Shown here piece after piece: positions 1 to 64,000 of a stretch of 64,000 nt of DNA (positions are counted from its first letter, which is position 1; every line of letters starts with the position of its first letter). The translations under genes and the position numbers were made by a program. The notes under the pieces are model-generated. The model was given only the letters and a program-made list of their open reading frames with translations. It was not told the origin of the DNA and searched no databases. Source of the stretch: a virus (lineage: Duplodnaviria; Caudoviricetes); the IMG/VR virus record IMGVR_UViG_3300033273_000833, positions 96,001 to 160,000 of that record; one strand, written 5' to 3'.

Positions 1-28
1 ATAAAGAAATACAATCAAAATATAAAAC

Positions 29-685
29 ATGAAAAAAGTAGTATCATTTTCTCTATGGGGCGATTGCGATCACTATACATATGGAGCCATTGAAAATGCA
101 AAAAGTATTGGGCGCGAATTTTATTCAGACTGGGAAAGCTGGTTCTATACGCACCCATCAGTAGGTCAAGATATTCAAGAAAAAATAAAAGAAGCTGGGG
201 GTAAAATTATTATGTCAGAAAGCTCTAAAGACTTTTCTATGCTTTTTGAAAGATTCAAGCCAATGTCTGATCCTAATGTATCAATTTTCGCCAGCAGAGA
301 TTGCGATTCTAGAGTTTCAGATAAAGAATATCAAGCCGTTCTGGAATGGGAAAATAGCGACTTTCAATTTCATGCAATGCGCGACCACTTCCATCATCAT
401 CTTTACGTCATGGGCGGACTATGGGGAGCAAAAACTGAAGGATTAATCAATACATCCCAAGCATACCGACAAATGATTGATTCATCTTTTGGAACCCATT
501 ATAACGACGATCAAAGATCATTGCATTTTTTATACAAAGAATATAGCAAAAATTTTTTGGAGCACGACGATAGACAAAGACATAAAGGAATAAAATTCCC
601 TAATCATAAACCCTTTAAATATGGCTCCTTCATAGGAGAGCGCATAACTTCTAATAATCAAGTCGGACCAATAGAAAGATGGTGA
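29..685 (+). CDS. Putative glycosyltransferase-like protein (type common in large viruses)
   Basis: 218 aa; N-terminal KVVSFSLWG and internal RDCDSR (DxD-like) motif; heads the sugar cluster. Confidence 0.5.
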   Translation: MKKVVSFSLWGDCDHYTYGAIENAKSIGREFYSDWESWFYTHPSVGQDIQEKIKEAGGKIIMSESSKDFSMLFERFKPMSDPNVSIFASRDCDSRVSDKEYQAVLEWENSDFQFHAMRDHFHHHLYVMGGLWGAKTEGLINTSQAYRQMIDSSFGTHYNDDQRSLHFLYKEYSKNFLEHDDRQRHKGIKFPNHKPFKYGSFIGERITSNNQVGPIERW

Positions 686-1362
686 ACCACAATAAAGACA
701 TTTTATTCAGATCCCACCTAGGGCTTGGAGATCAAATATCTTGCTGTGGCATTGTTCACTATCTTAGAATTGAACTTCAAAAGAAAATACATGTACTAAC
801 TAAAACTCGGAATGTGCAAAATATATCTTTTTTATACAAGGATTACGAAGACATTGAAGTCGTAGAGATACCAGGAATAAATGAAGATCAAGAATCCAAT
901 CAAATATCAAAAGATTTAAATTTAAATGTAATTAGAACGTTAATACCGCATGGCAGACATCTTTCAGATATATACTGGGACAAAGCTTTTTATGACCTCT
1001 TAAATTTAGACTACAATATAAAATATACACACTGGTCATCTCCTAAGCTTAATGAGCGGCATATAATTGAAAAATACTGCCCAAAAGAAGATTTCGCCTT
1101 CGTTTTTGATGATGAGCGCAGAGGCTTTACATTTCAAGCTTCAACTAACCTACAAGTAGTAAAAAATATACCAGACTTGAATATTTTTGAAATGGAGCCT
1201 ATAATAAAAAGAGCTAAAGAGCTTCATATAATGAATGGCGGCCTACTCTGCCTAATTGAAATGTTAGATATACCAAAAGAAAACCAAAAAGCATTTTTTT
1301 ACCCGATTAGGGATAATTTAAATTTCAGAAATAAAGAAAAATACAAAATAATTTCTACATGA
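679..1362 (+). CDS. Hypothetical glycan-pathway protein (GT-B-like start HLGLGDQI)
   Basis: 227 aa; SHLGLGDQISCCGIV resembles the GLGD motif of GT9/GT11-type enzymes; overlaps both neighbours. Confidence 0.4.
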   Translation: MVNHNKDILFRSHLGLGDQISCCGIVHYLRIELQKKIHVLTKTRNVQNISFLYKDYEDIEVVEIPGINEDQESNQISKDLNLNVIRTLIPHGRHLSDIYWDKAFYDLLNLDYNIKYTHWSSPKLNERHIIEKYCPKEDFAFVFDDERRGFTFQASTNLQVVKNIPDLNIFEMEPIIKRAKELHIMNGGLLCLIEMLDIPKENQKAFFYPIRDNLNFRNKEKYKIIST

Positions 1363-2060
1363 AAATAAAAAACGTTATATTATGCGGAACAAACTGGGCA
1401 GGCTGCAAAGCCTTAGAGATCCTGCATTCGAGAAAAGATGTAAATCTATATGTTTATACAGAGCGAAGACCTTATTATATTAATGATATGGAAAACTACT
1501 GTAAAAAATTAAAAATAAATTATTCTTTAGAAAAAATTAAAAAAGAGAACCTTCCTTTTAATCCAGACATAGTGATTTCAGTATATTACTCTTATATCAT
1601 TCCAGCGGAGGTATTGACAAAAAACAGCTTCAATCTCCATCCGTCGTTATTGCCAAAATACAGAGGTTGTAGCAGTCTAACTTGGGCTTTAATAAATGGA
1701 GACAAAGAAGCTGGCTTTACATATCACTTCATGAATGAAAAAATCGATGACGGTAAAATAATTCTTCAAGAAAGAGTATTAATAGAGGAATTTGATACTC
1801 AAGAAACCTTATATCAAAGAACAATGTTTGAAGCCTTAAAATTTTTCAATAAAGTGTTATCGTTAATTGAAAATGGTTACGCAGGCTCAGAACAAAAAGG
1901 AACTATAACATATAATAAAAGAGGCTGCCCTCATAGCGGAGAAATAGATGAATCCTGGGCCATTGACAAAAAAGAGCGTTTTATAAGAGCCATGATATAC
2001 CCTCCTTTAAAATGTGCAACATATAAAGGGAAAGAAATTAAGTCGATAAATGAACTTTAA
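1359..2060 (+). CDS. Nucleotide-sugar N-formyltransferase (Fmt/WbkC/ArnA-N family)
   Basis: NLHPSLLPKYRG, GFTYH and IDDGKII formyltransferase motifs. Confidence 0.85.
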   Translation: MKIKNVILCGTNWAGCKALEILHSRKDVNLYVYTERRPYYINDMENYCKKLKINYSLEKIKKENLPFNPDIVISVYYSYIIPAEVLTKNSFNLHPSLLPKYRGCSSLTWALINGDKEAGFTYHFMNEKIDDGKIILQERVLIEEFDTQETLYQRTMFEALKFFNKVLSLIENGYAGSEQKGTITYNKRGCPHSGEIDESWAIDKKERFIRAMIYPPLKCATYKGKEIKSINEL

Positions 2061-2106
2061 ATTTTAAAATTATGGAAATAAATAAATTTAACTATATAAT
2101 AATATT

Positions 2107-2415
2107 ATGGCAGATACAATAGGCAGTTTAATAGATAAATTAATTACAGCTGATCTTAAAATGTGGAATAATCAAGAGATTTATTACGCAATTAGGCACA
2201 TGGATTTCGATCAATTCAAAAAAGAATACTTGTCTAACGAAAAAGATCAAGAAGCGATCTTTAATTGTTTCAAAAAAGTTGCAGACCTTAATGTTCAAAG
2301 AAATTCAATTATCGATGAGATAGATGAAAAAATCATAGACATTATAAAATCTGGCTTATCTGGAAAAGATTTAGATGACGGAAAGTTTATTCAACGAAAA
2401 CACAAAACTTATTAA
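2107..2415 (+). CDS. DUF4254-like helical protein
   Basis: DTIGSLIDKL..ADLKMW and DLNVQRNSIIDEID pattern recalled for DUF4254. Confidence 0.5.
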   Translation: MADTIGSLIDKLITADLKMWNNQEIYYAIRHMDFDQFKKEYLSNEKDQEAIFNCFKKVADLNVQRNSIIDEIDEKIIDIIKSGLSGKDLDDGKFIQRKHKTY

Positions 2416-2445
2416 ACAAATATCAGTCGAATTTAGAGGCAGACA

Positions 2446-3579
2446 ATGATACCAATTTACAAGCCTTATTTACCTCCCAATAGCCTGCGATATGCGCACG
2501 AAGCTATAGATTCTGGCTGGATATCTTCTCAAGGAAAATACGTCTCTCAGGCAGAAGATATGGTTAAAGAAAAAAATCAATCTAAATTCGCCCTCTTAAC
2601 CAATAGCGGAACTTCTGCGACCCATTTACTTTCTATAGGCCTAAAGCACAAATACCCTGACATAGATACATTGATTGTTCCAAACGGCGTATATGTTGCC
2701 GCGTGGAATAGCTTCATGATGTCAGAAGATTATATTTTTAGAGTTGCCGAAATGAATCCAGACACCTGGAACTCAAACTATATTGACGCAATACATGCAG
2801 AGCATAACCTAAAAGACATTATACCTCATTTAGATCACGCAAGAATGATCGGCGTTCTCGTCGTTCACAATCTTGGGAATATAGTGAATGTACCTAAAAT
2901 TCAAAACAGCATTCGCAATTGGAGTAATCGTACCATTTTTGTTGAAGATAATTGCGAGGGTTTTTTAGGTTCATACAACAACACCTTAAGCGGTAACGCT
3001 TCATTACTTTCTTCTGTCTCTTTTTTTGGAAATAAAACCATAACAAGTGGCGAGGGCGGAGCAGTTTTCACTAATGACGAAGAATTATTTGAGCACCTCA
3101 ACTCCGTTAAAAATCAAGGAAACTGTTCTGGTAATTATATTTTCAATAAATTAGGTTACAATTATCGCATGACCAATGTTCAAGCTGCCATACTCCTAGG
3201 GCAACTAGAAATCTTAGATGAAATATTGGAAAAAAAGCGGACAATATTCAATACTTATAAACAAGAATTATGCATGGTTGATGAAATAGATTTTCAGGAA
3301 GCCGAAGTAGATACATCACATTCAAATTGGATGTTTTCTATAAAATGCAAATTAAAATCAGCAGCAGATTTACAATTAAATTTATACAGAAACAAGATTG
3401 ACTCACGCAGTATGTTCCCTCCAATAAATCAACACAAACACTTAAGTCAACATGCTCATGACTGCGTCGCAGATGAGCTATGGAGGAGCGTTTTAATGCT
3501 GCCCAGTTACCCTGAATTAACAAAGCCTGAAGTTGTATGCATTTGCAAACATATTAAAAATTATTTTAAAAAGAATTAA
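2446..3579 (+). CDS. DegT/DnrJ/EryC1/StrS PLP aminotransferase, perosamine-synthase-like
   Basis: SGWISSQG, VEDNCE, SFFGNKTITSGEGG (PLP lysine), GYNYRMTNVQAA. Confidence 0.9.
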   Translation: MIPIYKPYLPPNSLRYAHEAIDSGWISSQGKYVSQAEDMVKEKNQSKFALLTNSGTSATHLLSIGLKHKYPDIDTLIVPNGVYVAAWNSFMMSEDYIFRVAEMNPDTWNSNYIDAIHAEHNLKDIIPHLDHARMIGVLVVHNLGNIVNVPKIQNSIRNWSNRTIFVEDNCEGFLGSYNNTLSGNASLLSSVSFFGNKTITSGEGGAVFTNDEELFEHLNSVKNQGNCSGNYIFNKLGYNYRMTNVQAAILLGQLEILDEILEKKRTIFNTYKQELCMVDEIDFQEAEVDTSHSNWMFSIKCKLKSAADLQLNLYRNKIDSRSMFPPINQHKHLSQHAHDCVADELWRSVLMLPSYPELTKPEVVCICKHIKNYFKKN

Positions 3580-3588
3580 TGAAATCCA

Positions 3589-4851
3589 ATGAATAGTAAA
3601 TTAATTATACCAAAAGCTTGTTTCGAGAAGCAATTTGGTTTTTGCCTCATCAATCATGACGACAAAAAAGCTTACCGTTTTGTAACAAAAGAATGTTCGA
3701 ATTTTTTGAAATCTAATGCTTACCAATCTAAATCTTCGGATTTATGGATTCAAGCTAAACATATAAACCAGAAAGAAATAGACTATCCCCATCAACCTAA
3801 TCTTGAACTATTCGAGGTTGATTATGTCCAAAATGTATTTTATTGGACTGAAATGTCATTTTTTGATATCAAAAAAAGCTTGATTAAATTGTGTGATATT
3901 TGTATTTTTTTAAGTGAAAACAACTATAGCATACAATCCCATTTATGGAATATTGTCCTTCAAAAAGGTGAGCCGATTTTAATTGACTTAGGGGATTTTA
4001 AACATGGCGCTAATAAATATTTTGTATTTGAAACAATAAGGAGTACTCTAAAAGAGCATTGCGAAGAACATCATTGTCCTAAAAATTTGCACGGGAAAAT
4101 TTGGATAAAAAACTATAAAGATATTTTGAGTAGAATTAATGATCTTCAAAATAATATTAATATATATCATGCCAGTGATTTATCGAAAAAATTGAAAGAT
4201 ATTATTTTGTCTATCGAAATTAATTTAGAGAAACATTATTGGGATAGCTATCCTGCACAAAAAAACATACCGAAAGACCGCAATGAAATACTTAAATACG
4301 CTCAAAATAATTCAGGCGCCAAAAGCTTGAATTTATGCAAAATAATTTCAAATGAAAAACCCAAAACTCTGATTGATATCGGATGCTCTAGAGGTCTGTA
4401 TTCTACATACGCTACTTTATCTTGTGAAGCAACTTGCACAGGTATAGATTATAGCCACGAGTTAGTTTCATCAGCTAACGAGCTTTCTAGAAACTTAAAC
4501 CTAAATAATAATTTTGCTTTCATAGATCTATTAAATCTAAAAAAATATGGATTTAAAAATGCTTATGAAAGTTTTTTAGAGCGATTTAGATGCGAAATGC
4601 TTATAGCCCCTGCTGTTATTCATCACTTGAATGGTCGGGGCGTTCTATTAAAGGATATCATTAACCAATGGTGCAAAATCACTTCTAATTGCTTGATGAT
4701 TGAATATATTAGCAAAGATACCCTTGGTAATGAAATAAGTTTGGATGCTATAAAAAACTACCTTGCTTTGAATAGATTTTCAGATATAAAAATTTTAGAT
4801 TCTAGTTCTGTAGACAGAAAATGGATTTACGCTAAAAAACTTTTAAATTAA
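3589..4851 (+). CDS. NoeA-like protein: kinase-like N-terminus plus class I SAM methyltransferase
   Basis: YWTEMSF...HLWNIV..GEPILIDLGDF followed by LIDIGCSRG and APAVIHHL. Confidence 0.6.
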   Translation: MNSKLIIPKACFEKQFGFCLINHDDKKAYRFVTKECSNFLKSNAYQSKSSDLWIQAKHINQKEIDYPHQPNLELFEVDYVQNVFYWTEMSFFDIKKSLIKLCDICIFLSENNYSIQSHLWNIVLQKGEPILIDLGDFKHGANKYFVFETIRSTLKEHCEEHHCPKNLHGKIWIKNYKDILSRINDLQNNINIYHASDLSKKLKDIILSIEINLEKHYWDSYPAQKNIPKDRNEILKYAQNNSGAKSLNLCKIISNEKPKTLIDIGCSRGLYSTYATLSCEATCTGIDYSHELVSSANELSRNLNLNNNFAFIDLLNLKKYGFKNAYESFLERFRCEMLIAPAVIHHLNGRGVLLKDIINQWCKITSNCLMIEYISKDTLGNEISLDAIKNYLALNRFSDIKILDSSSVDRKWIYAKKLLN

Positions 4852-4906
4852 AATATATAAAATATATCGGTTTAAAAACCTTAATTGTGTAATATAATTT
4901 TATAGA

Positions 4907-5959
4907 ATGAAGAAAATTATCATAACAGGAGTAACAGGTCAAGACGGTAGCCACATGGTAGACTATCTCTTAAAATTATTTAACGAAGAGTTTGGTAAAA
5001 CAGACTACATGATATACGGATCGATAAGAAGGTTAAGTGTCAAGAATCATGAAAACATTTTACATCTAGAAGATGAGCCTAGATTTCAGTTAATTGACAT
5101 GGATCTAAATGATCCTCACAGTATTCGTGACGTGGTCATCGATATTCAGCCTGATTACTTTATTAACTTTGCGGCTCAATCCTTTGTGGCAGGAAGCTGG
5201 AAATATCCAATACAAACGTGGGACACTGATGCAGATGCCGTTCTTCATATTTTAGAATCAATTCGTAGATTTGCACCAAATTGTAGATTTTATAATGCTG
5301 GATCATCTGAAGAATTTGGAGATGTCATTTATAGCCCTCAAGACGAAAAGCATCCACTTCGCCCTCAATCTCCTTATGGAGCTGCAAAATGTGGTGCTAG
5401 GCATATAGTCAGAGTCTATAGAGAATCTTATGGTCTATATGCAGTTCAAGGCTGGTTATTTAATCATGAAGGAACTCGCAGAGGACTTGACTTTGTAACT
5501 CGAAAAATTACTCATACTATCGCTAGAATTAAAATTGCTCTTGAAAATAACAAACCCCTACCAATTCTTAAACTTGGAAACTTAGAGGCTAAAAGAGACT
5601 GGAGTGACTCAGAAGATTTTATGGAGGGAGTATGGTTAATGCTAAATCAAGACGCTCCTAAAAATTATGTTCTAGGAAGCGGTGAAATGTTTACTGTTAG
5701 GGAGTTTTTAAATATTTGCCTTAAATATGCTGGTATTGAGTTTGAAACTAGAGGCTCTAATGATTCCGAAGAATATTATACAAAAGAAGGTGCTCTATTT
5801 TTTCAGGTAGATCCTAAATTTTATCGACCTGCAGAAGTTCATGAGCTGTGTGGAGATCCATCTCTTGCTGAAAAAGAATTAGGCTGGGTAAGAAAAACTT
5901 CATTCGAAGCCTTAGTAAAAAAGATGTACGACAATGACTACCAATTACTCAATCACTAA
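4907..5959 (+). CDS. gmd: GDP-mannose 4,6-dehydratase
   Basis: ITGVTGQDGSHM, NFAAQSFV, PQSPYGAAK, FNHEGTRRG, LGNLEAKRDW. Confidence 0.95.
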   Translation: MKKIIITGVTGQDGSHMVDYLLKLFNEEFGKTDYMIYGSIRRLSVKNHENILHLEDEPRFQLIDMDLNDPHSIRDVVIDIQPDYFINFAAQSFVAGSWKYPIQTWDTDADAVLHILESIRRFAPNCRFYNAGSSEEFGDVIYSPQDEKHPLRPQSPYGAAKCGARHIVRVYRESYGLYAVQGWLFNHEGTRRGLDFVTRKITHTIARIKIALENNKPLPILKLGNLEAKRDWSDSEDFMEGVWLMLNQDAPKNYVLGSGEMFTVREFLNICLKYAGIEFETRGSNDSEEYYTKEGALFFQVDPKFYRPAEVHELCGDPSLAEKELGWVRKTSFEALVKKMYDNDYQLLNH

Positions 5960-6908
5960 AGATTCAAAAATTTTCATCGCAGGCCACAGAGGAATGGTCG
6001 GCTCTGCGACATTAGATTGTCTTAAAGCTCAAGGCTATCAAAACATCGTAACTAAAAACAGGAAAGAGCTTGACTTAACAAACCAAAAAGATGTTGATTC
6101 TTTTTTTGAAAAGGAACAAATCAACATTGTTATTCTATGCGCGGCAAAAGTTGGAGGGATACTCGCCAACAATACTTATAGAGGAGATTTCCTTTATGAT
6201 AATTTACTCATTAGTGCAAACATTATTAAAGCCGCCCGAGATTGCTCTGTAGGTAAATTAATCAATCTAGGCTCGTCTTGCATTTATCCTAAAAATTCGG
6301 ATTTACCAATTAAAGAAGAAAGTCTTTTGAGCGGATTTCTAGAGTCTACAAACGAGCCTTATGCTATAGCTAAAATTGCGGGATTAAAATTATGCGAAGC
6401 ATTCTACCACCAATACTCTAGTAATTTTTACTCAATTATGCCATGCAATTTATACGGCGAAAGAGATAATTTTGACCTCAAAAGCTCTCACGTACTTCCT
6501 GCGTTTATTAACAAATTCCATACTGCAAAAGAAAGTGATTTAGATTTTGTTAAAATTTGGGGCTCAGGAAAACCTAAAAGAGAATTTTTGCATGTTAGGG
6601 ATTTGGCTAACGCTATACTGTTTTGCTTGGAGAATGTTGAAGCTGAAGACATATACAAGTACAATATTTCTCACTTGAATTGCGGTTCATCTCAAGAAGT
6701 TTCTATCCTAGAGTTAGCCAACTTGATTAAAAAAACTGTAAAATATAAGGGCGAAATCAGATTCGATAAATCGAAGCCAGATGGAACTTTTAGAAAAGTT
6801 ATGAACAATAATAGAATCTTCAAATTAGGCTTTTTACCTCAGATATCTCTCGAGGATGGGATTAAACAAACATATAATTGGTATATAAAAAATAATGAAA
6901 AAAAATAA
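5934..6908 (+). CDS. fcl: GDP-L-fucose synthase
   Basis: IAGHRGMVGS, AAKVGGILAN, LGSSCIYPK, TNEPYAIAKIAG, GSGKPKREFLHV. Confidence 0.95.
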   Translation: MTTNYSITKDSKIFIAGHRGMVGSATLDCLKAQGYQNIVTKNRKELDLTNQKDVDSFFEKEQINIVILCAAKVGGILANNTYRGDFLYDNLLISANIIKAARDCSVGKLINLGSSCIYPKNSDLPIKEESLLSGFLESTNEPYAIAKIAGLKLCEAFYHQYSSNFYSIMPCNLYGERDNFDLKSSHVLPAFINKFHTAKESDLDFVKIWGSGKPKREFLHVRDLANAILFCLENVEAEDIYKYNISHLNCGSSQEVSILELANLIKKTVKYKGEIRFDKSKPDGTFRKVMNNNRIFKLGFLPQISLEDGIKQTYNWYIKNNEKK

Positions 6909-7818
6909 ATTTTTAGTAACTGGTGGAGCTGGATTCATTGGTAGTAATCTTGTTGACTTATTAATAGAAGAAGGTCACGAAGTAACTGTTGTGGATAATT
7001 TATCAACAGGCAAAGAGTCAAATTTAAACCCAAAAGCGAATTTTGAAATACTTGATATAAGTCATTCTTGCAATCAAGAAAAACTGACCAAGTTAATGGT
7101 TGGTTGTGATGGCGTTTTTCATCTTGCGGCTCTTGCCAGGGTTCAGCCTTCGATTGAAGACCCTAATGAATTTAATAAACAAAACGTTAATGGAACACTA
7201 AATGTTATTGTTGCTGCTCGCGACTCAAAAGTTAAAAGAGTGGTGTACAGCGCCAGCTCCGCCGCTTACGGGGACGCTGAAGTTTTACCTACTCCAGAAG
7301 ATTTCCCAACCGACCCTTTGAGTCCTTATGGTTTACAAAAATTAATTGGAGAACAGTATTGCAGAGTTTTTTATCATTGTTACGGTTTAGAGACTGTTAG
7401 CCTTCGCTATTTTAATGTTTTTGGGGAAAGGCAGTCTCTAGATAGTGGCGCTTATAAACTGGTTATGAGTGTATTTGCACAGCAAAGGCTGGAGGGAAAG
7501 CCTCTGACGATAACAGGAGATGGCGAACAGCGTAGAGATTTTACCTACGTTGGGGATGTTGCTAGAGCAAATCTTTTGGCAATGACTTCAGAAAATGTTG
7601 GAAGCGGAGAAGTTATTAATATAGGCTGCGGAGATAATCGTTCAGTAAATCAGCTCGCTGATCTTATGGGCGGGGAAAAAACATATATAGAAAAAAGGCT
7701 TGAACCTCAAGAAACCCTTGCCGACAACAGCAAAGCTAAAAAACTCTTAGAATGGGAGCCAACCGTGTCAATTGAAGAATGGGTTCCAAAATATAAAAAA
7801 TCCTTAAATATTGATTAA
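6895..7818 (+). CDS. NAD-dependent nucleotide-sugar epimerase/dehydratase (extended SDR)
   Basis: TGGAGFIGS, YGLQK (YxxxK), LRYFNVFG, GDGEQRRDFTYV. Confidence 0.9.
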   Translation: MKKNKFLVTGGAGFIGSNLVDLLIEEGHEVTVVDNLSTGKESNLNPKANFEILDISHSCNQEKLTKLMVGCDGVFHLAALARVQPSIEDPNEFNKQNVNGTLNVIVAARDSKVKRVVYSASSAAYGDAEVLPTPEDFPTDPLSPYGLQKLIGEQYCRVFYHCYGLETVSLRYFNVFGERQSLDSGAYKLVMSVFAQQRLEGKPLTITGDGEQRRDFTYVGDVARANLLAMTSENVGSGEVINIGCGDNRSVNQLADLMGGEKTYIEKRLEPQETLADNSKAKKLLEWEPTVSIEEWVPKYKKSLNID

Positions 7819-8051
7819 TGTCTGATAAATATACTGGCCCAAATGATTTTGACGAACAGACTGATGCATTCAGATTTGATTTAGATTCTTTAGTAGATAG
7901 ATATTTGCAAGAATTTGATATTAATGTCTTTACTATAGCAGGTGCATTGATGGAAAAAATCAAAGAAGTTTTAGGTGATGATATTGTATTCAATATAGAA
8001 GAGCCAGAAGAAGAGTCAGAAGAAGAGAATGACAATGATGATGAAATATAA
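7818..8051 (+). CDS. Small acidic hypothetical protein
   Basis: 77 aa, translationally coupled to the epimerase, acidic C-terminal tail. Confidence 0.55.
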   Translation: MSDKYTGPNDFDEQTDAFRFDLDSLVDRYLQEFDINVFTIAGALMEKIKEVLGDDIVFNIEEPEEESEEENDNDDEI

Positions 8052-8057
8052 GGAATC

Positions 8058-8225
8058 ATGACAGAAAGGCAAAAAAAATATTTTGCAACCGAAAAAGGGA
8101 AAAAGTCTCTAGAAAAAGCTAGAAAAAAATATGACGAATCAGATAAAGAAAGACGCAAAGAGCAAAAAAGAGAGTATATGCGCAGAAAAAGAGAAAAAGA
8201 TCCAAATTATTGTAAATGGAAATAA
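8058..8225 (+). CDS. Small Lys/Arg-rich hypothetical protein (not in ORF track)
   Basis: 55 aa MTERQKKYFATEKGKKSLEKARKK..., preceded by AAGGA. Confidence 0.55.
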   Translation: MTERQKKYFATEKGKKSLEKARKKYDESDKERRKEQKREYMRRKREKDPNYCKWK

Positions 8226-8262
8226 AATTGTGTAATTTGATAAAAATTACATATAATATATT

Positions 8263-10533
8263 ATGAAAATTCTAACTATTCTATTATTGTCATCAATTTT
8301 CTGCTTTGGTGATGTTCTTTATTTTAATAACGGAAAAGACCTAAAAGGCGATATTATTGAAGCGAACGCGACACACGCATTAATTAAAAGATCAAGCGAC
8401 TTGCAGTTATTTAGAATCGCTATCGATTCTTTAACAGAAGACAATCGGGCGTATATTAAAAACAATTTTGCACCCAGCCATGAAGCTCTACCTAAGTTCA
8501 ATAAACCCTTGTCTGATAAAGAGTTAACTACCCACTCCAAATACATTGATAGTTTAATTGAAACAAAATTAAGATCATACAATCTTAGGTCGAATAAAGA
8601 AGTTGATGATGCCACTTTTTTGCGCAGATCTTATTTAAAAATTATCGGCAGAACACCATCATTAACCGAAGTAGACTCCTTTTTAAATAGCAGAGAAAAT
8701 AATAAAAGATCTAAATTAATTGATCAATTACTAGGCAGCGAAGGCTATGTAAGCCATTGGTTTAATTTTTGGGCAGATATATTAAGAATAAAAGATCGAC
8801 TGAATAATAGAATATCTGGAGTGCCATACAAAAATTATGTAAAAGATTTTATATCTAATAATAGGCCTTACGATGAATGGGTAAGAGAGATGCTTTCCTC
8901 TTCTGGCCCATTATGGATAAAAGGCAATGAAGGAGTTAGTTATTTTGCTCGAGATGTAAATATGCCTCTTGACAGCATGGCTAATACAGTCCGAGTTTTT
9001 TTAGGTACTAGCCTTGAATGCGCTCAGTGCCATGATCACCCTTTTGATCGTTGGACACAAAAACAATTTTATGAAATGGCAGCATTTACGAGTGGGTCAA
9101 CCAATTTAAGAATAAAGAGTCCAGATAATTTAACTCAGTTAAACAGGCTAGTGAGGGACGAAAGAAAAAAACTAGAAGATTCAGATCAGCCTCAAAAATC
9201 AAGACAATTATCAAATGCTGTCAGAGATATCCAAGATATTCTGCAAACTGGTTTAACTAGTTTAGGAAATGGTAAGATAAATTTACCGAAAGATTATCAA
9301 TATAACAATGCAAAACCAAATGAAGTTTTATTAGGTAAAACAATTTTTGGAAAAGAAATCGATATCAAAACTAAAGCTCCTGACGCTGGTTCTAGAGAGA
9401 TTTACGCTAATTGGTTGGCTTCAGATTCTAACCCAAGATTTACCGCTGTAATTGTAAATCGTTTATGGAAAGAAGTGTTTGGGCTTGCCTTAATTGAACC
9501 TCTGGATAATATGTTCGACGATACTCTCGCAACTGATACAAAACTTCAGTTACATTTGGAAAAAGTTATGGTTGCATTAGATTATGATTTAAAAGAATTT
9601 TTGAGGATATTATATAACACAAAGACTTTTCAAAGACAATCTGTAGTTCGAGATGTAATACCTAAAGACAATAAAGATCAGTCTATGCCTGTAGATGTAA
9701 AATGGATCATAGCTGGACCAAATGTAGAAAAGCAATCTCAAGGAGCAATTCCATATTTCTATCAAGGGCCAATACTCGAAAGAATGAGTGGCGAGCAAAT
9801 CTGGGACTCTTTAGTCAACTTAACCTTTAATGATATAGACTCTAGAAAATTAGAGCAAAACACAAAAGGTTACCAGAATTACGAAAATTTTTCCGAAATG
9901 ACTGGAGAAGAATTGTTTGCAGACATAATGGCTAAAATTAATAAAACAGAAAAGCCAAAAATAGAGAAGAAGACTAAGTTTTCTGAACCTATCAACACCG
10001 ACTGCCCCATAAAGCCTGGGAGGGCAATTGATCCAACATTATTAGCTCTAAACGAAAACGGAGAAACTCTTGCGTTTTGTTGCGAATCTTGCGTTGATAA
10101 ATATAAATCCCAGCAGAAAGCTAGAGAACAAGAGTATAAGCAGAATTTTGTTAAAGATAGAAACTCTGTCAGAGCCTCTGAACTGCCTTCCCCTGCTCCG
10201 ATTGGTCACTTAATCCGAGAGTTTGGAGGTTCGGATAGAGAGCAGATAGAAAATGCGCATAAAAGCGCCTCTGCAACACAAGTATTAAATTTACTCAATG
10301 GGTTTGTAGAAACTAGATTATTAAAAAATAAAAACTTTGAAATTATTAAAGCAATTCAATCTCAAAAATCATTAAATGATAAAATAAAAGTTGGATATAA
10401 ATACATACTAAATAGAGAGCCTGACACTAAAGAGTTAAGAATTTTTTCTGACAATTTAAAAAACGCAAAAGAACCTTATAAAGAAATAATATGGACGCTA
10501 ATCAATACTCATGAATTCATGTTTATTAAATAA
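8263..10533 (+). CDS. DUF1549/DUF1553 (PSCyt2/PSD1) protein with signal peptide, SHD1-like N-domain, CxxCH motif and YHS-like insert
   Basis: FLRRSYLKIIGRTP, WFNFWADILR, ECAQCHDHPFDRWTQKQFY, NPRFTAVIVNRLW, IWTLINTHEF. Confidence 0.9.
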   Translation: MKILTILLLSSIFCFGDVLYFNNGKDLKGDIIEANATHALIKRSSDLQLFRIAIDSLTEDNRAYIKNNFAPSHEALPKFNKPLSDKELTTHSKYIDSLIETKLRSYNLRSNKEVDDATFLRRSYLKIIGRTPSLTEVDSFLNSRENNKRSKLIDQLLGSEGYVSHWFNFWADILRIKDRLNNRISGVPYKNYVKDFISNNRPYDEWVREMLSSSGPLWIKGNEGVSYFARDVNMPLDSMANTVRVFLGTSLECAQCHDHPFDRWTQKQFYEMAAFTSGSTNLRIKSPDNLTQLNRLVRDERKKLEDSDQPQKSRQLSNAVRDIQDILQTGLTSLGNGKINLPKDYQYNNAKPNEVLLGKTIFGKEIDIKTKAPDAGSREIYANWLASDSNPRFTAVIVNRLWKEVFGLALIEPLDNMFDDTLATDTKLQLHLEKVMVALDYDLKEFLRILYNTKTFQRQSVVRDVIPKDNKDQSMPVDVKWIIAGPNVEKQSQGAIPYFYQGPILERMSGEQIWDSLVNLTFNDIDSRKLEQNTKGYQNYENFSEMTGEELFADIMAKINKTEKPKIEKKTKFSEPINTDCPIKPGRAIDPTLLALNENGETLAFCCESCVDKYKSQQKAREQEYKQNFVKDRNSVRASELPSPAPIGHLIREFGGSDREQIENAHKSASATQVLNLLNGFVETRLLKNKNFEIIKAIQSQKSLNDKIKVGYKYILNREPDTKELRIFSDNLKNAKEPYKEIIWTLINTHEFMFIK

Positions 10534-10895
10534 TCCCATTTCTTATATTTAAATATATAAATCATATTGCTTTTAATATAAATCCACCCCAACTTTTCTG
10601 CATAAAAATACCCTTTTTTGTTGGGCATATTATAAACCCATCCTAATTTTTTTGAATATATCCAATCATTGCTTATTGATTTTTGATAAGTTCCATATAC
10701 CCTGCCAAGCCCCTTCATATCGAACCATATAGACTTAGGTTTTTTCTGGCATTTAGCCATCCATTCGCCAATATCTAAAGGTTCTCTATATTTAGCTTTT
10801 TTTTTACACCAATCACAATCATCCAGAAAATCATCTAATTCAACCCTAGCTCCTGTACAAACGCAAATCATTACAAAAATAAAGAAAAACCTCAC
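10509..10895 (-). CDS. Secreted small protein with Trp/Gly repeats (KLGWVY, KLGWIY)
   Basis: Hydrophobic N-terminus, CDWC, repeated LGW motif; own GTGTAT motif 8 nt upstream of the GTG start. Confidence 0.55.
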   Translation of the reverse strand: MRFFFIFVMICVCTGARVELDDFLDDCDWCKKKAKYREPLDIGEWMAKCQKKPKSIWFDMKGLGRVYGTYQKSISNDWIYSKKLGWVYNMPNKKGYFYAEKLGWIYIKSNMIYIFKYKKWDYLINMNS

Positions 10896-10950
10896 ATTTA
10901 TGTATACACAAATTGTTTGATTTTTTAAAAAATGTGTATATAATATTATT

Positions 10951-12243
10951 ATGAACTTAAATACAATAGACGAATTAGGAAGAAGAGAATTTATAGCTCA
11001 TGCCGCCAGAGCATGTTTTGGAGTAGGGTTAATGCCGATGGCGGGGGCATACATACATAATAGTGTTAGCGCTTTACAGCCTGGAGCTAGAGTTCCAACA
11101 GCCAGACACGTTATTTATTTAAATATGGCAGGGGCAATGTCTCATCTGGACACATTTGGCCCGAAACCCGATGCTCCTGATATCCAAGGCCCAACTCAGT
11201 CTATTTCTACAAGTGCAGACGGTATTATTTTATCAGAAAATTTACCCTTAACCGCTCAACACATGCATAATGGCTCTATTATTAAAACAATGGTTACGAG
11301 TCAAGGCGCGCATGAGCAAGCAAGCTACCTAATGCACACAAGCTATCTTAAAAGAGGCACTATTGTACACCCAACTTTTGGTAGCTGGGTTTCAAAACTT
11401 TCAGGATCAATCAATAGAACGATTCCAAGTAATATAAAAATCGGCGGAGGCGGAGGTGGAGCTGGATTTTTAGAGTCTAAATACGGAGCACTTCCCATCA
11501 ATAATCCTTCATCAGGTTTAGCTAATAGTAAGATGGCTTCATACTTAGATCATGAGCATTTTCAGAGCAGAATATCTATTGCAGAACAGTTAAACGAAAA
11601 TTTCTCCACAGAGTTTCCTCAAAAGCAAGTTAGAGCTTATGGTGACCTCTATAAAGACGCCATTAAATTAATGAATAGCAATGATCTTAATGCGTTCGAT
11701 ATAACCCAAGAAGCTGAGTCAACAAGTTCTCTCTACGGACCAACTAATTTTGGTAAAGGCTGCCTACTAGCAAGAAGGCTAGTGGAGCATGGAGTAAGAT
11801 ATGTTGAAGTCACAAGAGGAGGATGGGACACTCATGACAATAATTTTGAAAGAGTAGCGGCTAATTGCGCTGATATAGACAAGGCCTTAAGTGGGCTACT
11901 TATAGACTTAGATAGAAGAGGTCTGCTATCAGAAACTCTAGTTGTTCTAACTTCAGAATTTGGACGCACTCCAAACATTAACGGCAGAGACGGCAGAGAT
12001 CACTGGCCTTACTGCTTCACAGCGTTCCTAGCAGGAGGCGGAGTCAAAGAAGGCTTTAGTTACGGAGAGACAGATAAAACTGGCAGATCCCCTACGGAAG
12101 GCAAACCAATTAAGCCTGAAGATCTGAATGCTACAATTGCTCATACGCTAGGCTTACCACTAAATGACTATCAGTATTCGCCGTCAGGAAGGCCTTTTAC
12201 CATAGCTCATAAAGGCGAGCCTTTATTTGATATTTTGGCTTGA
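10951..12243 (+). CDS. DUF1501 family protein with Tat-type signal
   Basis: GRREFIA twin-arginine signal; GAMSHLDTFGPKP, GGWDTH, SEFGRTP, GRDHWP. Confidence 0.9.
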   Translation: MNLNTIDELGRREFIAHAARACFGVGLMPMAGAYIHNSVSALQPGARVPTARHVIYLNMAGAMSHLDTFGPKPDAPDIQGPTQSISTSADGIILSENLPLTAQHMHNGSIIKTMVTSQGAHEQASYLMHTSYLKRGTIVHPTFGSWVSKLSGSINRTIPSNIKIGGGGGGAGFLESKYGALPINNPSSGLANSKMASYLDHEHFQSRISIAEQLNENFSTEFPQKQVRAYGDLYKDAIKLMNSNDLNAFDITQEAESTSSLYGPTNFGKGCLLARRLVEHGVRYVEVTRGGWDTHDNNFERVAANCADIDKALSGLLIDLDRRGLLSETLVVLTSEFGRTPNINGRDGRDHWPYCFTAFLAGGGVKEGFSYGETDKTGRSPTEGKPIKPEDLNATIAHTLGLPLNDYQYSPSGRPFTIAHKGEPLFDILA

Positions 12244-12274
12244 CAAATAATTTAAATTCATCTATAATATTTAG

Positions 12275-12871
12275 ATGAATAAATTACCAAAAATTATCGG
12301 CCTAACAGGGTTTGCAACGAGCGGCAAAGACACGTTTTTTACTGCAATTAATTCTTTAGCAAAAGATATGAATCTTCCAGAAATGACAAGATTTGCCTTT
12401 GCGGATGAACTTAAACGAGAATGTGATTCATTTTTAATTGAAAATGTAGGTATATCAGCTTGGACTTCTGAAAAAAAATCTAAAGAAATAATTAGACCTT
12501 TTTTGGTTACATACGGAACTCATATCCGAAGGAAGTTAGATCAAAATTGCTGGATTAATAAAATTAAAGATTCTGTAGAAAATTGTATAGCTAATAATGA
12601 GATTCCTGTCGTAACAGATGTACGGTACGAAAACGAAGCTTTATGGGTTAAAGAACAAGAAGGTATTATTGTCCAAATAAACAGAGAGTCTATCGGACCA
12701 GCAAATAATGAAGAAGAGTCTGAAATGAAAAAGCTTTCGAATTATCAAGATTTTTCTGTAGATTGGCCTACATTCGGCGCCGATAATCTATCAGAATGTA
12801 TGGGCTTCGCTAGATCCTTTTTGTCTCAATTAGGCTCAAGCATGGCAGTGGAATCTAATGCTTTTACCTAA
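12275..12871 (+). CDS. Deoxynucleoside monophosphate kinase (phage type)
   Basis: IIGLTGFATSGKDT P-loop, FADELK, VVTDVRYENE. Confidence 0.8.
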   Translation: MNKLPKIIGLTGFATSGKDTFFTAINSLAKDMNLPEMTRFAFADELKRECDSFLIENVGISAWTSEKKSKEIIRPFLVTYGTHIRRKLDQNCWINKIKDSVENCIANNEIPVVTDVRYENEALWVKEQEGIIVQINRESIGPANNEEESEMKKLSNYQDFSVDWPTFGADNLSECMGFARSFLSQLGSSMAVESNAFT

Positions 12872-13517
12872 TCAATACATACAAAAGCAAATATTAAATA
12901 AATTATTAATATATAATTCTAACTTTTTTGACTTCAAAAATAATTTATTCACTGAAGAGATCAACTTTATCCATAGATCGATCAAGAATATTTCAGCAGA
13001 AGACATTTTCTTGCATGAACATATATCAGTTTATACATTTTGTCCTCAAGTATTACCCTCAGGAGACATAAACTACGGAAGGTTTGCATTTGGTAAAAAA
13101 ACGGAAAATGAAACATTTAATCAAATAACATTAGAACTATTTAGTTTTTTTAATTTAAAGTTAAAACCAAAAAAAAATTTCTTTTTCTATGGCGTTGGAT
13201 GGGATTATAGAAATAATTTAATAAAGCTATATAAGCTAAGTTTTGATTATGAAAACATTTTATGCTTAGAATATTTTGTAGATCGCTCTGATTTCAATAA
13301 TAATAAGTTATTACGAAAAAAAATGTATAATATAGGAAAAAAAACTACAGTTATGCATAAAGATGATTTAAATATTGAGCAAATTAATTTAACTAAATCA
13401 AAAAAAATCTTCAATCATAAGCCCGTAGATAAGTTTTGTGAAGTAATGGAAAAATTAAATTTTAATTTAGATACATACAGTTTATATAACAATATCACAA
13501 CTTTGTATTTTGATTAA
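12858..13517 (+). CDS. Hypothetical protein
   Basis: 219 aa intact ORF overlapping the kinase stop. Confidence 0.55.
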   Translation: MLLPNQYIQKQILNKLLIYNSNFFDFKNNLFTEEINFIHRSIKNISAEDIFLHEHISVYTFCPQVLPSGDINYGRFAFGKKTENETFNQITLELFSFFNLKLKPKKNFFFYGVGWDYRNNLIKLYKLSFDYENILCLEYFVDRSDFNNNKLLRKKMYNIGKKTTVMHKDDLNIEQINLTKSKKIFNHKPVDKFCEVMEKLNFNLDTYSLYNNITTLYFD

Positions 13518-13561
13518 TTTTTTTCTTGATATTTGCCAAATAAAGAGTTATAATTTATAAC

Positions 13562-14382
13562 ATGAACAATAAATTCCTATCTATTCTTGAATATTCTTTA
13601 AATAAGTTTATGCCATATGTTTTAATTAGTTTTTTAGTGTTTTTTGAATTTGGATTTTATAAAGTTCAACCATACATAATCATGGGGCTATTGTGTTTTC
13701 TAGACAAACATTCTTTCAGAGTTGGGTACGCAGTAGCTCTTTGCGAACAAAAAGGTATCGATCTTGAGAAATGGGAAGAATAAGAGTGTAATCTTGTTTG
13801 TGCAAGAAAGAATTATAAATTTGCTTTTAACAATTATTGGTTGTTGTGTAGTATTCTATATTTTTAAACAAAATCACGAAATAACTTACTTGAAAGATAC
13901 AATTAGACTGCAACACGAAGCAATAGAAAGGCAAAATGTTTTAATCGACTTCCAAAAAAGAATCATGTATCCCGATAATTTCAAAAATGAATTTCAGCCA
14001 ACTTATAAATAAGCAATCATACAAGCGTATATTTAATATATTATATTCAAGTCATTATAAACATGAACGATCCTCTACCGTCTCAGAAATTGATGTAAAA
14101 TCGCGAGCAGCTTGGGATGTTTTATTAAAAACTCAGCCTCAAAGATCCAAGCATGAAATATATGTGGCTTTTTGTAAAGACTTTGAAAATAAAAAATTTG
14201 CTTGTGCAGAATTGCAGAACATTAAAAGTAAACTTTTTCATGATTTTGATCAAGTTGCTTGGCAGGAAGTTTTGGGTTCAAATATTATCAATCACACAGA
14301 TCTACCAGACGAAAAAATATGTGCAATAATTTTTTGGCACCTGACAATGAATTCTTTCGAGCTAAATAAGACAAATGGATAG
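13562..14382 (+). other. Three hypothetical ORFs (13562-13783 membrane; 13800-14012 TM plus coiled coil; 13987-14382)
   Basis: ORF track; second start moved to the in-frame GTG at 13800, 8 nt after GTGTAA. Confidence 0.55.
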
Positions 14383-15319
14383 ACAGCCTTGGTGGTTCGA
14401 TAGAAACCTTGACGAAATTATAGGAGAGAATCCTATTATTTTAAATAATGTTTACATTGGGGCGAAAGGCTCTGTTTTTAACGAGCAAAAACAACCTATA
14501 TACTTAAACAACATAAAGGAAACGCATGAATCTGCTAAATTCCACAAATCCCAAAAAATTCATGAACTTAAAGGAGAATATATATACATGCTTTCTGAAC
14601 ATGATATCCAAGTATATGGGCATATTGGAGAAGATTTCTCTAGGCTTAGATTTTTTGAGGATGATAAATTTAAAAAATGCTCGGTTCTTAAAAACGTAGG
14701 ACATTTCACAAGCTGGCAAGGGCTTAGTAAAAGAGAATGCCTAACAAAACATCTAGAATTTTTTGGCTACCCTCCATCTCGGCAAAAGGAATTAACCTTA
14801 AGCCCCTCTCCTTCGGGAATTACTTATAAGATAGACACCCTACATTTAGCGCCTCGAACCATTAATGTTGAAAGTATTAATTTTTTCACTCAAACATGGA
14901 GGAAAGCATTATCTCTCCCTCAATATAAAAATAAAAACAATAAAATTTATTTATCACGACCTCATCGACCAGATCAGCGCGCCGTGCTTAATAATTCTGA
15001 AGTTGAAAAGTATTTAAGGCAAGAAGGTTTTTATATATGGACAGGTAAAGAAAATCTTGAGGATCAAGTGCATCTTTTCAGGGATGCTGATGTAATTATT
15101 GGGCCTCACGGAGCCGCTTTTTTTAACTGCATTTTTTGCCAAAACAAACCTTTAATATTAGAATTCATGCCCTCATCAAGGAGTGTATATATGTTTCGAA
15201 ATCAATCTCATATTATTGGTAACAAGAACCATAAAGTAATCGAATGCGATTCGGATAAAAATTGGAATCATGAAATAAATATAGATATAATTAAAAATGA
15301 AATACTTGCTATACGATAA
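14375..15319 (+). CDS. Glycosyltransferase family 61 (DUF563) protein
   Basis: KIYLSR, R.VLNNSEV, QVHLFRDADVIIGPHGAAFFN. Confidence 0.8.
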   Translation: MDRQPWWFDRNLDEIIGENPIILNNVYIGAKGSVFNEQKQPIYLNNIKETHESAKFHKSQKIHELKGEYIYMLSEHDIQVYGHIGEDFSRLRFFEDDKFKKCSVLKNVGHFTSWQGLSKRECLTKHLEFFGYPPSRQKELTLSPSPSGITYKIDTLHLAPRTINVESINFFTQTWRKALSLPQYKNKNNKIYLSRPHRPDQRAVLNNSEVEKYLRQEGFYIWTGKENLEDQVHLFRDADVIIGPHGAAFFNCIFCQNKPLILEFMPSSRSVYMFRNQSHIIGNKNHKVIECDSDKNWNHEINIDIIKNEILAIR

Positions 15320-16049
15320 TCTAGTGCGCGGTGCAGGCCTTGGTCACTTAATGAATTGCTATAATTATGGTCTAGACTATAGCATCAGAGAAGACATGGA
15401 ATGGGTTCCTATCAGAATTAAGTGTGGACATCATTTAGGCTCAGGTGGGCATGTAATAGAAAATGAATTAGGGTTACCTATTTTCGAAGATTCTTATCGA
15501 GAAAATATTAAAAAAAACCATAAATACGAACATAAAGAGTATAATCCAAAATATAGTCCAACATCAGAATCTACAGAGCTGACAGGAAAAATATTAAAAG
15601 ACTGGTATACGACTTCTCGAAAAGGGCTCTCAAGTAAGTTTTTAAGTCAAGATAAAGTCAATATATGCATTTCGATTAGAAGGGGGGATATATCCGCCAC
15701 CCCAAACCATTCAATGAGAGATCGGCTTCGGCCCTTAAGTTACTATACAAATATGTTGAATGAAATTATTAAAGAAAATGGCGTATCTAAGTATAGAATC
15801 ATTCTCTCTACTGATTTGCGTGGGCATCGTGATTGCCTAGTTGATATGGACAACCAACCTCATTCAGTGGAAAAAATATTCAAAAACCACTTGGATGATT
15901 TAATATTCCTGCCTTTTTGCGAAGATGATCCAGACTCCAATGAATATCATACTTTTGATTTTTTTCATACAGCGATAGCTTCTGATTTTTTCATTGGCAG
16001 TAATAGTGGTTTTAGTCATATTATTGAAAATTATTATAGATCAAAATGA
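15297..16049 (+). CDS. Putative fucosyltransferase-like (GT11/GT23-like) protein
   Basis: GAGLGHLM start, ISIRRGD, DFFIGSNSGFS end motifs. Confidence 0.5.
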   Translation: MKYLLYDNLVRGAGLGHLMNCYNYGLDYSIREDMEWVPIRIKCGHHLGSGGHVIENELGLPIFEDSYRENIKKNHKYEHKEYNPKYSPTSESTELTGKILKDWYTTSRKGLSSKFLSQDKVNICISIRRGDISATPNHSMRDRLRPLSYYTNMLNEIIKENGVSKYRIILSTDLRGHRDCLVDMDNQPHSVEKIFKNHLDDLIFLPFCEDDPDSNEYHTFDFFHTAIASDFFIGSNSGFSHIIENYYRSK

Positions 16050-16501
16050 ATGAAAGTGAAAAAAAGTTTTGCGATATCTGTGTTTCAAGAAATTGGAGCG
16101 TAAAAAAAGCGTCAAAATATCAAGACATGCATGAGCATTGGGATTTTAAAGTGAGAGATTCTCTAATTGATGTCAAAGGGCCTAAAAAAACTTCTAGACA
16201 TGATGCTTGTTTTAATTATAATGAAGCTTGGATAGAGCTTCAAAATGTAAGAGGTCAAAAAGGTTGGCTTCGTGGTAAAGCAGATTATATAGCTTTTGAG
16301 CATATAGATCATTTTTTAATCGTGAACCGCCAAGACTTATTAAATTGGTGCAAAAATAAAATCGAAACCTCCTCTTTTGTTGCAAGTCCTAAAGAAGCTT
16401 TGTATAAACTTTATCGCCGAAAAAACCGCAAAGATATTATTTCTATTATAAAAATAAAAGATTTTCAAAAAGATATAAAAACTTGGAAACTCAAACAATA
16501 G
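16046..16501 (+). CDS. PD-(D/E)XK-like nuclease-fold protein
   Basis: HWDF...IDVKG and WIELQNV.G.KGWL pattern common in marine phages. Confidence 0.55.
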   Translation: MNESEKKFCDICVSRNWSVKKASKYQDMHEHWDFKVRDSLIDVKGPKKTSRHDACFNYNEAWIELQNVRGQKGWLRGKADYIAFEHIDHFLIVNRQDLLNWCKNKIETSSFVASPKEALYKLYRRKNRKDIISIIKIKDFQKDIKTWKLKQ

Positions 16502-16505
16502 TGCG

Positions 16506-16763
16506 ATGTACGACAATGGCTTAAACAATGGATTTGAAGAAGCTCATCAAAAAGGACTTCATCGAGGCTTTGATCTAGGCTGGTCATACAAAGGAAGGTT
16601 TGATCGCCAAATAATACAAGATAAAATAAACGAACTTAAGGTAAAATATGATATGCGAAAGTCAAAAAAAACTTTGCATGAAATTAACGTATTACAAACT
16701 GTTTTAGATCAAATAAAAGAACATAAATCTAACAGAGAAAATATAACTTTAAATTTTTGGTAG
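16506..16763 (+). CDS. Hypothetical protein
   Basis: 85 aa ORF. Confidence 0.5.
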   Translation: MYDNGLNNGFEEAHQKGLHRGFDLGWSYKGRFDRQIIQDKINELKVKYDMRKSKKTLHEINVLQTVLDQIKEHKSNRENITLNFW

Positions 16764-16786
16764 GCTTGTGTAAATAATGGAAAATT

Positions 16787-17290
16787 ATGAACTTATATAA
16801 CATTGCAAAACACTGTAATTCACCCGAAAAAGTATACGGAGTAGTTGAAATACCCAAAGACACAAACGTAAAGTATGAATATCGCCCTGATTTAGAAGCA
16901 TTTATTTATGATAGGAGCTTATTAAGCTCTATGGTTTATCCATCTAATTATGGCTTTATCCCTAGTACAAAAGCTGAAGACGGAGACGCCTTAGATGTGT
17001 TGATTTATAATGGAACTCCTATTGACAGAGCTACTATAGTAGAGTGTAAAATAATTGGTGTATTAGACATGGAAGACGAAGGGCAAAAAGATTACAAAGT
17101 TTTAGTAACTCCTGTTTCTCATGTTAAAAAATATCGAGGTCTTGAGGACATTGACCCTCATTTTTTAAATATATGTAAAAATTTCTTTTCTCATTACAAA
17201 GACTTAAATGGAAAAAAGGTAGAAGTTTTTGAATGGCATGATAGTGATTTTGCTAAAAATATAGTCGAAAAAAGTTATATCAAATATTAG
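16787..17290 (+). CDS. ppa: Inorganic pyrophosphatase, family I
   Basis: VEIPK..NVKYEY, YPSNYGFIP, DGDALDVL, DEGQKDYK. Confidence 0.92.
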   Translation: MNLYNIAKHCNSPEKVYGVVEIPKDTNVKYEYRPDLEAFIYDRSLLSSMVYPSNYGFIPSTKAEDGDALDVLIYNGTPIDRATIVECKIIGVLDMEDEGQKDYKVLVTPVSHVKKYRGLEDIDPHFLNICKNFFSHYKDLNGKKVEVFEWHDSDFAKNIVEKSYIKY

Positions 17291-17311
17291 TGGTGTAATG
17301 CTTTGTGTACT

Positions 17312-17701
17312 ATGGAACACAAACATCTTTTAATAAATGCAACTTTCAAGGAAACCCCATTTACAAATGTAGATTTCACAAATAAATGGCTTTTAGATAT
17401 TGTTGACTTAATAGGAATGGAAGTGCTTCACCCACCAACTTCTGTTAGATGCGAGCAAGAAGGAAATAAAGGCATTAGTGGGTTTTGCCTTATAACCACA
17501 AGCCACATTTGCTTACATTCATGGGAAGAGAGAGAGCCGAACTTACTGCAACTTGATGTTTACAGCTGTAAAGATTTTGATCGAAATTTAATTAGAAATG
17601 AAATCGAAAAATTCAAACCTCTTTCTTTTGGATTCAAGTTTTTGGATAGAAAAATCAAAAACACAAAAGGTTGGGCTGTTTTTGACGAAAATAAAGCGTG
17701 A
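17312..17701 (+). CDS. Pyruvoyl-dependent S-adenosylmethionine decarboxylase-like proenzyme, divergent copy
   Basis: GISGFCLITTSHICLHSW cleavage region, LDVYSC. Confidence 0.85.
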   Translation: MEHKHLLINATFKETPFTNVDFTNKWLLDIVDLIGMEVLHPPTSVRCEQEGNKGISGFCLITTSHICLHSWEEREPNLLQLDVYSCKDFDRNLIRNEIEKFKPLSFGFKFLDRKIKNTKGWAVFDENKA

Positions 17702-18468
17702 AAATATATTTCCGACATTACTCAGGGGCAATTACTGAATATGATTATTTATTTTTTGACTGCATGGCAGAAGTTTCTTTACCTGAAGAAGATAAAGCTT
17801 TATGTGAAGGTTGGTTACCTGATGATTATTTAATTAAAAAAGACTCTTTAGGTAATATTTCAAAATCACATTGGTATCAAGCAAGGCAAACGAGAATTAA
17901 TTTAAGTAAATTTTTGGATACCCGAAGCACTAGAAAAGCTCGAAAGAAATGTAAACAAATAACAACTAAATGCTTAAACGCAAAAGAGATAGATTTAAAT
18001 ATTTTACAAGATATTTTTGATAAATATTTTGAGTATAGAAATTTCAAGAAATGGGATTTAGAACCATTGATTTTAGCAGAGCCTCATAGAAAATATTTTT
18101 TAATTTATTATTTAAATGAAAAACCTATTGCATTTACATTCCTGAGAGATGTTGGGTCGAGTAGCGTGTTCTCAACTCAATTTGCATGGGACTATGAAAA
18201 CCCGAAATTATATTTAGGCAAATATGCAAATCTCGCAGAGATAGACTATTGTATCGCAAATAATAAGAATTATATGTACCTTGGTTTTGGTTATGAAAAA
18301 TCTTGTATGTATAAAGCAGATTATAAAGGTTTTGAATTTTGGACAGGAGAGAATTGGTCTAATGATACAGAACAATATAAATGGTTGTGCGAAAGAGATT
18401 CTAAAATAATTAAAACAAGTGATTTGGATAAAATAAAGAAATATGATGATAAAAATTTTTTTAAATGA
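17698..18468 (+). CDS. Aminoacyl-tRNA:protein transferase-like (Bpt/ATE_C)
   Basis: QARQTRI, WDYENPKLYLGKYANLAEI, YMYLGFGY..SC.YKADY match the ATE/Bpt C-terminal pattern. Confidence 0.7.
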   Translation: MKIYFRHYSGAITEYDYLFFDCMAEVSLPEEDKALCEGWLPDDYLIKKDSLGNISKSHWYQARQTRINLSKFLDTRSTRKARKKCKQITTKCLNAKEIDLNILQDIFDKYFEYRNFKKWDLEPLILAEPHRKYFLIYYLNEKPIAFTFLRDVGSSSVFSTQFAWDYENPKLYLGKYANLAEIDYCIANNKNYMYLGFGYEKSCMYKADYKGFEFWTGENWSNDTEQYKWLCERDSKIIKTSDLDKIKKYDDKNFFK

Positions 18469-18917
18469 TTAAAGATTATATAGAATACATTTCGCTTAAA
18501 AGAAAAGAATTGGGAGGTCATGCAATTTGCCCGTTCGCTAAAACTTTTTTAAATAAAGTCGAAATAATAGAGTCGAAAGATTTTTGGGTCGATGCTATCA
18601 AATGCATGGACAATAAAGATCACCCAATGTTATATCTTATATATGGAGACAGAAATAGATATGATACTGAATGGCTTAAGTGGTTCTGCGAAATACATGA
18701 GCAATATTCAAAAGATAAGGACTTGTGGTTAATATGGGATCATCCCGACCAAATAAATAAAATAAACGGAATTGATACAAATAACAAAGAATATGCTATT
18801 CTGTTAATACAAAAATTATCTGAATTAAATAAATATTCTGAAAAGTTACATAAAACAAATTATTATGGATTTTGGGATGAAAAATACTATAATAAAATAG
18901 TGGAAAGGAGAAAATAA
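18465..18917 (+). CDS. DUF1415-like protein
   Basis: N-terminal AICPFAK motif. Confidence 0.45.
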   Translation: MIKDYIEYISLKRKELGGHAICPFAKTFLNKVEIIESKDFWVDAIKCMDNKDHPMLYLIYGDRNRYDTEWLKWFCEIHEQYSKDKDLWLIWDHPDQINKINGIDTNNKEYAILLIQKLSELNKYSEKLHKTNYYGFWDEKYYNKIVERRK

Positions 18918-18919
18918 AA

Positions 18920-19111
18920 ATGAAAAAACTTTGGTTAATTTGGGCTAGAACACTAGATCATCGCGTTGGTAGAACTGATGACGATCAGCCCGATATTCCA
19001 ATTTTATCTTTGCGAGATGCTCAATTTAGTTTAATCTTGAGGACGATTATAGTCGTTGTAAATATAACAACTTGTTTCTTTATAATAGCAAATATAATTA
19101 AAAATTGGTGA
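18920..19111 (+). CDS. Small membrane protein
   Basis: 63 aa with a C-terminal hydrophobic helix. Confidence 0.55.
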   Translation: MKKLWLIWARTLDHRVGRTDDDQPDIPILSLRDAQFSLILRTIIVVVNITTCFFIIANIIKNW

Positions 19112-19154
19112 TTTTTTCTTGATTTTTCGCAAATAATATGGTATATTTATACCC

Positions 19155-19559
19155 ATGTATTTAGGTAGTCACGAATTAGTTGAATTTTATAATTGCGATG
19201 AAGATATTTTAAAAGATTCTGATTTAATAAAAAGAATATTTATTGAGTCTGCTAAACTGGGTAATGCAAATATAGTTAATAGTCTATTTCATTCTTTCAG
19301 TCCGTATGGGGTCACAGGAGTCTTAGTGATTGCAGAAAGTCATATGAGTATTCATACATGGCATGAATTTAATTATTGTGCCGTTGATATATTTTCTTGT
19401 TGCGATAAATTAAATAATAAAATTGTTTTAGAAGACTTAAAAGACAAACTATTCAGCAGTAGATATGAATCAAAACTAATTAATAGGGGGAATAAATATA
19501 TTATCGAACAAAGTGCAAATAAAAAGTTGACAAATAAACAAAAATCTGTCATTATATAA
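19155..19559 (+). CDS. speD: S-adenosylmethionine decarboxylase proenzyme (class 1B)
   Basis: LGSHELVEFYNC, FSPYGVTGVLVIAESHMSIHTW, VDIFSC. Confidence 0.9.
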   Translation: MYLGSHELVEFYNCDEDILKDSDLIKRIFIESAKLGNANIVNSLFHSFSPYGVTGVLVIAESHMSIHTWHEFNYCAVDIFSCCDKLNNKIVLEDLKDKLFSSRYESKLINRGNKYIIEQSANKKLTNKQKSVII

Positions 19560-19561
19560 AC

Positions 19562-20848
19562 ATGGTAATTAGAAAAGAATTAAAAAACGCCACTTTTGAA
19601 TACGATGAAGAGAAAAAAATATTCACCATTATGGAAGCTGATGGTTTTAATGGTTATATTGAATTAAATAAAATTTATGCTTTTTCTTTTATGCGTTTTG
19701 TAATCAGAATGGCTCAGAGAAATTGGCTAAAAAGTGCAGATTCTTTTAATAAAACTGAAGAACTTTTAGACTCTATTGAAGAGGAAGAAGATAATCCAAA
19801 TCAATTAGAGCTTTTTAATTAATAAATAATAAATAATATGAACAATAAATCATTCGATATAGTTTGTGCGTCTGAAGTAGAAGAATTTTTTTACGAAGAC
19901 TCTGATTTGCCTGTTTCTGAAGGCGAGCCTGTTGGTGTTGAGTTTTATTCTCAAACCCAATCAAGTCTCATTTTATCTAAAGGAATCTATTTTTCGCATG
20001 AAAATCTTTTTTTAGATTAAAATTTTATTTGACAAACCCACGCTTCTGTGCAATGCTTATTACATGATGAAAACAGAATATATCAAACTTACAGACTTGT
20101 GGAACGAAGGCGAATACGCTCAAGTAGGAAATATTATTAACGAAGAAAATTGGAGTGCATCAAGGGTTGCTGAATTCTGTGCGTACTTCAATAAATATCT
20201 TGGAGTAAATCAATTAAATCTTTTATATAAGTTTTTATAATATGGATGATTTAAGTAATGAAATAGCTTGGGATAGTTATGAATTCTATACCGAGCAATT
20301 ATTTAAACTCGAAGAAGATCATTTATCAAATATGGATAAAGTGACAAATGTCTTGCAAGGCGGGTCGTACTGCAACAAGCAAGACCACTTAGAAGTATTT
20401 AATAAATCCCTTGAAGTGACTTCTCAATTAATAGTTCTATATAATAAACAATTGTCATCTATTCAAGATATGTTAATAGCCTTGTCTGATGAAAAAGATG
20501 AGCAGTTAAAAAATCGCACTATTAACTCCTTAAATGTTCTAGTTCAATGGACAAATGATCTCCGAGATGATACAAATAAGTATAGACAAGATTTAAATAA
20601 ACTAATAAAAGAATATGAAGAGAGGTAGACCAAAAGGATATACTCCATATGTTGAAATTTCTTACGAGGAATTGGCTGATTGGGTAGGCAGAAAAGCTAA
20701 AGTAGTTGTCTGTAAAAAATGGCTAGAATCATTAATGGGTAAAGAGATTCATATTGGATCAACAGAAGAACTCATTGCAGACAAACAACAACAACAAGAA
20801 GAAGAGAAAGAAGTTCCGAAGATTGAATACGAAATAACTCATTTTTAA
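19562..20848 (+). other. Run of small hypothetical ORFs (19562-19822, 19838-20020, 20064-20240, 20242-20628, 20615-20848 with an AT-hook-like KRGRPK start)
   Basis: ORF track plus manual translation of 20064-20240; promoters at 19527 and 20029. Confidence 0.55.
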
Positions 20849-20885
20849 TCTTGACAATTACTAATTTTAACTTTAGATTTATATC

Positions 20886-21818
20886 ATGGACAATAATTAC
20901 TTCGATGGTTTGATCGGGCAAGAGTGCGTCAAAAAGAAACTCTCCTTTTATTTAGATGCGTTTCACAAAACAAGCGTTTGCCCATTCCTTAATTTAGTTG
21001 GTGCAAAAGGCTTGGGTAAAACCGAATTTGCAAAAGCCTTCGCTAAAAATCTGTACAATAGAAATGGGGGCAAGCGTTCGTTCTTGGAATTAAATTGCTC
21101 TACAATTAAAAATAATGAGCAATTTTTTGAGCAAATATTCCTACCCTTAATTGCAGACAATGAGATTACAATTCTTTTTGATGAATGCCATGCTCTGCCT
21201 AAAGACTTGACAATGGCTTTTTTAACCATTTTCAATACCGAAACAAACACAAGAAAGCGTTTTGAATGGAATGAGATGACATTTGAGTTTGACTTTAGAA
21301 AACAAACTTTTATTTTCGCAACAACAGAGAGTGATAAAATATTTCCACCACTTAAAGATAGATTAACGACAATAGATTTCGATCCGTATTCTCAAGAGGA
21401 GATTGGCGAAATTATTAAAATTTGTTGCGGTAATATTTCTTTCTCCGATGAATGCATAAACGAGGTTTCTTCTACAATTAGAAGTAACGCTAGAAGTGCC
21501 GTAATGCGTTCAAGAGAGATAATGCTATATTGCGAATCTAAAGAGATTGAAAGATTTGAATCTCATCATTTTAAAGATTTGCGTGACTCTATTGGGATTT
21601 TACCTTTAGGTATTTCTCGAACAGAAAAACAAATCCTACAAATACTTAAAGAGTGTGGATCAATTAGCCTAACAGGCTTATCCGCTAAGTTAGGCTTAAG
21701 CAAGACATCCCTACAAAGAGATCACGAACTTTACTTATTGGGCAAAAATTTAATTGAAATTGATGGTAAGCGAAGAATTACTTCAAATGGAATAAAACTT
21801 TGCGAGGACTTGTCATGA
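20886..21818 (+). CDS. ruvB: Holliday junction branch migration ATPase RuvB homolog
   Basis: FDGLIGQ, Walker A GAKGLGKT, LFDECH, ATT, PLKDR, C-terminal LPLG...HELYLL..IE...R. Confidence 0.85.
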   Translation: MDNNYFDGLIGQECVKKKLSFYLDAFHKTSVCPFLNLVGAKGLGKTEFAKAFAKNLYNRNGGKRSFLELNCSTIKNNEQFFEQIFLPLIADNEITILFDECHALPKDLTMAFLTIFNTETNTRKRFEWNEMTFEFDFRKQTFIFATTESDKIFPPLKDRLTTIDFDPYSQEEIGEIIKICCGNISFSDECINEVSSTIRSNARSAVMRSREIMLYCESKEIERFESHHFKDLRDSIGILPLGISRTEKQILQILKECGSISLTGLSAKLGLSKTSLQRDHELYLLGKNLIEIDGKRRITSNGIKLCEDLS

Positions 21819-22827
21819 CAAGAGATCAACTATCGCATTTAAGACAAGAGGTTTATTCCTTATGGTATCATGCTAAAGATAATTCTGAAGATAAAAAAAC
21901 TTATACTAGAATACTAGAATTAATAGATTATACCTTAGAATTAAAATCTGCAGTAAGATCAATTAGGAATTTATATGAAGGGTTAGTATGAACTTATCTG
22001 AAGATCAAAAATTAATATTTATGAAACTAGTTGAAGAACTATCAGAGCTTTCCGTTGAACTTTGTCACGCAGTTAATAAACCTAAAAAAAATAATTTTTC
22101 AAAAATTTTAAATGAAATAAATGATGTAGAAGGTTGGATTTTGAAATTAAAAGAAATAAATAATGATTTAAAATGTAATTAGAGCTTGACTTTATTCACT
22201 CTTGTTATTATAATATATATTTTATGGAGATAAATAAATGTTTGAATATAAAATAACTTATAGAAGAAGAGGAGATATGTTATCAAACTCTCATTATTAT
22301 ATGGCATCAGATGCTCATGAAGCACTAGACTACCAACTAGAAATGATTGACCATAAAGGATGGAATATAGATATATTAAAAATAGAAAAATTTTGTAAAT
22401 ATTCTAATAAATGGATAGATGAAAGTGAAGTATTAGAGGAAGAAAATAAATGAAATATATAAACTTATTGATATTGTTAATGTTTGTGACTGCCTTTGGC
22501 TTTCAAACAAATAACTTTTATGACTCAAAAAATATACAACAGGCAACTTTTGTTCCTACTCCAAAAGTTATACCTCAGTCTGTACCTATATTTGATGATC
22601 CCATAGACAAATCTAAACACAAAGGGCAAATACAGATAAATCCTGCTCCATTCCCTTTCAATCTTACTCATCCTTATGTAGTTTGGATAGATGGTGAAAA
22701 AGCAGATTTAAGTCTAAAAGAAGTCAAAGCTTTAGCAAAAACATTAAACTTGACTCTTGAAAAGCCCAAAGATACTGCTGAAATTCATTCGGGTGATGGA
22801 TGGCTTAGACCTAAAATTATTAAATAA
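21800..22827 (+). other. Four small hypothetical ORFs (21800-21991, 21988-22182, 22238-22453, 22450-22827 with signal peptide)
   Basis: Coupled ORFs in the track. Confidence 0.55.
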
Positions 22828-22845
22828 TTAGTGTAATCCACATAA

Positions 22846-23685
22846 ATGAAAATAGGAGTAATTGGAAATGGTTATGTAGGTTCAGCAGTAGCGAATGGAT
22901 TTAAGTGTTATGATTTAAAAATTTATGATAAAAATCCCGATTTATCAAGCTCTTCGTTAGAGGATGTTTTATCTCAAGACTTTGTTTTTGTATGTGTGCC
23001 TACTCCCATGACCGAAGTTTTGGGTGGAGATTGTAATTTATCAATTATTGATTCTTGTTTTAAAGAAATAGAAGAGATAGGTTCTAAAGCTATTTTTATC
23101 ATTAAATCTACTATACCTATTGGTACGACAAACTTTTTGCAAACTAAGCATCCTAGTTTAAGTATTGTGCATTCTCCCGAATTTTTGACTGCCAAGTCTG
23201 CAAAAAAAGATTTCGTCAACGCTGATAGGCATATTATCGGCTACCCTAAAAATAAAAGCATTGCAAAAAGAGTTGAACTTCTTTTTAAAGATCGATTCCC
23301 TAGCACTTTAACTTTAATTATGACGAGTGATGAATCTGAATCAGTTAAATATATAGCTAATTGCTTTTTCGCAACAAAAGTTAGCTTTTTTAATGAAATA
23401 TATACTTTAATTGAAAAATCGGGTCTTGATTGGACTCATATTATTAATGGGGTTATGTCAGACAGAAGAATTGGAAAATCTCACTATAAAGTTCCAGGGC
23501 ATGATGGATTCAAAGGATTCGGAGGCACTTGTTTTCCTAAAGATATTAATGCTTTAATAAAAACTTTTGAAAGAAATAATCTTGATCCAAAACTACTTAA
23601 ATCAGTATGGGCAGTTAATCTTGATGTCCGAAAAAATCACGATTGGGGCGACTCAGAATCAGCAGTTAAAAATGTGGAATTATAG
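22846..23685 (+). CDS. UDP-glucose/GDP-mannose dehydrogenase family, short form
   Basis: IGNGYVG, FVCVPTP, IKSTIP, SPEFL, GFGGTCFPKD; ends soon after the catalytic Cys. Confidence 0.85.
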   Translation: MKIGVIGNGYVGSAVANGFKCYDLKIYDKNPDLSSSSLEDVLSQDFVFVCVPTPMTEVLGGDCNLSIIDSCFKEIEEIGSKAIFIIKSTIPIGTTNFLQTKHPSLSIVHSPEFLTAKSAKKDFVNADRHIIGYPKNKSIAKRVELLFKDRFPSTLTLIMTSDESESVKYIANCFFATKVSFFNEIYTLIEKSGLDWTHIINGVMSDRRIGKSHYKVPGHDGFKGFGGTCFPKDINALIKTFERNNLDPKLLKSVWAVNLDVRKNHDWGDSESAVKNVEL

Positions 23686-23998
23686 AATCATACAAGCGTC
23701 AGATAAGAGCTATGGTCTTCATGAAGTCATTTACAATGATGATGGAGAAATATCTTTTGTTACAGAAAATCCCGAAATAATAGGTTGTAGCGTCAAAGAT
23801 TTACTTAATACTCTGAGGTTAATGCTTGATGACGCACAGAAAGCATCTAATAATATATTAGAAATGGATAAAATAGAATTTTCTCCAATCTGCGAAGATT
23901 ATGATAAAGAAGATGCCATACCATATGAAGAATGCAATAAAACAATAAATGTTTGGAAACCTAGTTGGGATTGGGAAGAAGAAGATAAGAGTAAATAA
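23672..23998 (+). CDS. Conserved phage hypothetical protein
   Basis: MWNYRII...YGLHEVIYNDDG; start moved to the in-frame ATG at 23672. Confidence 0.6.
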   Translation: MWNYRIIQASDKSYGLHEVIYNDDGEISFVTENPEIIGCSVKDLLNTLRLMLDDAQKASNNILEMDKIEFSPICEDYDKEDAIPYEECNKTINVWKPSWDWEEEDKSK

Positions 23999-24037
23999 TT
24001 TCTTGACATTTTTTTTGTTTTGTCTTATGATTATATC

Positions 24038-25048
24038 ATGTCAGAACAAATATTAGGCTTAACTTGCATTAGTGAAGAACTAAAGGAGAAAGATAAAGTT
24101 AAATATTCCTTTAGAACTATGACTCGCAAAAGATTCAATGATTTGTGTAACTCCGAAGGTAGAGATGAAGCAATTAATCAATTATCTGAAAGAATTTTGC
24201 ACAATGTTATTGTTACTCAATATATTGTCAATCATTGCCATGCCTCAAATATTAGGCATTATCGTCTTAGTTCTGCTCTTTTTCCTCTCCTTACCGATCA
24301 GACTTTGGAAATTTCTTTGGAAGAATTGCCTCACAGAGCAAGAATCGAAAAAGGATTAGAATTTGTAGGCTTAATTGCAAAACGCTTTAATATATCAATC
24401 GGCTCTCACCCCGACCAATTCAATGTTCTCGCGTCTCCCGATAGAGACAAGGTTAGTCGCACTATAAACGAACTTAATTTCCAAGCGAGCGTTCTTGACA
24501 TGGTAGGACTACCACAAGATCATACTGCACCGATGAACATTCATGTAAACTATACTCCAAAAATGGATGAAAGTTTGGAAATAGTTGCAACTAGATTTTT
24601 TCGCAATCTTTCTATGTGCGACAAAGGTGTTTATAATCGTCTAACTATCGAGAACGAAGACAAAGGTTTCTTTAATGTAGATAATTGCATCAAATTTAGT
24701 GAATACTTGTTTGCAGTCTTCGGTGTTAATATTCCTGTTTGTTACGACAATTTGCATGACTTCTGCAACCCATCAGAAGATCATAATATTGCATTTCAAG
24801 CAGAGCGATGTGCATATACATGGGTAAATCAAGGAAGTGGTGATAACAATTTTGTTGCTCCTGTTTTTCATTGGTCAGAAGGTAAACCCGAAAAGCCTCG
24901 CTCTCATGCAGACTATTTTGCTCTTGGAAATTTTCCACCACATATCGCCATTGACCCCGATCAACCTGCCAAGTGGGAGTGTGAAGTTAAGTTAAAAGAT
25001 CAAGCGATTAAAGTATTGCGAAATAATCTAACAGAAAAAAGTGGTTGA
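24038..25048 (+). CDS. uvsE: UV-damage endonuclease (UvsE/UVDE)
   Basis: HYRLSSALFP, SHPDQFNVLAS, RLTIENED, YDNLHD, PRSHADY, CEVKLKD; start set 6 nt after the TATGAT -10 box. Confidence 0.88.
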   Translation: MSEQILGLTCISEELKEKDKVKYSFRTMTRKRFNDLCNSEGRDEAINQLSERILHNVIVTQYIVNHCHASNIRHYRLSSALFPLLTDQTLEISLEELPHRARIEKGLEFVGLIAKRFNISIGSHPDQFNVLASPDRDKVSRTINELNFQASVLDMVGLPQDHTAPMNIHVNYTPKMDESLEIVATRFFRNLSMCDKGVYNRLTIENEDKGFFNVDNCIKFSEYLFAVFGVNIPVCYDNLHDFCNPSEDHNIAFQAERCAYTWVNQGSGDNNFVAPVFHWSEGKPEKPRSHADYFALGNFPPHIAIDPDQPAKWECEVKLKDQAIKVLRNNLTEKSG

Positions 25049-25063
25049 TTTATTTATGTCTTT

Positions 25064-26404
25064 ATGACCTTAGCTCAAAAACATCCTAAAGATAGTTATA
25101 TTTTGGAACAGCAAATTGGCATTGTTTACAAGATAACAAATAAAATTCAATTCGATCCATTTCATGAAAAGTATAAATATTTAAACGCTTGGGACTCTTG
25201 TTATATTGGATGTACAAGCCAAGACCTTAATGAGCGTTATCAAGATGGAATAGAGAATACCCATAACCATTTTCTAAAAAAAGCTATCGAATTGTATGGT
25301 AAAGAAAATTTTGATATTGAAGTTTTAGAAGAAAAAATTCGGTTTGTAGATTTACTAAGAAGAGAGCGTTATTATATTCAATTAAATAATTGTATATATC
25401 CCAATGGATATAACATAAGAGAAGGTTCTGAATCTGATAATTCTAGCCATAGACGCAAAAAAGAGTCTCACATCAGAAACATTAAAACTAATAATGTTTT
25501 TTCTATTAAAAACCTTAAACATTTTTGCAAAAATCCAAGTTTATACGATAAATCCATTGATGAAAATTTAAAAATAAATTATACACAGATGTCTAATGCT
25601 CTCACAGGTTATGTAGAGCCTAAACACAAAAAGAAAGGATATGACTTACCTCACCAAATAATCGTTTCCGAAACTTATTGCTCGGCTAAACACACAAATA
25701 AAGATTTAGAAAATTTCAAACAATACCTGTATAAAAAAAGTATAGAAGAGTTTGCGGATAAATTAATATTCCCGATTGAATTAATAAATTTTAAAAATTT
25801 TAATATAATTAAAATTAAGGATGAACTTGCATTCGCCCATTTCATAATTAATAATCCTGAAATTTCCTTATCGAAATTGAAGCGAATTTTTTCAACCGAT
25901 AAAAGTGGGTATAAACGCTCAAAATATTCTAATCATGATCTTATCTTAAAAGAAAATTTTAAAAAAAACAATCAATGGCATAAATATGACATTAATGGTG
26001 AACCTGCTAAATTCACTCTAATTCACAAAAAAAGTGGAGATACAGAAACATTTACTTGGCAAGAGCTTGAAGCATTAGCTCAAAAACTATACTTAAAATC
26101 ATATGCTAGTATTGGTCTGAAAAATCACATAAGCCACATAAAAGATGTTGCACATTCAACTTTTGGTCGATCCATTAGAAAACTTTTGACAGGAGAGTTA
26201 AAAATATGTTATGGATACAAACTTGATGAATCTAATTTACCTTTTAAATTAAGAATAAAAAGATTTACGACAAATAAGTATGTTAAAAAAGTTTTAGACT
26301 TAGGTTATGCCGTTAGATTTAAAAATTTACCAACAGATTCTAAAGAGGAAGTTAAAATGACAAAAAAAATTCTTGATCTTCTTGACATTCCTTTCTTTTT
26401 ATGA
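25064..26404 (+). mobile_element. Free-standing GIY-YIG homing endonuclease (Seg-like)
   Basis: GIVYKITNK...YIGCTSQ..ERY, KAIELYGKENF, YPNGYNI; long K/N-rich C-terminal region. Confidence 0.8.
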
Positions 26405-26416
26405 GAGTATATTTGT

Positions 26417-26899
26417 ATGGACATTAAAATAATAGATGGAAATCTTCTTGATTTTCCTAATGATATAGATTTCATTGCTCACTCTTGCAATACACATAAT
26501 GTTATGGGAGCAGGAATTGCTAGAGCAATAAAAGATCGCTACCCTAAAGCCTATGAAGCTGATTGTCATGCAATGTACGAAGGTGCTAATATTTTAGGGG
26601 ATTATAGTTTTTCAGTAACAGATGCTACTCAAAATAAAGGCATTTATAATATGTATACGCAATCTAAGATTGGAGACAAAAGATCAGTTAATTATGAAGC
26701 ATTTTATGTTGCATTAAATAAAGTGGCAGGTCATATTGAATGGCAATCCAAGCATGAAGATGAAGAAAAGATTCTAGGTTTACCTTGGATGATCTCTTGT
26801 GGACTCGCAGGTGGAAGTTGGAATGTAATTTTTTCAATGATAAATGATATTTTGATTGACAGGTGCTTCAAAACCTTTATAGTTAAATATGATGAATAA
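26417..26899 (+). CDS. Macro domain (ADP-ribose binding/hydrolase) protein
   Basis: IIDGNLL, IAHSCN, MGAGIARAIK, IYNMYTQ, PWMISCGLAGGSW. Confidence 0.85.
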   Translation: MDIKIIDGNLLDFPNDIDFIAHSCNTHNVMGAGIARAIKDRYPKAYEADCHAMYEGANILGDYSFSVTDATQNKGIYNMYTQSKIGDKRSVNYEAFYVALNKVAGHIEWQSKHEDEEKILGLPWMISCGLAGGSWNVIFSMINDILIDRCFKTFIVKYDE

Positions 26900-29004
26900 A
26901 TTAGAAGAAGCAATGGGTAGCATGAGTCAGATTCAATCTGATATAGACGCAATGATTTATGCGATTGGAGATTCTCCTCGCAAATATACAGAAGATGAAT
27001 TATTAAATATGCTAATTGGAATGAATCAGTTGCACAAAACTCGCTATGATATGATGTGGCAAGAATATGAAACATTTACAAAAAAAGAAAGGCAAAATAA
27101 TGATTGAAATAGAAAAACCTTGGAGAGTTGACGAAAAAGTTGCGTTAGAAATAATTGATTTAGCAATAGCTCATATTAAAAAAGTTGAGCTTAATCCCGA
27201 AGTCGAAACTGATGGAGATAATTTTGATTATTGGAATAGTTACAAGCTAGAAGATGGCACTTTTGTAGATTACAATATCTATTGCGGTGATGATATTGGA
27301 GAATTTACTTGGAATGGTAAGTTTAGATATAGTGATCCAAGTGAATGGTCTTGGGATGTTGCCTGTTATGCAGTTGATCCGCCAAATAAAGACAATCCTC
27401 ATCATCAAATAGATACAGATAGAACACAATATTTATTTAATTATAATAAAGATGGGAATAAGGAGATAGTTTTTGAAAATTGATTGGTCATTTTTATTTG
27501 AATTATTTTTCGTTTTGTTCTTGACTTTTATATTAGTCTACTTTAGTCTTTAATTATGAGCGGAGAAGGTTTATCAGTTAGTTTTAGAAGAACATCCTTT
27601 ACGGATAAGTCTAATGCAGAACTCCTTAAGGAGTTTCAAAAGATCATCTACAATAGTAGAGTCATGAGACATATGAAATGGTATGGCAAACTTCATAGCG
27701 TTGACATACTAGAGCATGGTGACGACAACCGACCAAAATTTCAACAAGAATATGTTGCAATTAAAGACACTTTTCAATTTGAGATTAGTGTTTATGATTC
27801 TTGGTACGAAGATGCCGATCTTTATGAGTCGCATGAAGTAGAAGATAGTTTTGTGTCTCTTGCTTTTAAGTTCGCCAAAGATAACAACTTGATGTATTTT
27901 TCCCAAGGTTTTCCTGCTGAATGGATAGAGACAGAAACTACTGATGGAGAAAGATGTTGGAATCATTATAATGTAAAACCCGATGATAAAAACATTGACA
28001 AAATATGTAAAGTATGGCATGATTATGGTATGAAAATGATTCAAGCAGAACAATGTGGTCAAGCTGACGAAATGAAAAGTTATTATTGGGCAAATGCAAG
28101 AGATCAAATAAAAGAATTAATGGAATATGAATATGCAAAATAGATCAGATAGTTGGTTAATAGAACAATACAATCGGAATCGTCCACCATCAGAACATAT
28201 TTCAAGTGTGGATCAAATCTCAAACGCTTACTCGCAAAGTTGGTTGACTATCAGACAACAAGATGGTACAGACGATTGGGGCACTCCGATTATGTGGCTC
28301 GATGACGGATCAGAATATGACCTCTTTGCGTCTAATGATCTTAATATAGATTGGGTAGAAGAAATGGATAAAGAGGGTTCTCCGATCATAGAGGACGATC
28401 ACTTATGTAGAGATATTTGTATTGAAGTAACCTGTCCATCCAAGGGTTGGAATAAAAGAAGGGCGGTAGGATATAACATAGACTTTGATTGGAACTAATG
28501 AAGCAAAAATCAAATGGAAATGGTAAAGGTGATTCGCCTAGAAACAATACTTCAAAAAAATTTAAAGACAATTATTCTAAAATAAATTGGAAAAAGGTGC
28601 GAGACACAAAAAAATATCTTGACAAAAACAAGAATAAATAATATCATATATAAATGAAAATACAAGTAACTAATTACGGAAAAACATACACTATTGAATC
28701 TAACGAAGATCATGATGTTGAAAGTGTCGCAGATATGTTCAAGAGCTTGCTTGTAAGTATGGGATACCATCCATGCAATGTAGACGCATTATTTAATACA
28801 GAATATAAATGGTTTACCGAAGAAGAGTTAGAAGCAAACTTACAAGGTCACATTCCCGCCTCAAATAAAATAGTAAACAAGTGGTACGATGAATGTCTAA
28901 ATGAATCTAAAGAAGATAAGGATAAAAGGGTGCAAGCATGGCAAAATAATCTTTATCGCCCCGAAGATGATGACTTTGATGATTACGACATATTCAAGAC
29001 ATGA
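26889..29004 (+). other. Run of hypothetical ORFs (26889-27107, 27100-27483, 27556-28143, 28127-28498, 28654-29004)
   Basis: ORF track; acidic, aromatic-rich phage-type proteins; promoters at 27521 and 28619. Confidence 0.55.
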
Positions 29005-29077
29005 AAGAATTAGAAAAAAAAATTGATGTTTTTCTTTTGCTTGTTTTGATGGTCGCAGTATTAATCTTAATATTTAA

Positions 29078-29374
29078 TTGAAAATGATAGAAAAAGAAAT
29101 AATATTAAAAGAAACTACCAATGGTGAATTGTTTTTTACTATACCCGATGAAATGCTCAATCGATTAGGTTGGAAAGAAGGAGATGATTTAAAGTTTGAA
29201 GATAGAAATGGTTCGGTTTTAATTCGTAAAGTTAAATACGAAAGCGTTGAACTAGAATTTGATGACGAAGAATTACTCAAGTACATGAAGTTTGCACACG
29301 AAAAAGGAATCACATTTAATGAACTTTGCGAGGAAGCAATCAAAGCTAAATTAGATGAGGTTAATTCTGAGTAA
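29078..29374 (+). CDS. AbrB/MazE/SpoVT-fold DNA-binding protein with a C-terminal ribbon-helix-helix-like segment
   Basis: GELFFTIPDEMLNRLGWKEGDDL; C-terminal AHEKGITFNELCEEAI. Confidence 0.7.
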   Translation: MKMIEKEIILKETTNGELFFTIPDEMLNRLGWKEGDDLKFEDRNGSVLIRKVKYESVELEFDDEELLKYMKFAHEKGITFNELCEEAIKAKLDEVNSE

Positions 29375-29505
29375 AATATTATATCATATTGGAGACTTTA
29401 TTAGTATGTTTTTGTATTTTAATTGCTTTAGTTGGTTATATCCACTTTACAAAAGATTAATGATAGTAAGTTGTAAATTAGATAAAGACGCTAAAATATG
29501 GAAAC

Positions 29506-30730
29506 ATGAGTAACTATCTCCCTAACAATAAAGAACCCGAAATGCCTCCCGATACTTGTCCGTATATAAATTTCATACAAGAAGTATTAGATCAAATAAA
29601 AGATAAAACAAAATCAAAAAATATAGACTCTCAAATACAATTAATAAATGATACCCTTGAATATATTAGAGATGCAAATTCGTCCCTCAGAGATTGTGGT
29701 AAATATTGGAAAAGACAATACCAAAATAAAGGTAAGAGAAAATGAAAGAAGAAAAACAAGAATACATTATTATTGATTGGGGTCGTCCTCATGGTCACGA
29801 AAGAGTTCCAACTGATAAAAAAATTCTCTTAACAAAAGACGAAGCATATGATTTAAATAAATTACTTACATTAAATGGTGAGCATAAAAGGTATGTAAAA
29901 TGTCCGTAAATCGTCCAACAAAAAAACAACTATTAAGAGCTTTAAAACTTAATAAACAAATCTTAAAACTTTTGCCCGAAGGTGATTCGATGCACTTAAT
30001 GTATAAAAAAATGAATAAGAGGCTACAAGAAAGATATGATACTTATGAAAAATTTTTAATTAATCCTTATTGGACAAATAAAGGTCAAGTAAAGTACAAT
30101 TCCGACAATGAATTAAACTTGGGAGAATATAATATTAACGAAAGATGAAAACAATACATAACACACGCAATTGCAATTATAGAAGATTTTTGCATAAAAA
30201 ATTAAAACATGGAAAAATAAGTGGTCGCTTTTATAAGTTCGTTTGTAGAAGTCATCCTTATCGTATTACAACTCGCAATATACAGCTAATTGTACGAGAA
30301 ATTCTTGATGGTAAGATGACAGAAAATAAAGCAATCCGCTTATTACAACAAGATACCCAAGAATTAAAACACCAACAAGAGTTATATAAATCCAACATTG
30401 AATGCAGAAAAAAAAATAATTCTTGACATTTATCGTTAAATATACTATTATTTACTTATGCCTTATATAGCAAAATCAGAAAAAGAAAAAATAGACAAGG
30501 GCTTATTAGCTTTGCATCTATCAGAATTTACTAACGCAGGAGCATTAAACTATGCGATTCATCAAGTAATTGCACAATATATTTCACAAAATAAGGAAAG
30601 CTACCAAACATACAATGATATTGTTGGGGTTTTAGATTGTGCAAAAATGGAATTATATCGCAGATTAATATCAGAATATGAGGATAAGAAAATGACTCAA
30701 AATAAAGATGTTGCTCCATACGAAAATTAA
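29506..30730 (+). other. Hypothetical ORFs (29506-29745, 29900-30148, 30145-30426, 30458-30730)
   Basis: ORF track; 30458 (MPYI..AGALNYAI) is a recurrent phage family. Confidence 0.55.
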
Positions 30731-30736
30731 ATAATT

Positions 30737-31156
30737 ATGAAAATCGGAATTACATTCTCAACATTTGACTTGCTTCATGCAGGTCATAATTTAATGCTAA
30801 AGCAAGCAAAGTCTGTTTGTGATTATCTTATTTGTGGTCTCCATGTCGATCCTCAGATTGAGCGTCCAAAAAAAAATAAGCCTGTTCAGAGTTTGGTTGA
30901 AAGATATATTCAACTATCTTCTGTTTCTTATGTTGATGAAATCATTCCATATAATCTCGAAAAAGATTTACATGATATTTTGTTAGGTTACCCAATCAAT
31001 GTCAGAATTATTGGCTCGGATTATAAAGATGTAGAATTTTCGGGAAAAGATATTTGTCAAGCAAAAGGTATAGAAATTTATTACAACGATAGATTCCATA
31101 ACTTTTCAAGCACAGAATTAAGGCAGAGGATAGCCACTAGAGAAAATGCGAAATAA
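30737..31156 (+). CDS. Glycerol-3-phosphate cytidylyltransferase-like (TagD family)
   Basis: TFDLLHAGH (HxGH), ERYIQL, VDEIIPY, GSDYKD, FSSTELR. Confidence 0.85.
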   Translation: MKIGITFSTFDLLHAGHNLMLKQAKSVCDYLICGLHVDPQIERPKKNKPVQSLVERYIQLSSVSYVDEIIPYNLEKDLHDILLGYPINVRIIGSDYKDVEFSGKDICQAKGIEIYYNDRFHNFSSTELRQRIATRENAK

Positions 31157-31253
31157 AATAATACAAATATATGAACTCTTTGCTTTTATTGGAGTCTTTG
31201 CCTTGATATTGTGCTTCCAAATAATTTATATCCTAACAGGAAGAGAATAAATA

Positions 31254-34200
31254 ATGAAAGAAATAATAATTAAAGTTTTAAAAAATTTTGCTGACTTACA
31301 AGCGAACTTAGAATCAGAGTCGGCAAGAGAAATGATTGCAACAGAAATAGAACTTAATTTAATAAAAAATAATGTTAATTTAAGTATTGATTCCTTGGAG
31401 CAAATTTGCGAGGATAAAAATTCCGATGATTGTTGTGGGGGTAATTGTCATCAATGATCTGTTTAAACTATAAGGGGTTAAAGATTATAGAAGACCTTCA
31501 CAAGTTGCGAGCAGAAACGAAAGTTCCCAAGCAGAAAAAAAAGTCTTGACATATTACTCTTGTTGGCTCATACTTAAACCATGAGCAAAAATAGAAACAA
31601 AGAGTTGGTTGAAGAAATTAAAGAAATGAACCCCGAAGCAATGTTTGCTGATGGGTTCGATGATTCTATCCTTGGTTATGATACTAAAGGTAGAGTTGTG
31701 TACTCTGTTGATTCCATTCTTGAAACTCTCACAGAAAGAGACGAAATGAGCGTAGAGGAAGCTCAAGAATATTTTTATTTTAATATTGATGGAGCTTTTG
31801 TTGGCGAATATACTCCAATTTACATCTATTAATACTTGACAATAACAAAAAACTAAACTAGGATTATAACATGAAAACATACGAAGTAGAAATGGCAAGT
31901 ACGACATATCGTACTTTTGAAGTTGAAGCAGATTCACCCGAAGATGCTCAAAATAAAGCGTTCCTTGAGCTAGATGCTGATTGGGAGATTAGTAAAGCGT
32001 GGAGACAAAATGCAGAAGTTGTTTTTTGCGAACCTAAAGGTGGAACATCCCACATGGATGACGATGAGTTTGGTGCTTATATCAGAGGCGATAGCGTAGA
32101 CGCTGATACAATGGACTATGATGGCATGGGAAACCACAAAAGATAATAAAATGAAAGAAATAATAGGAGACGATTATCCAACTTACGAAGATTCAGTAAA
32201 GCTAACTCTTGCAGAGAGAGATATTGCTAAATCTAATTCAGATAGATTATTAAAAGAAAATCTTGAACTTAGACATCGCTTGTCTTGTATTGCTGATGAC
32301 ATATTAATTATTTCCAATCACATAGAAGATAATTGTAATAAAAAATTTAGAAAACCAAGTCACAATATTGATGGTAGTGTTAATGCAGATGAAGCATGGC
32401 ATAATGTTAGCAACATAGAAATTGCTTGCGATTTAAGTGATGATGCTCCATTGGAGTGGGGTAGTGAATTTAAACATGAAGCAGAACTTGATAACTTAAA
32501 TAGAGACTTATGAAAAGAGAATATTGCGTTGGAGTTAAAATAATTAATTGCTTTTATGTCGAAGCAGAAAGTCGAGATGAAGCAGAGCAAATAGTAAGAG
32601 AGTATGATCCATACAAAACTCTTGACGATTGCGATTTTAATATTGAGTATGCCGATCCTACCAACGGAGAAATAGCATGGAAAATTAAAGCAGATGAGGT
32701 GGATTGGGATAAATTATGAACAAAAAAATTATTAAATTATTAAAAGCCGAACAGGAAAATATCGAAGAAATTAAGGAGACTCGAAATATGATAGACAAAT
32801 TAGAAGACGAGCTAGAGTGGTATATGTGGAACGCTGAAGATGAGCAAGATCATATTATACATTTAGAAAATACATTAGATAAGCTATATAGACAATTAGA
32901 ATTATTGGAAAAATTATGAAATTAACTAAATATCAAAAAGCTAGATTACTTGAATACGAATGGGATGTGATTTCTAACGATCATGGAAATTGTGCTTGGA
33001 TTAGTATCGCCCCCGAAGATGGTGCTATTTTTGGGCAAGTTGCCAAAGAATTAGGCTTGACAGGTGATGGTGAAGATATTAAGCTATTAATAATAGGAAC
33101 ACAAGAAGGAGAATAAAAATATGAGAACGACTAAAGAACAACTACGAGACGAAGAGCCATCAGTTGACGATATGCGTTATGACATTGCCGAACGAGAAGC
33201 AATGAATATGAATGTGAGTGAAATAATTGATCTTTTACTCGATGGGTGCATTGGATTAAATGAAATGCCAAGTGTCGAAATAAAAGATGAATGGAATCAA
33301 ATTTTTGGGGTTGACAAATAATTCAATTGCCACTATTGTTTCATCATGGACTATACAAACGAAATAGAATGTGGTTTTAAATTAATAGATCATTTGCTCG
33401 CAAATTCAGCAGATGATTTATCGGAGAAATGTCAAAATGCGATCAATGAAAGATATGAATTACTTTTAGAATATGAGGAATTTTTTAGGTATGACAATAA
33501 AAGATTCTATTTTGAGATGCGTAACTTTATTGATTGGATGTGCGATGAAATTTTAATTGAATATTATTTTAAATAAAATGAAATTAGGACAAGCAATAGA
33601 AATAGTTTTAAATGAAGCAGAAGTCTCTGCCATTGCAGAAACATCAGATGAACATTCAGAAGTCTTAGATGCAGTCGAAGTTGTAAGAATGTTTTATAAA
33701 GGGTTTGGTCATCATTTTAAAAATTTTACTTTACCCGAAGAATTAAACCTTGACAAAGACTAAAAAACCTGTCAGTATTAAATAATTAACAATTAACAAA
33801 GGAATAAAATGAATTATTTTACAAATACAAATGTCCGTTGGAAAACATGGTCGCCCGAAAATATCATCTTCAAAAGCAATCAATTAGTAAAGAAGGTTTT
33901 ACCCTCTGAACATATTTTGTCATGGAAGAGCAAAGGTGATCGTGACCAAAAAATGTGCGAGAAAACAGGTTGCAAACAATTTAATGGAGTTTATACATAT
34001 TACACAAGAGAAAACTACAAAGGTGTTATGGTTCAATTAAAAGATGTAAAAGATGATTTTCCATCTGCCAATATCGACTTTATTGATTGCACAGATAGAA
34101 AAGATAGTGTTGGTAATCGAAAAGGTTCTTTGGATATATTAGTTTACCTTAATTCTTTTCATAGTAATTTCAAATGGGATAGATGCCCAAAAACTCATAA

Positions 34201-37200
34201 TTGGGTTAAGACAAGCACAGGCAAAACTACACCATTACGAGAAGGTTATCGTATGTGTTATGGTGGACAAGGTGATGCAAATCCTATGGATTTCGATGAA
34301 TTTCATGAGATGATTCAAATAACAGAGATGATTAGAGATTTCCTTGTTGATGTTGTCGTTCCCACAAGGAATGGTGAATTAGTTGAAGAAGATTTATTAG
34401 TAGCATAATGCCAATTTATTGCAACGATAATACACTATTGTCTATAAGTAATAATAACATTGAATCATACAAAGATTATTTTAAAAAATCAAAATTAAAA
34501 CTAATGGAAGAAAAAACAGAAAAACAAGAATTAACTGCTGAAGAACAATATTTATATAATATAATTAATTCGTGCGAACTTATACTCGATGATTTAGAAA
34601 AAGGTTCGATTATAGCTCAATCAGATTTTAATATGCTCGGTTATGCAGATGGTATCATGGACAAAATGCGTAAAAATGTTCATAAAGATTTAGTATTTAG
34701 AAATAAAAGTGGATAATTTACCCGAAATTTTTTATGTTTTAAATATGATAATAGGATGCGTTTTAATCTTACTTTTTCTCTTTATCGTAACAAGTGGAGA
34801 ATAATTGTATAAAATTATATGTGTAATTATATACATGGATAATGATAATATAGAAAGGGATAATGACTTAGAATTTCGCAAACTTGAGCAAGAAATAAAT
34901 GAGCATAGATTTCACAGAAGAAATACTCCCATTCATATTACTCAAAATAAAATTGATTGCTTTAGAAAACAATTAGATTCTTTTCAAGAAAAACTTCACT
35001 ATTGCCATATCAGTAAAGAAAATGTTTTAGAATTTAATAAAATTTTATTCAGTTTACATAATCTCTACAAGGAAATATCTTATCAGAGAGACGATGGAAT
35101 GTATAAAAAATATGTAGAGAATCTTAATAAAAAAGATTCTAGTGATTAATATAATTTATATATTAGTATGTTTTTATGGGTTAATATTAACGCTAACTTA
35201 TATATGTGTTCAAATAACAATCAAACAAAAAGATACTATGGACAAAAAAATAATAATGGATGACTATGACGCAGGTTTTGCTGATGCTACAAAACTAATG
35301 GAAAAAAAATTAGATGAAATTCTCTCAAAATATCGAGACATCCTAAAAAAGTATGATTACATCGAAGAAGCAAGAGATGTTGAGTTGCTTGAAGAGGTCA
35401 AACAAAAACTTTTTGAAAAATAGTGTTGACAATTCGGTAGAGCTTCATCATAATTATAGTTATGAAGTATCAAGCCGAAGCAAATGCAGTTTATGAAATG
35501 TTATTTGATCTTGAGGATTTGGTTGATTTACATCAAAGTAGATTTTTACCAAATCAGTTGAGAGAGATAATTTCATTTAAAAATAAAATCAATCATCTAC
35601 TCTCTCGTAGGTTTCCGTTAAAAGCTAAAAGGGAAGTCAAGAATTTAGATAAGTACATCAATGAATGTTTATATGGACGCTGAAATTATAGTTAAAGAAA
35701 CAAAAATTAAAGGTACTATGGGTACTTTATGGAAGGTAGTCTCAAACCATGCAGAGTGTTTAAATCTACTGACTCGCAGAAAAACTCTTGACAGGGTTGA
35801 TCTTTTATGTTTGACTGATCTTGGTTTTAAAATTAAATACGAAAATAAATAATGAAAATACAACTAGGGATAAGAGGTAGTTCAGATGCCATAAATCATA
35901 TTTTAATTAAAATAGATGATCTTATTTTAATGAATAAAGATAATTTATTTCTAGCAGGGAATGAAGGCAGAGATAAAACAGGAAAAAATTTAGTTCAATT
36001 ATTAAATACTTTATCTAAGGATCACGAAATATCTGTAAGTGAGAATGTTGCAGGACAGATAGAAAGCGAATTGGACATAGAAAACAATGAAATTAAAAAA
36101 TATGTAAATTAAATAAATATGAAAAGATTAGAAGCAGTTAATAAAGAAAAAGTTTTATTGCAAATAATAGATCATTGCAAGGAACTTTTAAAAGATGAAA
36201 AATTTCTCGCAAACAACGATTGGAATACAGATACTCTGTTGCTTCATTCGGAGAAATTTCTTAAACTAGAATTACAACAATGGATCAAATAGCAGAACTA
36301 TGGTCATTACCTTGGGGTGATGGTTTGCTGTTAACTTTTATGTTAATGGCACTTTATACTTACAAGGTTTGGATAGACAACAAATTTAAAAAGTAATTTT
36401 GGTATTGACAACCAAGAAAGATCAATCTAGTATTATACCATGAACACAACAGAAGCATTCCTAGCAAGTATTGAACAATCAATCTCTCATGCAGAGAAGA
36501 TAGCAAACTCGATCCCCAAGAAGGGTCTTAATGTTTATCTCGACAAATCTACTATGGTCATGCAGACATTCAGCGATCCTAGTGCGTTTGAGTATGCCAA
36601 GAAGGTTACTGCAAGAGCAGGGCAATCAAGTTGTCTTAGAAATGTATTAGATGCAGGGGGTAGATTACAATAATGCTTGATAAAAGATGCGAAATAATTG
36701 TTTAGTTATATAAATACAAAGTTTTTATTAGTAAATCATAATTATGCTTGACATATCATGCAAATCAATCTAGTTTTAATACATGAAACGAATCAATATA
36801 CAATCACACATGAAACAATTATTTAGAGAGGAAGGACTCATGGATCATTTACCAACATACGAAGAATACATAAAAGATATGTCATTAGTAGATCAAATAA
36901 AATTCTATTATGATGTTGACATCGACAACTATTTAGGTGATCCTTGGGAAATACTCGCAGAATGTGCAGTCGATCCACATTGGTTAGAAGAGTTTAAAGT
37001 TAATTTTAAAGAATATTTACAAGAAAGGGAATACATACAATGAAGGTAAAAAAAGTTTGGAATATTGAACCACAAAAAATGTTAGATTATATTCTTGAAG
37101 CAGACAGATCAAATGGTTTGCATAAAGAAGAAGATTATAGTCCTACATTTTATATCGGCAAAGATTTAGATTACATTCGTGAAGTCTATGAAGATTATAA

Positions 37201-38031
37201 TGGTCTTGAATCTCTAACTGAAGAAGAGCAAATAGAACATGGATATTATAGATTGGAGATAGCATAATGGAATATACAGATGATAATGTAATGATAGTTG
37301 CACAAAAAATTGTTGACGATATGGATTTAGACGATCTTATGTCTTATGTCTACGATGACCTTTGTGCAATCATGGATAAAGATGAGGAATTATTTAATGT
37401 AAATGTAGAACATTTTTATGAGAATGAAAGTAATAAGCGTTAGATATTTTGAAACAAATAAGGGAATTGGTTATCAATGCAAAACCAACATCCAAGGCAT
37501 CCAAATATGCAATGATGGAAATGGTGGAGCAACTTATTTAGATGGAGCATTTAAATACACAAAAAATTTCGATCATTTATCTGAATGGGATTTAGAAGAT
37601 TTAATTGACCAATACGAAAATAACTCTTGACATCACAACAAAAACACTTTAGATTTATAGCATGAACATTAATTATATATATGAAGATAATACTATTGAA
37701 GAAAAATTTTGGTACGACTCCTACACAGGCACTTATTGGTTGCACGATGAGGAGTGGGAAGAACCAATGGAGTTTACGGAAGATGAATTAATTTCAGAAG
37801 GAATTTACTTAAATGAATATTGCTAAAGAATATAATGTAGAAATAGGTTTGACTCCAAGCGATATTGAAGCTATTATTAATGGAGAAATGTCAACGCTTC
37901 ACTTTTTACCAACTGATGATACTGATTACGAAGATAAGATTAGTGTTCACCTCAAACCAATTAGCGAAGATGCAACTTTATCAGAACAAATGAATTTAGT
38001 TGTTGACACATGGAGCAAGAAAGAGTTATAG
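31254..38031 (+). other. Dense array of about 25 small, mostly acidic hypothetical early-type ORFs (60-200 aa)
   Basis: ORF track 31254-38031, all on +; individual promoters at 31546, 31836, 33311, 33750, 35426, 36405, 36748, 37627. Confidence 0.6.
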
Positions 38032-38098
38032 TATCGACATATTAATTATGATATGCTTGCAAAAAGTAAAAATATCGACATAAAGTGTAATTTAATAT

Positions 38099-38908
38099 GT
38101 GAGTAATGATCCAAACTTTCCATCCTCTTTACCTATTGCTCCTGCGAGAAATAGTTCTCTTGGGTTTAATTATGTATGGGACACTTTAAATTTACATTGG
38201 ACTCCTAAACCCGAAAGCCAATATGACCTAGCTATTGGTCAAGCAAAAGAAAGCGTAAATAAATTTGGTGCTTTACCTCAAATTACAGATAAATTGTCAG
38301 TCCAAACTATATGGGATGGAGTAACAGAATATGTATTTCCTAGTGATAGTGGCGAATCATTAATCATCACCTCTTCTAGCGGAACGGATAATCAATCTGT
38401 AATAATTATGGGGTTAGATGAAAATTTTGAACAACAATCTCAAGAAATTACTCTTTCGGGCACAAGCAATGTAAATGTACCAAGTACATGGACTAGAGTT
38501 TTTCGAGCTTACAATAATGACTCTACTGATTTTGCGGGAGATGTTTCAATTAAAAGTAGTAATGAAGTTAATACTTATGCAAAAATTTTGTCAAATAATA
38601 ATCAAACTTTGATGTGTGTTTATACTATACCTGCTAATTATACAGGAAAATTAGTTAAGTTTAATTTATCCGCACACAACACTTCTTCAGCGAATTCTTT
38701 GAGTGTAGTTGTTCACCTTAAAACTAGAGAGTACGGAAAAGTTTTTCGGACTAGGAATGTAAAAGGTTTTAGCGATACATCTCCTGCCTCTGAACAATTA
38801 GTTTTTCCGTTAGTTTTAGCACCTAAAACAGACATTATTTTCAATAAAGTAAGCACAAGTGCAACTTCGGGAAAAATAAATTGCGATTTTGACATTGCAT
38901 TGAGTTAA
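38099..38908 (+). CDS. Conserved phage protein, beta-rich, possibly virion-associated
   Basis: 269 aa; VNKFG..QTIWDG, IIMGLDENF..QEITLSGT, TRVFRAY; preceded by GTGTAA. Confidence 0.55.
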   Translation: MSNDPNFPSSLPIAPARNSSLGFNYVWDTLNLHWTPKPESQYDLAIGQAKESVNKFGALPQITDKLSVQTIWDGVTEYVFPSDSGESLIITSSSGTDNQSVIIMGLDENFEQQSQEITLSGTSNVNVPSTWTRVFRAYNNDSTDFAGDVSIKSSNEVNTYAKILSNNNQTLMCVYTIPANYTGKLVKFNLSAHNTSSANSLSVVVHLKTREYGKVFRTRNVKGFSDTSPASEQLVFPLVLAPKTDIIFNKVSTSATSGKINCDFDIALS

Positions 38909-38950
38909 TTTTTCTTGACATAGAGAGCAATATGCTCTATGTTTATTAGT

Positions 38951-39181
38951 ATGAATTACATCACAGAAAAAATTAGTTTCAATGTTCCTCAAAATGGTGG
39001 AGATCAATATCGTTTGTATGAGTGCGTAGATCAAGTCGCAGATTTAATTGATATGTATTTCGGTACTGCAATAGAAGATACAACCAATATACATAATTTA
39101 ATTGAACAAGAAATTAAAGCAAGTAAACTTAGGGAAGTAGAACACAACAGATTAGAAAACATAAATGGGGGTTCAAGATAA
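38951..39181 (+). CDS. Hypothetical protein
   Basis: Start set 7 nt after the TATGTT -10 box of the promoter at 38915. Confidence 0.55.
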   Translation: MNYITEKISFNVPQNGGDQYRLYECVDQVADLIDMYFGTAIEDTTNIHNLIEQEIKASKLREVEHNRLENINGGSR

Positions 39182-39576
39182 TTTAACAAAAAAAATAATC
39201 AAATAATATTATGAGTAAAAAAGCAATAGATAAAGCAAAAAATTCACCAATGGGTAAAAAAATGTCTCACACAGGAAATCAACCTCTTGTAGAGTCTTTA
39301 ACAAACAAGGGTTGCATGGTTCGACCAAAAGTTAGAAAAGCTCAAGAAAGGAGATTAGCCAAGTGAACGAGGTTATAGAGTTTATTGAACAAAAAATTTT
39401 AGACATTAAGAATTATCCTATCAGCACACAAGAGGAAGAGCAAATGCACATACTAGAAATTGGTTGTCTAAATCAGTTACTTAGAGTGGCAAATGAACTT
39501 TCTTAAAAAAAGTGTTGACATCTCAATCAACATACTCTAGTATTTTATCATAGTTTAATTTAACACAAGGAAAAAA

Positions 39577-41868
39577 ATGATTATCACACAAAACAAATCT
39601 AAAGAAGTAGTTAGTTCTCACGATTTCGAGCAAGTAAATTGCACGATTGATGCCGAAGATATGCGTTATGTTGCATCTCTTCTTCGCAACAATTATTCCA
39701 ATACTCGCCTTGCAGTCGTTCGTGAGATTAGTGCGAACGCACTCGATGCCAATACTGAAGCAGGAGTAAATCGTCCAATCGAAATCAAGTTACCAACTGC
39801 AATGAATCCAACATTTGCAGTTCGTGATTTCGGGGGTGGACTTAGCCAAGAAGATGTTTTCGGTCTTTACTCCAAGTATGGCAAGTCAACCAAGCGTACA
39901 TCCAACAATTATATCGGTGCTTTCGGTATCGGTAAATTTGCTCCACTTTCTTATGGTGACAACTTTACTTGCGTTTCTTTCCATAATGGAACAAAAACTT
40001 CTTACAATGTATTTGTCGATGAGAATGACGATACCAAGATCACAAAGTTGTTTGAAGAACCAAGCAATGAGCCAACAGGTTTGAGTATTGAAGTTGCAGT
40101 CGCAGAAGATGATCGCAAAGAGTTTAGAAATGTTGTGCAAAATTTCTTTCGTTTCTTCTCTGACTCTGATATGCCAAAATTTCTCGGAGTTGAAGAAGAC
40201 TTTATACAAACTCCAAAAAAAGTTTTATCAAGTAAGACTGACGAATGGTTCTTTGTAGAAGAGAATAGACATGGATACAATCATTACTATTCTTATGTTC
40301 TTATGGGTAGAGTTGCTTACCCTATTGATCCAAACGCAATAAATGTAGAAAATTTTGTGTCCGATGAAAGTTCTCGCAGAATAGTTCAACAACTTTTATC
40401 ACAAAGTAATTTCTACTTTCGTGTGCCTCTTGGTTCAGTAAGATTGCATCATAGTCGTGAGTCGCTAGAATACAACAAAGCAACTCAAAAAGAAATTTGT
40501 GCGATTCTTTACAAAGTAAGTAAAGATATTCAGACTATTGCAAAAGAAAAACTTGCCGATAGTGAAGACTTATATGAAGCAAAAAGAAATTATGCTCAAG
40601 TCATCAATGCTCTACCTTATCAAGTAAGATCAGTATTTGAGAATAGTTTCGAGTGGAATGGTATCAAAATTGATAGTTCCTGCTTTCAAAGAGATTACCA
40701 ACTGCAAGAAGACTTAATTATTACTCAATACGAAAAAATTGAAGATAAAGATTCTCGCAATGGTTTTAAGGTGCAAGCACAAAAGTCAAATCGTGTTTTC
40801 TGCCAAGATCATCATGTTATTATGATGCAAGATATTGAATCTTCTCATGGTAATAATCTTAGAGTTCGCACTTTGATGAATGAATTGCCCATTAATGCAG
40901 TCACTATCGTTTACGCTAATTCTGAATGTGCTAAAGCAGAAGTTTACGATAATTGGCAATTTGACCTTATTGATCCAAAGCATATTAGATACTCTTCTCA
41001 AGTCGAGAAAGAGAAGATTGTACGCAATAAAGTATCGGGTACGAGTCGTGCTTCTATTCCCTTGTTCAAAATGAAATTTGACAAATCTAGCTACGCTTAT
41101 CGCAATGCAGACTATTGGCAAAATGTAAGTGATCCAATCAATTCTCTTGAGCTAGACAATATTGAAGGTTCTGTCAACAATAAAATTCTATATGTTCCAA
41201 TCAAGAACTATAAGATTGACAATGAGACTTATGATCTTGACAGGGTTTACAAAATCTGCCAAAGCATCAGAAAGAAAGCAGAAGATAATTCTCAAGAAAA
41301 AAGTTTTGTTTTATTTGGTGTTCGTGCAGGTGATGTCAAAAAATTAGACAAGAGTACATGGATGTCTTTCTTTGACTTTTATGTTGAGCATTGCAAAAAC
41401 ATAATTCGTGAAAACAAGAAAGAGTCTCAATCTGCATACAAAGTAATTCAATTCAGAAAATCATCGAATCATAATTTTGGCGATTATCGTTGGAGTTACG
41501 GAAACCTTTTCTCCAATCGCACATTCAATATTGATACTCTAGGCAAAGAGCATTTGGTTAGTCGTTGTGCAGAAAATTGGAATCTTCTTATGGAAGAAAG
41601 TGCAAGTGTGCGTAAGTTTGAAGTTGCGATCAATGTTGTCAACCTAAGTGATCCCACATGGTTAGATGATGTATTGGGTGTAAAAGTTAATGCTGAATCA
41701 ATCATGGAAGACTTCTCTTTATTGAAGAAAAAATATCCTTTACTTAAAATGGTCGCTAAATCTACCAATCAATGGATGGACTTAGCTAGAAATAGTGATT
41801 ATGATAATAGCGATACAAATGCACAAATTTTACAATACATTTCCTTGTGTGATGGGGTTGGGGCTTAA
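39577..41868 (+). CDS. rIIA: rIIA-like protein (GHKL/HATPase N-terminus)
   Basis: YSN..LAVVREISANALDA, VRDFGGGL, STKRTSN..IGAFGIGKFAPLSY, SRESLEY; adjacent to rIIB-like gene. Confidence 0.85.
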   Translation: MIITQNKSKEVVSSHDFEQVNCTIDAEDMRYVASLLRNNYSNTRLAVVREISANALDANTEAGVNRPIEIKLPTAMNPTFAVRDFGGGLSQEDVFGLYSKYGKSTKRTSNNYIGAFGIGKFAPLSYGDNFTCVSFHNGTKTSYNVFVDENDDTKITKLFEEPSNEPTGLSIEVAVAEDDRKEFRNVVQNFFRFFSDSDMPKFLGVEEDFIQTPKKVLSSKTDEWFFVEENRHGYNHYYSYVLMGRVAYPIDPNAINVENFVSDESSRRIVQQLLSQSNFYFRVPLGSVRLHHSRESLEYNKATQKEICAILYKVSKDIQTIAKEKLADSEDLYEAKRNYAQVINALPYQVRSVFENSFEWNGIKIDSSCFQRDYQLQEDLIITQYEKIEDKDSRNGFKVQAQKSNRVFCQDHHVIMMQDIESSHGNNLRVRTLMNELPINAVTIVYANSECAKAEVYDNWQFDLIDPKHIRYSSQVEKEKIVRNKVSGTSRASIPLFKMKFDKSSYAYRNADYWQNVSDPINSLELDNIEGSVNNKILYVPIKNYKIDNETYDLDRVYKICQSIRKKAEDNSQEKSFVLFGVRAGDVKKLDKSTWMSFFDFYVEHCKNIIRENKKESQSAYKVIQFRKSSNHNFGDYRWSYGNLFSNRTFNIDTLGKEHLVSRCAENWNLLMEESASVRKFEVAINVVNLSDPTWLDDVLGVKVNAESIMEDFSLLKKKYPLLKMVAKSTNQWMDLARNSDYDNSDTNAQILQYISLCDGVGA

Positions 41869-41962
41869 ATGCCTCTTCCCCATTTATTTTAAGAAAAAAC
41901 TTGACAATATCTGTAAATTTAATTAGTATTATATATATTAACAATTCAAAAAGGAAAAAAAT

Positions 41963-43099
41963 ATGAATCAAGTACCATATCAACTCACAGAAAATTCACT
42001 CACTATCTTTTGGGAAGGTAAACCATATACCTTGCGTAAAGATCATGTAAACTTTAAACTTGCCAAGCAAGCAATCTTGGAAGCAAGATATGATGATCTT
42101 GGAGATTTGCTTGATATTACCAAGGCAGTCGAGAACTTTGTCGAGGGCGATATTGAGGTCAAGGATGAAGTTGTTTTCTACAAAGGTCATCGCTTGCATG
42201 GTGTTGTTGTTGAAAAACTACTCGAAATGCTTCGTGCAGGAATGAAAGATTCTGCTCCACTCACCAACTTTATTTCTCGTTTGCAAGCTAATCCAAGTGC
42301 AAATTCAGTAAATGAACTTTATTCTTTCATGAGTTACAAGTCTCTTGCGAATACTCCCGAAGGTAAGGTTTTGGGCTACAAAGGTGTTCAGAAAGACTTT
42401 TGGAGTACAACAGGCAATGCTGATACAATCGTATTGCAAGGCAAAACCAATGATCGTCACCAAATTCTCAATGAAGTTGGTGCAACTATCGAGGTTGCTC
42501 GCAGATGCGTAGATGACAATAAGGACAACCATTGTTCTTTCGGTCTTCATGTCGGCTCATACGATTATGCCAATAATTGGGCAGGAGTAGATGGTAGATT
42601 GCTCGTTGTTGAATTTGATCCTGCTGATGCAGTATCAGTTCCAACTGATTGTGATTTTCAAAAACTTAGGGTTTCCAAGTACAAGGTGATCTCTGATATT
42701 ACTGATACTCGTAAAGAGTTAAATAAACCTGTCTACGAGGCTAATAAGCCTATTTATGGATCAGATGATGATTTCGTTGATGAAGGCGAGTGGGATGACG
42801 AAGATTATGATAATGATTTTGTTGACATGGAAGATGAAGATGAAGATTACGGCATGGATCAAACTGAGCGTGAGGATGATGTTGTTTCTAAAATTCGTGC
42901 ATATATGAATAATAAATTATTGAACGGAGAAAAAGTTTTAATTAAAAACATTGCTGATTTAAGATTTTGCAAGAGTGAAAGACTGACTTGTGCAGGTGTT
43001 GCCGAAATAATAGATCAGATGAATGATTTTTCAATCCATGAGGAAGATGCAAGGGCAAATGTTCCTGTTAGTCTCAAAAGGGTTGTGAGGGATTCTTAA
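41963..43099 (+). CDS. rIIB: rIIB-like protein
   Basis: NPSANSVNELYSFM, TPEGKVLGYKGV, HCSFGLHVGSYDYA, VVEFDPADAVSVP.D..KLRVSKY. Confidence 0.75.
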   Translation: MNQVPYQLTENSLTIFWEGKPYTLRKDHVNFKLAKQAILEARYDDLGDLLDITKAVENFVEGDIEVKDEVVFYKGHRLHGVVVEKLLEMLRAGMKDSAPLTNFISRLQANPSANSVNELYSFMSYKSLANTPEGKVLGYKGVQKDFWSTTGNADTIVLQGKTNDRHQILNEVGATIEVARRCVDDNKDNHCSFGLHVGSYDYANNWAGVDGRLLVVEFDPADAVSVPTDCDFQKLRVSKYKVISDITDTRKELNKPVYEANKPIYGSDDDFVDEGEWDDEDYDNDFVDMEDEDEDYGMDQTEREDDVVSKIRAYMNNKLLNGEKVLIKNIADLRFCKSERLTCAGVAEIIDQMNDFSIHEEDARANVPVSLKRVVRDS

Positions 43100-43468
43100 T
43101 TGAATAAAAAAATTAAGATAGTCTTTTTCCTATCGTTATTGTTAATGCTATCGGGTTGCTTGACTCCCTCTATGGTATCCATAGGGGGAGTCTTCGATGG
43201 GGATGATATACTTTACTCTCATATATCTGAACTAACAACAGATCAATCAAGAGCAATTTTAATCAGCAATCCAACAGGTGTATTAAGGTATAAGCAAGCA
43301 TTTATAATAGATATGTCCCAAGATAGAGAAGATTTTTTATTGCGTAGAAAAGGTGATGGAGCAGAATTTTGGGTTGAGTATAATATGTTTAGTGAAAGAG
43401 ATAAAAATTTTATTACAAAATTACTAAAACAGATAGATAAGGAAAATGTTCATGTTGGAAGAAAATAA
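43100..43468 (+). CDS. Predicted lipoprotein with an SHD1-like C-terminal domain
   Basis: LLMLSGC lipobox; FLLRRKGDG.EFWVEYNMFSERDKNFI. Confidence 0.55.
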   Translation: MNKKIKIVFFLSLLLMLSGCLTPSMVSIGGVFDGDDILYSHISELTTDQSRAILISNPTGVLRYKQAFIIDMSQDREDFLLRRKGDGAEFWVEYNMFSERDKNFITKLLKQIDKENVHVGRK

Positions 43469-43631
43469 TAGTGGAAACGAGATTGAAGTTTCGGGGCATA
43501 CTGAAGGTTACTCCATTATTGAGGGTTGTATTCTCCAATCAATAGGTGAACAGAAAAAGGAAGCCGAAGAGATTACAATGGAAGAGTTCTTAAATATCAT
43601 AAAGCAATATACTTCCGATAATTCCAAATAA
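43446..43631 (+). CDS. Hypothetical protein
   Basis: 61 aa ORF. Confidence 0.45.
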   Translation: MFMLEENNSGNEIEVSGHTEGYSIIEGCILQSIGEQKKEAEEITMEEFLNIIKQYTSDNSK

Positions 43632-44170
43632 TTTCAAATACAATTAACAATATAATCCCTTTACCCATCCATATTAATAAACTATATACTTATATACTAG
43701 ATCATAATAGCGAATATATACAATAAAAAGATAAACGAATTTTATTTAAATAATTGATTAATAAAGGTTTAGATTAAAAATACAGAGAAGTGGGTTGAAG
43801 TGGGGGAAAGTGGGTGAGTGTGGTACGCGACTTAAATATATAAAAATATAAGTTAAATTAAAATATTGTAAATTGCGTCAAAAATAAAAGAAATAAATAA
43901 ACTAAATTTTTTTTGATATAGCCAAATAACTTAATAAGAAAATTAATAAAGTATAATGAACAAACTACAAATAAATTTTAATCAAATAATTGCAAATAAC
44001 AATATGAAAGATAGCCGACTTAATTTAATAAATTTTTTTATACATTTTTGCGTTTTAGTTAAATAAAAATTTGAATGAAATCGGGCGAAATAAGATGAAA
44101 AAAAATAGAATAAAATATAATAATTAATTATACTAAATTTTTTGTTGAATTCGGGCGAAATAAAAATGCA
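43632..44170. other. Extremely AT-rich non-coding block with short repeats (origin/terminus candidate)
   Basis: No credible ORF; TCGGGCGAAATAA at 44081 and 44151; A/T homopolymer runs. Confidence 0.5.
43787..43823 (+). repeat. AAGTGGG direct repeats with 10-bp period
   Basis: gaagtgggtt-gaagtggggg-aaagtgggtg-agtgtgg. Confidence 0.8.
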
Positions 44171-44201
44171 CTTGACACAAATAAGAATTTAAATTATAAT
44201 T

Positions 44202-45462
44202 ATGGTATTGATGAGCGAGAAAGATAATAGCGTTAGTTACCTTCAGCACCATATAGACTTCACATTCCCCGAAATAATGATGCAGGAGCAAATAAATGAT
44301 GTAGGATGGATAGATCAGTCGCAAATAATGGGCGAGCCACAAATAAGAGCGTTTGCGAGCTTTGAGGGGTCGAATCTAATTGCCCTGTTCCCCTTCTTTG
44401 ATCCAACAGGGAACTACCCTGTGCAGGAAGATTGAATAAAATTTTTTATAAAATAAAGAAAAATAAAATTAATACTTGACTTGTTTTATATTCTATACTA
44501 TACTTATATACATCATGACAATAGCAAAAGAGATAAATAATAAACTTGATACAATATTAAATATTAGATCAGAAATAAAAAAGATGCGGGCGGAACTAAG
44601 TGCCGACTCCGAGTTAGTGAATCCCGACACAGGCGACAAACTGCTTCGGGACGAAGCAATAGGTATCGCCGAGGAAGTAATAAATAAAGTACAAAATGAT
44701 ATAAATCAAATAACAAATAATGGGAAGAATGTACGAAATATTTTTAATAATCAATACTATATAAATGATATGCTACAAGATAAGCAAATTGCAAACGAAA
44801 ATTTATCAAATATAAAAGCATTTATACAGGAAAGTGAGGATAAGATTAAATAAAAAATTTTATTAATTTATTTGGAGGCATAGAGTCCGTCGATGAGGCG
44901 GGACGAGGTAAGTCATCACCTGCATTGAACACTCCAAATCTTTTTTCTTGACAAAACGAAGACAATCGACTAGACTTATAGCATAACAATCAAACAAGGA
45001 GGAAAAAATTATGGGTAACATAGCTAAATGTGCAAGAGCAACTTCAATTATGAACAATGTACAAAGAGGGGCATATGTGGGCATGAGTAAGTTCGCCAAC
45101 TATGGTTCTATTGTCGAGGATAGTATCTTCGCACAACAAAGAGAGGCAGATCGCAGGTTGAAGGAGATTCAAGCCAAGCGTCTCAAAAAAGCAAAGGGGG
45201 TAGCGTAATGGATGCAACAATTAAACCAATTAATAATAAGGTTAGTATGTTCGCAACTGATGAAGAATTATATGAACAATTAACTGCAAAAGAATTAATG
45301 TTAATTAAGTTGGTTAAAGTAGAAGAATATGTAGATGATTTATATAGAGCACATGATTCTGATACAAATAAAAAATTATTTCCACCTGAGAAGAGTTGGT
45401 TTAAAATAAAAGAATTATTAAGAGAGTGCAGAAAAATTAATAAAAGTAAAATAAATACTTGA
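44202..45462 (+). other. Four early-type hypothetical ORFs (44202-44435, 44515-44853, 45011-45208, 45208-45462)
   Basis: Promoters at 44172, 44476, 44948; strong AAGGAGG before 45011. Confidence 0.6.
44870..44939 (+). ncRNA. Candidate 70-nt structured RNA element (three-way junction)
   Basis: ATTTGGAG/CTCCAAAT closing stem, inner GTCC/GGAC and AGGT/ACCT stems; GC-rich island in an AT-rich spacer. Confidence 0.4.
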
Positions 45463-45493
45463 CAAATAAGACTAAATATACTATAATTATATA

Positions 45494-45834
45494 CATAAAT
45501 TGAGAAACAAACTCAAATAAATAAAATAAATTGATCTTTAACATTTTTAACACTTTGGAAGGGCTTATAATCCTTCCTGTGGGTGACTGAACAAACCTGT
45601 CGTAAGCGGGTTAAAGTATGCAGATCCCTGTGGTGGGGATGACAGAGTCCAATCGGATGAGTCAAATGGCAAATACCACGCCTAGTCTGTAGTTCAAAGT
45701 AGGAAACTCGAAACTGAAAGTTTACGCCGAAAAGATGGAGGTATCTCAGAATCCTCCCCCACACTATATTTCCCCATCCGTGTAACCCCCACACATCCCG
45801 CCCCTCTCAGGAATATTCTTGAGAGGGGTTTTTT
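45494..45834 (+). ncRNA. Stand-alone structured ncRNA transcript resembling the manA RNA motif (core about 45557-45763)
   Basis: Own promoter TTGACA(45459)-17-TATAAT; boxA-like TGATCTTTAACA 45532-45543; stems GGAAGG/CCTTCC, TGTGGG/CCCACA, GTAA tetraloop hairpin, ATCCC/GGGAT, GGAGG/CCTCC; terminator at 45801. GGGTGACTGAA.AAAC..GGTTAA and GGTAT..GAATCC recalled from manA RNAs. Confidence 0.65.
45801..45834 (+). terminator. Intrinsic terminator
   Basis: CCCCTCTCAGGA-atat-TCTTGAGAGGGG followed by T6. Confidence 0.9.
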
Positions 45835-45872
45835 GTTTTGACATTTCCAGGAAACCTGCCATACTTATTATT

Positions 45873-46127
45873 ATGAAAACATTAAAAGACATATTATCAA
45901 ACTACGGATACATCACGAAACCTCAGCTTGCCGAGATCGTTGATTATTTCCCGCACATGAAGGTCGTCATTAAATGGGGAGGAATGCCCCGTGAACGGGT
46001 TCATGCTTGGGAGGCAATCCAACGCATCGAAAAGGTAGAGAACGAGGATATTGACTACTGTCGAGAAGTTTTTCTTAGTGGTAAAGATTGCGAGAATCTT
46101 AGAGTAGCACTACATATAGCAAACTAA
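45873..46127 (+). CDS. Hypothetical early protein
   Basis: Start 7 nt after CATACT of the promoter at 45838. Confidence 0.65.
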   Translation: MKTLKDILSNYGYITKPQLAEIVDYFPHMKVVIKWGGMPRERVHAWEAIQRIEKVENEDIDYCREVFLSGKDCENLRVALHIAN

Positions 46128-46315
46128 ATGGAAATTATTTTAGGTGCAATAGTAATTACAATTTGTCTCGTCTGTAAAGAAGATTAATCTTTTTATTCAA
46201 TCATATCATATAATGACATAGCAAATATACATATAACAAATATATAAGTAGCAAATATACAACAAATATATAAAGCTATAATTTAAACAAAAATTTATAA
46301 AATTAAAATTCAATT

Positions 46316-46344
46316 CGTAAAGGGTTGAGCGTCAGTGTTTTGCG
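46316..46344. repeat. 29-bp palindromic element, copy A1
   Basis: CGTAAAGGGTTGA-gcg-TCAGTGTTTTGCG. Confidence 0.7.
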
Positions 46345-46363
46345 GAATCGCCCTGCCAAATTT

Positions 46364-46392
46364 CGCAATTATATGGTATTCAACAACTTACG
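46364..46392 (+). repeat. 29-bp palindromic element, copy A2 (19 bp after A1)
   Basis: CGCAATTATATGG-tat-TCAACAACTTACG. Confidence 0.9.
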
Positions 46393-46419
46393 AATCACAA
46401 AGTAGTTTTTTGCAATTTT

Positions 46420-46448
46420 CGCAATTATATGGTATTCAACGACTTACG
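46420..46448 (+). repeat. 29-bp palindromic element, copy A3
   Basis: CGCAATTATATGG-tat-TCAACGACTTACG; 18 bp before TTGACT. Confidence 0.9.
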
Positions 46449-46501
46449 ACTATTTTAAAAAAAGGCTTGACTTGCGGAAGTTTTCTGTCATAATTGTATA
46501 C

Positions 46502-46879
46502 ATGATCAGAACAAAAAGCGACAAGAGATACGACATCGACTTTAGTAAGAAGGTGTTTGTATATAAGAATCTTCATAAAGACTGTTGGTCAGTCAAACAA
46601 GGCGGGCTTGTCAAGGCACACGCAGACAGCTTGGAGATGTGGGATTGCAGCTTCCAAGTAAACCAAAAGGGGCGGGCAAAAGTCATTCAAGAAAAGCGTA
46701 AGAATGTTCATGCGGGCATTTCAGGCAGGATAGACGATCTTGGTGGAACAATTGCAATTGGCACAGAAGTTACATACAACCCGTACAAGTATAGCTCTTT
46801 TGTAGAAAAAGGCACAGAAAATCCCGTATATTATGCAGGATTTGCATCATTAACCCATAACAGAGTACTAGTAGCATGA
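46502..46879 (+). CDS. Conserved phage hypothetical protein
   Basis: KVFVYKNLHKDCWSV, VNQKGRAKV..EKRKNVHAGI, VTYNPYK; start 7 nt after CATAAT. Confidence 0.7.
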   Translation: MIRTKSDKRYDIDFSKKVFVYKNLHKDCWSVKQGGLVKAHADSLEMWDCSFQVNQKGRAKVIQEKRKNVHAGISGRIDDLGGTIAIGTEVTYNPYKYSSFVEKGTENPVYYAGFASLTHNRVLVA

Positions 46880-48293
46880 AAGAAGAATTAAAAAGAATAG
46901 AATGTGCAATCGACGGAGTCGCCGACGAATTATTAGAACATCGTCGTCATGGAAACATGGCGGATCTACTCAGAGTTATGCGGGACATTAATGAAAATCT
47001 ATGCACCATCAGCTATGAGCTCAAAGAGTTAGTTAATCAGAAAAAAAACCTTGACATTGAACAAAAAATTTCATAGTATTATATCATGCAAGAAACAATA
47101 GATATCACACCAAAATGGTCAGCACTCATTCCTATTATGGTTGAGGTGTTGAAGAGTCCAAAAGCAAACAGCTCAGCAAAAGCAGAAGTCACCGAAGAAC
47201 TACTTCGTCTCGCAAAGATTGTAGACGATCAAAACCAAAAAGCAAAACAATGACATTATCAGAATCAATTATGGATATCGTTAGAGGTAACCTCGCATGG
47301 TCAGATCCCATGTCAACAGTTTGCCTCGATCAACATGAGCGTCATCCCGAAAAGTTTCCACTAGGGAGTGCATTCCAAAGTGAAGATGAATCTTTAGCAG
47401 ATATCATTAGAGACTTGACAGTATTACAAGATGAGCGTAGAATAGAATCATCTTTTCAATCAGCAGAACTATAAAATTATGACAGTATTAGACACACCCG
47501 AACAAATCGATATGTTTCGATTCCTTAGCCTCAAATCCGCACTCAAGCTAGAGTGTCTTGGAATGACTAGAAGAGGTCAATCAGCATATTCAATTATTAA
47601 AGCCGAGTACGGATTCAAAGGCAACAAGAACTCCGTCTTAGAACAAATGGAACAAATTATCAAGGAGTTTAAAAATGACTAAAGCACAGGTTGAATCACA
47701 AGTAGAGAGTTGGAATTGGAATCTCAATATCTTTGAGATTTATGATGAGCTCCGCGATGGGTATACCGCAGACGAGCAAGAACAACTTTTAACTTACGCA
47801 TATAATTTTTTCAATAAAGATAAAATGATGGTAGAACTTGCGTCCCACTTTGGAATTAACATAGGAGAAGATGAATAGTTCAGCATTAGAATATATCCGT
47901 AAGATCCAAAATCTTTTAGAAGACAACGAAGAACTCGTAATCCATAAAAATTCTTTTGAACTTAAAGATGAAGAAAATGAAGAGAATTATGATTTTGATG
48001 TTGACATGATCAAGCAAATGTACGATAATTAAACCATGACAAACACAATGCAAAACAATTACTTAGAAGCCCTATGCGAGGGAAAACCACTCGGATTACC
48101 CGAATACAACGAAGGTACAGAACAATGGGAGCTTTTCTTTGAAGAGAACCACGACGATTGGCATCCGTACTTTCAGAGAGATATAATTTCATATAGTTGT
48201 GACTCAGCTGAGGAAGCTACAGACTTATACAACTATTACAACAGAAACCCAATAGTGGCAGAACCACTAGTAGAAGAAGGAGAACAATCCTAA
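46876..48293 (+). other. Small early ORFs (46876-47076, 47086-47253, 47250-47474, 47479-47682, 47675-47878, 48036-48293)
   Basis: ORF track plus manual translation; promoters at 47051 and 48001. Confidence 0.6.
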
Positions 48294-48529
48294 TGTTAAG
48301 GAAACTCAAAAACAAGTTAGCTGCTTTGTTCAGCTCAACCTATAATGTCGTGTATACTACCGAAGATGGTAGGACGCAAATGTACACCATCTCCAAGCCC
48401 ATGCACAAGCGTGAGTTTGGCAACGCTAGCGAGGGCAAGAGAGTCGTAGGCTTTCGTGCTCATTGCTTTAACCGCAACGGAATTCGTTCTTTCCGTTATG
48501 ATCGTATCATCTCTTTGGTTAGGGGGTAA
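48293..48529 (+). CDS. Small WYL-like (Sm-fold) protein
   Basis: C-terminal GIRSFRYDRI matches the WYL RxFRxDRI signature. Confidence 0.55.
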   Translation: MLRKLKNKLAALFSSTYNVVYTTEDGRTQMYTISKPMHKREFGNASEGKRVVGFRAHCFNRNGIRSFRYDRIISLVRG

Positions 48530-48532
48530 GAT

Positions 48533-48697
48533 ATGCAGAAGCGAATCGAACACTTAAGGCGCCAAGTTCGCGAGTTAGCTCATATGCTAGCTAGCGAAGA
48601 GGCGGAAGGCATTTATTTATCAGAGCATAACGAGCGCAGGTCTCGCCATAATGCGCTACTAGAAGAGCTCTATCATCTAGAGAAACGAGTCTTTTAA
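48533..48697 (+). CDS. Small helical hypothetical protein (not in ORF track)
   Basis: 54 aa MQKRIEHLRRQVRELAHML... Confidence 0.5.
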   Translation: MQKRIEHLRRQVRELAHMLASEEAEGIYLSEHNERRSRHNALLEELYHLEKRVF

Positions 48698-48732
48698 TTT
48701 CATGGTCATATCGTAATCGGTGGTTAGTGTAT

Positions 48733-48760
48733 GCCCCCTCCAATTGGAGGGGGCTTTTTT
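48733..48760 (+). terminator. Intrinsic terminator
   Basis: GCCCCCTCC-aatt-GGAGGGGGC followed by T6. Confidence 0.9.
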
Positions 48761-48829
48761 GTTGGTAATCAACGTTTTATGAAATTTTCCTAAGCGATCT
48801 TGCAATTATATGATATTCAACAACTTAAG
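48753..48829 (+). repeat. Element pair B: half-degenerate B1 (48753-48781), 19 bp gap, B2 (48801-48829)
   Basis: GTTGG-taa-TCAACGTTTTATG then TGCAATTATATGA-tat-TCAACAACTTAAG. Confidence 0.85.
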
Positions 48830-48892
48830 ATAACTGCAAAAAAAAATTATTTTTTGCTTGCAATTAACTCACAATCTGTCATAATTATATAT

Positions 48893-49012
48893 ATGAAAAC
48901 GACAGAGATAAAGATAAGAAAACCGATCCTTTTCACTAAGGCTCGCCCGCACAAACTTAAAAACAAAATCATACATAGAAAGCTGAAGCACAAAAAATCT
49001 TTAATTTCCTAA
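48893..49012 (+). CDS. 39-aa basic peptide
   Basis: MKTTEIKIRKPILFTKARPHKLKNKIIHRKLKHK; start 7 nt after CATAAT. Confidence 0.55.
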   Translation: MKTTEIKIRKPILFTKARPHKLKNKIIHRKLKHKKSLIS

Positions 49013-49057
49013 AATTAATTCTTGACAAAACACTAAAACTCAACTATTATTATACTT

Positions 49058-49906
49058 ATGAATAACGAACAAAAAACCAACAATCTCCGCATCTGTGGCG
49101 GTGAGCACAAAGTAGTAGAAATCGACCAAGTTAGAGCAGTTCAGACTCCGCCTATCGAGTTTCGTAAGGAACTCAACAAGAATGGCGAGCGTTCAATCTC
49201 TTACCAACCGATCTCTCATTCTCTTCTTATTGATAAAACTCGCAATCATCTTGAGCAAGCGGGCTTTACTATCGAGGCAGAGTGCCATAACCTAGCGAGA
49301 AACGATCAAAGATACTTTGGTCTGTACCAAGTTTCTCATCCTAAAAGAGAAGCTTCAGACCGAGGCACTATCGTAGGGCTTCGCAATGCCCATGACAAGT
49401 GCTTCCCTGCAGGACTTTGTGCAGGTGATGCTCCTTTTGTCTGTGACAATCTTATCTTTACCAACGAGGTCAAACTTGCTCGTAGGCATACCAAGAACAT
49501 TCTCAATGAGCTTGACCATGTTATTGCTCGTACTCTTGGCAGACTCTTCAACTTTTGGGTTGCCCAAGATAGTAGGATTGATGCCTACAAAGAACATGAG
49601 CTTAAAAATGCTCAAGTCAACGATCTTGTGATCCGTGCTTGCAAGGCAGGTGCTTTGCCTAAGTCAAAGATCATTGATGTTGTTGACCAATGGGAGAAAT
49701 CCGATCATCCCGAATTTTGGGATAGGAATGTAAACTCATTGTACAACGCTTTCACAGAGGTTTACAAGGGTAACCTTACCGCATTACCTCAACGCTCCGA
49801 AGCATTGCACTCCGTGCTTGACTCCGAAGTGGGCTTTGATTCATCAAGCTTTAAGCAGGATGAGATAATCGAAGCCGAGGTAGTCGGTGCAGGTGACCCC
49901 TTCTAA
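49058..49906 (+). CDS. DUF932 family protein
   Basis: YQPISH, RYFGLY, GLRNAHDK..AGLCAGDAPFVCDNL, SLYNAFTE. Confidence 0.8.
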   Translation: MNNEQKTNNLRICGGEHKVVEIDQVRAVQTPPIEFRKELNKNGERSISYQPISHSLLIDKTRNHLEQAGFTIEAECHNLARNDQRYFGLYQVSHPKREASDRGTIVGLRNAHDKCFPAGLCAGDAPFVCDNLIFTNEVKLARRHTKNILNELDHVIARTLGRLFNFWVAQDSRIDAYKEHELKNAQVNDLVIRACKAGALPKSKIIDVVDQWEKSDHPEFWDRNVNSLYNAFTEVYKGNLTALPQRSEALHSVLDSEVGFDSSSFKQDEIIEAEVVGAGDPF

Positions 49907-49932
49907 GGTTGCTGGTCATATCGTGTCGTTCA

Positions 49933-49965
49933 GCCCCCTTCCAATCGGAAGGGGGTTTTTCTTTT
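49933..49965 (+). terminator. Intrinsic terminator
   Basis: GCCCCCTTCC-aatc-GGAAGGGGGT followed by a T-rich tract. Confidence 0.9.
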
Positions 49966-50041
49966 GCAAGTGACTGAGTATCAGTTAATTGCGAAAATCG
50001 CCTAAGAAAAATTTTAATTATATGATATTCAACGACTTATG
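49965..50041 (+). repeat. Element pair C: C1 (49965-49993), 19 bp gap, C2 (50013-50041)
   Basis: TGCAAGTGACTGA-gta-TCAGTTAATTGCG; TTTAATTATATGA-tat-TCAACGACTTATG. Confidence 0.9.
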
Positions 50042-50105
50042 ACAAAGTGAAAAAAAATGAAAAAAGGGGTTGACAGATGTCCCCAACTTGTCTAGTATTG
50101 TATAC

Positions 50106-50846
50106 ATGATTAAAACGACACTACTCACTTCAGGTAACCAAAAAATTGTCAAGGGCGAAAAACTTGGTTACATCACAAAAGGAATTCACTTAGCTCCAGC
50201 CAACCTTGCGGGCTACGAAGTTTGCCAATGGCGTTCTAAAGGTTGCACAATGGCTTGTTTAAACACAGCAGGTCGTGGTCAAATGAATTCCGTTCAAGCT
50301 TCACGCATTGCCAAGACAAAGTTATTCTTTGAACAGAAAAAAGATTTCATGATTAAGCTTTGCAAAGAAATCGCTTCAACAATCAAATCTGCAAACAAGA
50401 AAGAAATGAAAGCGGTTTTCCGTCTCAATCTCACAAGTGACATCGCATGGGAAGATGTTTACATGAAAGATCCAAACTATAACATTTTTGAATACTTTTG
50501 TGCAGAACAATTCTACGACTACACAAAGTCATTCAAGAGAATGTGTGCTTATCTTGGCAAGCCATTCACTAAAGATGAACAAAAATTTCCATCTAATTAT
50601 CACTTAACCTTTTCTCGCTCAGAGCATAACGATAAGAAGTGCGAAATGGTGCTTGCTATGGGTGGGAATGTTGCCGTTGTGTTTCGCAATCAACTTCCTA
50701 AGACTTGGAAGGGTTATGAAGTTGTCAATGGTGATGATACCGACTTGCGTTTCTTAGACAAGAAAGGAGTGGTCGTTGGGCTTATCGAAAAAGGTATGGC
50801 AAAGAAAGATGAGACAGGCTTCGTACAGGAAGGAGTGGACTCATGA
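50106..50846 (+). CDS. GP88 family phage protein
   Basis: LAPAN..GYEVC, CLNTAGRG, FRLNLTSDIAW, QFYDYTK, NYHLTFS, NGDDTDLRFLD; start 7 nt after TAGTAT. Confidence 0.8.
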   Translation: MIKTTLLTSGNQKIVKGEKLGYITKGIHLAPANLAGYEVCQWRSKGCTMACLNTAGRGQMNSVQASRIAKTKLFFEQKKDFMIKLCKEIASTIKSANKKEMKAVFRLNLTSDIAWEDVYMKDPNYNIFEYFCAEQFYDYTKSFKRMCAYLGKPFTKDEQKFPSNYHLTFSRSEHNDKKCEMVLAMGGNVAVVFRNQLPKTWKGYEVVNGDDTDLRFLDKKGVVVGLIEKGMAKKDETGFVQEGVDS

Positions 50847-51212
50847 GCGATACTTATTACGACTCAGCCGAATCCGTTATGATATCACAAGAGCGGGCAT
50901 TTCAAGAGCTTACAAACCACGGTTGCCAAGAATTCGAAGAGTTCCTGGCGGACATGGGCGACAAGGAAGAATACTCAGCTCAGGCAGTGCTTGAATGGCT
51001 AGGATATTAAACACTTTAAAACAATTAAAAATTTTATACAATCATATGTGGACTACGAAGAATATATTTTTTGCCTTTACCTTTTTAATGAATGCGCGCA
51101 GGACCTGGACGGATTCCTGGAAGCCTTTGACGTTATCGACATGGCCTTTCCGCGAACTTGCAGAGTTTTAGCGGACCAGGGATTCTTTCATAAAGACTTG
51201 TGCTTCAATTAA
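50843..51212 (+). other. Two small acidic ORFs not in the track (50843-51010; 51048-51212 GTG start)
   Basis: Manual translation: MSDTYYDSAESVMISQERAF...; VDYEEYIFCLYLFNECAQ... Confidence 0.5.
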
Positions 51213-51265
51213 TTGCAAGAAAACCCTATCCATTTTTGCAAGACGTTGAACCATAGGCATTTATA
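51189..51265 (+). repeat. Element pair D (degenerate): D1 (51189-51217), 19 bp gap, D2 (51237-51265)
   Basis: CATAAAGACTTGT-gct-TCAATTAATTGCA; TGCAAGACGTTGA-acc-ATAGGCATTTATA. Confidence 0.6.
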
Positions 51266-51381
51266 AAATCAAAACTATACAGACAAAAATTAAAATCGAA
51301 TTTACTGAAAAAAAAGGTTGACTTTACTTAAAAAAATGTCATACTTATAGGTATAGATTAACTTAACAAAGGAATATTATT

Positions 51382-51789
51382 ATGGGATTAGATCAGTCAG
51401 CATACGCAACTAAAGACAATCAACACGAAGATATAGCTACATGGAGAAAGCATAACAGGCTTCAAGGTTGGATGGAAGACTTATGGGAGCACAAAGGTAG
51501 ACCAAACTTTAACAAAGCAGACGCTACTCCGATGGGCGACTTCAACTGCATACCCGTAGAACTAACTCTCGAAGACATTGATTCACTAGAATATGCAATC
51601 AACAACTTTGAGCTACCCGAAACAGGTGGATTCTTTTTCGGCAATGATTCTTATTTTTGGACAGATGAAGAAGGTAATCCTTATCCCGATAATCATTACT
51701 ACTACAAAGACAATGATCTTTATTTCATCAAGAAGGCTCGTGATCTAATCAACAAAGGTTGGAAAGTATTCTACGACTCTTGGTGGTAA
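51382..51789 (+). CDS. Conserved phage protein (MGLD...WRKHN family)
   Basis: MGLDQSAY, WRKHNRLQGWM, LP.T.GFFFG, FYDSWW. Confidence 0.7.
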   Translation: MGLDQSAYATKDNQHEDIATWRKHNRLQGWMEDLWEHKGRPNFNKADATPMGDFNCIPVELTLEDIDSLEYAINNFELPETGGFFFGNDSYFWTDEEGNPYPDNHYYYKDNDLYFIKKARDLINKGWKVFYDSWW

Positions 51790-51833
51790 AAAAACTCTTG
51801 ACATAACAACTTTAATTTTATAGAATTTATATT

Positions 51834-52499
51834 ATGATTAAAGCACTAAAATCATTCGATGACTTAAAATTCGGTCCTCATCCTCACGCAAAAGACATGG
51901 GAGTTGTAGCAAGTCTAACTCTTGACAATGGCTACGCTTTTAGCGTTGTCGCCAATACTGAAGGCGGTAATCTGTTTTACGGCAATCATCCCGATAACTA
52001 TGAGGTTGCAGTATTTAATCCAGCAGGTCAATTCGTTCCTCTCTCTGTTTCGGACGATGTAATTGGTTGGCAACCTCCACATCAAATCACTTCATTAATG
52101 CATCAATTTGAGATTGACGGATTTCTTCATGAAAAATTACTCGTTGATCTTCGATCAGAATTCAATGAAAAAGTACTAGCGGAGCAAGAAGCAAGATTTA
52201 ACGCTTGACTTTTAATCAATCTTATACTATACTTATATCATAACAATCAGATAAACTAAACTATGACAAAAAAACAAAAACAAGCACTAAGTAAGGTTAA
52301 AACCTATACTCCTCATAATGTCAACAATCGTGACGAAAAGATTTGGTTCACATATGTTAACAAGAACAGAGTTCCCGTCTCTGCTTACTACGATACAACT
52401 AACGGATCATTCGTATCAGTTGTCAAGGGTTCTCAGTACAATGGCATCGCATTCCGTAAGGGCGTCGCCAAGAGAGTAATCTCAAAGATTCTTGGGTAA
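51834..52499 (+). other. Two early hypothetical ORFs (51834-52208, 52263-52499)
   Basis: Each has its own sigma70 promoter (51798, 52205). Confidence 0.65.
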
Positions 52500-52600
52500 T
52501 GGAACTACTATTTTTCACTCCGTGGATATTCGTATTTTATATGATGTTCTCGGATTTGTTAAGTGAGGATTCATAGTCGTTTATATCTTAGGTCAACTAC

Positions 52601-52634
52601 AAGCCCGCTAGCCTAAAAACTAGCGGGTTTTTTT
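52601..52634 (+). terminator. Intrinsic terminator at the convergence point
   Basis: AAGCCCGCTAG-loop-CTAGCGGGTTT followed by a T tract. Confidence 0.88.
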
Positions 52635-52745
52635 GTAAATAGGCAAATAGGCCAAATATAGATAAATAGGAGAGAATTTCGAGCGGTTTTCGAACTAACC
52701 AATTCAACTAAAAAGTTGTAAAATTCTTTTTTGCCTCCCCAGTTT

Positions 52746-52774
52746 CGCAATTATATGATAATCAACGACTTACT
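52746..52774 (+). repeat. 29-bp palindromic element, copy E
   Basis: CGCAATTATATGA-taa-TCAACGACTTACT. Confidence 0.9.
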
Positions 52775-52925
52775 GACTAGATAAGATCGGGGCTTTTGTT
52801 TTTTTGCTGAGCTTGCGGGCTATACGCATGGCGTTCGCGTGGCTCGTGGCGTTGTCTACTAGCTTGCCAAAAAGTCTGATATCAAACCAATTGGTAAAGT
52901 TTGGGTTTTTGTCTACATTTATCAT
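52770..52925 (-). CDS. 51-aa hypothetical protein (not in track), paralog of 55638-55814
   Basis: MINVDKNPNFTNWFDIRLFGKLVDNATSHANAMRIARKL... Confidence 0.65.
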   Translation of the reverse strand: MINVDKNPNFTNWFDIRLFGKLVDNATSHANAMRIARKLSKKTKAPILSSQ

Positions 52926-52929
52926 AGTA

Positions 52930-53542
52930 TTATGCAAAGAATGGATGAAGCCTTACATCCGAAAAGCGGATGCCAACCTTGCGGTTGGTGCGATACGGGC
53001 GAACCATTGCGATTCTTCCGAGATCTTCATGATCTGTTGGTTTGATAAACTCGAAGAGTTTGCCGTCGCGTGAAATGAGCAAATCGCCCTTTTTGAATTG
53101 ATCTCCGTAAGCCATAATTTTTTAGTGTTGAGTTACTACATTGAAACGAGGAGAGTTGAGATTCTCTTCTCTTTTGATTGTTCTAAGGTGTGAAAGACTT
53201 GAGGCAGTCCGAACCCGTGGGTAATCGGTTCCTGTGTCGAAGATCTTAACAGACCAATGCGTTGACCATTTTTTGATTCTAACTTGTATTTTATCGTTTA
53301 ACATATTATTACTATAAGAAATTTTTTTTGAAATTGCAAGAAAAAAGTGATTTTTTTCACTCCCATTCGGAGTGAAAGCCCCAATCAATGTCGGGCTGTT
53401 CCTCAAAGTCGAGGAGGGCAACCTTATCTTGAAGGTCGCCGATTTCGTTGCGGATCGCAACGCGATCAGCGGAAGTGAGAACGGAGTCCGCAAGGACTTC
53501 GTGGAGGAGAGAGATTTTGTCGAGCATTTCAGTTTTAGTCAT
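52930..53542 (-). other. Three minus-strand early ORFs (52930-53115, 53122-53304, 53357-53542)
   Basis: Minus-strand promoters with -35 at 53334-53339 and 53606-53611. Confidence 0.65.
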
Positions 53543-53645
53543 ATCTTTTTTTTGGTTAAATTGTTTATCTTAGTATATGTATAACATAGCACAGAAAAGG
53601 GCAAAAGTCAAGTTTTTTTTGAAAAAAGATTCGATTATTTTTTTG

Positions 53646-53702
53646 CACAATTATATTTTTGCCTAGCCAGATTTGCAATTATCTGACTTTCAACGACTTA
53701 GA
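53646..53702 (+). repeat. Half-site CACAATT plus full element F (53674-53702)
   Basis: TGCAATTATCTGA-ctt-TCAACGACTTAGA; half-site starts 28 bp upstream. Confidence 0.85.
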
Positions 53703-54006
53703 AGACAAGAGGATCGGGCAATGAATTAGGAGCCGCGAACCAATCGTTTGCGTCAATTACTTCGCCGTTTAGTACAGGCTCGAATTTGAATTGAGAAACA
53801 TTTGCATTGGCTATGCCGTTGACGCGTTCGCGTGTGGTCGGAGTATTCCAGCCCGCAAGTGACCAACGCACAAGCCCGTCGGCGTCACGCTTTACAATTG
53901 CGTTGCCATGTAGCCAAACGGTTTGCCCGTCTGTCTCGGTGTTTCCGACTTTTAAGGATGTGCCAGCATTGAAGGCGTTTCTTATTTGTTCTGTAACTTT
54001 TCTCAT
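53698..54006 (-). CDS. Conserved phage hypothetical protein
   Basis: MRKVTEQI..AF..G..LKVGNT, LHGNAI, AGWNTPTTRERVNG. Confidence 0.75.
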   Translation of the reverse strand: MRKVTEQIRNAFNAGTSLKVGNTETDGQTVWLHGNAIVKRDADGLVRWSLAGWNTPTTRERVNGIANANVSQFKFEPVLNGEVIDANDWFAAPNSLPDPLVF

Positions 54007-54033
54007 ATCTTTATTATTAATGATTTTGTGTGA

Positions 54034-54487
54034 TTATGCAAGCGGAAAAAAGGAAAAAAAGAGTTTTTGTGCAAGTAAATTTTGTGCCCGCTCTTCGGCT
54101 TCTTCTTCTTGCTGTTCTAGTTTCTCAAGATCAATTTCTGCCTGAATTACTTTTATTTGAGATTGGATGTGTCCAGCGTTTGCATCGAAGACATGATCTT
54201 TGATAAGTTGCTCTAGTTTACTGATTTCTTTTTTTATGTTCATGATATAACTATAAGAAAATTTTTATTTAATTGCAAGCTAAAAAGAAAGTTTTTTACG
54301 CAACCCACTCGACAAGCTCGAACTTGCGAGGCAAGCCAAACTTTGCGAGATCTTTGTTTAAGTCTTCAATGGATGCGTGGTGCTCGCATTTCATCATTAC
54401 ATTACGCTCGACGACTTCGCCGCTTTTGCGATCAATTATATTTACTTTGGCGATGAAGCCGTTTACTTGTTTATCATTTTTAATCAT
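54034..54487 (-). other. Two minus-strand early ORFs (54034-54243, 54296-54487)
   Basis: Leaderless-type promoters with -35 at 54273-54278 and 54516-54521. Confidence 0.65.
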
Positions 54488-54545
54488 ACCTTACTATCGC
54501 ATAAAAAACGCAAAAAGTCAAGAAAAACTTTCGACTATTTTTTTG

Positions 54546-54602
54546 CACAATTCTACTTTTGGTAGGCTAGTCTCGCAATTAGCTGACTAGCAGTAACTTA
54601 GG
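54546..54602 (+). repeat. Half-site CACAATT plus full element G (54574-54602)
   Basis: CGCAATTAGCTGA-cta-GCAGTAACTTAGG; half-site starts 28 bp upstream. Confidence 0.8.
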
Positions 54603-55448
54603 TAATCGTCTATATCGTCGAAGTTTGCATATGCAAAAGGTGTGCTTCGCTGTCTTGTACCACTATTATAGGCAGATTGTGCATCTTCTAGTATTCCAAG
54701 CTTCTTGAGATAGGATATTGCACCTTTATCGTAGAATGGCACACCATGGTAGCCTAGCGTCCAGGCGAAGTCAATTGCTTTGTCGGGGTCATCATCTAAG
54801 TAGGCATCCTTGGCGATCTTGCCTGATTCTCTCATTTTAGATTCTAATTTTGTATAGCTCATTACTTAGCCTTTCTTTCTTTGTAGATTACTGCTTGGTA
54901 TGCCTTGCGAGCTTCTTGCACTGCATGGAGAGCGTCGAGGATTGCCATGCCTTGGGTGATGGTCAAGGTTTGGTCGCCTTCGGTGTTGGTTGACTCGGCA
55001 AGGAAGTTGAGGTTACCCTCGGCTTTAGATAGGGCAAGCCCTAGGTCGAGCTTGCTACGAAACTTGTCGATTGTTGTAGTTGTAGTTGTAGTTGTCATAT
55101 GTGTTATATACTAAGGTAGTTGATGTTAAAAGTCAAGCATTTCTTTCTACTGATTTCCATCCAAAAGCTTTTACTTTATCTTGATGGCGGGCTTGTGGCA
55201 ACATTGCCTTGAGTTCAGCAATGCGGGCGAGCTTCCAATCTATCTCGCTTTGATCCATTTTACCTTTCCACATTTGCATTTGTAGTTTGTCTAATCTTAT
55301 TTCTCTTTGTATTTGTTCTTCTGTCATATCTATAAACTAGCAATCTTTTCTTGTTTTGTCAAACTTTATTTTACTTTTTTTTAGCTATTACAAACTTAAG
55401 TAAAATCTTTTCTCTTTCAGTTAGTTGTGTTGTATCAATCTTTATCAT
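54587..55448 (-). other. Minus-strand early ORFs (54587-54862, 54862-55098 poly-Thr start, 55133-55327, short ORF starting at 55448)
   Basis: Promoters with -35 at 55131-55136, 55357-55362, 55478-55483. Confidence 0.65.
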
Positions 55449-55507
55449 ATATACAACATAGCAAAGAAATGCTAAAAAGTCAAGAAAAACTTTAAACTAT
55501 TTTATTG

Positions 55508-55564
55508 CACAATTCTACTTTTGCTAGAGCAATCGCACAATTATATGACTATAAGCAACTTACA
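55508..55564 (+). repeat. Half-site CACAATT plus full element H (55536-55564) between divergent promoters
   Basis: CACAATTATATGA-cta-TAAGCAACTTACA; half-site starts 28 bp upstream. Confidence 0.8.
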
Positions 55565-55637
55565 ACAAAGTGAAAAAAACTTTAATTTTTTTTAAAAAAC
55601 ACTTGACTTTTGCAGAAAAATTTCTTATATTTAGAGC

Positions 55638-55814
55638 ATGATTAAGATTGAGAAAAACGAAAACATTTCACGCTTTTGGAACATCTTCGCCTTCGGCAAG
55701 TTCGTCAAGGAGATCGAAGGGCGAGCCAAAGCATTCAGCTATGCCAAGGCTCTTGCACAAGAGAATGACCAAAAGTTTTTGGTCGATCACAAAAAAAGAA
55801 TCATTGAGGCTTGA
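55638..55814 (+). CDS. 58-aa hypothetical protein (not in track)
   Basis: MIKIEKNENISRFWNIFAFGKFVKEIEG...; 6 nt after TATATT of the promoter at 55603. Confidence 0.7.
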   Translation: MIKIEKNENISRFWNIFAFGKFVKEIEGRAKAFSYAKALAQENDQKFLVDHKKRIIEA

Positions 55815-55846
55815 CATTACAACCCAACTATACTAGATTATATACT

Positions 55847-56364
55847 ATGGATAACATCGAAAGAATTCGCCAAGCAGTAGAAAACGCCGAGCAAGGTTTC
55901 CGCCTCGCTCCTAGATTTGCATCATTGCAAGAAGAACTCCAAGAAGAGATTCAAGCTGAAGAGCTTGTAGTCAATCATGGTTTACTTCAAGCAAGTGATG
56001 ATGACATCAGAGAAGAACACGCTTCTCTTGATTCAGTCGAGTATGATATGGATGATGTCGATTATGACATGGACGAGAACGAGGTTGACATGACTTCTCT
56101 CAGTCCTGCAATGCGTGAGATCTTCGGAGAATGAAACAGCTACCTAAACGAAACAAGCGTGAGTCATCTTTCCGTTGGGTTATGTTCGGGCAAGCAGGTC
56201 AAGTCCTGTTTGCCCTGATCGACCCAAACAATTGGGTACTCAAGCCGAACTCTTATTTTGTCAGCGATTCATTCATTCAAGCGAATCTTGCGAGAGTCAA
56301 GAACATATCGAGACAAGTCGAAGGCAAGACAAAGGTTCTCATGCTACAGGATGGGGTGGCATAG
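55847..56364 (+). other. Two early ORFs (55847-56134 acidic; 56131-56364)
   Basis: Promoter TTGACA(55811)-17-TAGATT-7-ATG. Confidence 0.65.
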
Positions 56365-56458
56365 CACCCCCTACCCCCCTCCCGCGTTGCTCGCACGATG
56401 ACCCACCCCATTTTTCAAAAAAAATCGATGAGTGCTTTTTGAGAAAGTGGTGGGGGGT
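56363..56458. repeat. C-tracts plus imperfect inverted repeat (56401-56421 / 56436-56458)
   Basis: ACCCCCTACCCCCCTCCC; ACCCACCCCATTTTTCAAAAA versus TTTTTGAGAAAGTGGTGGGGGGT. Confidence 0.65.
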
Positions 56459-56549
56459 ACTATTTTTCAATATTTGCATTGTTTAAAATATTTTAAATTA
56501 TTTGCTTGAATAAAAAAATAACCGACCACTATTTGGTGTAAAGTAAAGT

Positions 56550-56744
56550 ATGAAAGAAATCGAGTTTTATAATGTAAAAAAGAAAGCTAAAGTTCAGATA
56601 GCCGCCGAACTAGTTGAAAAAAAACAGTATCAAACTACAACGAAGGCTGGCAAGCAAACTACTCGTTACGCCTTTAAAGCTGTAGACGAAGACGGAACTA
56701 AGCTTACGAAATTTTGCAGTAAGGCAGATTACGACAAACTTTAA
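56550..56744 (+). CDS. Small basic beta-sheet protein, possible Cc1/Cren7-like DNA-binding protein
   Basis: FYNVKKKAKV...RYAFKAVDEDGTKLTKF; 8 nt after GTGTAA. Confidence 0.55.
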   Translation: MKEIEFYNVKKKAKVQIAAELVEKKQYQTTTKAGKQTTRYAFKAVDEDGTKLTKFCSKADYDKL

Positions 56745-57328
56745 TGTTTTTTTACGAACTTAGTGATTTTCCTCAATTAACTGAGTTGGTCGAAAATTGG
56801 AAAACTATTAAAGAGGAAGCTTCGCACCTGAGCGGCTATAACTTAAACATTAATAGGGTTGATAAAGACCATGAAGTTGTTGCTGAAGAAATATTAAAAA
56901 AAATAAAATTAAATAAAAAAAATGGATGGGTTGATGGGTGGAATAACAAAGGCGAAATAAATAAAAGTTGGATTCAATATGGCTTAATAATTAATGATCA
57001 AGAAATACCGTGCAGTAATATGCCTAAAACTATAAAACTATTAAAAAAAATAAAAGGAATAAAAGTTGCGGCGCTAAATATACTAAAAAGTGAATCAATA
57101 TTAGGAACCCATACTCATCCAGAAATGATTACAGAGAAATTGGCGCAAATGCACATCTCTCTTGACGCACCAGAGCCGAAGCAATCATATCTTTGTATTA
57201 ATGGAGATTTTTTTGAACATAAAACTGGCAATTATGTAATATTTAACGGGGCCTATCCTCATTTTGCTATAAACGCAGGAAAAAAGGACAGAATGATTTT
57301 ATATTTAGAATTTAAAAAAAATAATTAG
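56744..57328 (+). CDS. Aspartyl/asparaginyl beta-hydroxylase-like 2OG-Fe(II) oxygenase
   Basis: PKTIKLL..I.GI..A.L.IL, HTHPE, MHISLDAP, YPHFAIN, RMILYL. Confidence 0.75.
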   Translation: MFFYELSDFPQLTELVENWKTIKEEASHLSGYNLNINRVDKDHEVVAEEILKKIKLNKKNGWVDGWNNKGEINKSWIQYGLIINDQEIPCSNMPKTIKLLKKIKGIKVAALNILKSESILGTHTHPEMITEKLAQMHISLDAPEPKQSYLCINGDFFEHKTGNYVIFNGAYPHFAINAGKKDRMILYLEFKKNN

Positions 57329-58611
57329 TATCTTTTTATTAATGCGTAAAAATCATTGCCGTTGGTAACTTGCCCGTAAAAATTGTAATCACCATTACTA
57401 TCTAACTTGGCCTGAAATTTATTGTTGACGCCGATGTAAACAACATCCTTGTGCGCAACGGCATCAAGCGTTCCCGTGGTAAATCTGCTGGATGAATGAT
57501 CGAAACCTGTAAATGTATCATCAGCTGGATTTATTGCTAAAATTGATTCTTTTTCCAATTGTCTGACATGCATCTCAAAAAAACTAGTATCCTTCTTTTC
57601 GAGCGTTCCGCCTCCCCCCATAGTCTCTAGAGTATAATTCACGCCACTGCTAGGTTGGGCGGCTTGCCCTCCGCCTCCACCTTTTGTTACTGCAAAATAA
57701 AAAGTGCGCACATTCCCGTCCGCTAGTGTCAGAGCGGGGTTTGGTTTAATATGGAGCTTGTCGTTTTCAAACTTAGCTACCCAATATTCTTCTTCTCTAT
57801 AACCAACTGGTACATAATTCGAGTCTAATTTATTCCAATTACCCATCATCACCCAAGGCTGGTGGAAACTTGCAGCCCCAGAAGCTCCAAGCACGTTGCA
57901 GTCTGAGAAATCTGTGTCGCTATTCCAACTTGCGACACTACCAGAGGCATCGGTTGGGCGGTGCATGTCTATTATATCTCCTTGAGGTAAATCAACTAAA
58001 TGAAAGTTTGCCAAGTCATTATTATAAGTGTTTCTACCTGATTGAGTTTGATTTGCAAAATCAATTTCTAGAACTTCTTCATGAGTGCTTCCTCCAGGCA
58101 GAGTACAGTAAACATATCCAATAATACCGCCTTCTCCGCCACTAGTTCGAGTGTCTTGGGTTGCGGATGCTTTTGTAAAGCGCATAAGGTTAATTTTGCC
58201 CGAGGTCGACTTGCTATGACTGGCTGTAACGACCCCAGCGTCAGTAAGGCTTAATGTTACCGTGAAAGACGAAGAGCTGTTCTGCGTTATAGTAGCCGTC
58301 ACAGAAGAACCAGGTATAAGCTCGACAGTCTCCATGCTGTATTGTGGATAACCGTTCGCAGCAAATGAAACAGGTTGAGCAACTATTATTTGAGTGTCTT
58401 TGTTGAAATCAGAAAATGTAGCGGTATTTGAGCCTTTAGTTAAAACAGTAGCGCTATCGATGTAGCCACCAGTCGAGCCGCCGCCACCTAAACCTCCTTC
58501 ATTTAAAGTTTTAATGCTGATTTTGTAATTTTGCGATTCATGCTCAATAGGTATATAGCCTCCTGTGGGAGCAACACCCGTTTCTGTAAGTTCTGAGATT
58601 TTCGAGCCCAT
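57325..58611 (-). CDS. Putative tail fibre/receptor-binding virion protein
   Basis: MGSKISELTE start typical of fibre anchors; Gly/Ser/Thr-rich with GGGG linkers; GTGTAA upstream. Confidence 0.55.
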   Translation of the reverse strand: MGSKISELTETGVAPTGGYIPIEHESQNYKISIKTLNEGGLGGGGSTGGYIDSATVLTKGSNTATFSDFNKDTQIIVAQPVSFAANGYPQYSMETVELIPGSSVTATITQNSSSSFTVTLSLTDAGVVTASHSKSTSGKINLMRFTKASATQDTRTSGGEGGIIGYVYCTLPGGSTHEEVLEIDFANQTQSGRNTYNNDLANFHLVDLPQGDIIDMHRPTDASGSVASWNSDTDFSDCNVLGASGAASFHQPWVMMGNWNKLDSNYVPVGYREEEYWVAKFENDKLHIKPNPALTLADGNVRTFYFAVTKGGGGGQAAQPSSGVNYTLETMGGGGTLEKKDTSFFEMHVRQLEKESILAINPADDTFTGFDHSSSRFTTGTLDAVAHKDVVYIGVNNKFQAKLDSNGDYNFYGQVTNGNDFYALIKRY

Positions 58612-58635
58612 AATTATTATATTATAATTACACTA

Positions 58636-59709
58636 TTATTCCAAATCTATTGTGTCTCCATTAGCTAGCAATAAACAACTATCATCAACTAGCTTTATGC
58701 ATGCGGAGTTCACTATAACTGTTCGAGTAACTTCATCGGCGGCAGCGCCTTCTAAATCAGTAACGTTATATGTAACTTCATAAGTCGCAGCTACAGAAGT
58801 GTCAACTGGATTATTTGTAACAATTCTACTTGTAATATCTCCATCTGCCGTATCAAATGCTGTGGCACCTGCATCAGTATAAATGGAATCATAATCTACA
58901 TTAACTTCAGCATCACCCAATAAAGTAATAACAGGAGGATTATTAATAATATTTACAATTCTATTTCCAGATACAGTTAACCCTCCAGAGTCAGTAACTT
59001 CATAATCTACAGTATATAATCCATTAGATCCAGTATTTACATTATTTGTTGTAATTATTGCGCTAGTCAAATCCCCGTCTTCAGGATCACTCGCTGTAGC
59101 TCCCGCATCACTGTAGACTACTCCATGAAAATGGTCTACGAAAGCGCTTCCAAGAATTGTTATGGTTGGCGGCTGATTCCATTCCACATTAACCGTCACC
59201 TCTAAACTATCTCTTCCAGCATAATTATCAGCAAAAACATTAAACACTATTTCAATAGTATCTCCAGCACTATAACCTAAATCACCTAAATTAATAGTAC
59301 CTTGCAATAATCCTGTATTAGAATTAAATGTAAGACCAGAAGGATAACTATTAGCAATATATAAAAATGGATGATTAATATCACCAGTCATATTATCAGC
59401 TACAATTTGATAAGAAAAATTAAATTCTCTACTATTAGTTTCAATATTAATAATTGAATCAGATGTTATAACAGGAAGTTCTGATTTAACTATTCCCCTA
59501 AATTCAGAAAACCGATAGGTTTTAGTGGTGCTCCCTTCAGGTGCTAGTAGCCCTACAGGAATAGCCTGACCATAATCATCAATCAAAACCTCATTCGGCA
59601 TCTTATATGGCGCGCTCCATCCAGCAATACTGGATGTACTAACTTTTTTAGAATTATTGTCTAAAAAACCACTAATTTCAGAAAACTTTATTTCCCCTTC
59701 TTCGAACAT
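58636..59709 (-). CDS. Ig-like repeat virion protein (He_PIG plus two DUF5011/HYR-like domains)
   Basis: PSGLTFNSNTGLLQGT; two PP.IT.LG...Y.DAGATA.D..DGD.TS.I repeats. Confidence 0.75.
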   Translation of the reverse strand: MFEEGEIKFSEISGFLDNNSKKVSTSSIAGWSAPYKMPNEVLIDDYGQAIPVGLLAPEGSTTKTYRFSEFRGIVKSELPVITSDSIINIETNSREFNFSYQIVADNMTGDINHPFLYIANSYPSGLTFNSNTGLLQGTINLGDLGYSAGDTIEIVFNVFADNYAGRDSLEVTVNVEWNQPPTITILGSAFVDHFHGVVYSDAGATASDPEDGDLTSAIITTNNVNTGSNGLYTVDYEVTDSGGLTVSGNRIVNIINNPPVITLLGDAEVNVDYDSIYTDAGATAFDTADGDITSRIVTNNPVDTSVAATYEVTYNVTDLEGAAADEVTRTVIVNSACIKLVDDSCLLLANGDTIDLE

Positions 59710-59876
59710 GGGAATTTTTTGTTTATTATTTTTATTAATGGTTCGGTATTGCCAGATTTTATGTAGTCTGCGGGATATCCTCCTTTTAAATCTTTATTAG
59801 GCTCTCCAAGCCATATTGCTGCATCGCGAGGACCAAGGTGATCACATAATCGTTGGAAAATTTGAAATTTATTCAT
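59688..59876 (-). CDS. Xre/MbcA/ParS antitoxin C-terminal domain-like protein
   Basis: DAAIWLGEPNKDLKGGYPADYI matches the A..WL..PN..L.G..P.D pattern. Confidence 0.6.
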   Translation of the reverse strand: MNKFQIFQRLCDHLGPRDAAIWLGEPNKDLKGGYPADYIKSGNTEPLIKIINKKFPCSKKGK

Positions 59877-59885
59877 TATAATTGA

Positions 59886-59899
59886 TTACACTAGTGTAA
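59886..59899. promoter_or_regulatory. Perfect palindrome TTACACTAGTGTAA: two back-to-back GTGTAA motifs between divergent genes
   Basis: 9 nt to the minus-strand ATG (59876) and 16 nt to the phoH ATG (59916). Confidence 0.7.
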
Positions 59900-59915
59900 A
59901 TTTTATTTTAATAAT

Positions 59916-60644
59916 ATGCCACGTAAAAAAACTACGAAAAAAGAAGAGGCGTTCAAAATCCCTCAATTAGCTAGCCCAGGTTTTAAAGTTGAAAATAAAA
60001 AATTAACTGAAAGACAAAAAGAGTTCCTATCCCTTTCTTTAGATCAAGATACGCGCATAATGTTTGTATGCGGGCCAGCAGGAAGTTCAAAAACTTATAT
60101 GGCTGTTTATTCCGCATTAAGGCATTTAAGCAATAATGATGATTATGATTTAATGTATATTAGAACTGTAATTGAAAGTGCTGATAAGGGGCTTGGCGCT
60201 TTACCAGGCGATATTGCGGATAAATTTAATCCATATATAGCTCCTTTAAAAGATAAATTAGATGAAATGCTACCAGCTAAAAATACTGCACCCTCAGTCA
60301 TGAAAGAATTAATGGATCAAAGAGTAGATGCGCTACCCATTAACTTCCTTAGGGGCGCTAACTGGATTAATAAAATAGTTGTAGCAGACGAGGCTCAAAA
60401 CTTTACTTTCAAGGAATTAACAACTCTCGTAACGCGATTAGGTGAAAATAGCAAACTATTCATTTGTGGAGATTTTATGCAGAGTGATATTAATGGAAAA
60501 AGCGGCTTCGGGCCAATGTACGATATCTTTGATGACGAAGATAGTAAATTGAAAGGCATTCATTGCTTTCGATTTACAAAAGATGACATCATGCGAGATG
60601 AATTACTTAAATTTATTATTGGAAAACTTGAAAATAGAAAATAA
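59916..60644 (+). CDS. phoH: PhoH family ATPase
   Basis: GPAGSSKT, LGALPGD..DKFNPY, PINFLRG, VADEAQN, TRLGENSK, GDFMQSD. Confidence 0.92.
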   Translation: MPRKKTTKKEEAFKIPQLASPGFKVENKKLTERQKEFLSLSLDQDTRIMFVCGPAGSSKTYMAVYSALRHLSNNDDYDLMYIRTVIESADKGLGALPGDIADKFNPYIAPLKDKLDEMLPAKNTAPSVMKELMDQRVDALPINFLRGANWINKIVVADEAQNFTFKELTTLVTRLGENSKLFICGDFMQSDINGKSGFGPMYDIFDDEDSKLKGIHCFRFTKDDIMRDELLKFIIGKLENRK

Positions 60645-60662
60645 AGGTGTATATCTTTATAT

Positions 60663-61229
60663 ATGGAGCTAGTCGCAGCAATAATAGGAGCAATATCTAC
60701 GCTATTTGGGGTATATTTAACCCATAAGCTAAGGGTATCTAAGGATCCTTTACCTAAAGATATAGATAGAAATGATAACATTTATACTGCTTTATCGTAT
60801 CTTATTGAAGAAACTGAAGCTGATAGATGCTATGTATATGAATTTCATAATGGGGATTATTATTACAGTGGAAATTCTCAACAAAAATTCAGCAATACAT
60901 ATGAAATAGTCGAAGAAGGTATTAGTTCTGAGTCAGAAAGAGAGCAAAATTTAAGAGTATCAAGTTATAACTTTTTTATTAAACAATTAATTAATGAAGG
61001 TGGAGTTTGTTACGCAAATACAGAAAAAATACCCGACCCTTTGTTTAAGGAAAGAATGCATAATAAAGGTATAGTTAGCATTTCTTGCGTACCAATTAAG
61101 TTGTTGAATGGGAAAATAATAGGTATTTTGGGGGTAGATTACGTAAAGCATAAAAATAAATGCGATGAAACTATGTTTCAATTACTGAGAAATCAAGCTA
61201 GAATTATTAGCGGTTACTTAGGCGAATAG
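60663..61229 (+). CDS. N-terminal TM plus GAF-like domain protein (T4 gpT holin-like architecture)
   Basis: MELVAAIIGAISTLFGVYL TM; ADRCYVYEFHNG, SISCVPI, IGILGVDY. Confidence 0.55.
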   Translation: MELVAAIIGAISTLFGVYLTHKLRVSKDPLPKDIDRNDNIYTALSYLIEETEADRCYVYEFHNGDYYYSGNSQQKFSNTYEIVEEGISSESEREQNLRVSSYNFFIKQLINEGGVCYANTEKIPDPLFKERMHNKGIVSISCVPIKLLNGKIIGILGVDYVKHKNKCDETMFQLLRNQARIISGYLGE

Positions 61230-61262
61230 TTGAATTTTAATTAAATAATTATATAATTAACT

Positions 61263-61613
61263 ATGAATATAGTTTATTGTACTAGTTGTGGCCACAAAAT
61301 CGAATATACATCTCCTTCGCCAAAATTTTGTCCTTCATGTGGTAGTAGTATGGGTAACTCAAGCGCGTCTGTAGCTAGCAGCGCCTCAGTCGAAAATACT
61401 ATTGTTGAAGAAAAGATACCATCTATATCTAAATTAGAATATGAGATAGATGCAAGCAATGGAAATCGAGTAATCTCAGGAAGCGATATACAAAATATAT
61501 CAGAATCTCCTAAAAGAAAAATTTCCAATAGCCAAGGAGGCAATGAAGATCTTATCAAAGAAGGTATGCAGTTATGTAGGCAAAGTAAAAAGCAGACCGA
61601 TATTGATGGGTAG
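61263..61613 (+). CDS. Zinc-ribbon protein
   Basis: YCTSCG...KFCPSCG; promoter TTGAAT(61230)-16-TATAAT. Confidence 0.7.
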   Translation: MNIVYCTSCGHKIEYTSPSPKFCPSCGSSMGNSSASVASSASVENTIVEEKIPSISKLEYEIDASNGNRVISGSDIQNISESPKRKISNSQGGNEDLIKEGMQLCRQSKKQTDIDG

Positions 61614-62322
61614 AAAAAAGAAACTTAAATACGAAGATTGCGTAGATGTAATTGATAACGAACTACGTAAAAGGAAGCACAAGTGGAGACTGCATGCGCT
61701 TGCATGGATGGATTATGACGATGTTCAGCAAATTATAAGAGCTCATATTTATAAAAAATGGGATCAATGGGACCAAAAGAGGGGACTGGCTCCTTGGATA
61801 AATAAAATTATATCCAATCAAATTAAAAATATATTCAGGAATTACTATACTAATTTTGCAAGACCATGCCTGAACTGTCCTTTTGCGCAGTCATCTGCCA
61901 GTGAACATGAAGAGGGTCATACAGGATTATGCGGATTTACCCCAAGCGGCGTACAATGTTCAGAGTGCCCGCTATACTCAAAGTGGGAAAAAACTAAAAA
62001 AAGCGCTCATGACATAAAAATGCCCTTAGCTCTAGAGCATCATCCCCAAGAAGTTTATAATATATCAGAGCAGTTAACAGATATTTCCGACGCTGAAAAA
62101 AAGTTGCATACTCTTATGCGCACTAAATTGTCTGAAAAGCATTATATTATTTATGATATGATTTACATTCAACATATGCCAGAGGATAAAGTTGCCGAAA
62201 AAATGGGATATAAGAGTAACGAAAAAGGAAGAAAAGCTGGGTACAAACAATTAAAAAATTTAAAAAAGATTTTTGTGGAAAAAGCGAAAGAAATTATTGA
62301 CAAGAAAGATATTATAATATGA
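61606..62322 (+). CDS. ECF-like phage RNA polymerase sigma factor with a Cys-rich insert
   Basis: Region 2-like YDDVQQIIRAHIYKKWDQWD..GLAPWINKIISNQIKNIFR; region 4-like LSEKHYIIYDMIYIQHMPEDKVAEKMG; CLNC..C..CSEC between them. Confidence 0.7.
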   Translation: MGRKKKLKYEDCVDVIDNELRKRKHKWRLHALAWMDYDDVQQIIRAHIYKKWDQWDQKRGLAPWINKIISNQIKNIFRNYYTNFARPCLNCPFAQSSASEHEEGHTGLCGFTPSGVQCSECPLYSKWEKTKKSAHDIKMPLALEHHPQEVYNISEQLTDISDAEKKLHTLMRTKLSEKHYIIYDMIYIQHMPEDKVAEKMGYKSNEKGRKAGYKQLKNLKKIFVEKAKEIIDKKDIII

Positions 62323-63380
62323 GTAAAATAACATTAACAGATGCGCAAAAAGAATATTTAAGGGAAAATCATAAAAAAATTCCTGATCTAATTAAATTGA
62401 CTCAAAATACATTTTTAGATGAAAGCTTAGATGGGCGATCTAAAGAAGGTCGAGCTGTCAAAGATTTTCTCGTTGAGGAAAATCTAGACTACAATACGAC
62501 AAAAAAAGAAAAAAAGGGACCAGTTGAACTTACTGATGAACAAAAAGACGAAATCTTAGACTTGGCTGAAGATGGCTTAAACTCTTTTCAAATTGCTCAA
62601 ATAATATTCCCTGAGGATGAAGTAAAAAAATTATCAACAGAACAACGCACCGTTATGGCTTATATTAAAGATGTAGCGCCAGATCTTTTGCAAAAAGATG
62701 AAAAACCAAGAGTCAGGGAAAAATATCAACCACCATCCGAATTGAATCACGTATTAGCATTAATATCCGCTCACACTGGAGACGACATTAATCCTGAGGA
62801 ATTAGGATTGGTTGAGAAAAAGTCGGCAGAAAAAATGCTATTATTCTTATCTGCTCCTAGGTTTCTAAATACAATAAATAATTATAGAGATAAAGATGAT
62901 AGAGATTTGTTTGAAGCTGAGTTTGTTAGGGCTACTTGGGGCAAACCAGATTTAACTACCGATGAAATTAATTTATACATTAATGTTTGTATTGATTATA
63001 TTAACCTTAGGAACATAAGTAGAAATATCGAAAAGCTAAATAGAATGTTTAATGAGGCTGACTCTCAACAAGAAATGACCGTAAGGCTCGCAGAACTCCT
63101 CAAGACAAAAAGTGAGGAGTATGATAAATGCGAAAAAAGAATGGAGTCTTTGATTAAAAAATTGAATGGTGATCGAGCAAGAAGATTAGAAAACCGTCAA
63201 TCTCAAAACGCATCTATACTTTCATTAGTTGAAACATTCCAGAATGAAAAAGAAAGAGCTGTTATGGTTCGAATGGCAGAAATGCAAAAGAAATTAGTTA
63301 AAGAAGAGGCTGATCGCATGGAGTCCATGGATTCGTGGAAAGCTAGAATACTAGGACTATCTAAAGACGATGCAATATAA
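62319..63380 (+). CDS. Hypothetical protein with an HTH-like segment and C-terminal coiled coil
   Basis: LTDEQKDEILDLAEDGLNSFQIAQ; heptad-rich C-terminus. Confidence 0.6.
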   Translation: MSKITLTDAQKEYLRENHKKIPDLIKLTQNTFLDESLDGRSKEGRAVKDFLVEENLDYNTTKKEKKGPVELTDEQKDEILDLAEDGLNSFQIAQIIFPEDEVKKLSTEQRTVMAYIKDVAPDLLQKDEKPRVREKYQPPSELNHVLALISAHTGDDINPEELGLVEKKSAEKMLLFLSAPRFLNTINNYRDKDDRDLFEAEFVRATWGKPDLTTDEINLYINVCIDYINLRNISRNIEKLNRMFNEADSQQEMTVRLAELLKTKSEEYDKCEKRMESLIKKLNGDRARRLENRQSQNASILSLVETFQNEKERAVMVRMAEMQKKLVKEEADRMESMDSWKARILGLSKDDAI

Positions 63381-63945
63381 ATACGTACAGCCTCAAAGAA
63401 TTACTACTGTATACGATCAGTTGTTTACAGCCAATTCAGTCCTTTCTAAGGAGGGTTGTAGTTACTTAATTGACTCTTATTCAAATAAATGCAAGCAAGC
63501 GACTGTAGTAGGTTCTAATGAAGGTAGCCGTAATAATTTACATACTATCGCAGAAGCATCTCACCCTGTCATCAAAGAGATTAAAAAATATTGCAGTCAG
63601 ATAACTAAAACTAATATTAATTTTCAAGAAGAAGTTCAATTTGTAAAATATGACCCCTCTATGTATTATGGCGAACACTATGATTTCTTTGAGAATACCA
63701 GATCTGTCATAGGTAACAGTTTTGGGAAACAAAGATTGTTTAGCATTTTATTCTATTTAAACGATGGCAAAGAAGGTGGGGAGACACGGTTTCCAAACTT
63801 TAAAATATCTTTCACCCCTAAAGCTGGTAGAATGTTAATGTGGAAAAATTTAAAAAATAATCAATTAAATTATGATATGCTTCATGAGTCTAAGCCAACA
63901 AAAGACTGGACGAAATACGCTCTAATATTATGGATCAGGACTTAG
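63370..63945 (+). CDS. 2OG-Fe(II) oxygenase, prolyl 4-hydroxylase-like
   Basis: QFVKY, HYDFF (HxD), YLND..EGGETRF, LHES.P...TKY. Confidence 0.85.
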   Translation: MQYKYVQPQRITTVYDQLFTANSVLSKEGCSYLIDSYSNKCKQATVVGSNEGSRNNLHTIAEASHPVIKEIKKYCSQITKTNINFQEEVQFVKYDPSMYYGEHYDFFENTRSVIGNSFGKQRLFSILFYLNDGKEGGETRFPNFKISFTPKAGRMLMWKNLKNNQLNYDMLHESKPTKDWTKYALILWIRT

Positions 63946-64000
63946 ATTATACATGCAAAGTTTGTAATAAATCTTTTAAATCTGAAAGAGCATTGCATAT

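Follow-up and report, generated by a model that had tools for sequence, protein, structure and literature searches.

A cysteine-less ATE/Bpt-fold aminoacyl-tRNA transferase homologue encoded in an arginine/polyamine gene cassette of an uncultured T4-like marine phage

The 256-residue protein described here is a member of the ATE/Bpt superfamily of aminoacyl-tRNA transferases by both descent and fold, and it departs from the Asp/Glu-specific N-degron enzymes in their defining features; it is no ordinary Bpt. As far as we know, transferases of the ATE/Bpt type have been known only as N-degron writers on acidic protein ends. The phage protein is a real, conserved and viral-specific variant whose role is probably other than classic degradation tagging, because the parts for recognition of acidic ends are lost and the gene lies inside an arginine/polyamine cassette. 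The stretch of DNA that was analysed (64,000 nucleotides, hereafter the window) corresponds to bases 96001–160000 of a 203,067-bp IMG/VR virus record, for which CheckV gave a completeness of 100%. The GC content of the window is approximately 32%, rIIA and rIIB are present, and there are many auxiliary genes. On these grounds the source, which is uncultured, is a T4-like marine myovirus, and the phage origin assigned in the preliminary description of this DNA is supported.

The positions of the ATE-like gene and of the other genes of the cassette are shown in Table 1. The GTG start codon of the ATE-like gene overlaps the stop codon of the gene before it (GTGA), and the stop codon of the ATE-like gene overlaps the following ATG (ATGA). 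In the window's lineage, both flanking genes are translationally coupled to it. Homologues also conserve the 22 residues ahead of the first internal Met, which shows that the protein truly begins at the GTG and that a call of 234 residues from the ATG is too short. The open reading frame proposed earlier at 17698–18468 is real, including its N-terminus. The median pairwise dN/dS value of the gene, calculated against 13 related loci, is approximately 0.12, and the gene is under purifying selection. A scan for promoters and terminators gave a signal no better than chance.

Table 1 Coordinates of the ATE-like gene and the cassette genes in the window.
Feature	Position	Strand	Description
Inorganic pyrophosphatase	16787..17290	+	Head of the cassette; Pfam Pyrophosphatase 1.9e-46
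SpeD-like1	17303..17701	+	Divergent class-1b AdoMetDC-fold pyruvoyl proenzyme; Pfam AdoMet_dc 6e-12
ATE-like gene	17698..18468	+	256 aa; ATE/Bpt-fold aminoacyl-tRNA transferase homologue without the Cys cluster and Arg pocket
p150 (phrog_10325)	18465..18917	+	Small protein with invariant GGHxICPFAK; start overlaps the ATE-like stop
p63	18920..19111	+	Small and conserved; hydrophobic segment at the C-terminus
SpeD2	19155..19559	+	S-adenosylmethionine decarboxylase proenzyme; Pfam AdoMet_dc 6.1e-34

The family assignment was examined at the levels of domain models, structure and profiles. The preliminary description had recognised an ATE_C pattern in the C-terminal half of the protein, and Pfam ATE_C (PF04377) indeed matched residues 121–214 with an E-value of 1.1e-9 and a score of 39.4 bits against the cut-off of 25. 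The same model also matched 52 of 75 relatives of the protein. The other domain of the pair, ATE_N (PF04376), was found neither in the phage protein nor in any of the 75 relatives. The NCBIfam arginyltransferase equivalogs (NF002341–NF002347) gave 19–42 bits against cut-offs of 170–267, the best being 42.3 against 170. The AlphaFold2 model, which was built with 75 homologues, had a mean pLDDT of 90.9. In a Foldseek search of the PDB with this model, human ATE1 was the top match (8tzv_A, E-value of 4.2e-10) and was followed by the yeast ATE1s, and MprF and FemX appeared only afterwards. Among the structural matches, which also include Sbb17/Sba18 with streptothrisamine, only ATE1 spans residues 1–256, including the region of the N-terminal beta-hairpin. 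An unrelated GNAT such as FemAB, which had been raised beforehand as the finding that would overturn the assignment, is thus not the best structural match. Alignment of the family profile by hhalign with five genuine Bpt proteins, drawn from gammaproteobacterial genomes, gave a probability of 96.6% and an E-value of 6e-10. Profiles of genuine Bpt find ATE1 at 1e-23 to 1e-28 with ATE_N included, whereas the profile of the ATE-like family reaches ATE1 at 5e-5 only, via the GNAT core. Some database sources label relatives of the protein as 'arginyl-tRNA--protein-N-Asp/Glu arginylyltransferase'.

The residues lost and kept were compared in a full-length MAFFT alignment that combined phage and cellular sequences with Bpt, with a tally over 115 distinct viral sequences. 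All four metal-site cysteines of Bpt/ATE1 are absent in 115/115 sequences, where Gly, Tyr/Ile, Ala and similar residues are found instead; the earlier remark that the N-terminal Cys motif appears reduced was an understatement. The GFRRSG motif aligns with G38-W39-L40-P41-D42-D43 (GWLPDD) of the phage protein, and positions 40–41 are Arg in none of the 115 sequences. The RH-GGGMD loop, which is invariant in Bpt, is missing, and the C-terminus carries approximately 35 extra residues relative to Bpt. In Ate1 of K. lactis (klAte1), recognition of N-terminal Asp/Glu requires R80, an arginine of GFRRSG, and the Cys4 site adjoins the active-site cleft (PMC9351520).

Other core residues are kept. E181, K206, R63, R66, W164, and Y110 are each present in all 115 viral sequences and Y205 in 113 of them, and these core residues persist across clades that are only approximately 30% identical. 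The Tyr-Lys pair Y205-K206, at a position close to the site of acyl transfer, corresponds to Y303/K304 of klAte1, which were also examined in that study (PMC9351520), and its analogue in FemX is K305, the mechanism of which has been described (PMC12945691). In the alignment, Y110 corresponds to klAte1 Y173 and W164 to klAte1 W260. Glu181, located in the donor pocket, is at the position of ATE1 E277, where Bpt has Gln (Q189 in the V. vulnificus enzyme). ATE1 E277 was inferred to bind the Arg of Arg-tRNA, as E277K was inactive and E277D was similar to the wild type; Bpt, with Leu as the donor, has Gln at this position, and the donor pocket of V. vulnificus Bpt is hydrophobic or neutral (A168, A185, Q189, and L201) (PMC9351520). 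A basic helix (residues 75–86, RSTRKARKKCK) lies at the position of klAte1 K112–K123, a correspondence at the sequence level only, and the family median for this helix is 7 K/R per 16 residues. Judged from these alignments, the phage protein has kept the donor and tRNA apparatus, and its acceptor side has been rebuilt.

The GNAT core, the Tyr-Lys pair, the Trp, the acidic donor-pocket residue and a basic helix of the alpha-3 type are common to the phage protein and eukaryotic ATE1 (8tzv, 7wfx/7wg1, 8e3s, and 7tif), while the phage protein is half the size, lacks the Cys4 Zn/Fe-S site, has Leu-Pro in place of the R80 pocket, has lost His178 and shows 17–20% identity. With bacterial Bpt (the PRK01305 arginyltransferase models) it shares a length of approximately 240–256 residues and motifs in the same linear order, but it is without ATE_N, the conserved cysteines and the RH-GGGMD loop, and it has Glu for the donor-pocket Gln. 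The proposal of a Bpt/ATE1-like transferase thus holds for family and fold and not for Bpt-specific function. In particular, the suggested transfer of Leu to N-terminal Asp/Glu for delivery to ClpS-ClpAP is contradicted by the replacement of the GFRRSG arginines with Leu-Pro and by the Glu in the donor pocket, and Leu tagging in the Bpt style is further opposed by the wide margin below the equivalog cut-offs and by the absence of ClpS and ClpP. The accompanying caveat that the substrate may differ was well placed.

Several components were looked for in the complete phage genome. A search for tRNA genes found none and one tmRNA only, and a phage-supplied tRNA was rejected as the donor on this basis. 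ClpS and ClpP were both absent from the genome, which excludes a phage-encoded Clp system, and agmatinase was not found there either.

The ATE-like branch is virus-specific, large and confined to uncultured viruses. A word-indexed search with the phage protein returned 214 proteins, and an exhaustive profile search gave 767 clusters at 50% identity, 214 of which were below 1e-10. Scans of viral contigs confirmed 300 loci, a number that later rose to at least 533. Only three loci were detected among 185,579 species genomes; one of the three resembles phage DNA in a MAG. A tblastn search of 50,697 deposited phage genomes with the ATE-like protein and a clade-B relative gave no match, and a search of the literature on phage arginyltransferase found no paper on a phage-encoded ATE/Bpt-like gene. 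In the maximum-likelihood tree, all viral sequences are in one clade (97/97), which is sister to a cellular Cys-less group (99/97), with Bpt as a long-branch outgroup.

In the window's lineage, the cassette has the order of pyrophosphatase, SpeD-like1, ATE-like gene, p150, p63, and SpeD2. This operon context, with its decarboxylase, CPFAK protein, and SpeD, was missing from the preliminary description. The pyrophosphatase is near the cassette in five of the close loci, and p63, with 76–87% identity in related loci, shifts its place in the cassette among related phages. SpeD2 scored 118.6 bits with TIGR03330, above the cut-off of 75.65, and is a bona fide AdoMetDC; a homologue of spermidine synthase (SpeE) is located elsewhere (genome 27705–28286). 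The stop codon of SpeD-like1 overlaps the start of the ATE-like gene, and its product scored 38.1 bits with TIGR03330, which is under the cut-off of 75.65. SpeD-like1 keeps Ser67, which forms the pyruvoyl group, as well as the catalytic His72 and Cys89, and its cleavage site is T-S instead of E-S. Its best cultured matches are HTVC201P-type pelagiphage genes, with 39.5% identity and an E-value of 8e-24. The HTVC201P enzyme has been proven to decarboxylate L-arginine in a pyruvoyl-dependent manner and lacks AdoMetDC activity (PMC9992855), and neofunctionalised SpeD enzymes are widespread (PMC10407285). Like SpeD-like1, the phage SpeD-derived pyruvoyl arginine/ornithine decarboxylases (HTVC201P SpeDA) are below the AdoMetDC equivalog threshold and retain the Ser/His/Cys triad. 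To judge from its sequence, SpeD-like1 is probably a neofunctionalised Arg or Orn decarboxylase. An aminoacyl-tRNA transferase neighbour is not mentioned in either of these papers (PMC9992855, PMC10407285), in which 'arginyl' is absent and 'tRNA' occurs only in unrelated passages. The window's clade comprises 22 loci with shuffled surroundings, and in 21 of them the ATE-like gene directly follows SpeD-like1. p150 is in the locus in all 22 and immediately downstream in 16.

The product of p150 gave no match to Pfam, NCBIfam or PDB sequences, none of its 242 relatives has a Pfam label, and the DUF1415 model had no match in the phage genome. With hhalign, GGHxICPFAK of p150 aligned to CPFAK of DUF1415 (probability of 79% over 31 columns), a language-model atlas pointed to DUF1415 and DUF6875, and the best structural match was AglA. 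In a distant lineage (L162), a p150 relative of 235 residues, which has a sub-threshold match to DUF6875, is convergent to the ATE-like gene. Recent work has identified DUF6875 as the thiolate-haem family cytochrome P422, whose motif is RxGxVCP (bioRxiv 10.64898/2025.12.11.692455). That p150 is a small thiolate-haem enzyme of the DUF1415, DUF6875-P422 or YqcI-YcgG-like type is plausible but unproven.

The partner of the ATE-like gene across the family is a different gene, c1 (phrog_3704), and not the decarboxylase. c1 encodes a protein of 211 residues and is the commonest partner outside the window's lineage. It is directly upstream in 89/89 non-edge loci of the largest clade and occurs in 16/16 loci of the second clade, where inspection of three loci placed it downstream and on the other strand; it also adjoins the ATE-like gene in several further clades. 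No Pfam, NCBIfam or PDB match was obtained for c1, and its Atlas scores were uninformative. The labels 'PurM' and 'ferredoxin' in cyanophage and pelagiphage records are unsupported, as c1 matches no Pfam, NCBIfam or PDB family, and c1 is unrelated to p150. The AdoMet_dc gene is absent from five long contigs of the largest clade. With c1 as the partner elsewhere and with these contigs free of AdoMet_dc, the decarboxylase is therefore dispensable for the core role of the enzyme. The clades in which c1 is the partner diverge around and below that of the window in the tree, which suggests that the association with SpeD and p150 is derived. In one lineage, a gene for signal peptidase S26 lies directly downstream of the ATE-like gene.

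Regarding its function, we regard the protein as a predicted aminoacyl-tRNA-dependent transferase of the ATE1/Bpt lineage, belonging to a Cys-less phage-specific branch with a rebuilt acceptor site. Glu181 at the arginine-binding position of ATE1, together with the absence of tRNA genes from the phage, suggests that a charged tRNA of the host would be the donor and that its amino acid would be basic, with Arg-tRNA(Arg) as the likeliest candidate; for Glu181, we infer this by analogy with one mutagenesis study. The reading that we tentatively favour, at somewhat under an even chance, is an active and probably Arg-tRNA-dependent transferase that would use a small amine of arginine/polyamine metabolism as the acceptor, with oxidative tailoring by p150. 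In this phage lineage, the acceptor would be a primary amine made by the upstream pyruvoyl decarboxylase, for example agmatine or a related compound, an amide would be formed, and the downstream CPFAK protein p150 would then oxidatively modify the conjugate.

The small-amine reading is supported first by the gene context, as the coupled neighbours are small-molecule enzymes, SpeD-like1 is nearest to the HTVC201P arginine decarboxylase, SpeD2 and the pyrophosphatase are in the cassette, and SpeE is encoded elsewhere. The p150-like gene that adjoins the ATE-like gene again in the distant lineage L162 points in the same direction. There are also precedents, one of which is Sbb17/Sba18, tRNA-dependent GNATs with streptothrisamine. 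The other is argolaphos (Streptomyces monomycini), for which AglC is an Arg-tRNA-dependent amide synthase of the GNAT type with a small-amine acceptor, and AglA is a thiolate-haem N-hydroxylase (YqcI/YcgG) that modifies the guanidine after AglC (PMC12866846). AglC and AglA are functionally analogous to the ATE-type transferase coupled to the CPFAK protein in the window, although the scaffold differs. Against the small-amine reading, the partner in most viral lineages is c1 and not a decarboxylase. To our knowledge, the characterised ATE/Bpt members all act on protein N-termini or side chains, and the small-molecule GNAT transferases that use aminoacyl-tRNA are all FemABX-like, with no ATE-like example known to us. 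A small amine as the acceptor would extend the chemistry of the family and would reveal a new phage auxiliary pathway linked to arginine and polyamines. In its most specific form, the proposal is that the phage protein would be the first ATE/Bpt member to aminoacylate a small molecule, giving a conjugate of Arg, taken from host Arg-tRNA, with agmatine or a polyamine supplied by the coupled pyruvoyl decarboxylase, and that a miniature thiolate-haem enzyme would oxidise this conjugate; we consider this form possible but doubtful. If it is true, phages of the ocean would make a modified arginine/polyamine conjugate while they infect, by means of three genes and in dependence on tRNA.

The main alternative, which is a serious possibility although we think it rather unlikely, is a protein-modifying transferase with a new specificity that would attach Arg or a different residue to non-Asp/Glu N-termini or side chains of host or phage proteins. 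Such an enzyme could generate degrons that host proteases read, or it could change how proteins work while the host is taken over, and it would represent a new phage route to rewrite host or phage protein ends. The whole-length ATE1/Bpt architecture is consistent with this, as the known substrates of that family are all proteins, and the occurrence of the enzyme in very different phage types and next to different neighbours fits a self-contained effector. The signal peptidase S26 gene of one lineage and the presence of the enzyme where the decarboxylase is absent also argue for a protein substrate. On the other hand, the pocket for acidic N-termini and the metal site beside the active-site cleft are gone, the phage is without its own ClpS/ClpP, and the coupled neighbours in the window are small-molecule enzymes. 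In bacteria, moreover, N-terminal Arg is a secondary destabilising residue only (Leu/N-degron pathway), which counts against this reading.

Modification of a nucleic acid or another macromolecule from aminoacyl-tRNA, with protection of phage DNA or a change to host RNA as the outcome, is improbable. Mom of phage Mu, a GNAT that uses Gly-tRNA to attach Gly to the N6 position of adenine in DNA, provides a precedent for this (PMC13219725), and the phage-restricted distribution and the strongly basic patches of the ATE-like protein would be compatible with it. No Mom-like protein was present among the top structural matches, however, while ATE1 covers the whole length; in addition, the neighbours are metabolic and not DNA-modification genes, and nothing in the data points to hypermodified DNA. 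The loss of the metal site and of the Bpt-invariant RH-GGGMD loop could alternatively be read as the sign of a non-catalytic relic or a decoy that binds and sequesters charged tRNA without transfer. We give this little weight, since the Tyr-Lys pair, Glu181, Arg63/66, and Trp164 are each kept in 113–115 of the 115 sequences, dN/dS is low and a pseudoenzyme is not expected to keep its donor pocket invariant. Least probable by far is a canonical Bpt that writes N-degrons with Leu from Leu-tRNA for the ClpS-ClpAP route, for which the ATE_C score above the Pfam cut-off and the 'arginylyltransferase' names of relatives speak, and which is contradicted at its defining residues, by the missing ATE_N, by the NCBIfam scores and by the weak profile link to ATE1.

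The closest cellular relatives, designated here as the 'GFLP' group, have the same Cys-less and Arg-less N-terminal layout and the C-terminal extension, but they are chromosomal, share 20–25% identity with the viral clade and do not conserve Glu181 and Glu200. ATE_N was not found in three cellular genomes with relatives. A search with a cellular relative found no member in 121 genomes from the phylum of the Chitinophagaceae MAG in which L082 lies, and the cellular loci L083 and L084 have no neighbours in common. The named members of the group are mostly Cytophagales and other Bacteroidota, and Lysobacterales and KSB1 are also represented. NCBI names these proteins only as 'GNAT family N-acetyltransferase', and the ATE-like family offers a handle on this Cys-less bacterial group as well as on two widespread phage proteins, the CPFAK protein and c1, the 'PurM' of cyanophages and pelagiphages.

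Across at least seven clades, the most constant gene beside the ATE-like (Cys-less ATE1/Bpt-fold aminoacyl-tRNA transferase) genes is c1, a conserved phage protein which was found at locus L039 and at 122 further viral loci. The cultured-phage examples are matches H1–H15. The records of many cyanophages and pelagiphages label c1 as "PurM / phosphoribosylaminoimidazole synthetase" or "ferredoxin"; these labels appear to be wrong, and c1 did not match any of the AIRS, Pfam, NCBIfam, or PDB families. Downstream of the ATE-like gene of a distant lineage (a single case, locus L134) lies a gene for a signal peptidase S26. This adjacency would fit a protein N-terminus as the acceptor of the ATE-like enzyme.

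In the phage genome, about 86 kb separate the SpeE homologue (Pfam Spermine_synth, 6.2e-34) from the two SpeD paralogues. The phage thus has SpeD, SpeE, and a third, divergent decarboxylase. No agmatinase was found in the phage genome. The genome carries a single tmRNA gene, and a search for tRNA genes in it detected none.

The only close "cellular" match to the ATE-like gene is surrounded by short phage-like ORFs and a fibre-like gene with collagen repeats; it probably belongs to a prophage or to a phage contig binned with the wrong genome. Locus L084 holds a cellular Cys-less ATE_C homologue, and the gene before it encodes a 424-aa protein that on visual inspection of its sequence looks like a PurD-type ATP-grasp ligase.

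Elsewhere in the window, the sugar-nucleotide run encodes a DegT-type aminotransferase, GDP-mannose 4,6-dehydratase, two epimerase/reductases, and a methyltransferase-domain protein. The DUF1549/DUF1553 and DUF1501 genes form a pair that Planctomycetota and Verrucomicrobiota typically carry.

Locations of the features discussed (C1, whole phage genome; L-numbers, other loci with ATE-like homologues).
Feature	Location	Remarks
Sugar-nucleotide genes	window 2446-7818	
DUF1549/DUF1553 (PSCyt2/PSD1) and DUF1501 genes	window 8263-12243	full-length
Glycosyltransferase-like genes	window 14375-16049	after sugar-nucleotide run
Spermidine-synthase homologue (SpeE)	C1:27705-28286	outside window
tmRNA gene	C1:66699-67062	outside window; tag peptide GNKNRVKAFGLKAKKLALAA
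c1	L039:1566-2231	211 aa; phrog_3704
Close "cellular" match to ATE-like gene	L082:6001-6675	117.8-kb contig, freshwater-lake Chitinophagaceae MAG
Gene of the 424-aa protein and the cellular Cys-less ATE_C homologue after it	L084:2003-3277 and L084:3314-4096	KSB1 MAG
Signal peptidase S26 gene	L134:4858-5394	69 nt downstream of ATE-like gene

Follow-up and report, generated by a model that had tools for sequence, protein, structure and literature searches.

A manA RNA with its own promoter and terminator behind a boxA-like leader in a clade of large marine phages

Is the manA RNA of a marine phage a switch for the gene that follows it, or the product of a gene of its own? Weinberg et al. 2010 (PMC2864571) described the manA RNAs as cis-regulatory elements that lie in the 5' UTRs of genes from cyanophages and Photobacterium, and for 16 years the family has been listed among the orphan candidates for cis-regulators or riboswitches. 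A recent preprint reports, based on cryo-EM, that manA RNAs self-assemble in vitro into 8-, 10- and 60-mers via kissing loops, building cages of RNA only, and leaves their biological context aside (Ren et al. 2026, bioRxiv 10.64898/2026.07.01.735769). The first-pass annotation of the locus studied here had likened its RNA to the function-unknown manA; the family name stands, and "function unknown" is outdated by the in vitro self-assembly (10.64898/2026.07.01.735769). This locus and about 50 relatives provide a context, as manA is its own gene in one clade of large marine phages.

The window, i.e. the whole stretch of DNA that we analysed, covers 64,000 nucleotides of the 203-kb genome of an uncultured marine phage, and the features below lie on its + strand. 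The phage carries rIIA/rIIB and is not a cyanophage. The relatives that rIIA finds are all at about 27% identity, which leaves no cultured relative as a guide, and blastn with the region as query gave no match among 50,697 phage records. One carried gene suggests that the host is probably a marine Opitutales bacterium, and the locus would then take manA beyond the cyanophages to phages with a probable host among the Verrucomicrobiota.

The manA core and its fold

The segment at 45557..45767 is a manA RNA core. It covers the full Rfam model (RF01745, positions 1-192 of 192) with 85 bits (gathering score 55.2) and an E-value of 3e-20, and a search of the whole genome returns the same match. The likeness that the first-pass annotation had put forward is hence a full-length family membership, and all 19 clade relatives that we compared with the Rfam manA model score between 61 and 93 bits. 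RNAalifold applied to 19 clade members recovers the Rfam helices with 54 pairs, 25 of which show double compensatory changes, so the stems proposed earlier do covary. The published manA RNAs share with this one the helices, the conserved loops and the origin in marine phages.

The core starts with the 5' hairpin (P1, 45557-45577), followed by the outer helix of the Rfam alignment, in which TGTGGG at 45578..45583 pairs with CCCACA at 45758..45763. This helix is paired in 19/19 relatives and almost invariant, and hence does not show covariation. A GNRA tetraloop, GUAA, lies at 45602..45605 and reads GUGA in relatives. The typical loop and junction motifs of manA, i.e. the GUGACUGAA junction and the loops containing GUGGUG, ACCA, ACUG and CAGU, align to the model consensus and are conserved in relatives, the junction itself being UGUGGGUGAC here versus GGGAGUGAC in the cyanophage-type copies. 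We also noticed a likeness of CTGTGGGTGAC to the E. coli boxC, which we take to be TGTGTGGG, and left it as an analogy only because this segment is part of manA's own outer helix.

Two pairs of loops are complementary to each other and are candidate kissing-loop pairs. The first one joins GUGGU at 45630..45634 with ACCAC at 45675..45679, and has the compensatory version GUGGC/GCCA in the relatives L136 and L138. The second one joins CUGA at 45714..45717 with UCAG at 45746..45749; most relatives have ACUG/CAGU at these positions and L142 and L144 have the compensatory ACUAA/UUAGU. Only the loop-loop pairs checked by hand are used here, the automated scoring with G-U pairs and wide windows being noisy. 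The sequences are compatible with contacts within a molecule or between molecules. Loop complementarities of the kind that holds the pentamers of Ren et al. 2026 together are thus also found here, those assemblies having been seen on other family members with a loop numbering that cannot be mapped onto this RNA.

A protein-coding reading of the segment was rejected. The + strand has no ORF of at least 30 aa and neither strand has a conserved one: a 93-codon antisense ORF is open in only 5 of 21 relatives, and the core lengths differ by non-multiples of three. We also searched five incomplete candidate host genomes for manA and found no match; the control genomes likewise lack the family, so this search is uninformative on absence.

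Cassette anatomy and the conserved leader

The RNA is encoded in a compact cassette, and the first-pass annotation is borne out in placing a promoter, a boxA, the 5' hairpin, the outer helix, the GNRA loop and a terminator where we find them, as well as in calling the whole a dedicated RNA gene. A sigma70-type promoter (TTGACA-17-TATAAT, 45459..45487) fits the consensus at 12/12 positions and is conserved in all related loci. It is followed by a 69-nt leader with a small hairpin and the boxA-like TGATCTTTAACA, then by manA, a G-poor and pyrimidine-rich linker (45768..45799) and a strong intrinsic terminator (45800..45835), which consists of a 13-bp stem at 45800-45829 and a T-run. The best hairpin ending at this T-run reaches 5' into the linker and has a free energy of about -24 kcal/mol. 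All of the distinct gene-anchored loci (21/21) have a terminator, with free energies from -16 to -26 kcal/mol and with stems unrelated in sequence, while the poorly conserved linker varies from 11 to 58 nt across these 21 loci with on average 5% G and 29% C.

Past the terminator a new promoter serves the next gene. It has the form TTGACA-16-CATACT (45838..45865), and 7 nt separate the end of its -10 box from the ATG at 45873. The distance between the terminator end and the ATG is 42-47 nt in 20/21 loci; the outlier with 19 nt (L137) is a locus in which our script read the hairpin through the true T-run. The next gene is an 84-aa ORF (45873..46127), for which we found 30 homologous loci with 58-95% identity. 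Neither this ORF nor the upstream one has a match in Pfam, PHROGs or the ESM Atlas. The 84-aa ORF is the usual neighbour but not an obligatory one, as other genes lie 3' of manA in at least seven loci, e.g. L256, L259, L274, L288 and L293. The first-pass annotation had further argued for a role in host takeover from a position of the RNA at the head of the early cassette array, and this does not hold, since consensus early-type promoters are also found upstream, e.g. at 44172.

No other segment of the cassette is as well conserved as the leader, whose mean pairwise identity is 0.82, compared with 0.80 for the promoter of the RNA gene, 0.75 for the manA core, 0.71 for the ORF, 0.53 for the upstream region and 0.44 for the linker plus terminator. 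The conservation spans the entire AU-rich leader including an A-rich spacer, beyond the boxA core.

The boxA-like element at 45532..45543 lies 45 nt past the -10 box and 13 nt ahead of manA, and is predicted to be mostly single-stranded, with a mean unpaired probability of 0.65. It agrees with the E. coli rrn boxA at 11/12 positions. The lone match is at chance level, with one hit (at most one mismatch) in 64 kb versus 0.69 expected, and the weight of the element therefore comes from its conservation in related loci. Among the related phage contigs, 30/30 of those anchored on the gene and 24/24 of those anchored on the RNA retain the core G[A/T]TCTTT, whichever gene lies downstream, and the element is inside the transcript in all 54 loci, including those with short leaders. 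It also persists where 60-140 nt are inserted between boxA and manA. These patterns indicate strong selection on the boxA-like element and its linkage to the manA RNA.

Against the published boxA consensus GYTCTTTAANA (PMC5725501), the element of the window, GATCTTTAACA, scores 10/11, with an A at the Y position, and the variants GTTCTTTAATA in L137 and L150 fit at 11/11. Two different leader types converge on G[A/T]TCTTT[A/T]A, and the rarer one, TGTTCTTTAATA, is closer to the rrn boxA of the probable host. The rRNA leaders of the probable host lineage consist of a promoter, a hairpin and then TGTTCTTTGAAA, about 115 nt before the 16S gene; the window matches this boxA at 9/12 positions and the rarer clade variants at 10/12, the host itself being deduced from one gene. 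A search with the pattern GTGGGTGACTGAACAA was too narrow and returned only the already known related contigs and chance matches in coding DNA. We rejected the possibility of a recurring promoter element of the MotA-box type, since the clade boxA pattern occurs 6 times versus 3.8 expected in 203 kb and the hairpin next to it is unique.

This hairpin, missed by the first-pass annotation, is TTGAG-AAACAAA-CTCAA at 45500..45516, in a boxB-like position upstream of boxA. It is unique in the genome and predicted to be paired, and it overlaps a weaker promoter-like site P2 (TTGAGA-16-TAAAAT, 45500-45527, 10/12). Relatives retain its stem, and the double change to TTAAG/CTTAA in L157-L160 is the single compensatory event. 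The hairpin is missing in L259, L274, L288 and L297, all of which retain boxA, and is hence dispensable.

Traces of the RNA and possible routes of its production

The first-pass annotation had predicted a transcript, and contigs of the manA core are indeed present in metatranscriptomes from four studies. These contigs have lengths of 153-195 nt and correspond to 45562-45764 and to nothing else in the region, so that manA is the only part of the region assembling in metatranscriptomes; the leader, the terminator and the flanking genes are not covered by RNA-library contigs. Runs X1-X4, labelled metatranscriptomic but probably DNA, were left out. The core-only contigs are a weak hint of end trimming, as assembled contigs can neither define ends, strand or level nor prove absence. 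Their breaks fall at strain-variable regions, i.e. the P1 hairpin and the tail. No joints were seen in them, and nothing in these contigs suggests a circular form.

The constant companion of manA in this clade is an rRNA-style antitermination leader and not a particular protein gene, and this companionship together with the core-only assembly argues for a stable and abundant RNA product. We lean, with moderate confidence, towards a stand-alone early manA RNA gene that is transcribed by the host polymerase with the help of boxA and presumably of Nus factors. Transcription would start a few bases past the consensus promoter, roughly at 45494 by prediction, and the AU-rich leader would present its small hairpin and, in single-stranded form, its boxA-like element. 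The analogy to rRNA operons, CRISPR arrays and T7 early transcripts suggests that this element may recruit the host NusB/NusE(S10) and other Nus factors to the polymerase. Such a complex would shield the transcript, which is not translated, from termination by Rho, and the Nus factors may aid its folding during transcription. The polymerase would then make the manA fold of ~210 nt and stop at the intrinsic terminator, leaving the next gene to its own promoter. The leader and the 3' tail are probably trimmed to give a stable core of about 200 nt.

The Rfam filing offers a different reading, in which manA is a riboswitch-like cis-regulatory aptamer whose ligand state sets the terminator at 45800 and controls the 84-aa gene. 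The order of promoter, aptamer, terminator and gene is the classic riboswitch layout, the 84-aa ORF lies 3' of manA in most loci, most cyanophage-type copies run into genes, and cis-regulation by manA was judged likely in Weinberg et al. 2010 (PMC2864571). We nevertheless consider such a switch very improbable at this locus. No conserved pairing joins the aptamer to the terminator: the aptamer-terminator duplex energies are no better than those with shuffled terminators (mean z 0.06, 21 loci), the terminator is retained in the full-length minimum-energy fold in 18/21 loci, and both the unrelated stems and the variable linker speak against such a coupling. The 84-aa gene has its own conserved promoter, placed for a start at its ATG, different genes follow the same RNA as described above, and the RNA contigs consist of the core alone. 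Published manA is a 5' UTR element, the position implied by the Rfam type "Cis-reg", whereas here the RNA is closed by a terminator in 21/21 loci and the next gene is served separately; the manA membership stands because the cis-regulatory position is a property of the context and not of the RNA.

Two other readings concern the leader. A lambda nut site is a boxA followed by the boxB hairpin that binds the phage N protein. The hairpin and boxA here could form a nut-like site, with which the polymerase reads through the manA terminator and the downstream early-cassette terminators, the RNA being secondary. They do lie behind a strong early promoter and upstream of an array of promoter-terminator cassettes, and boxA is used in early transcription by lambdoid phages (PMC3526286) and by T7 (PMC3709561). 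But the order is reversed compared with lambda, with the hairpin (45500-45516) preceding boxA (45532-45543) as in rRNA leaders, and four loci with boxA lack the hairpin. Across loci the element accompanies manA rather than any downstream gene set, it is the single such site in 203 kb, a strong terminator directly after manA is retained in all 21 loci, and the downstream genes each have a separate promoter. The antitermination complexes of the rrn type act chiefly against Rho and not against intrinsic terminators, and we regard long-range antitermination as quite improbable. Somewhat less so, yet still unlikely, is that manA is a stand-alone gene with an incidental boxA likeness, its leader being a site where RNase E or another nuclease enters or processes the RNA, a second promoter (45500-45527) or a site for a phage protein. 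The conservation of all 69 nt with the A-rich spacer, the 10/12 promoter-like site overlapping the hairpin, the off-consensus Y position, the chance level of the lone match and the RNA contigs without the leader, consistent with its removal, would all fit. However, boxA is kept in the four loci (L259, L274, L288 and L297) that have lost both the hairpin and the second promoter-like site, and it survives the insertions before manA. The convergence of the two leader types, with TGTTCTTTAATA nearer to the probable host rrn boxA, also favours a true boxA, and a general protein site would be expected to recur in the genome, which the motif does not.

With the boxA-led stand-alone gene as the preferred reading, the RNA product itself may be considered. 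Following the manA RNAs studied by cryo-EM, the core would probably multimerise via its loop-loop complementarities into closed RNA-only particles. We speculate that manA could be a phage structural RNA and not a gene switch, mass-produced early via an rRNA-like route with a strong promoter, transcription and folding helped by boxA and Nus factors, and trimmed ends. In the infected cell it would then self-assemble into cages or rings made of RNA alone, which would serve to enclose, sequester or scaffold something; we offer this as a tentative and rather doubtful possibility. If true, it would mean a virus-built compartment free of protein, and boxA-led, terminator-closed cassettes would be a genomic signature of that lifestyle.

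Relation to other manA copies and to boxA-led transcripts

The cyanophage-type copies of manA differ from those of this clade. None of the 82 such copies has a boxA leader; their promoter abuts the RNA and they mostly run into genes, while the copies here carry the 69-nt leader. The manA family as a whole hence does not need a boxA leader. Several other RNAs resemble manA in being phage-associated, ornate, free-standing and oligomerising, namely GOLLD, ROOL and OLE, which are large multimeric bacterial or phage RNAs of 400-800 nt from other families that form RNA-only assemblies, compared with about 200 nt for manA.

Host-type boxA elements soon after a promoter, on transcripts that are untranslated or not yet translated, occur in several systems. 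Stringer et al. are said to have described in 2020 a boxA in front of CRISPR arrays. A boxA is also found in the 5' UTR of E. coli suhB (PMC5725501) and in the early region of phage T7 (Savalia et al. 2010, via PMC3709561), where the phage borrows the element without an N protein. In these cases boxA serves mRNAs or CRISPR precursors, whereas the element found here is reserved for a single small structured RNA, with which it is inherited. If Nus factors are used as we suppose, the locus adds a case of a phage borrowing the host rRNA transcription machinery for a small RNA.

The closest parallel is the rRNA leader, whose antitermination region contains a boxB hairpin, boxA and boxC and is bound by a NusB/NusE/NusA/NusG/SuhB complex (PMC4807359, PMC6614797). 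Both have a strong promoter, a small hairpin, a boxA or boxA-like element and a long untranslated structured RNA with paired ends, which are TGTGGG/CCCACA here. The product is rRNA in the one and a phage RNA of ~210 nt in the other. The order of hairpin and then boxA is the same as in the rRNA leaders of the probable host lineage, while the spacing between the two is 15 nt here and 2-3 nt in those leaders.

The manA RNA and its cassette

The RNA gene at 45459-45835 (plus strand) belongs to a known family and has a new genomic setting, being an early gene that stands alone, with a conserved leader of the rRNA style. manA (RF01745) is the sole Rfam match in the whole window, covering 45557-45767 and model positions 1-192 of 192 at 85 bits (E 3e-20; the Rfam gathering score is 55.2), and the genome has one copy. 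The first-pass annotation had noted a resemblance to manA; the score and the full-model match make the RNA a true family member, beyond a look-alike. By reading the sequence over 45200-46100 and scanning for consensus motifs we found every element listed there: a promoter matching the consensus at 12/12 positions (TTGACA-17-TATAAT, 45459-45487), the boxA-like TGATCTTTAACA (45532-45543), a 5' hairpin (45557-45577), TGTGGG (45578-45583) complementary to CCCACA (45758-45763), a GUAA loop (45602-45605), and a terminator with a 13-bp stem (45800-45829) followed by a T-run. Absent from that list were a small leader hairpin, TTGAG-AAACAAA-CTCAA (45500-45516), and a second promoter after the terminator (TTGACA-16-CATACT, 45838-45865); 7 nt separate the end of its -10 box from the ATG (45873) of an 84-aa ORF.

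We collected related loci using two probes. The 84-aa ORF gave a gene-anchored set of 30 viral contigs (58-95% protein identity), and the invariant junction CCTGTGGGTGAC gave an RNA-anchored set of at least 25 true manA loci, at least 17 of them on new contigs. A common layout is found in 21/21 distinct gene-anchored loci: a consensus promoter is followed by the leader and manA, then by a linker poor in G (11-58 nt; mean G content 5%), an intrinsic terminator with 5-8 T (dG -16 to -26 kcal/mol), and the next gene, which has a promoter of its own. The terminator end lies 42-47 nt from the next ATG in 20 of the 21, the outlier (L137) being a parsing artefact. The promoter-ATG layout in the window and these 21 loci predicts a leaderless mRNA for the 84-aa ORF. 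At least seven RNA-anchored loci have a different gene after manA, and hence the RNA is a unit of its own.

Full-length manA is present in all 19 distinct gene-anchored relatives (61-93 bits). RNAalifold on 19 sequences recovered the Rfam helices, with double compensatory changes in 25 of 54 pairs, so the stem covariation that the first-pass annotation had proposed as a check is present. No reading frame is conserved across the RNA, and an antisense ORF of 93 codons is uninterrupted in just 5 of the 21 relatives. The window's RNA has two pairs of loops with complementary sequences, GUGGU (45630-45634) with ACCAC (45675-45679) and CUGA (45714-45717) with UCAG (45746-45749), and relatives carry compensatory loop variants (GUGGC/GCCA in L136 and L138; ACUAA/UUAGU in L142 and L144). 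Ren et al. (2026, 10.64898/2026.07.01.735769) describe manA RNAs that, transcribed in vitro, assemble into an icosahedral cage of 60 subunits or into 8- and 10-mers, from pentamers joined by intermolecular kissing loops L5-L7' and L8-L9', with alternative contacts through a GNRA-receptor plus kissing loops; these assemblies are shown in vitro only, and the RNA is still termed 'putative cis-regulatory' there. The two complementary loop pairs in the window are candidate counterparts of such kissing loops.

Some relatives have an extra stem-closed RNA of 60-140 nt between boxA and manA (L133, L137, L145, L150-L153, L256, L259 and L277, and also L293, L331, L344 and L358), and their RNA genes look modular. 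One insert family, starting with TTTGAGCCTAGCCC and ending with GCTAGACTCAA, is common to L256, L259 and L358. No Rfam family matched the six inserts scanned (L133, L137, L145, L150, L151 and L153).

The leader and the rRNA leaders of the probable host

Taken alone, the boxA match means little: allowing up to one mismatch to the E. coli boxA, 64 kb contain 1 hit versus 0.69 expected. A recurring promoter box was rejected, since the clade pattern occurs 6 times in the genome versus 3.8 expected. The 69-nt leader has the highest mean pairwise identity in the cassette (0.82), ahead of the promoter (0.80), manA (0.75) and the ORF (0.71); upstream DNA (0.53) and the linker with the terminator (0.44) are lower. 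The core G[A/T]TCTTT[A/T]A is found in 30/30 gene-anchored loci and, among the matches listed, in 24/24 RNA-anchored loci with sufficient upstream sequence. It is retained despite the 60-140 nt inserts before manA, where the downstream gene differs, and in four loci without the upstream hairpin (L259, L274, L288 and L297). There are two leader types, TGATCTTTAACA-like and TGTTCTTTAATA-like; the latter fits the published boxA consensus GYTCTTTAANA (PMC5725501) exactly. At the Y position of that consensus the window carries A. Structure prediction leaves boxA largely single-stranded (mean unpaired probability 0.65), with the arms of the hairpin paired. One double change in the hairpin, TTAAG/CTTAA in L157-L160, is more in keeping with an RNA stem than with an overlapping 10/12 promoter-like site.

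We probed for the host with the phage DUF1501 gene (10951-12243), which shares 70-82% identity with genes in some two dozen genomes of marine Opitutales/Opitutia (Verrucomicrobiota) and 70% with one in a MAG labelled Cellvibrionales, other full-length matches being at most 51%. This gene (listed together with 8263-10533) is recently host-derived and is the best host clue. The 16S leaders of four such marine Opitutales genomes (L242-L245) consist of a promoter, a small hairpin, TGTTCTTTGAAA and a GT-rich stretch, where TTGTTCTTTGAAAGTTATTTTGTGTGATC comes straight after the hairpin, roughly 115 nt upstream of the 16S gene, clearly a boxB-boxA-boxC-like arrangement in Verrucomicrobiota. The phage leader has the identical order of hairpin then boxA, and its boxA matches the Opitutales rrn boxA at 9/12 positions in the window and 10/12 in rarer variants. 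This fits a phage leader that would mimic the rRNA leader of its host, as assigned from one gene.

Transcripts and possible roles

Fourteen runs are on record as RNA, each containing a minor part of the 901-nt query. We examined four of them, from four studies, in detail. The matching contigs are 187 nt (45562-45748) in X10, 182 nt (45571-45751) in X14 and 195 nt (45570-45764) in X6, and X9 has an adapter-flanked insert (45587-45725). X14 has two more short contigs that overlap part of the core before diverging, and so come from more distant relatives. Leader, terminator and flanking genes have no contig cover in the four runs. Contaminating DNA would not favour the RNA in this way, and hence there is a transcript, with an abundance or stability above that of its neighbours. 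The contigs give a weak hint of leader trimming, though their breaks fall where strains differ and contigs cannot define ends.

The most likely reading is Nus/boxA-assisted synthesis of a stable, multimerising RNA: Nus factors would assist synthesis through the leader boxA, and the stable manA RNA would multimerise in cells. That the leader serves processing or another protein is less well supported. A nut-like long-range antiterminator is also less well supported, and we found no evidence for the earlier suggestion of a host-takeover role at the head of an array.

In cyanophages and Photobacterium, manA was described as probably cis-regulatory (Weinberg et al. 2010, PMC2864571), a view restated in a cyanophage genome paper (PMC9964418). 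A riboswitch controlling the downstream gene is less well supported here, because it requires a conserved switching sequence and none is present among the 21 loci: terminator stems are unrelated in sequence from locus to locus, shuffled terminators are as complementary to the aptamer as the real ones (mean z 0.06), and the terminator is kept in the full-length minimum-energy fold in 18/21 loci.

Cyanophage-type loci and the genome setting

In a comparison within the family, covering 85 distinct cyanophage-type manA loci, the promoter abuts the RNA in 62/82, a boxA-like motif lies within 140 nt upstream in 0/82, a terminator is nearby in 15/85 and a tRNA gene lies within 200 nt in 9/86. The boxA-led, terminator-closed cassette is therefore a variant confined to this phage clade.

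The window belongs to a 203 kb virus record with 34% G+C, and a nucleotide search of 50,697 phage records gave no match for the region. rIIA (39577-41868) and rIIB (41963-43099) lie just upstream of the locus, with only ~27% identity to their counterparts in cultured phages. ARAGORN found no tRNA genes in the phage. A tmRNA with an unusual tag, GNKNRVKAFGLKAKKLALAA, is encoded at 66699-67062 of the whole record (C1), ~29 kb before the window. A 135-aa ORF two genes downstream (46472-46879) has matches to Pfam PF25735, the gp82 family of Mycobacterium phage L5 (E 2e-34), and to PHROG 586.

In many cyanophage contigs (L021, L023, L025, L101, L105, L109, L117 and others) a conserved hairpin, AGACCTAAGATGCAAC-loop-GGGCAGATGGTCT, then a T-run, separates manA from a transaldolase-like ORF (MKIFLDTAD...); this hairpin may act in termination or belong to another RNA element. 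Two kinds of context occur among L103, L114, L008, L010, L013, L025, L108 and L113. Some, such as L103 and L114, have a terminator and then CGTTCATCC...GGACGCAAGTA, by sequence resembling a glutamine riboswitch or Downstream-peptide motif; in others manA is flanked by tRNA genes, or a tRNA gene begins within a few bases of its 3' end.

Follow-up and report, generated by a model that had tools for sequence, protein, structure and literature searches.

Paired 29-bp palindromes at the cassette boundaries of the early region of uncultured marine phages: candidate sites for a shared DNA-binding protein

Results

The window (the whole 64,000-nucleotide stretch analysed, part of a 203,067-bp phage genome) holds an early region with plus-strand cassettes, including a gp82-like operon and the GP88 gene, and a block of genes on the minus strand. 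A 29-base palindrome lies at nearly all boundaries between terminators and host-type promoters of this region and is also present in more than 100 uncultured relatives (Table 1). Allowing up to 3 mismatches, the degenerate pattern of the original prediction matched 6 times, and 100 shuffles gave 0 matches. Scanned over the 203,067-bp genome, a matrix derived from the window's own copies recovered eight forward copies at 22-45 bits (46364, 46420, 48801, 50013, 52746, 53674, 54574, and 55536), the best score outside the reported sites being 12 bits in the whole genome. With a second, symmetric matrix built from related phages (best shuffled score 12.4), 13 of the 13 reported positions were within the genome's top 18 matches, and the copies at 46316 (19.9 bits) and 49965 (18.0 bits) were good ones. 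The 13 positions are thus real, but the earlier tally of 11 good and 2 degenerate copies becomes 10 and 3, because 51237 (11.1 bits), 51189 (7.8), and 48753 (5.5) score under the best shuffle. The array consists of 8 strong, 2 good mirror-oriented, and 3 decayed copies. According to both matrices it is restricted to 46.3-55.6 kb, as had been claimed (none outside 46-56 kb), the matches being clustered in 9.3 kb of 203 kb and not genome-wide. The four pairs said to be spaced at 48 bp start-to-start also agree with the coordinates.

Table 1. Copies of the palindrome and associated signals (window coordinates)
Feature	Position	Strand	Remarks
Mirror-oriented partner	46316..46344		48 bp upstream of 46364; CGCAA-type arm on right; 19.9 bits with family matrix
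Strong copy	46364..46392		44.1 bits; variant left and canonical right arm; kept in relatives G002-G004; middle of triple cluster, upstream of gp82-like operon
Strong copy, promoter-proximal	46420..46448		45.3 bits; 22.6 bits with family matrix
Sigma70-type promoter TTGACT-16-CATAAT	46467..46504	+	ATG 7 nt past -10 box; leaderless layout
Intrinsic terminator	48733..48754	+	Closes upstream cassette
Decayed partner	48753..48781		Overlaps terminator tail; 5.5 bits; sole support is the 48-bp register
Strong copy	48801..48829		Between terminator 48733-48754 and promoter 48858-48885
Mirror-oriented partner	49965..49993		Directly after terminator 49932-49957; 18 bits on minus strand
Strong copy	50013..50041		Upstream of GP88 gene promoter 50070-50098
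Promoter TTGACA-17-TAGTAT	50070..50108 (boxes 50070-50098)	+	ATG at 50106, GP88 gene
Decayed pair, 51189 and 51237	51189..51265		7.8 and 11.1 bits; upstream of promoter 51318-51345
Strong copy	52746..52774		3' end of minus-strand block
Downstream promoter P2, TTGACT-17-TATGTT	53583..53611	-	Minus-block unit
Strong copy	53674..53702		Left edge is -35 box of minus-strand promoter P1
Copy	54574..54602		Left edge is -35 box of minus-strand promoter P1
Copy	55536..55564		Divergent region, minus block/next plus block; upstream of plus promoter 55603-55631

The copies had been described as following a gene end or terminator and preceding the next promoter, in agreement with the terminators and promoters that we mapped, which include further terminators at 49932-49957 and 52601-52630 and equivalents of P2 at 54493-54521 and 55455-55483 in the minus block. 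The same layout was recovered in the family, the element lying between a terminator and a sigma70-type, often leaderless, promoter. Its centre-to-ATG distances cluster at 53, 64-67, 78-79, 85-86, and 94-97 bp in the family and are 67, 77, 78, and 88 bp in the window (the centre of the 46420 copy is 67-68 bp ahead of the ATG at 46502). Most sites are off the core promoter, so that simple steric repression is inapplicable to the plus-strand promoters. In the minus block, the left edge of the element is the -35 box (TTGCGA/TTGCAA) of promoter P1, which reads TTGCAA-17-TATAAT at the 53674 copy (53678..53650, minus strand) and TTGCGA-17-TAGAAT at the 54574 copy (54578..54550, minus strand). At 54574 the 17-bp length of the P1 spacer is kept in relatives even where its sequence has been replaced. 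The CACAATT motif noticed 28 bp upstream of 53674, 54574, and 55536 is correctly positioned but is no half-site of the element: it equals the -10 box of P1 (TAGAAT/TATAAT, minus strand).

The 49 related loci yielded 483 sites and shuffled sequence only 2, with a density of up to 32 sites in 9.4 kb and with pairs flanking a short, often GC-rich spacer. In four complete genomes (148-211 kb) the sites were held to one or two regions of 3-11 kb. The element persists among phages with just 54-59% GP88 identity and unrelated flanks; the best cultured GP88 relatives, from varied phages, are at most 47% identical. Some relatives are devoid of the palindrome and carry other repeated elements in the same place. 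Strong window copies diverge from relatives by 6-8%, against 9-11.5% for other intergenic DNA, a modest advantage, and the decayed pair 51189/51237 (12-17%) diverges no more slowly than other DNA. Seawater metagenomes of 11 studies contain sequences from the region, and we found no published description of the 29-bp element in the literature.

In more distant relatives, the family consensus is a true 13-3-13 palindrome, CGTAAGTCGTTGA-NNN-TCAACGACTTACG, usually paired at 41-58 bp. In the family matrix, conservation is 85-98% at A4, A5, T11, and G12 and at their mirror positions, while the 3 nt of the centre vary freely. The window lineage has a canonical right arm and a left arm departing only at positions that are variable family-wide. 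In the upstream partners 46316, 49965, and 51189 the right-hand arm is the variant one; each pair is thus a mirror arrangement in which the two variant arms flank the 19-bp spacer. In the family pairs, the arms on the inside are stronger than those on the outside (p about 1e-5); window pairs are mirror-symmetric as well but have the weaker variant arms inside.

The arms do not co-vary: compared with shuffling within genomes, complementary pairs were not in excess (2825, against an expected 2914 +/- 20). A good arm tends to be joined with a poor one, which fits selection on total binding affinity and not on a stem. The strong window copies fold at 0 to -0.6 kcal/mol, no better than shuffles; only the 49965 copy has real hairpin potential in the window (DNA fold -6.9 kcal/mol, z -4.6).

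Discussion

Because the arms do not co-vary and the window copies cannot form hairpins, the best explanation of the element is a shared operator, a two-fold symmetric site for one predicted sequence-specific DNA-binding protein that would co-regulate the early promoters. From the sequences, we give this explanation a little less than an even chance of being correct. The original prediction had favoured a dimeric binding protein over a recombinase crossover, and this preference is supported by the two-fold symmetry, the mirrored invariant positions around a free 3-nt centre, and the lack of covariation. Its idea of a site system is likewise upheld in that the element is tied to cassette boundaries.

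A dimer would bind each palindrome, and probably a dimer of dimers each pair, occupying DNA 50-100 bp upstream of the start beside an A-rich UP-like tract; in the minus block the bound protein would also cover the -35 box of P1. Operators at almost all terminator-to-promoter junctions of the early region would put a large number of small-gene cassettes, each transcribed separately, under joint control. The effect may be negative, either early shut-off or the insulation of one cassette from the next. The binder is presumably phage-encoded and of unrecognised fold; no ORF of the early region has a recognised DNA-binding domain, and the high-confidence predicted folds of two conserved small families matched no DNA-binding fold. 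As a side effect, the repeated regulatory units may offer a foothold for homologous recombination that swaps cassettes.

A close precedent for such an operator could be the sites of phi29 p4, a small dimeric phage protein with a fold of its own, which switches early promoters by way of inverted hexamers, CTTTTT-15-AAAATG, present as 4 sites at one switch region (PMC3100819). The element can be written in the same way, as GTAAGT (positions 2-7)-15-ACTTAC (positions 23-28), about 27-29 bp. Both systems have two pseudo-symmetric sites per region, whose arms differ in strength and which lie some tens of bp upstream of promoters for the host RNA polymerase. However, the sequences are unrelated, the arms of the element are not A-tracts, and 10-30 candidate sites are spread here over many cassettes instead of 4 at one region. 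None of the early ORFs matches a known p4-type family.

If one protein reads the sites, it would be the master switch of the early genes in an abundant, uncultured group of marine phages. In metagenomic phage contigs, the sites also serve as simple sequence tags by which early regions and cassette boundaries can be located. Such regions hold many closely packed small genes whose functions are unknown, and some of these may counter host defences. For bacterial repression it is unusual to find two 29-bp palindromes placed 50-100 bp upstream of promoters that otherwise conform to the consensus, and this architecture could reveal a new way to control host RNA polymerase from a distance. We further suggest, as a conjecture that is possible but rather doubtful, that marine phages of about 150-210 kb in this large uncultured group carry an undescribed regulatory lattice of paired 29-bp palindromes. 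Its reader would be a predicted protein whose fold has so far no known link to DNA binding, and the lattice would have two roles, synchronising early shut-off and setting the points at which early cassettes are exchanged.

The main rival to the operator, which we consider unlikely, is a site bound with high affinity by a host DNA-bending protein of the IHF type, since each arm fits the IHF consensus YAANNNNTTGATW (as quoted in 10.1101/382655 and PMC8942017). As YAANNNNTTGATW reads WATCAANNNNTTR on the opposite strand, the palindrome gives two overlapping, oppositely oriented IHF registers. However, WATCAR sits between the two kinks, so that these registers would be mutually exclusive, an odd design. 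IHF sites are described as WATCARNNNNTTR, with an optional A-tract half (10.1101/382655), and the family matrix contains this consensus in one half (T17 0.72, C18 0.85, A19 0.98, A/G20 0.97, T25 0.95, T26 0.97, A/G27 0.96). The most conserved family positions are those that the consensus specifies (T3 A4 A5 ... T10 T11 G12 A13) and their mirrors, although the W and A of WATCAA are not conserved (0 and 0.05 bits at element positions 15 and 16) and the conserved C1, G2, G6, T7, C8, and C24 fall outside the consensus, E. coli IHF needing none of them. We estimated the probability of finding such a match anywhere in the element at about 0.007, uncorrected for the number of consensus sequences tried, and the consensus was chosen for comparison only after the motif had been seen.

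In the window lineage the left arm, carrying AATTATAT, is A/T-rich and resembles the optional A-tract half, and the copy at 52746 is a perfect match (right half AATCAACGACTTA). On the IHF reading, the element would have become in this lineage a classical asymmetric site, with an A/T-rich half and a consensus half, although the ancestral form was symmetric with the consensus in both halves. A bend upstream of the UP-like tract would boost the early promoters or insulate them architecturally, and the position 50-100 bp upstream of strong promoters fits, as does, approximately, the footprint size. A single sufficient arm would agree with the joining of good and poor arms. The core is kept across very divergent phages, and no phage-encoded binder was found; since five complete phage genomes contain no gene of the HU/IHF family (PF00216), an IHF-like protein would have to be the host's.

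We regard as improbable that the element lacks a dedicated binder and belongs, as a conserved component, to a mobile terminator/promoter module the chief outcome of which would be homologous recombination between cassettes, like the PeSLs (promoter-early stem-loops) of T4-type phages (PMC2839356, PMC4122927). In both systems a composite of terminator and early promoter is repeated between small variable early genes: here the order is terminator, element(s), and promoter, with terminators 48733-48754 and 49932-49957 followed by promoters 48858-48885 and 50070-50098, and relatives are alike. In both, the gene content beside the units differs between relatives, and different genes precede GP88 in different relatives. 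Close relatives differ by two gene replacements within the minus block, each with one edge in the repeated promoter DNA beside 53674 and 54574, where the replacements start, but the mapped junctions are in this promoter DNA and not in the palindrome. Alignment breakpoints at most 120 bp from a site were 1.7-fold enriched (351 against 205 expected), an excess confounded with intergenic position. Joints at element edges occur in individual metagenome contigs (46449 to 50150, 52773 to 50044, 52773 to 46433), but each is a single case, of low depth, and possibly a repeat artefact. There is modest evidence that gene-content breaks between relatives, which the original prediction had suggested comparing with the elements, are close to promoter/element units, as in T4 PeSL cassettes. 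A recombination substrate needs neither two-fold symmetry nor an invariant mirrored core, nor conservation at 54-59% GP88 identity with unrelated flanks. PeSLs, moreover, have no extra paired palindrome, whereas the element is symmetric and conserved far beyond recombination needs, in what is probably a phage group other than T4-type.

The original prediction emphasised a uniform polarity on the plus strand as a genome-level property, and a polar site system (staging DNA entry, loading a shielding protein, or serving a strand-specific process) would make this orientation matter. The variant arm is indeed on the left in 8 of 8 strong copies whatever the direction of the flanking genes, and likewise in relatives G001-G005. 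These eight copies are, however, not independent, since a single module of about 100 bp accounts, as paralogous copies, for the units at 53674, 54574, and 55536. The partners 46316, 49965, and 51189 are inverted, and the family element is symmetric, so that the 'polarity' exists only at positions free to vary. The variant arm is moreover confined to 7 closely related, near-identical contigs and has no symmetric counterpart elsewhere, only 4 chance-level matches being found. The polarity thus looks like a lineage-specific feature and not a strand-polar genome device; we consider such a device very improbable, and nothing in our analysis supports DNA-entry staging or shielding.

Least probable of all is a structured nucleic-acid element (cruciform, single-strand hairpin promoter or origin, RNA processing site, or terminator): canonical copies in relatives would fold into a stem of 13 bp closed by a 3-nt loop (-13.2 kcal/mol as DNA) and many perfect hairpins in bacterial genomes match the pattern, but this reading is largely refuted by arms without covariation, by strong, conserved window copies that are unfolded, by the location after terminators and before promoters, where the element would be little transcribed, and by the lack of any matching Rfam family. 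An integron attC-like site, which is conserved in structure, variable in sequence, and folded as a single strand, was rejected on the conserved sequence, the absence of arm covariation, and the unfolded window copies.

The stoperators of Cluster A mycobacteriophages are 13-bp asymmetric sites for a monomeric immunity repressor, oriented with transcription and found genome-wide (PMC9283540, PMC6550527). Like them, the element is present as many copies of one protein-binding site (putative here) in short phage intergenic regions. It was nevertheless not assigned to this class, because it is a 29-bp palindrome, is oriented without regard to gene direction, and is limited to 9.3 kb of the 203-kb genome and, in relatives, to one or two clusters.

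The Palindrome Array in the Early Region

The source virus record, rated complete, is 203,067 bp long, the window corresponding to its bases 96,001-160,000. The early region (46000-56000) has a G+C content of 36-42% versus 30-34% in the remaining window and carries about 35 small genes in three blocks (see table). The recognisable early-region families were L5 gp82-like protein, DUF932, GP88, and Kyanoviridae gp96, none of them a known DNA binder, and we found no cultured phage matching either the early region or the canonical palindrome, i.e., the one with family consensus arms.

The array of 29-bp elements (two 13-nt arms around a 3-nt centre) is real. The degenerate pattern of the original prediction gave six matches at three mismatches or fewer versus none in 100 shuffles. 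A window matrix built from the clear copies and scanned over the whole genome retrieved eight forward copies (22-45 bits), the top remaining score elsewhere in the genome being 12 bits; copy 49965 scored higher on the minus strand. With a second, symmetric matrix derived from related phages, all 13 reported positions ranked within the genome's top 18 matches, 46316 and 49965 being good copies and 51237, 51189, and 48753 decayed sites. The predicted array and its positions were thus recovered, with three decayed copies instead of two degenerate ones. The matrix scans of the whole genome also confirmed that the element is confined to 46.3-55.6 kb, and the four pairs at 48 bp start-to-start were found as described.

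Coordinates of early-region features in the window
Feature	Position	Strand	Remarks
Plus block	46.5-52.5 kb	+	gene layout
Minus block	52.8-55.3 kb	-	gene layout
Second plus block	from 55.6 kb	+	gene layout
Tandem promoters P1 + P2	53583-53678, 54493-54578, 55455-55540	-	three paralogous ~100-bp modules, 72-83% alike
52-60-aa family (58 aa)	55638-55814	+	found in 56 related loci
Paralogue of the 58-aa protein	52770-52925	-	
63-75-aa family (67 aa)	47479-47682	+	invariant motif RG-S-YS-K-E-G

Distribution and Polarity of the Element in Related Phages

Six IMG/VR contigs, 87-89% identical, carried the same copies in the same places. A GP88 protein search added 49 further loci (54-96% identity), in which the element was a true 13-3-13 palindrome, CGTAAGTCGTTGA-NNN-TCAACGACTTACG, with 483 sites versus 2 in shuffled sequence. 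In the family matrix, A4, A5, T11, G12, and their mirror positions were conserved at 85-98%, the least conserved arm positions were 6, 8, and 9, and the three central bases were free. The left arm of the window, CGCAATTATATGA, keeps every near-invariant position, its differences from the canonical arm being confined to positions 3, 6, 8, 9, and 10. This variant arm was limited to seven near-identical contigs; its symmetric palindrome gave only four matches, the chance level, and was absent as such elsewhere.

Scanning viral contigs with the core pattern returned at least 119 stretches. Most of the stretches listed carried site pairs spaced 41-58 bp and recurring at intervals of 0.3-1.5 kb, and the densest among those listed packed as many as 32 sites into 9.4 kb. 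The matched contigs and the source genome have in common GP88, DUF932, a gp82-like protein, PhoH, a zinc-ribbon gene, a sigma factor, and a probable terminase gene, and thus belong to one large uncultured phage group. In complete relatives, the sites were likewise grouped, in one cluster or two, each spanning 3-11 kb. The same element is thus widespread among relatives. We found no published description of it, a full-text search with the arm sequence returning only an unrelated primer.

In the window, eight strong copies point the same way, but three of the partner copies are inverted. One ~100-bp module recurs, as paralogues, in the units at 53674, 54574, and 55536. Because the orientation of the element is defined solely by positions that are free across the family, we read the polarity as a trace of lineage history, not a functional requirement. 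The array is not intrinsically polar: the scan of the genome and relatives that had been proposed bore out the confinement and located the element in relatives, but did not support polarity as a functional property.

Organization of the Promoter Units

The canonical unit consists, in order, of a gene end, an intrinsic terminator, palindrome 1, a spacer, palindrome 2, an A-rich tract, a promoter (TTGACx-16/17-(TGn)TAnnnT), and an ATG placed 6-7 nt past the -10 box. The plus-strand units in the window follow that plan, in line with the predicted location of the copies between a gene end or terminator and a promoter. The ATGs at 46502, 48893, 50106, and 55638 lie 6-7 nt after a sigma70-type -10 box without a Shine-Dalgarno, with the same layout throughout related loci, which suggests that early mRNAs may be leaderless.

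The window pairs are mirror units whose variant arms face each other over the spacer, and across the wider family inner arms of pairs were stronger than outer ones (p ~1e-5). The spacer of the canonical unit measures 13-23 bp and is often GC-rich; in many relatives (such as contigs L326:845-5950 and L310:427-9010) it consists of 12-22 bp with ~90% G+C, e.g., GCGCCCCCGCGC, amid otherwise A/T-rich DNA. Distances of 67, 77, 78, and 88 bp from element centre to ATG in the window look helically phased; phasing was rejected, since among periods of 8-11 bp the family distances did not favour 10.5 bp.

In the minus block each unit has one element instead of a pair. Read on the minus strand, the left edge of this element is TTGCGA or TTGCAA, followed 17 bp on by TAGAAT or TATAAT. 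The latter is the CACAATT box, which does lie 28 bp upstream as predicted, but as the -10 of a minus-strand promoter (P1) rather than a half-site. A second promoter, P2 (TTGACT-17-TATGTT), is located downstream. At 54574, relatives have a wholly different spacer sequence of identical length, and this retention of length while the sequence was replaced argues that P1 is real.

Site-poor relatives, with few 29-bp palindromes or none (contigs L059:9022-12166, L065:9912-13331, and L073:2391-8962), have other repeated elements at the same place upstream of early promoters: an inverted repeat with TTGCACAATYC-type arms and a GC-rich core between them, and AAATCGCCCGCCGATTT, which resembles the spacer separating the paired copies of the window. 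The upstream control module is thus itself exchangeable within the phage group.

A Putative Operator of Early Promoters

Complementary arm pairs numbered 2825 versus 2914 +/- 20 with right arms shuffled within each genome, with positive covariation only at pair 2-28. Sites tended to join one good and one poor arm, as selection on total binding energy would produce and the opposite of a stem requirement. The strong window copies do not fold (0 to -0.6 kcal/mol versus -13.2 kcal/mol for a canonical copy), yet they diverge from relatives by only 6-8%, versus 12-17% for decayed copies; other intergenic DNA diverges by 9-11.5% and coding DNA by 12-13.5%. No Rfam family covered the elements. The arm statistics and the low divergence of unfolded copies make a folded stem very unlikely; a double-stranded protein-binding site fits all the evidence from arms, folding, divergence, and Rfam. 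The family palindrome and arm statistics also agree with the dimeric binding protein that had been favoured over a recombinase site. The array is most likely a shared operator of early-promoter cassettes, bound by a putative symmetric DNA-binding protein. Among characterised systems, the nearest geometry is that of the phi29 p4 sites, pseudo-symmetric inverted hexamers 15 bp apart with unequal arms, two per region, whose ligand is a small dimeric protein with a unique fold (PMC3100819). The array is akin to these sites, to multi-copy operators, and to the promoter-early stem-loop (PeSL) cassettes of T4-type phages, all known phage strategies.

The main rival explanation is that the element is a site for IHF. 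Both arms match the IHF consensus YAANNNNTTGATW, and the A/T-rich variant arm of the window is reminiscent of the A-tract that can make up one half of an IHF site. However, the W and A positions of that consensus are free in the element, several positions beyond it are conserved, and, WATCAR lying between the two IHF kinks, the palindrome would amount to two mutually exclusive registers. Moreover, genes for HU/IHF proteins were absent from five complete phage genomes.

As for a phage-encoded binder of the proposed operator, Pfam revealed no DNA-binding domain in the ~40 ORFs of 44-58 kb, only weak WYL (E 0.053) and HTH_12 (E 0.043) matches. The 58-aa family gave a confident AlphaFold model (pLDDT 94, strand-strand-strand-helix-strand-strand) with no significant PDB match, the best being the anti-CRISPR AcrIF5 (E 0.22). 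The 67-aa family, modelled as three helices (pLDDT 91) and also without PDB match, occurred in 24 of the 33 loci rich in sites versus none of six site-poor ones (p 0.0015, confounded by phylogeny). The ESM Atlas returned nothing usable for three ORFs. Neither of these confident folds matched a DNA-binding protein.

Possible Cassette Exchange

In close relatives, two minus-block genes have been replaced, one junction of each lying in repeated promoter DNA beside an element, and the gene preceding GP88 differs between relatives. Alignment breakpoints within 120 bp of a site were 1.7 times more frequent than expected, an enrichment confounded by intergenic location and repeat-induced alignment artefacts, and joints at element edges occur in a few metagenome contigs, possibly as repeat-induced artefacts. 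The breaks in gene content for which a test had been proposed appear to fall near the units, with junctions in promoter DNA. These replacements resemble PeSL-mediated shuffling (PMC2839356, PMC4122927). Intergenic location and alignment artefacts confound this evidence as a whole; exchange is likely a by-product of the repeats and not their purpose.

Bacterial Matches and Other Observations

The core-pattern scan of bacterial genomes returned at least 120 stretches. Perfect hairpins are common in genomes and inflate such matches, and most of those listed appear to be hairpins of this generic kind, among them terminators next to tRNA genes and a WOR-3 repeat family. A host regulon was discarded, the genes beside the listed matches in Bacteroidota genomes forming no coherent regulon. 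In WOR-3/Hydrothermia MAG contigs (L104, L106, L117, and others), the core palindrome is part of a longer repeat unit whose flanks are conserved; this unit is present many times per genome and looks like a separate, MITE-like or REP-like family.

At 45557-45767 (+), the window has a full-length match to manA RNA (Rfam RF01745), which scored 85 bits (E 7e-21), the gathering score being 55.2. Outside the window, the source genome carries a one-piece tmRNA gene (G000:C1:66699-67062) with the tag GNKNRVKAFGLKAKKLALAA, which might aid host finding.
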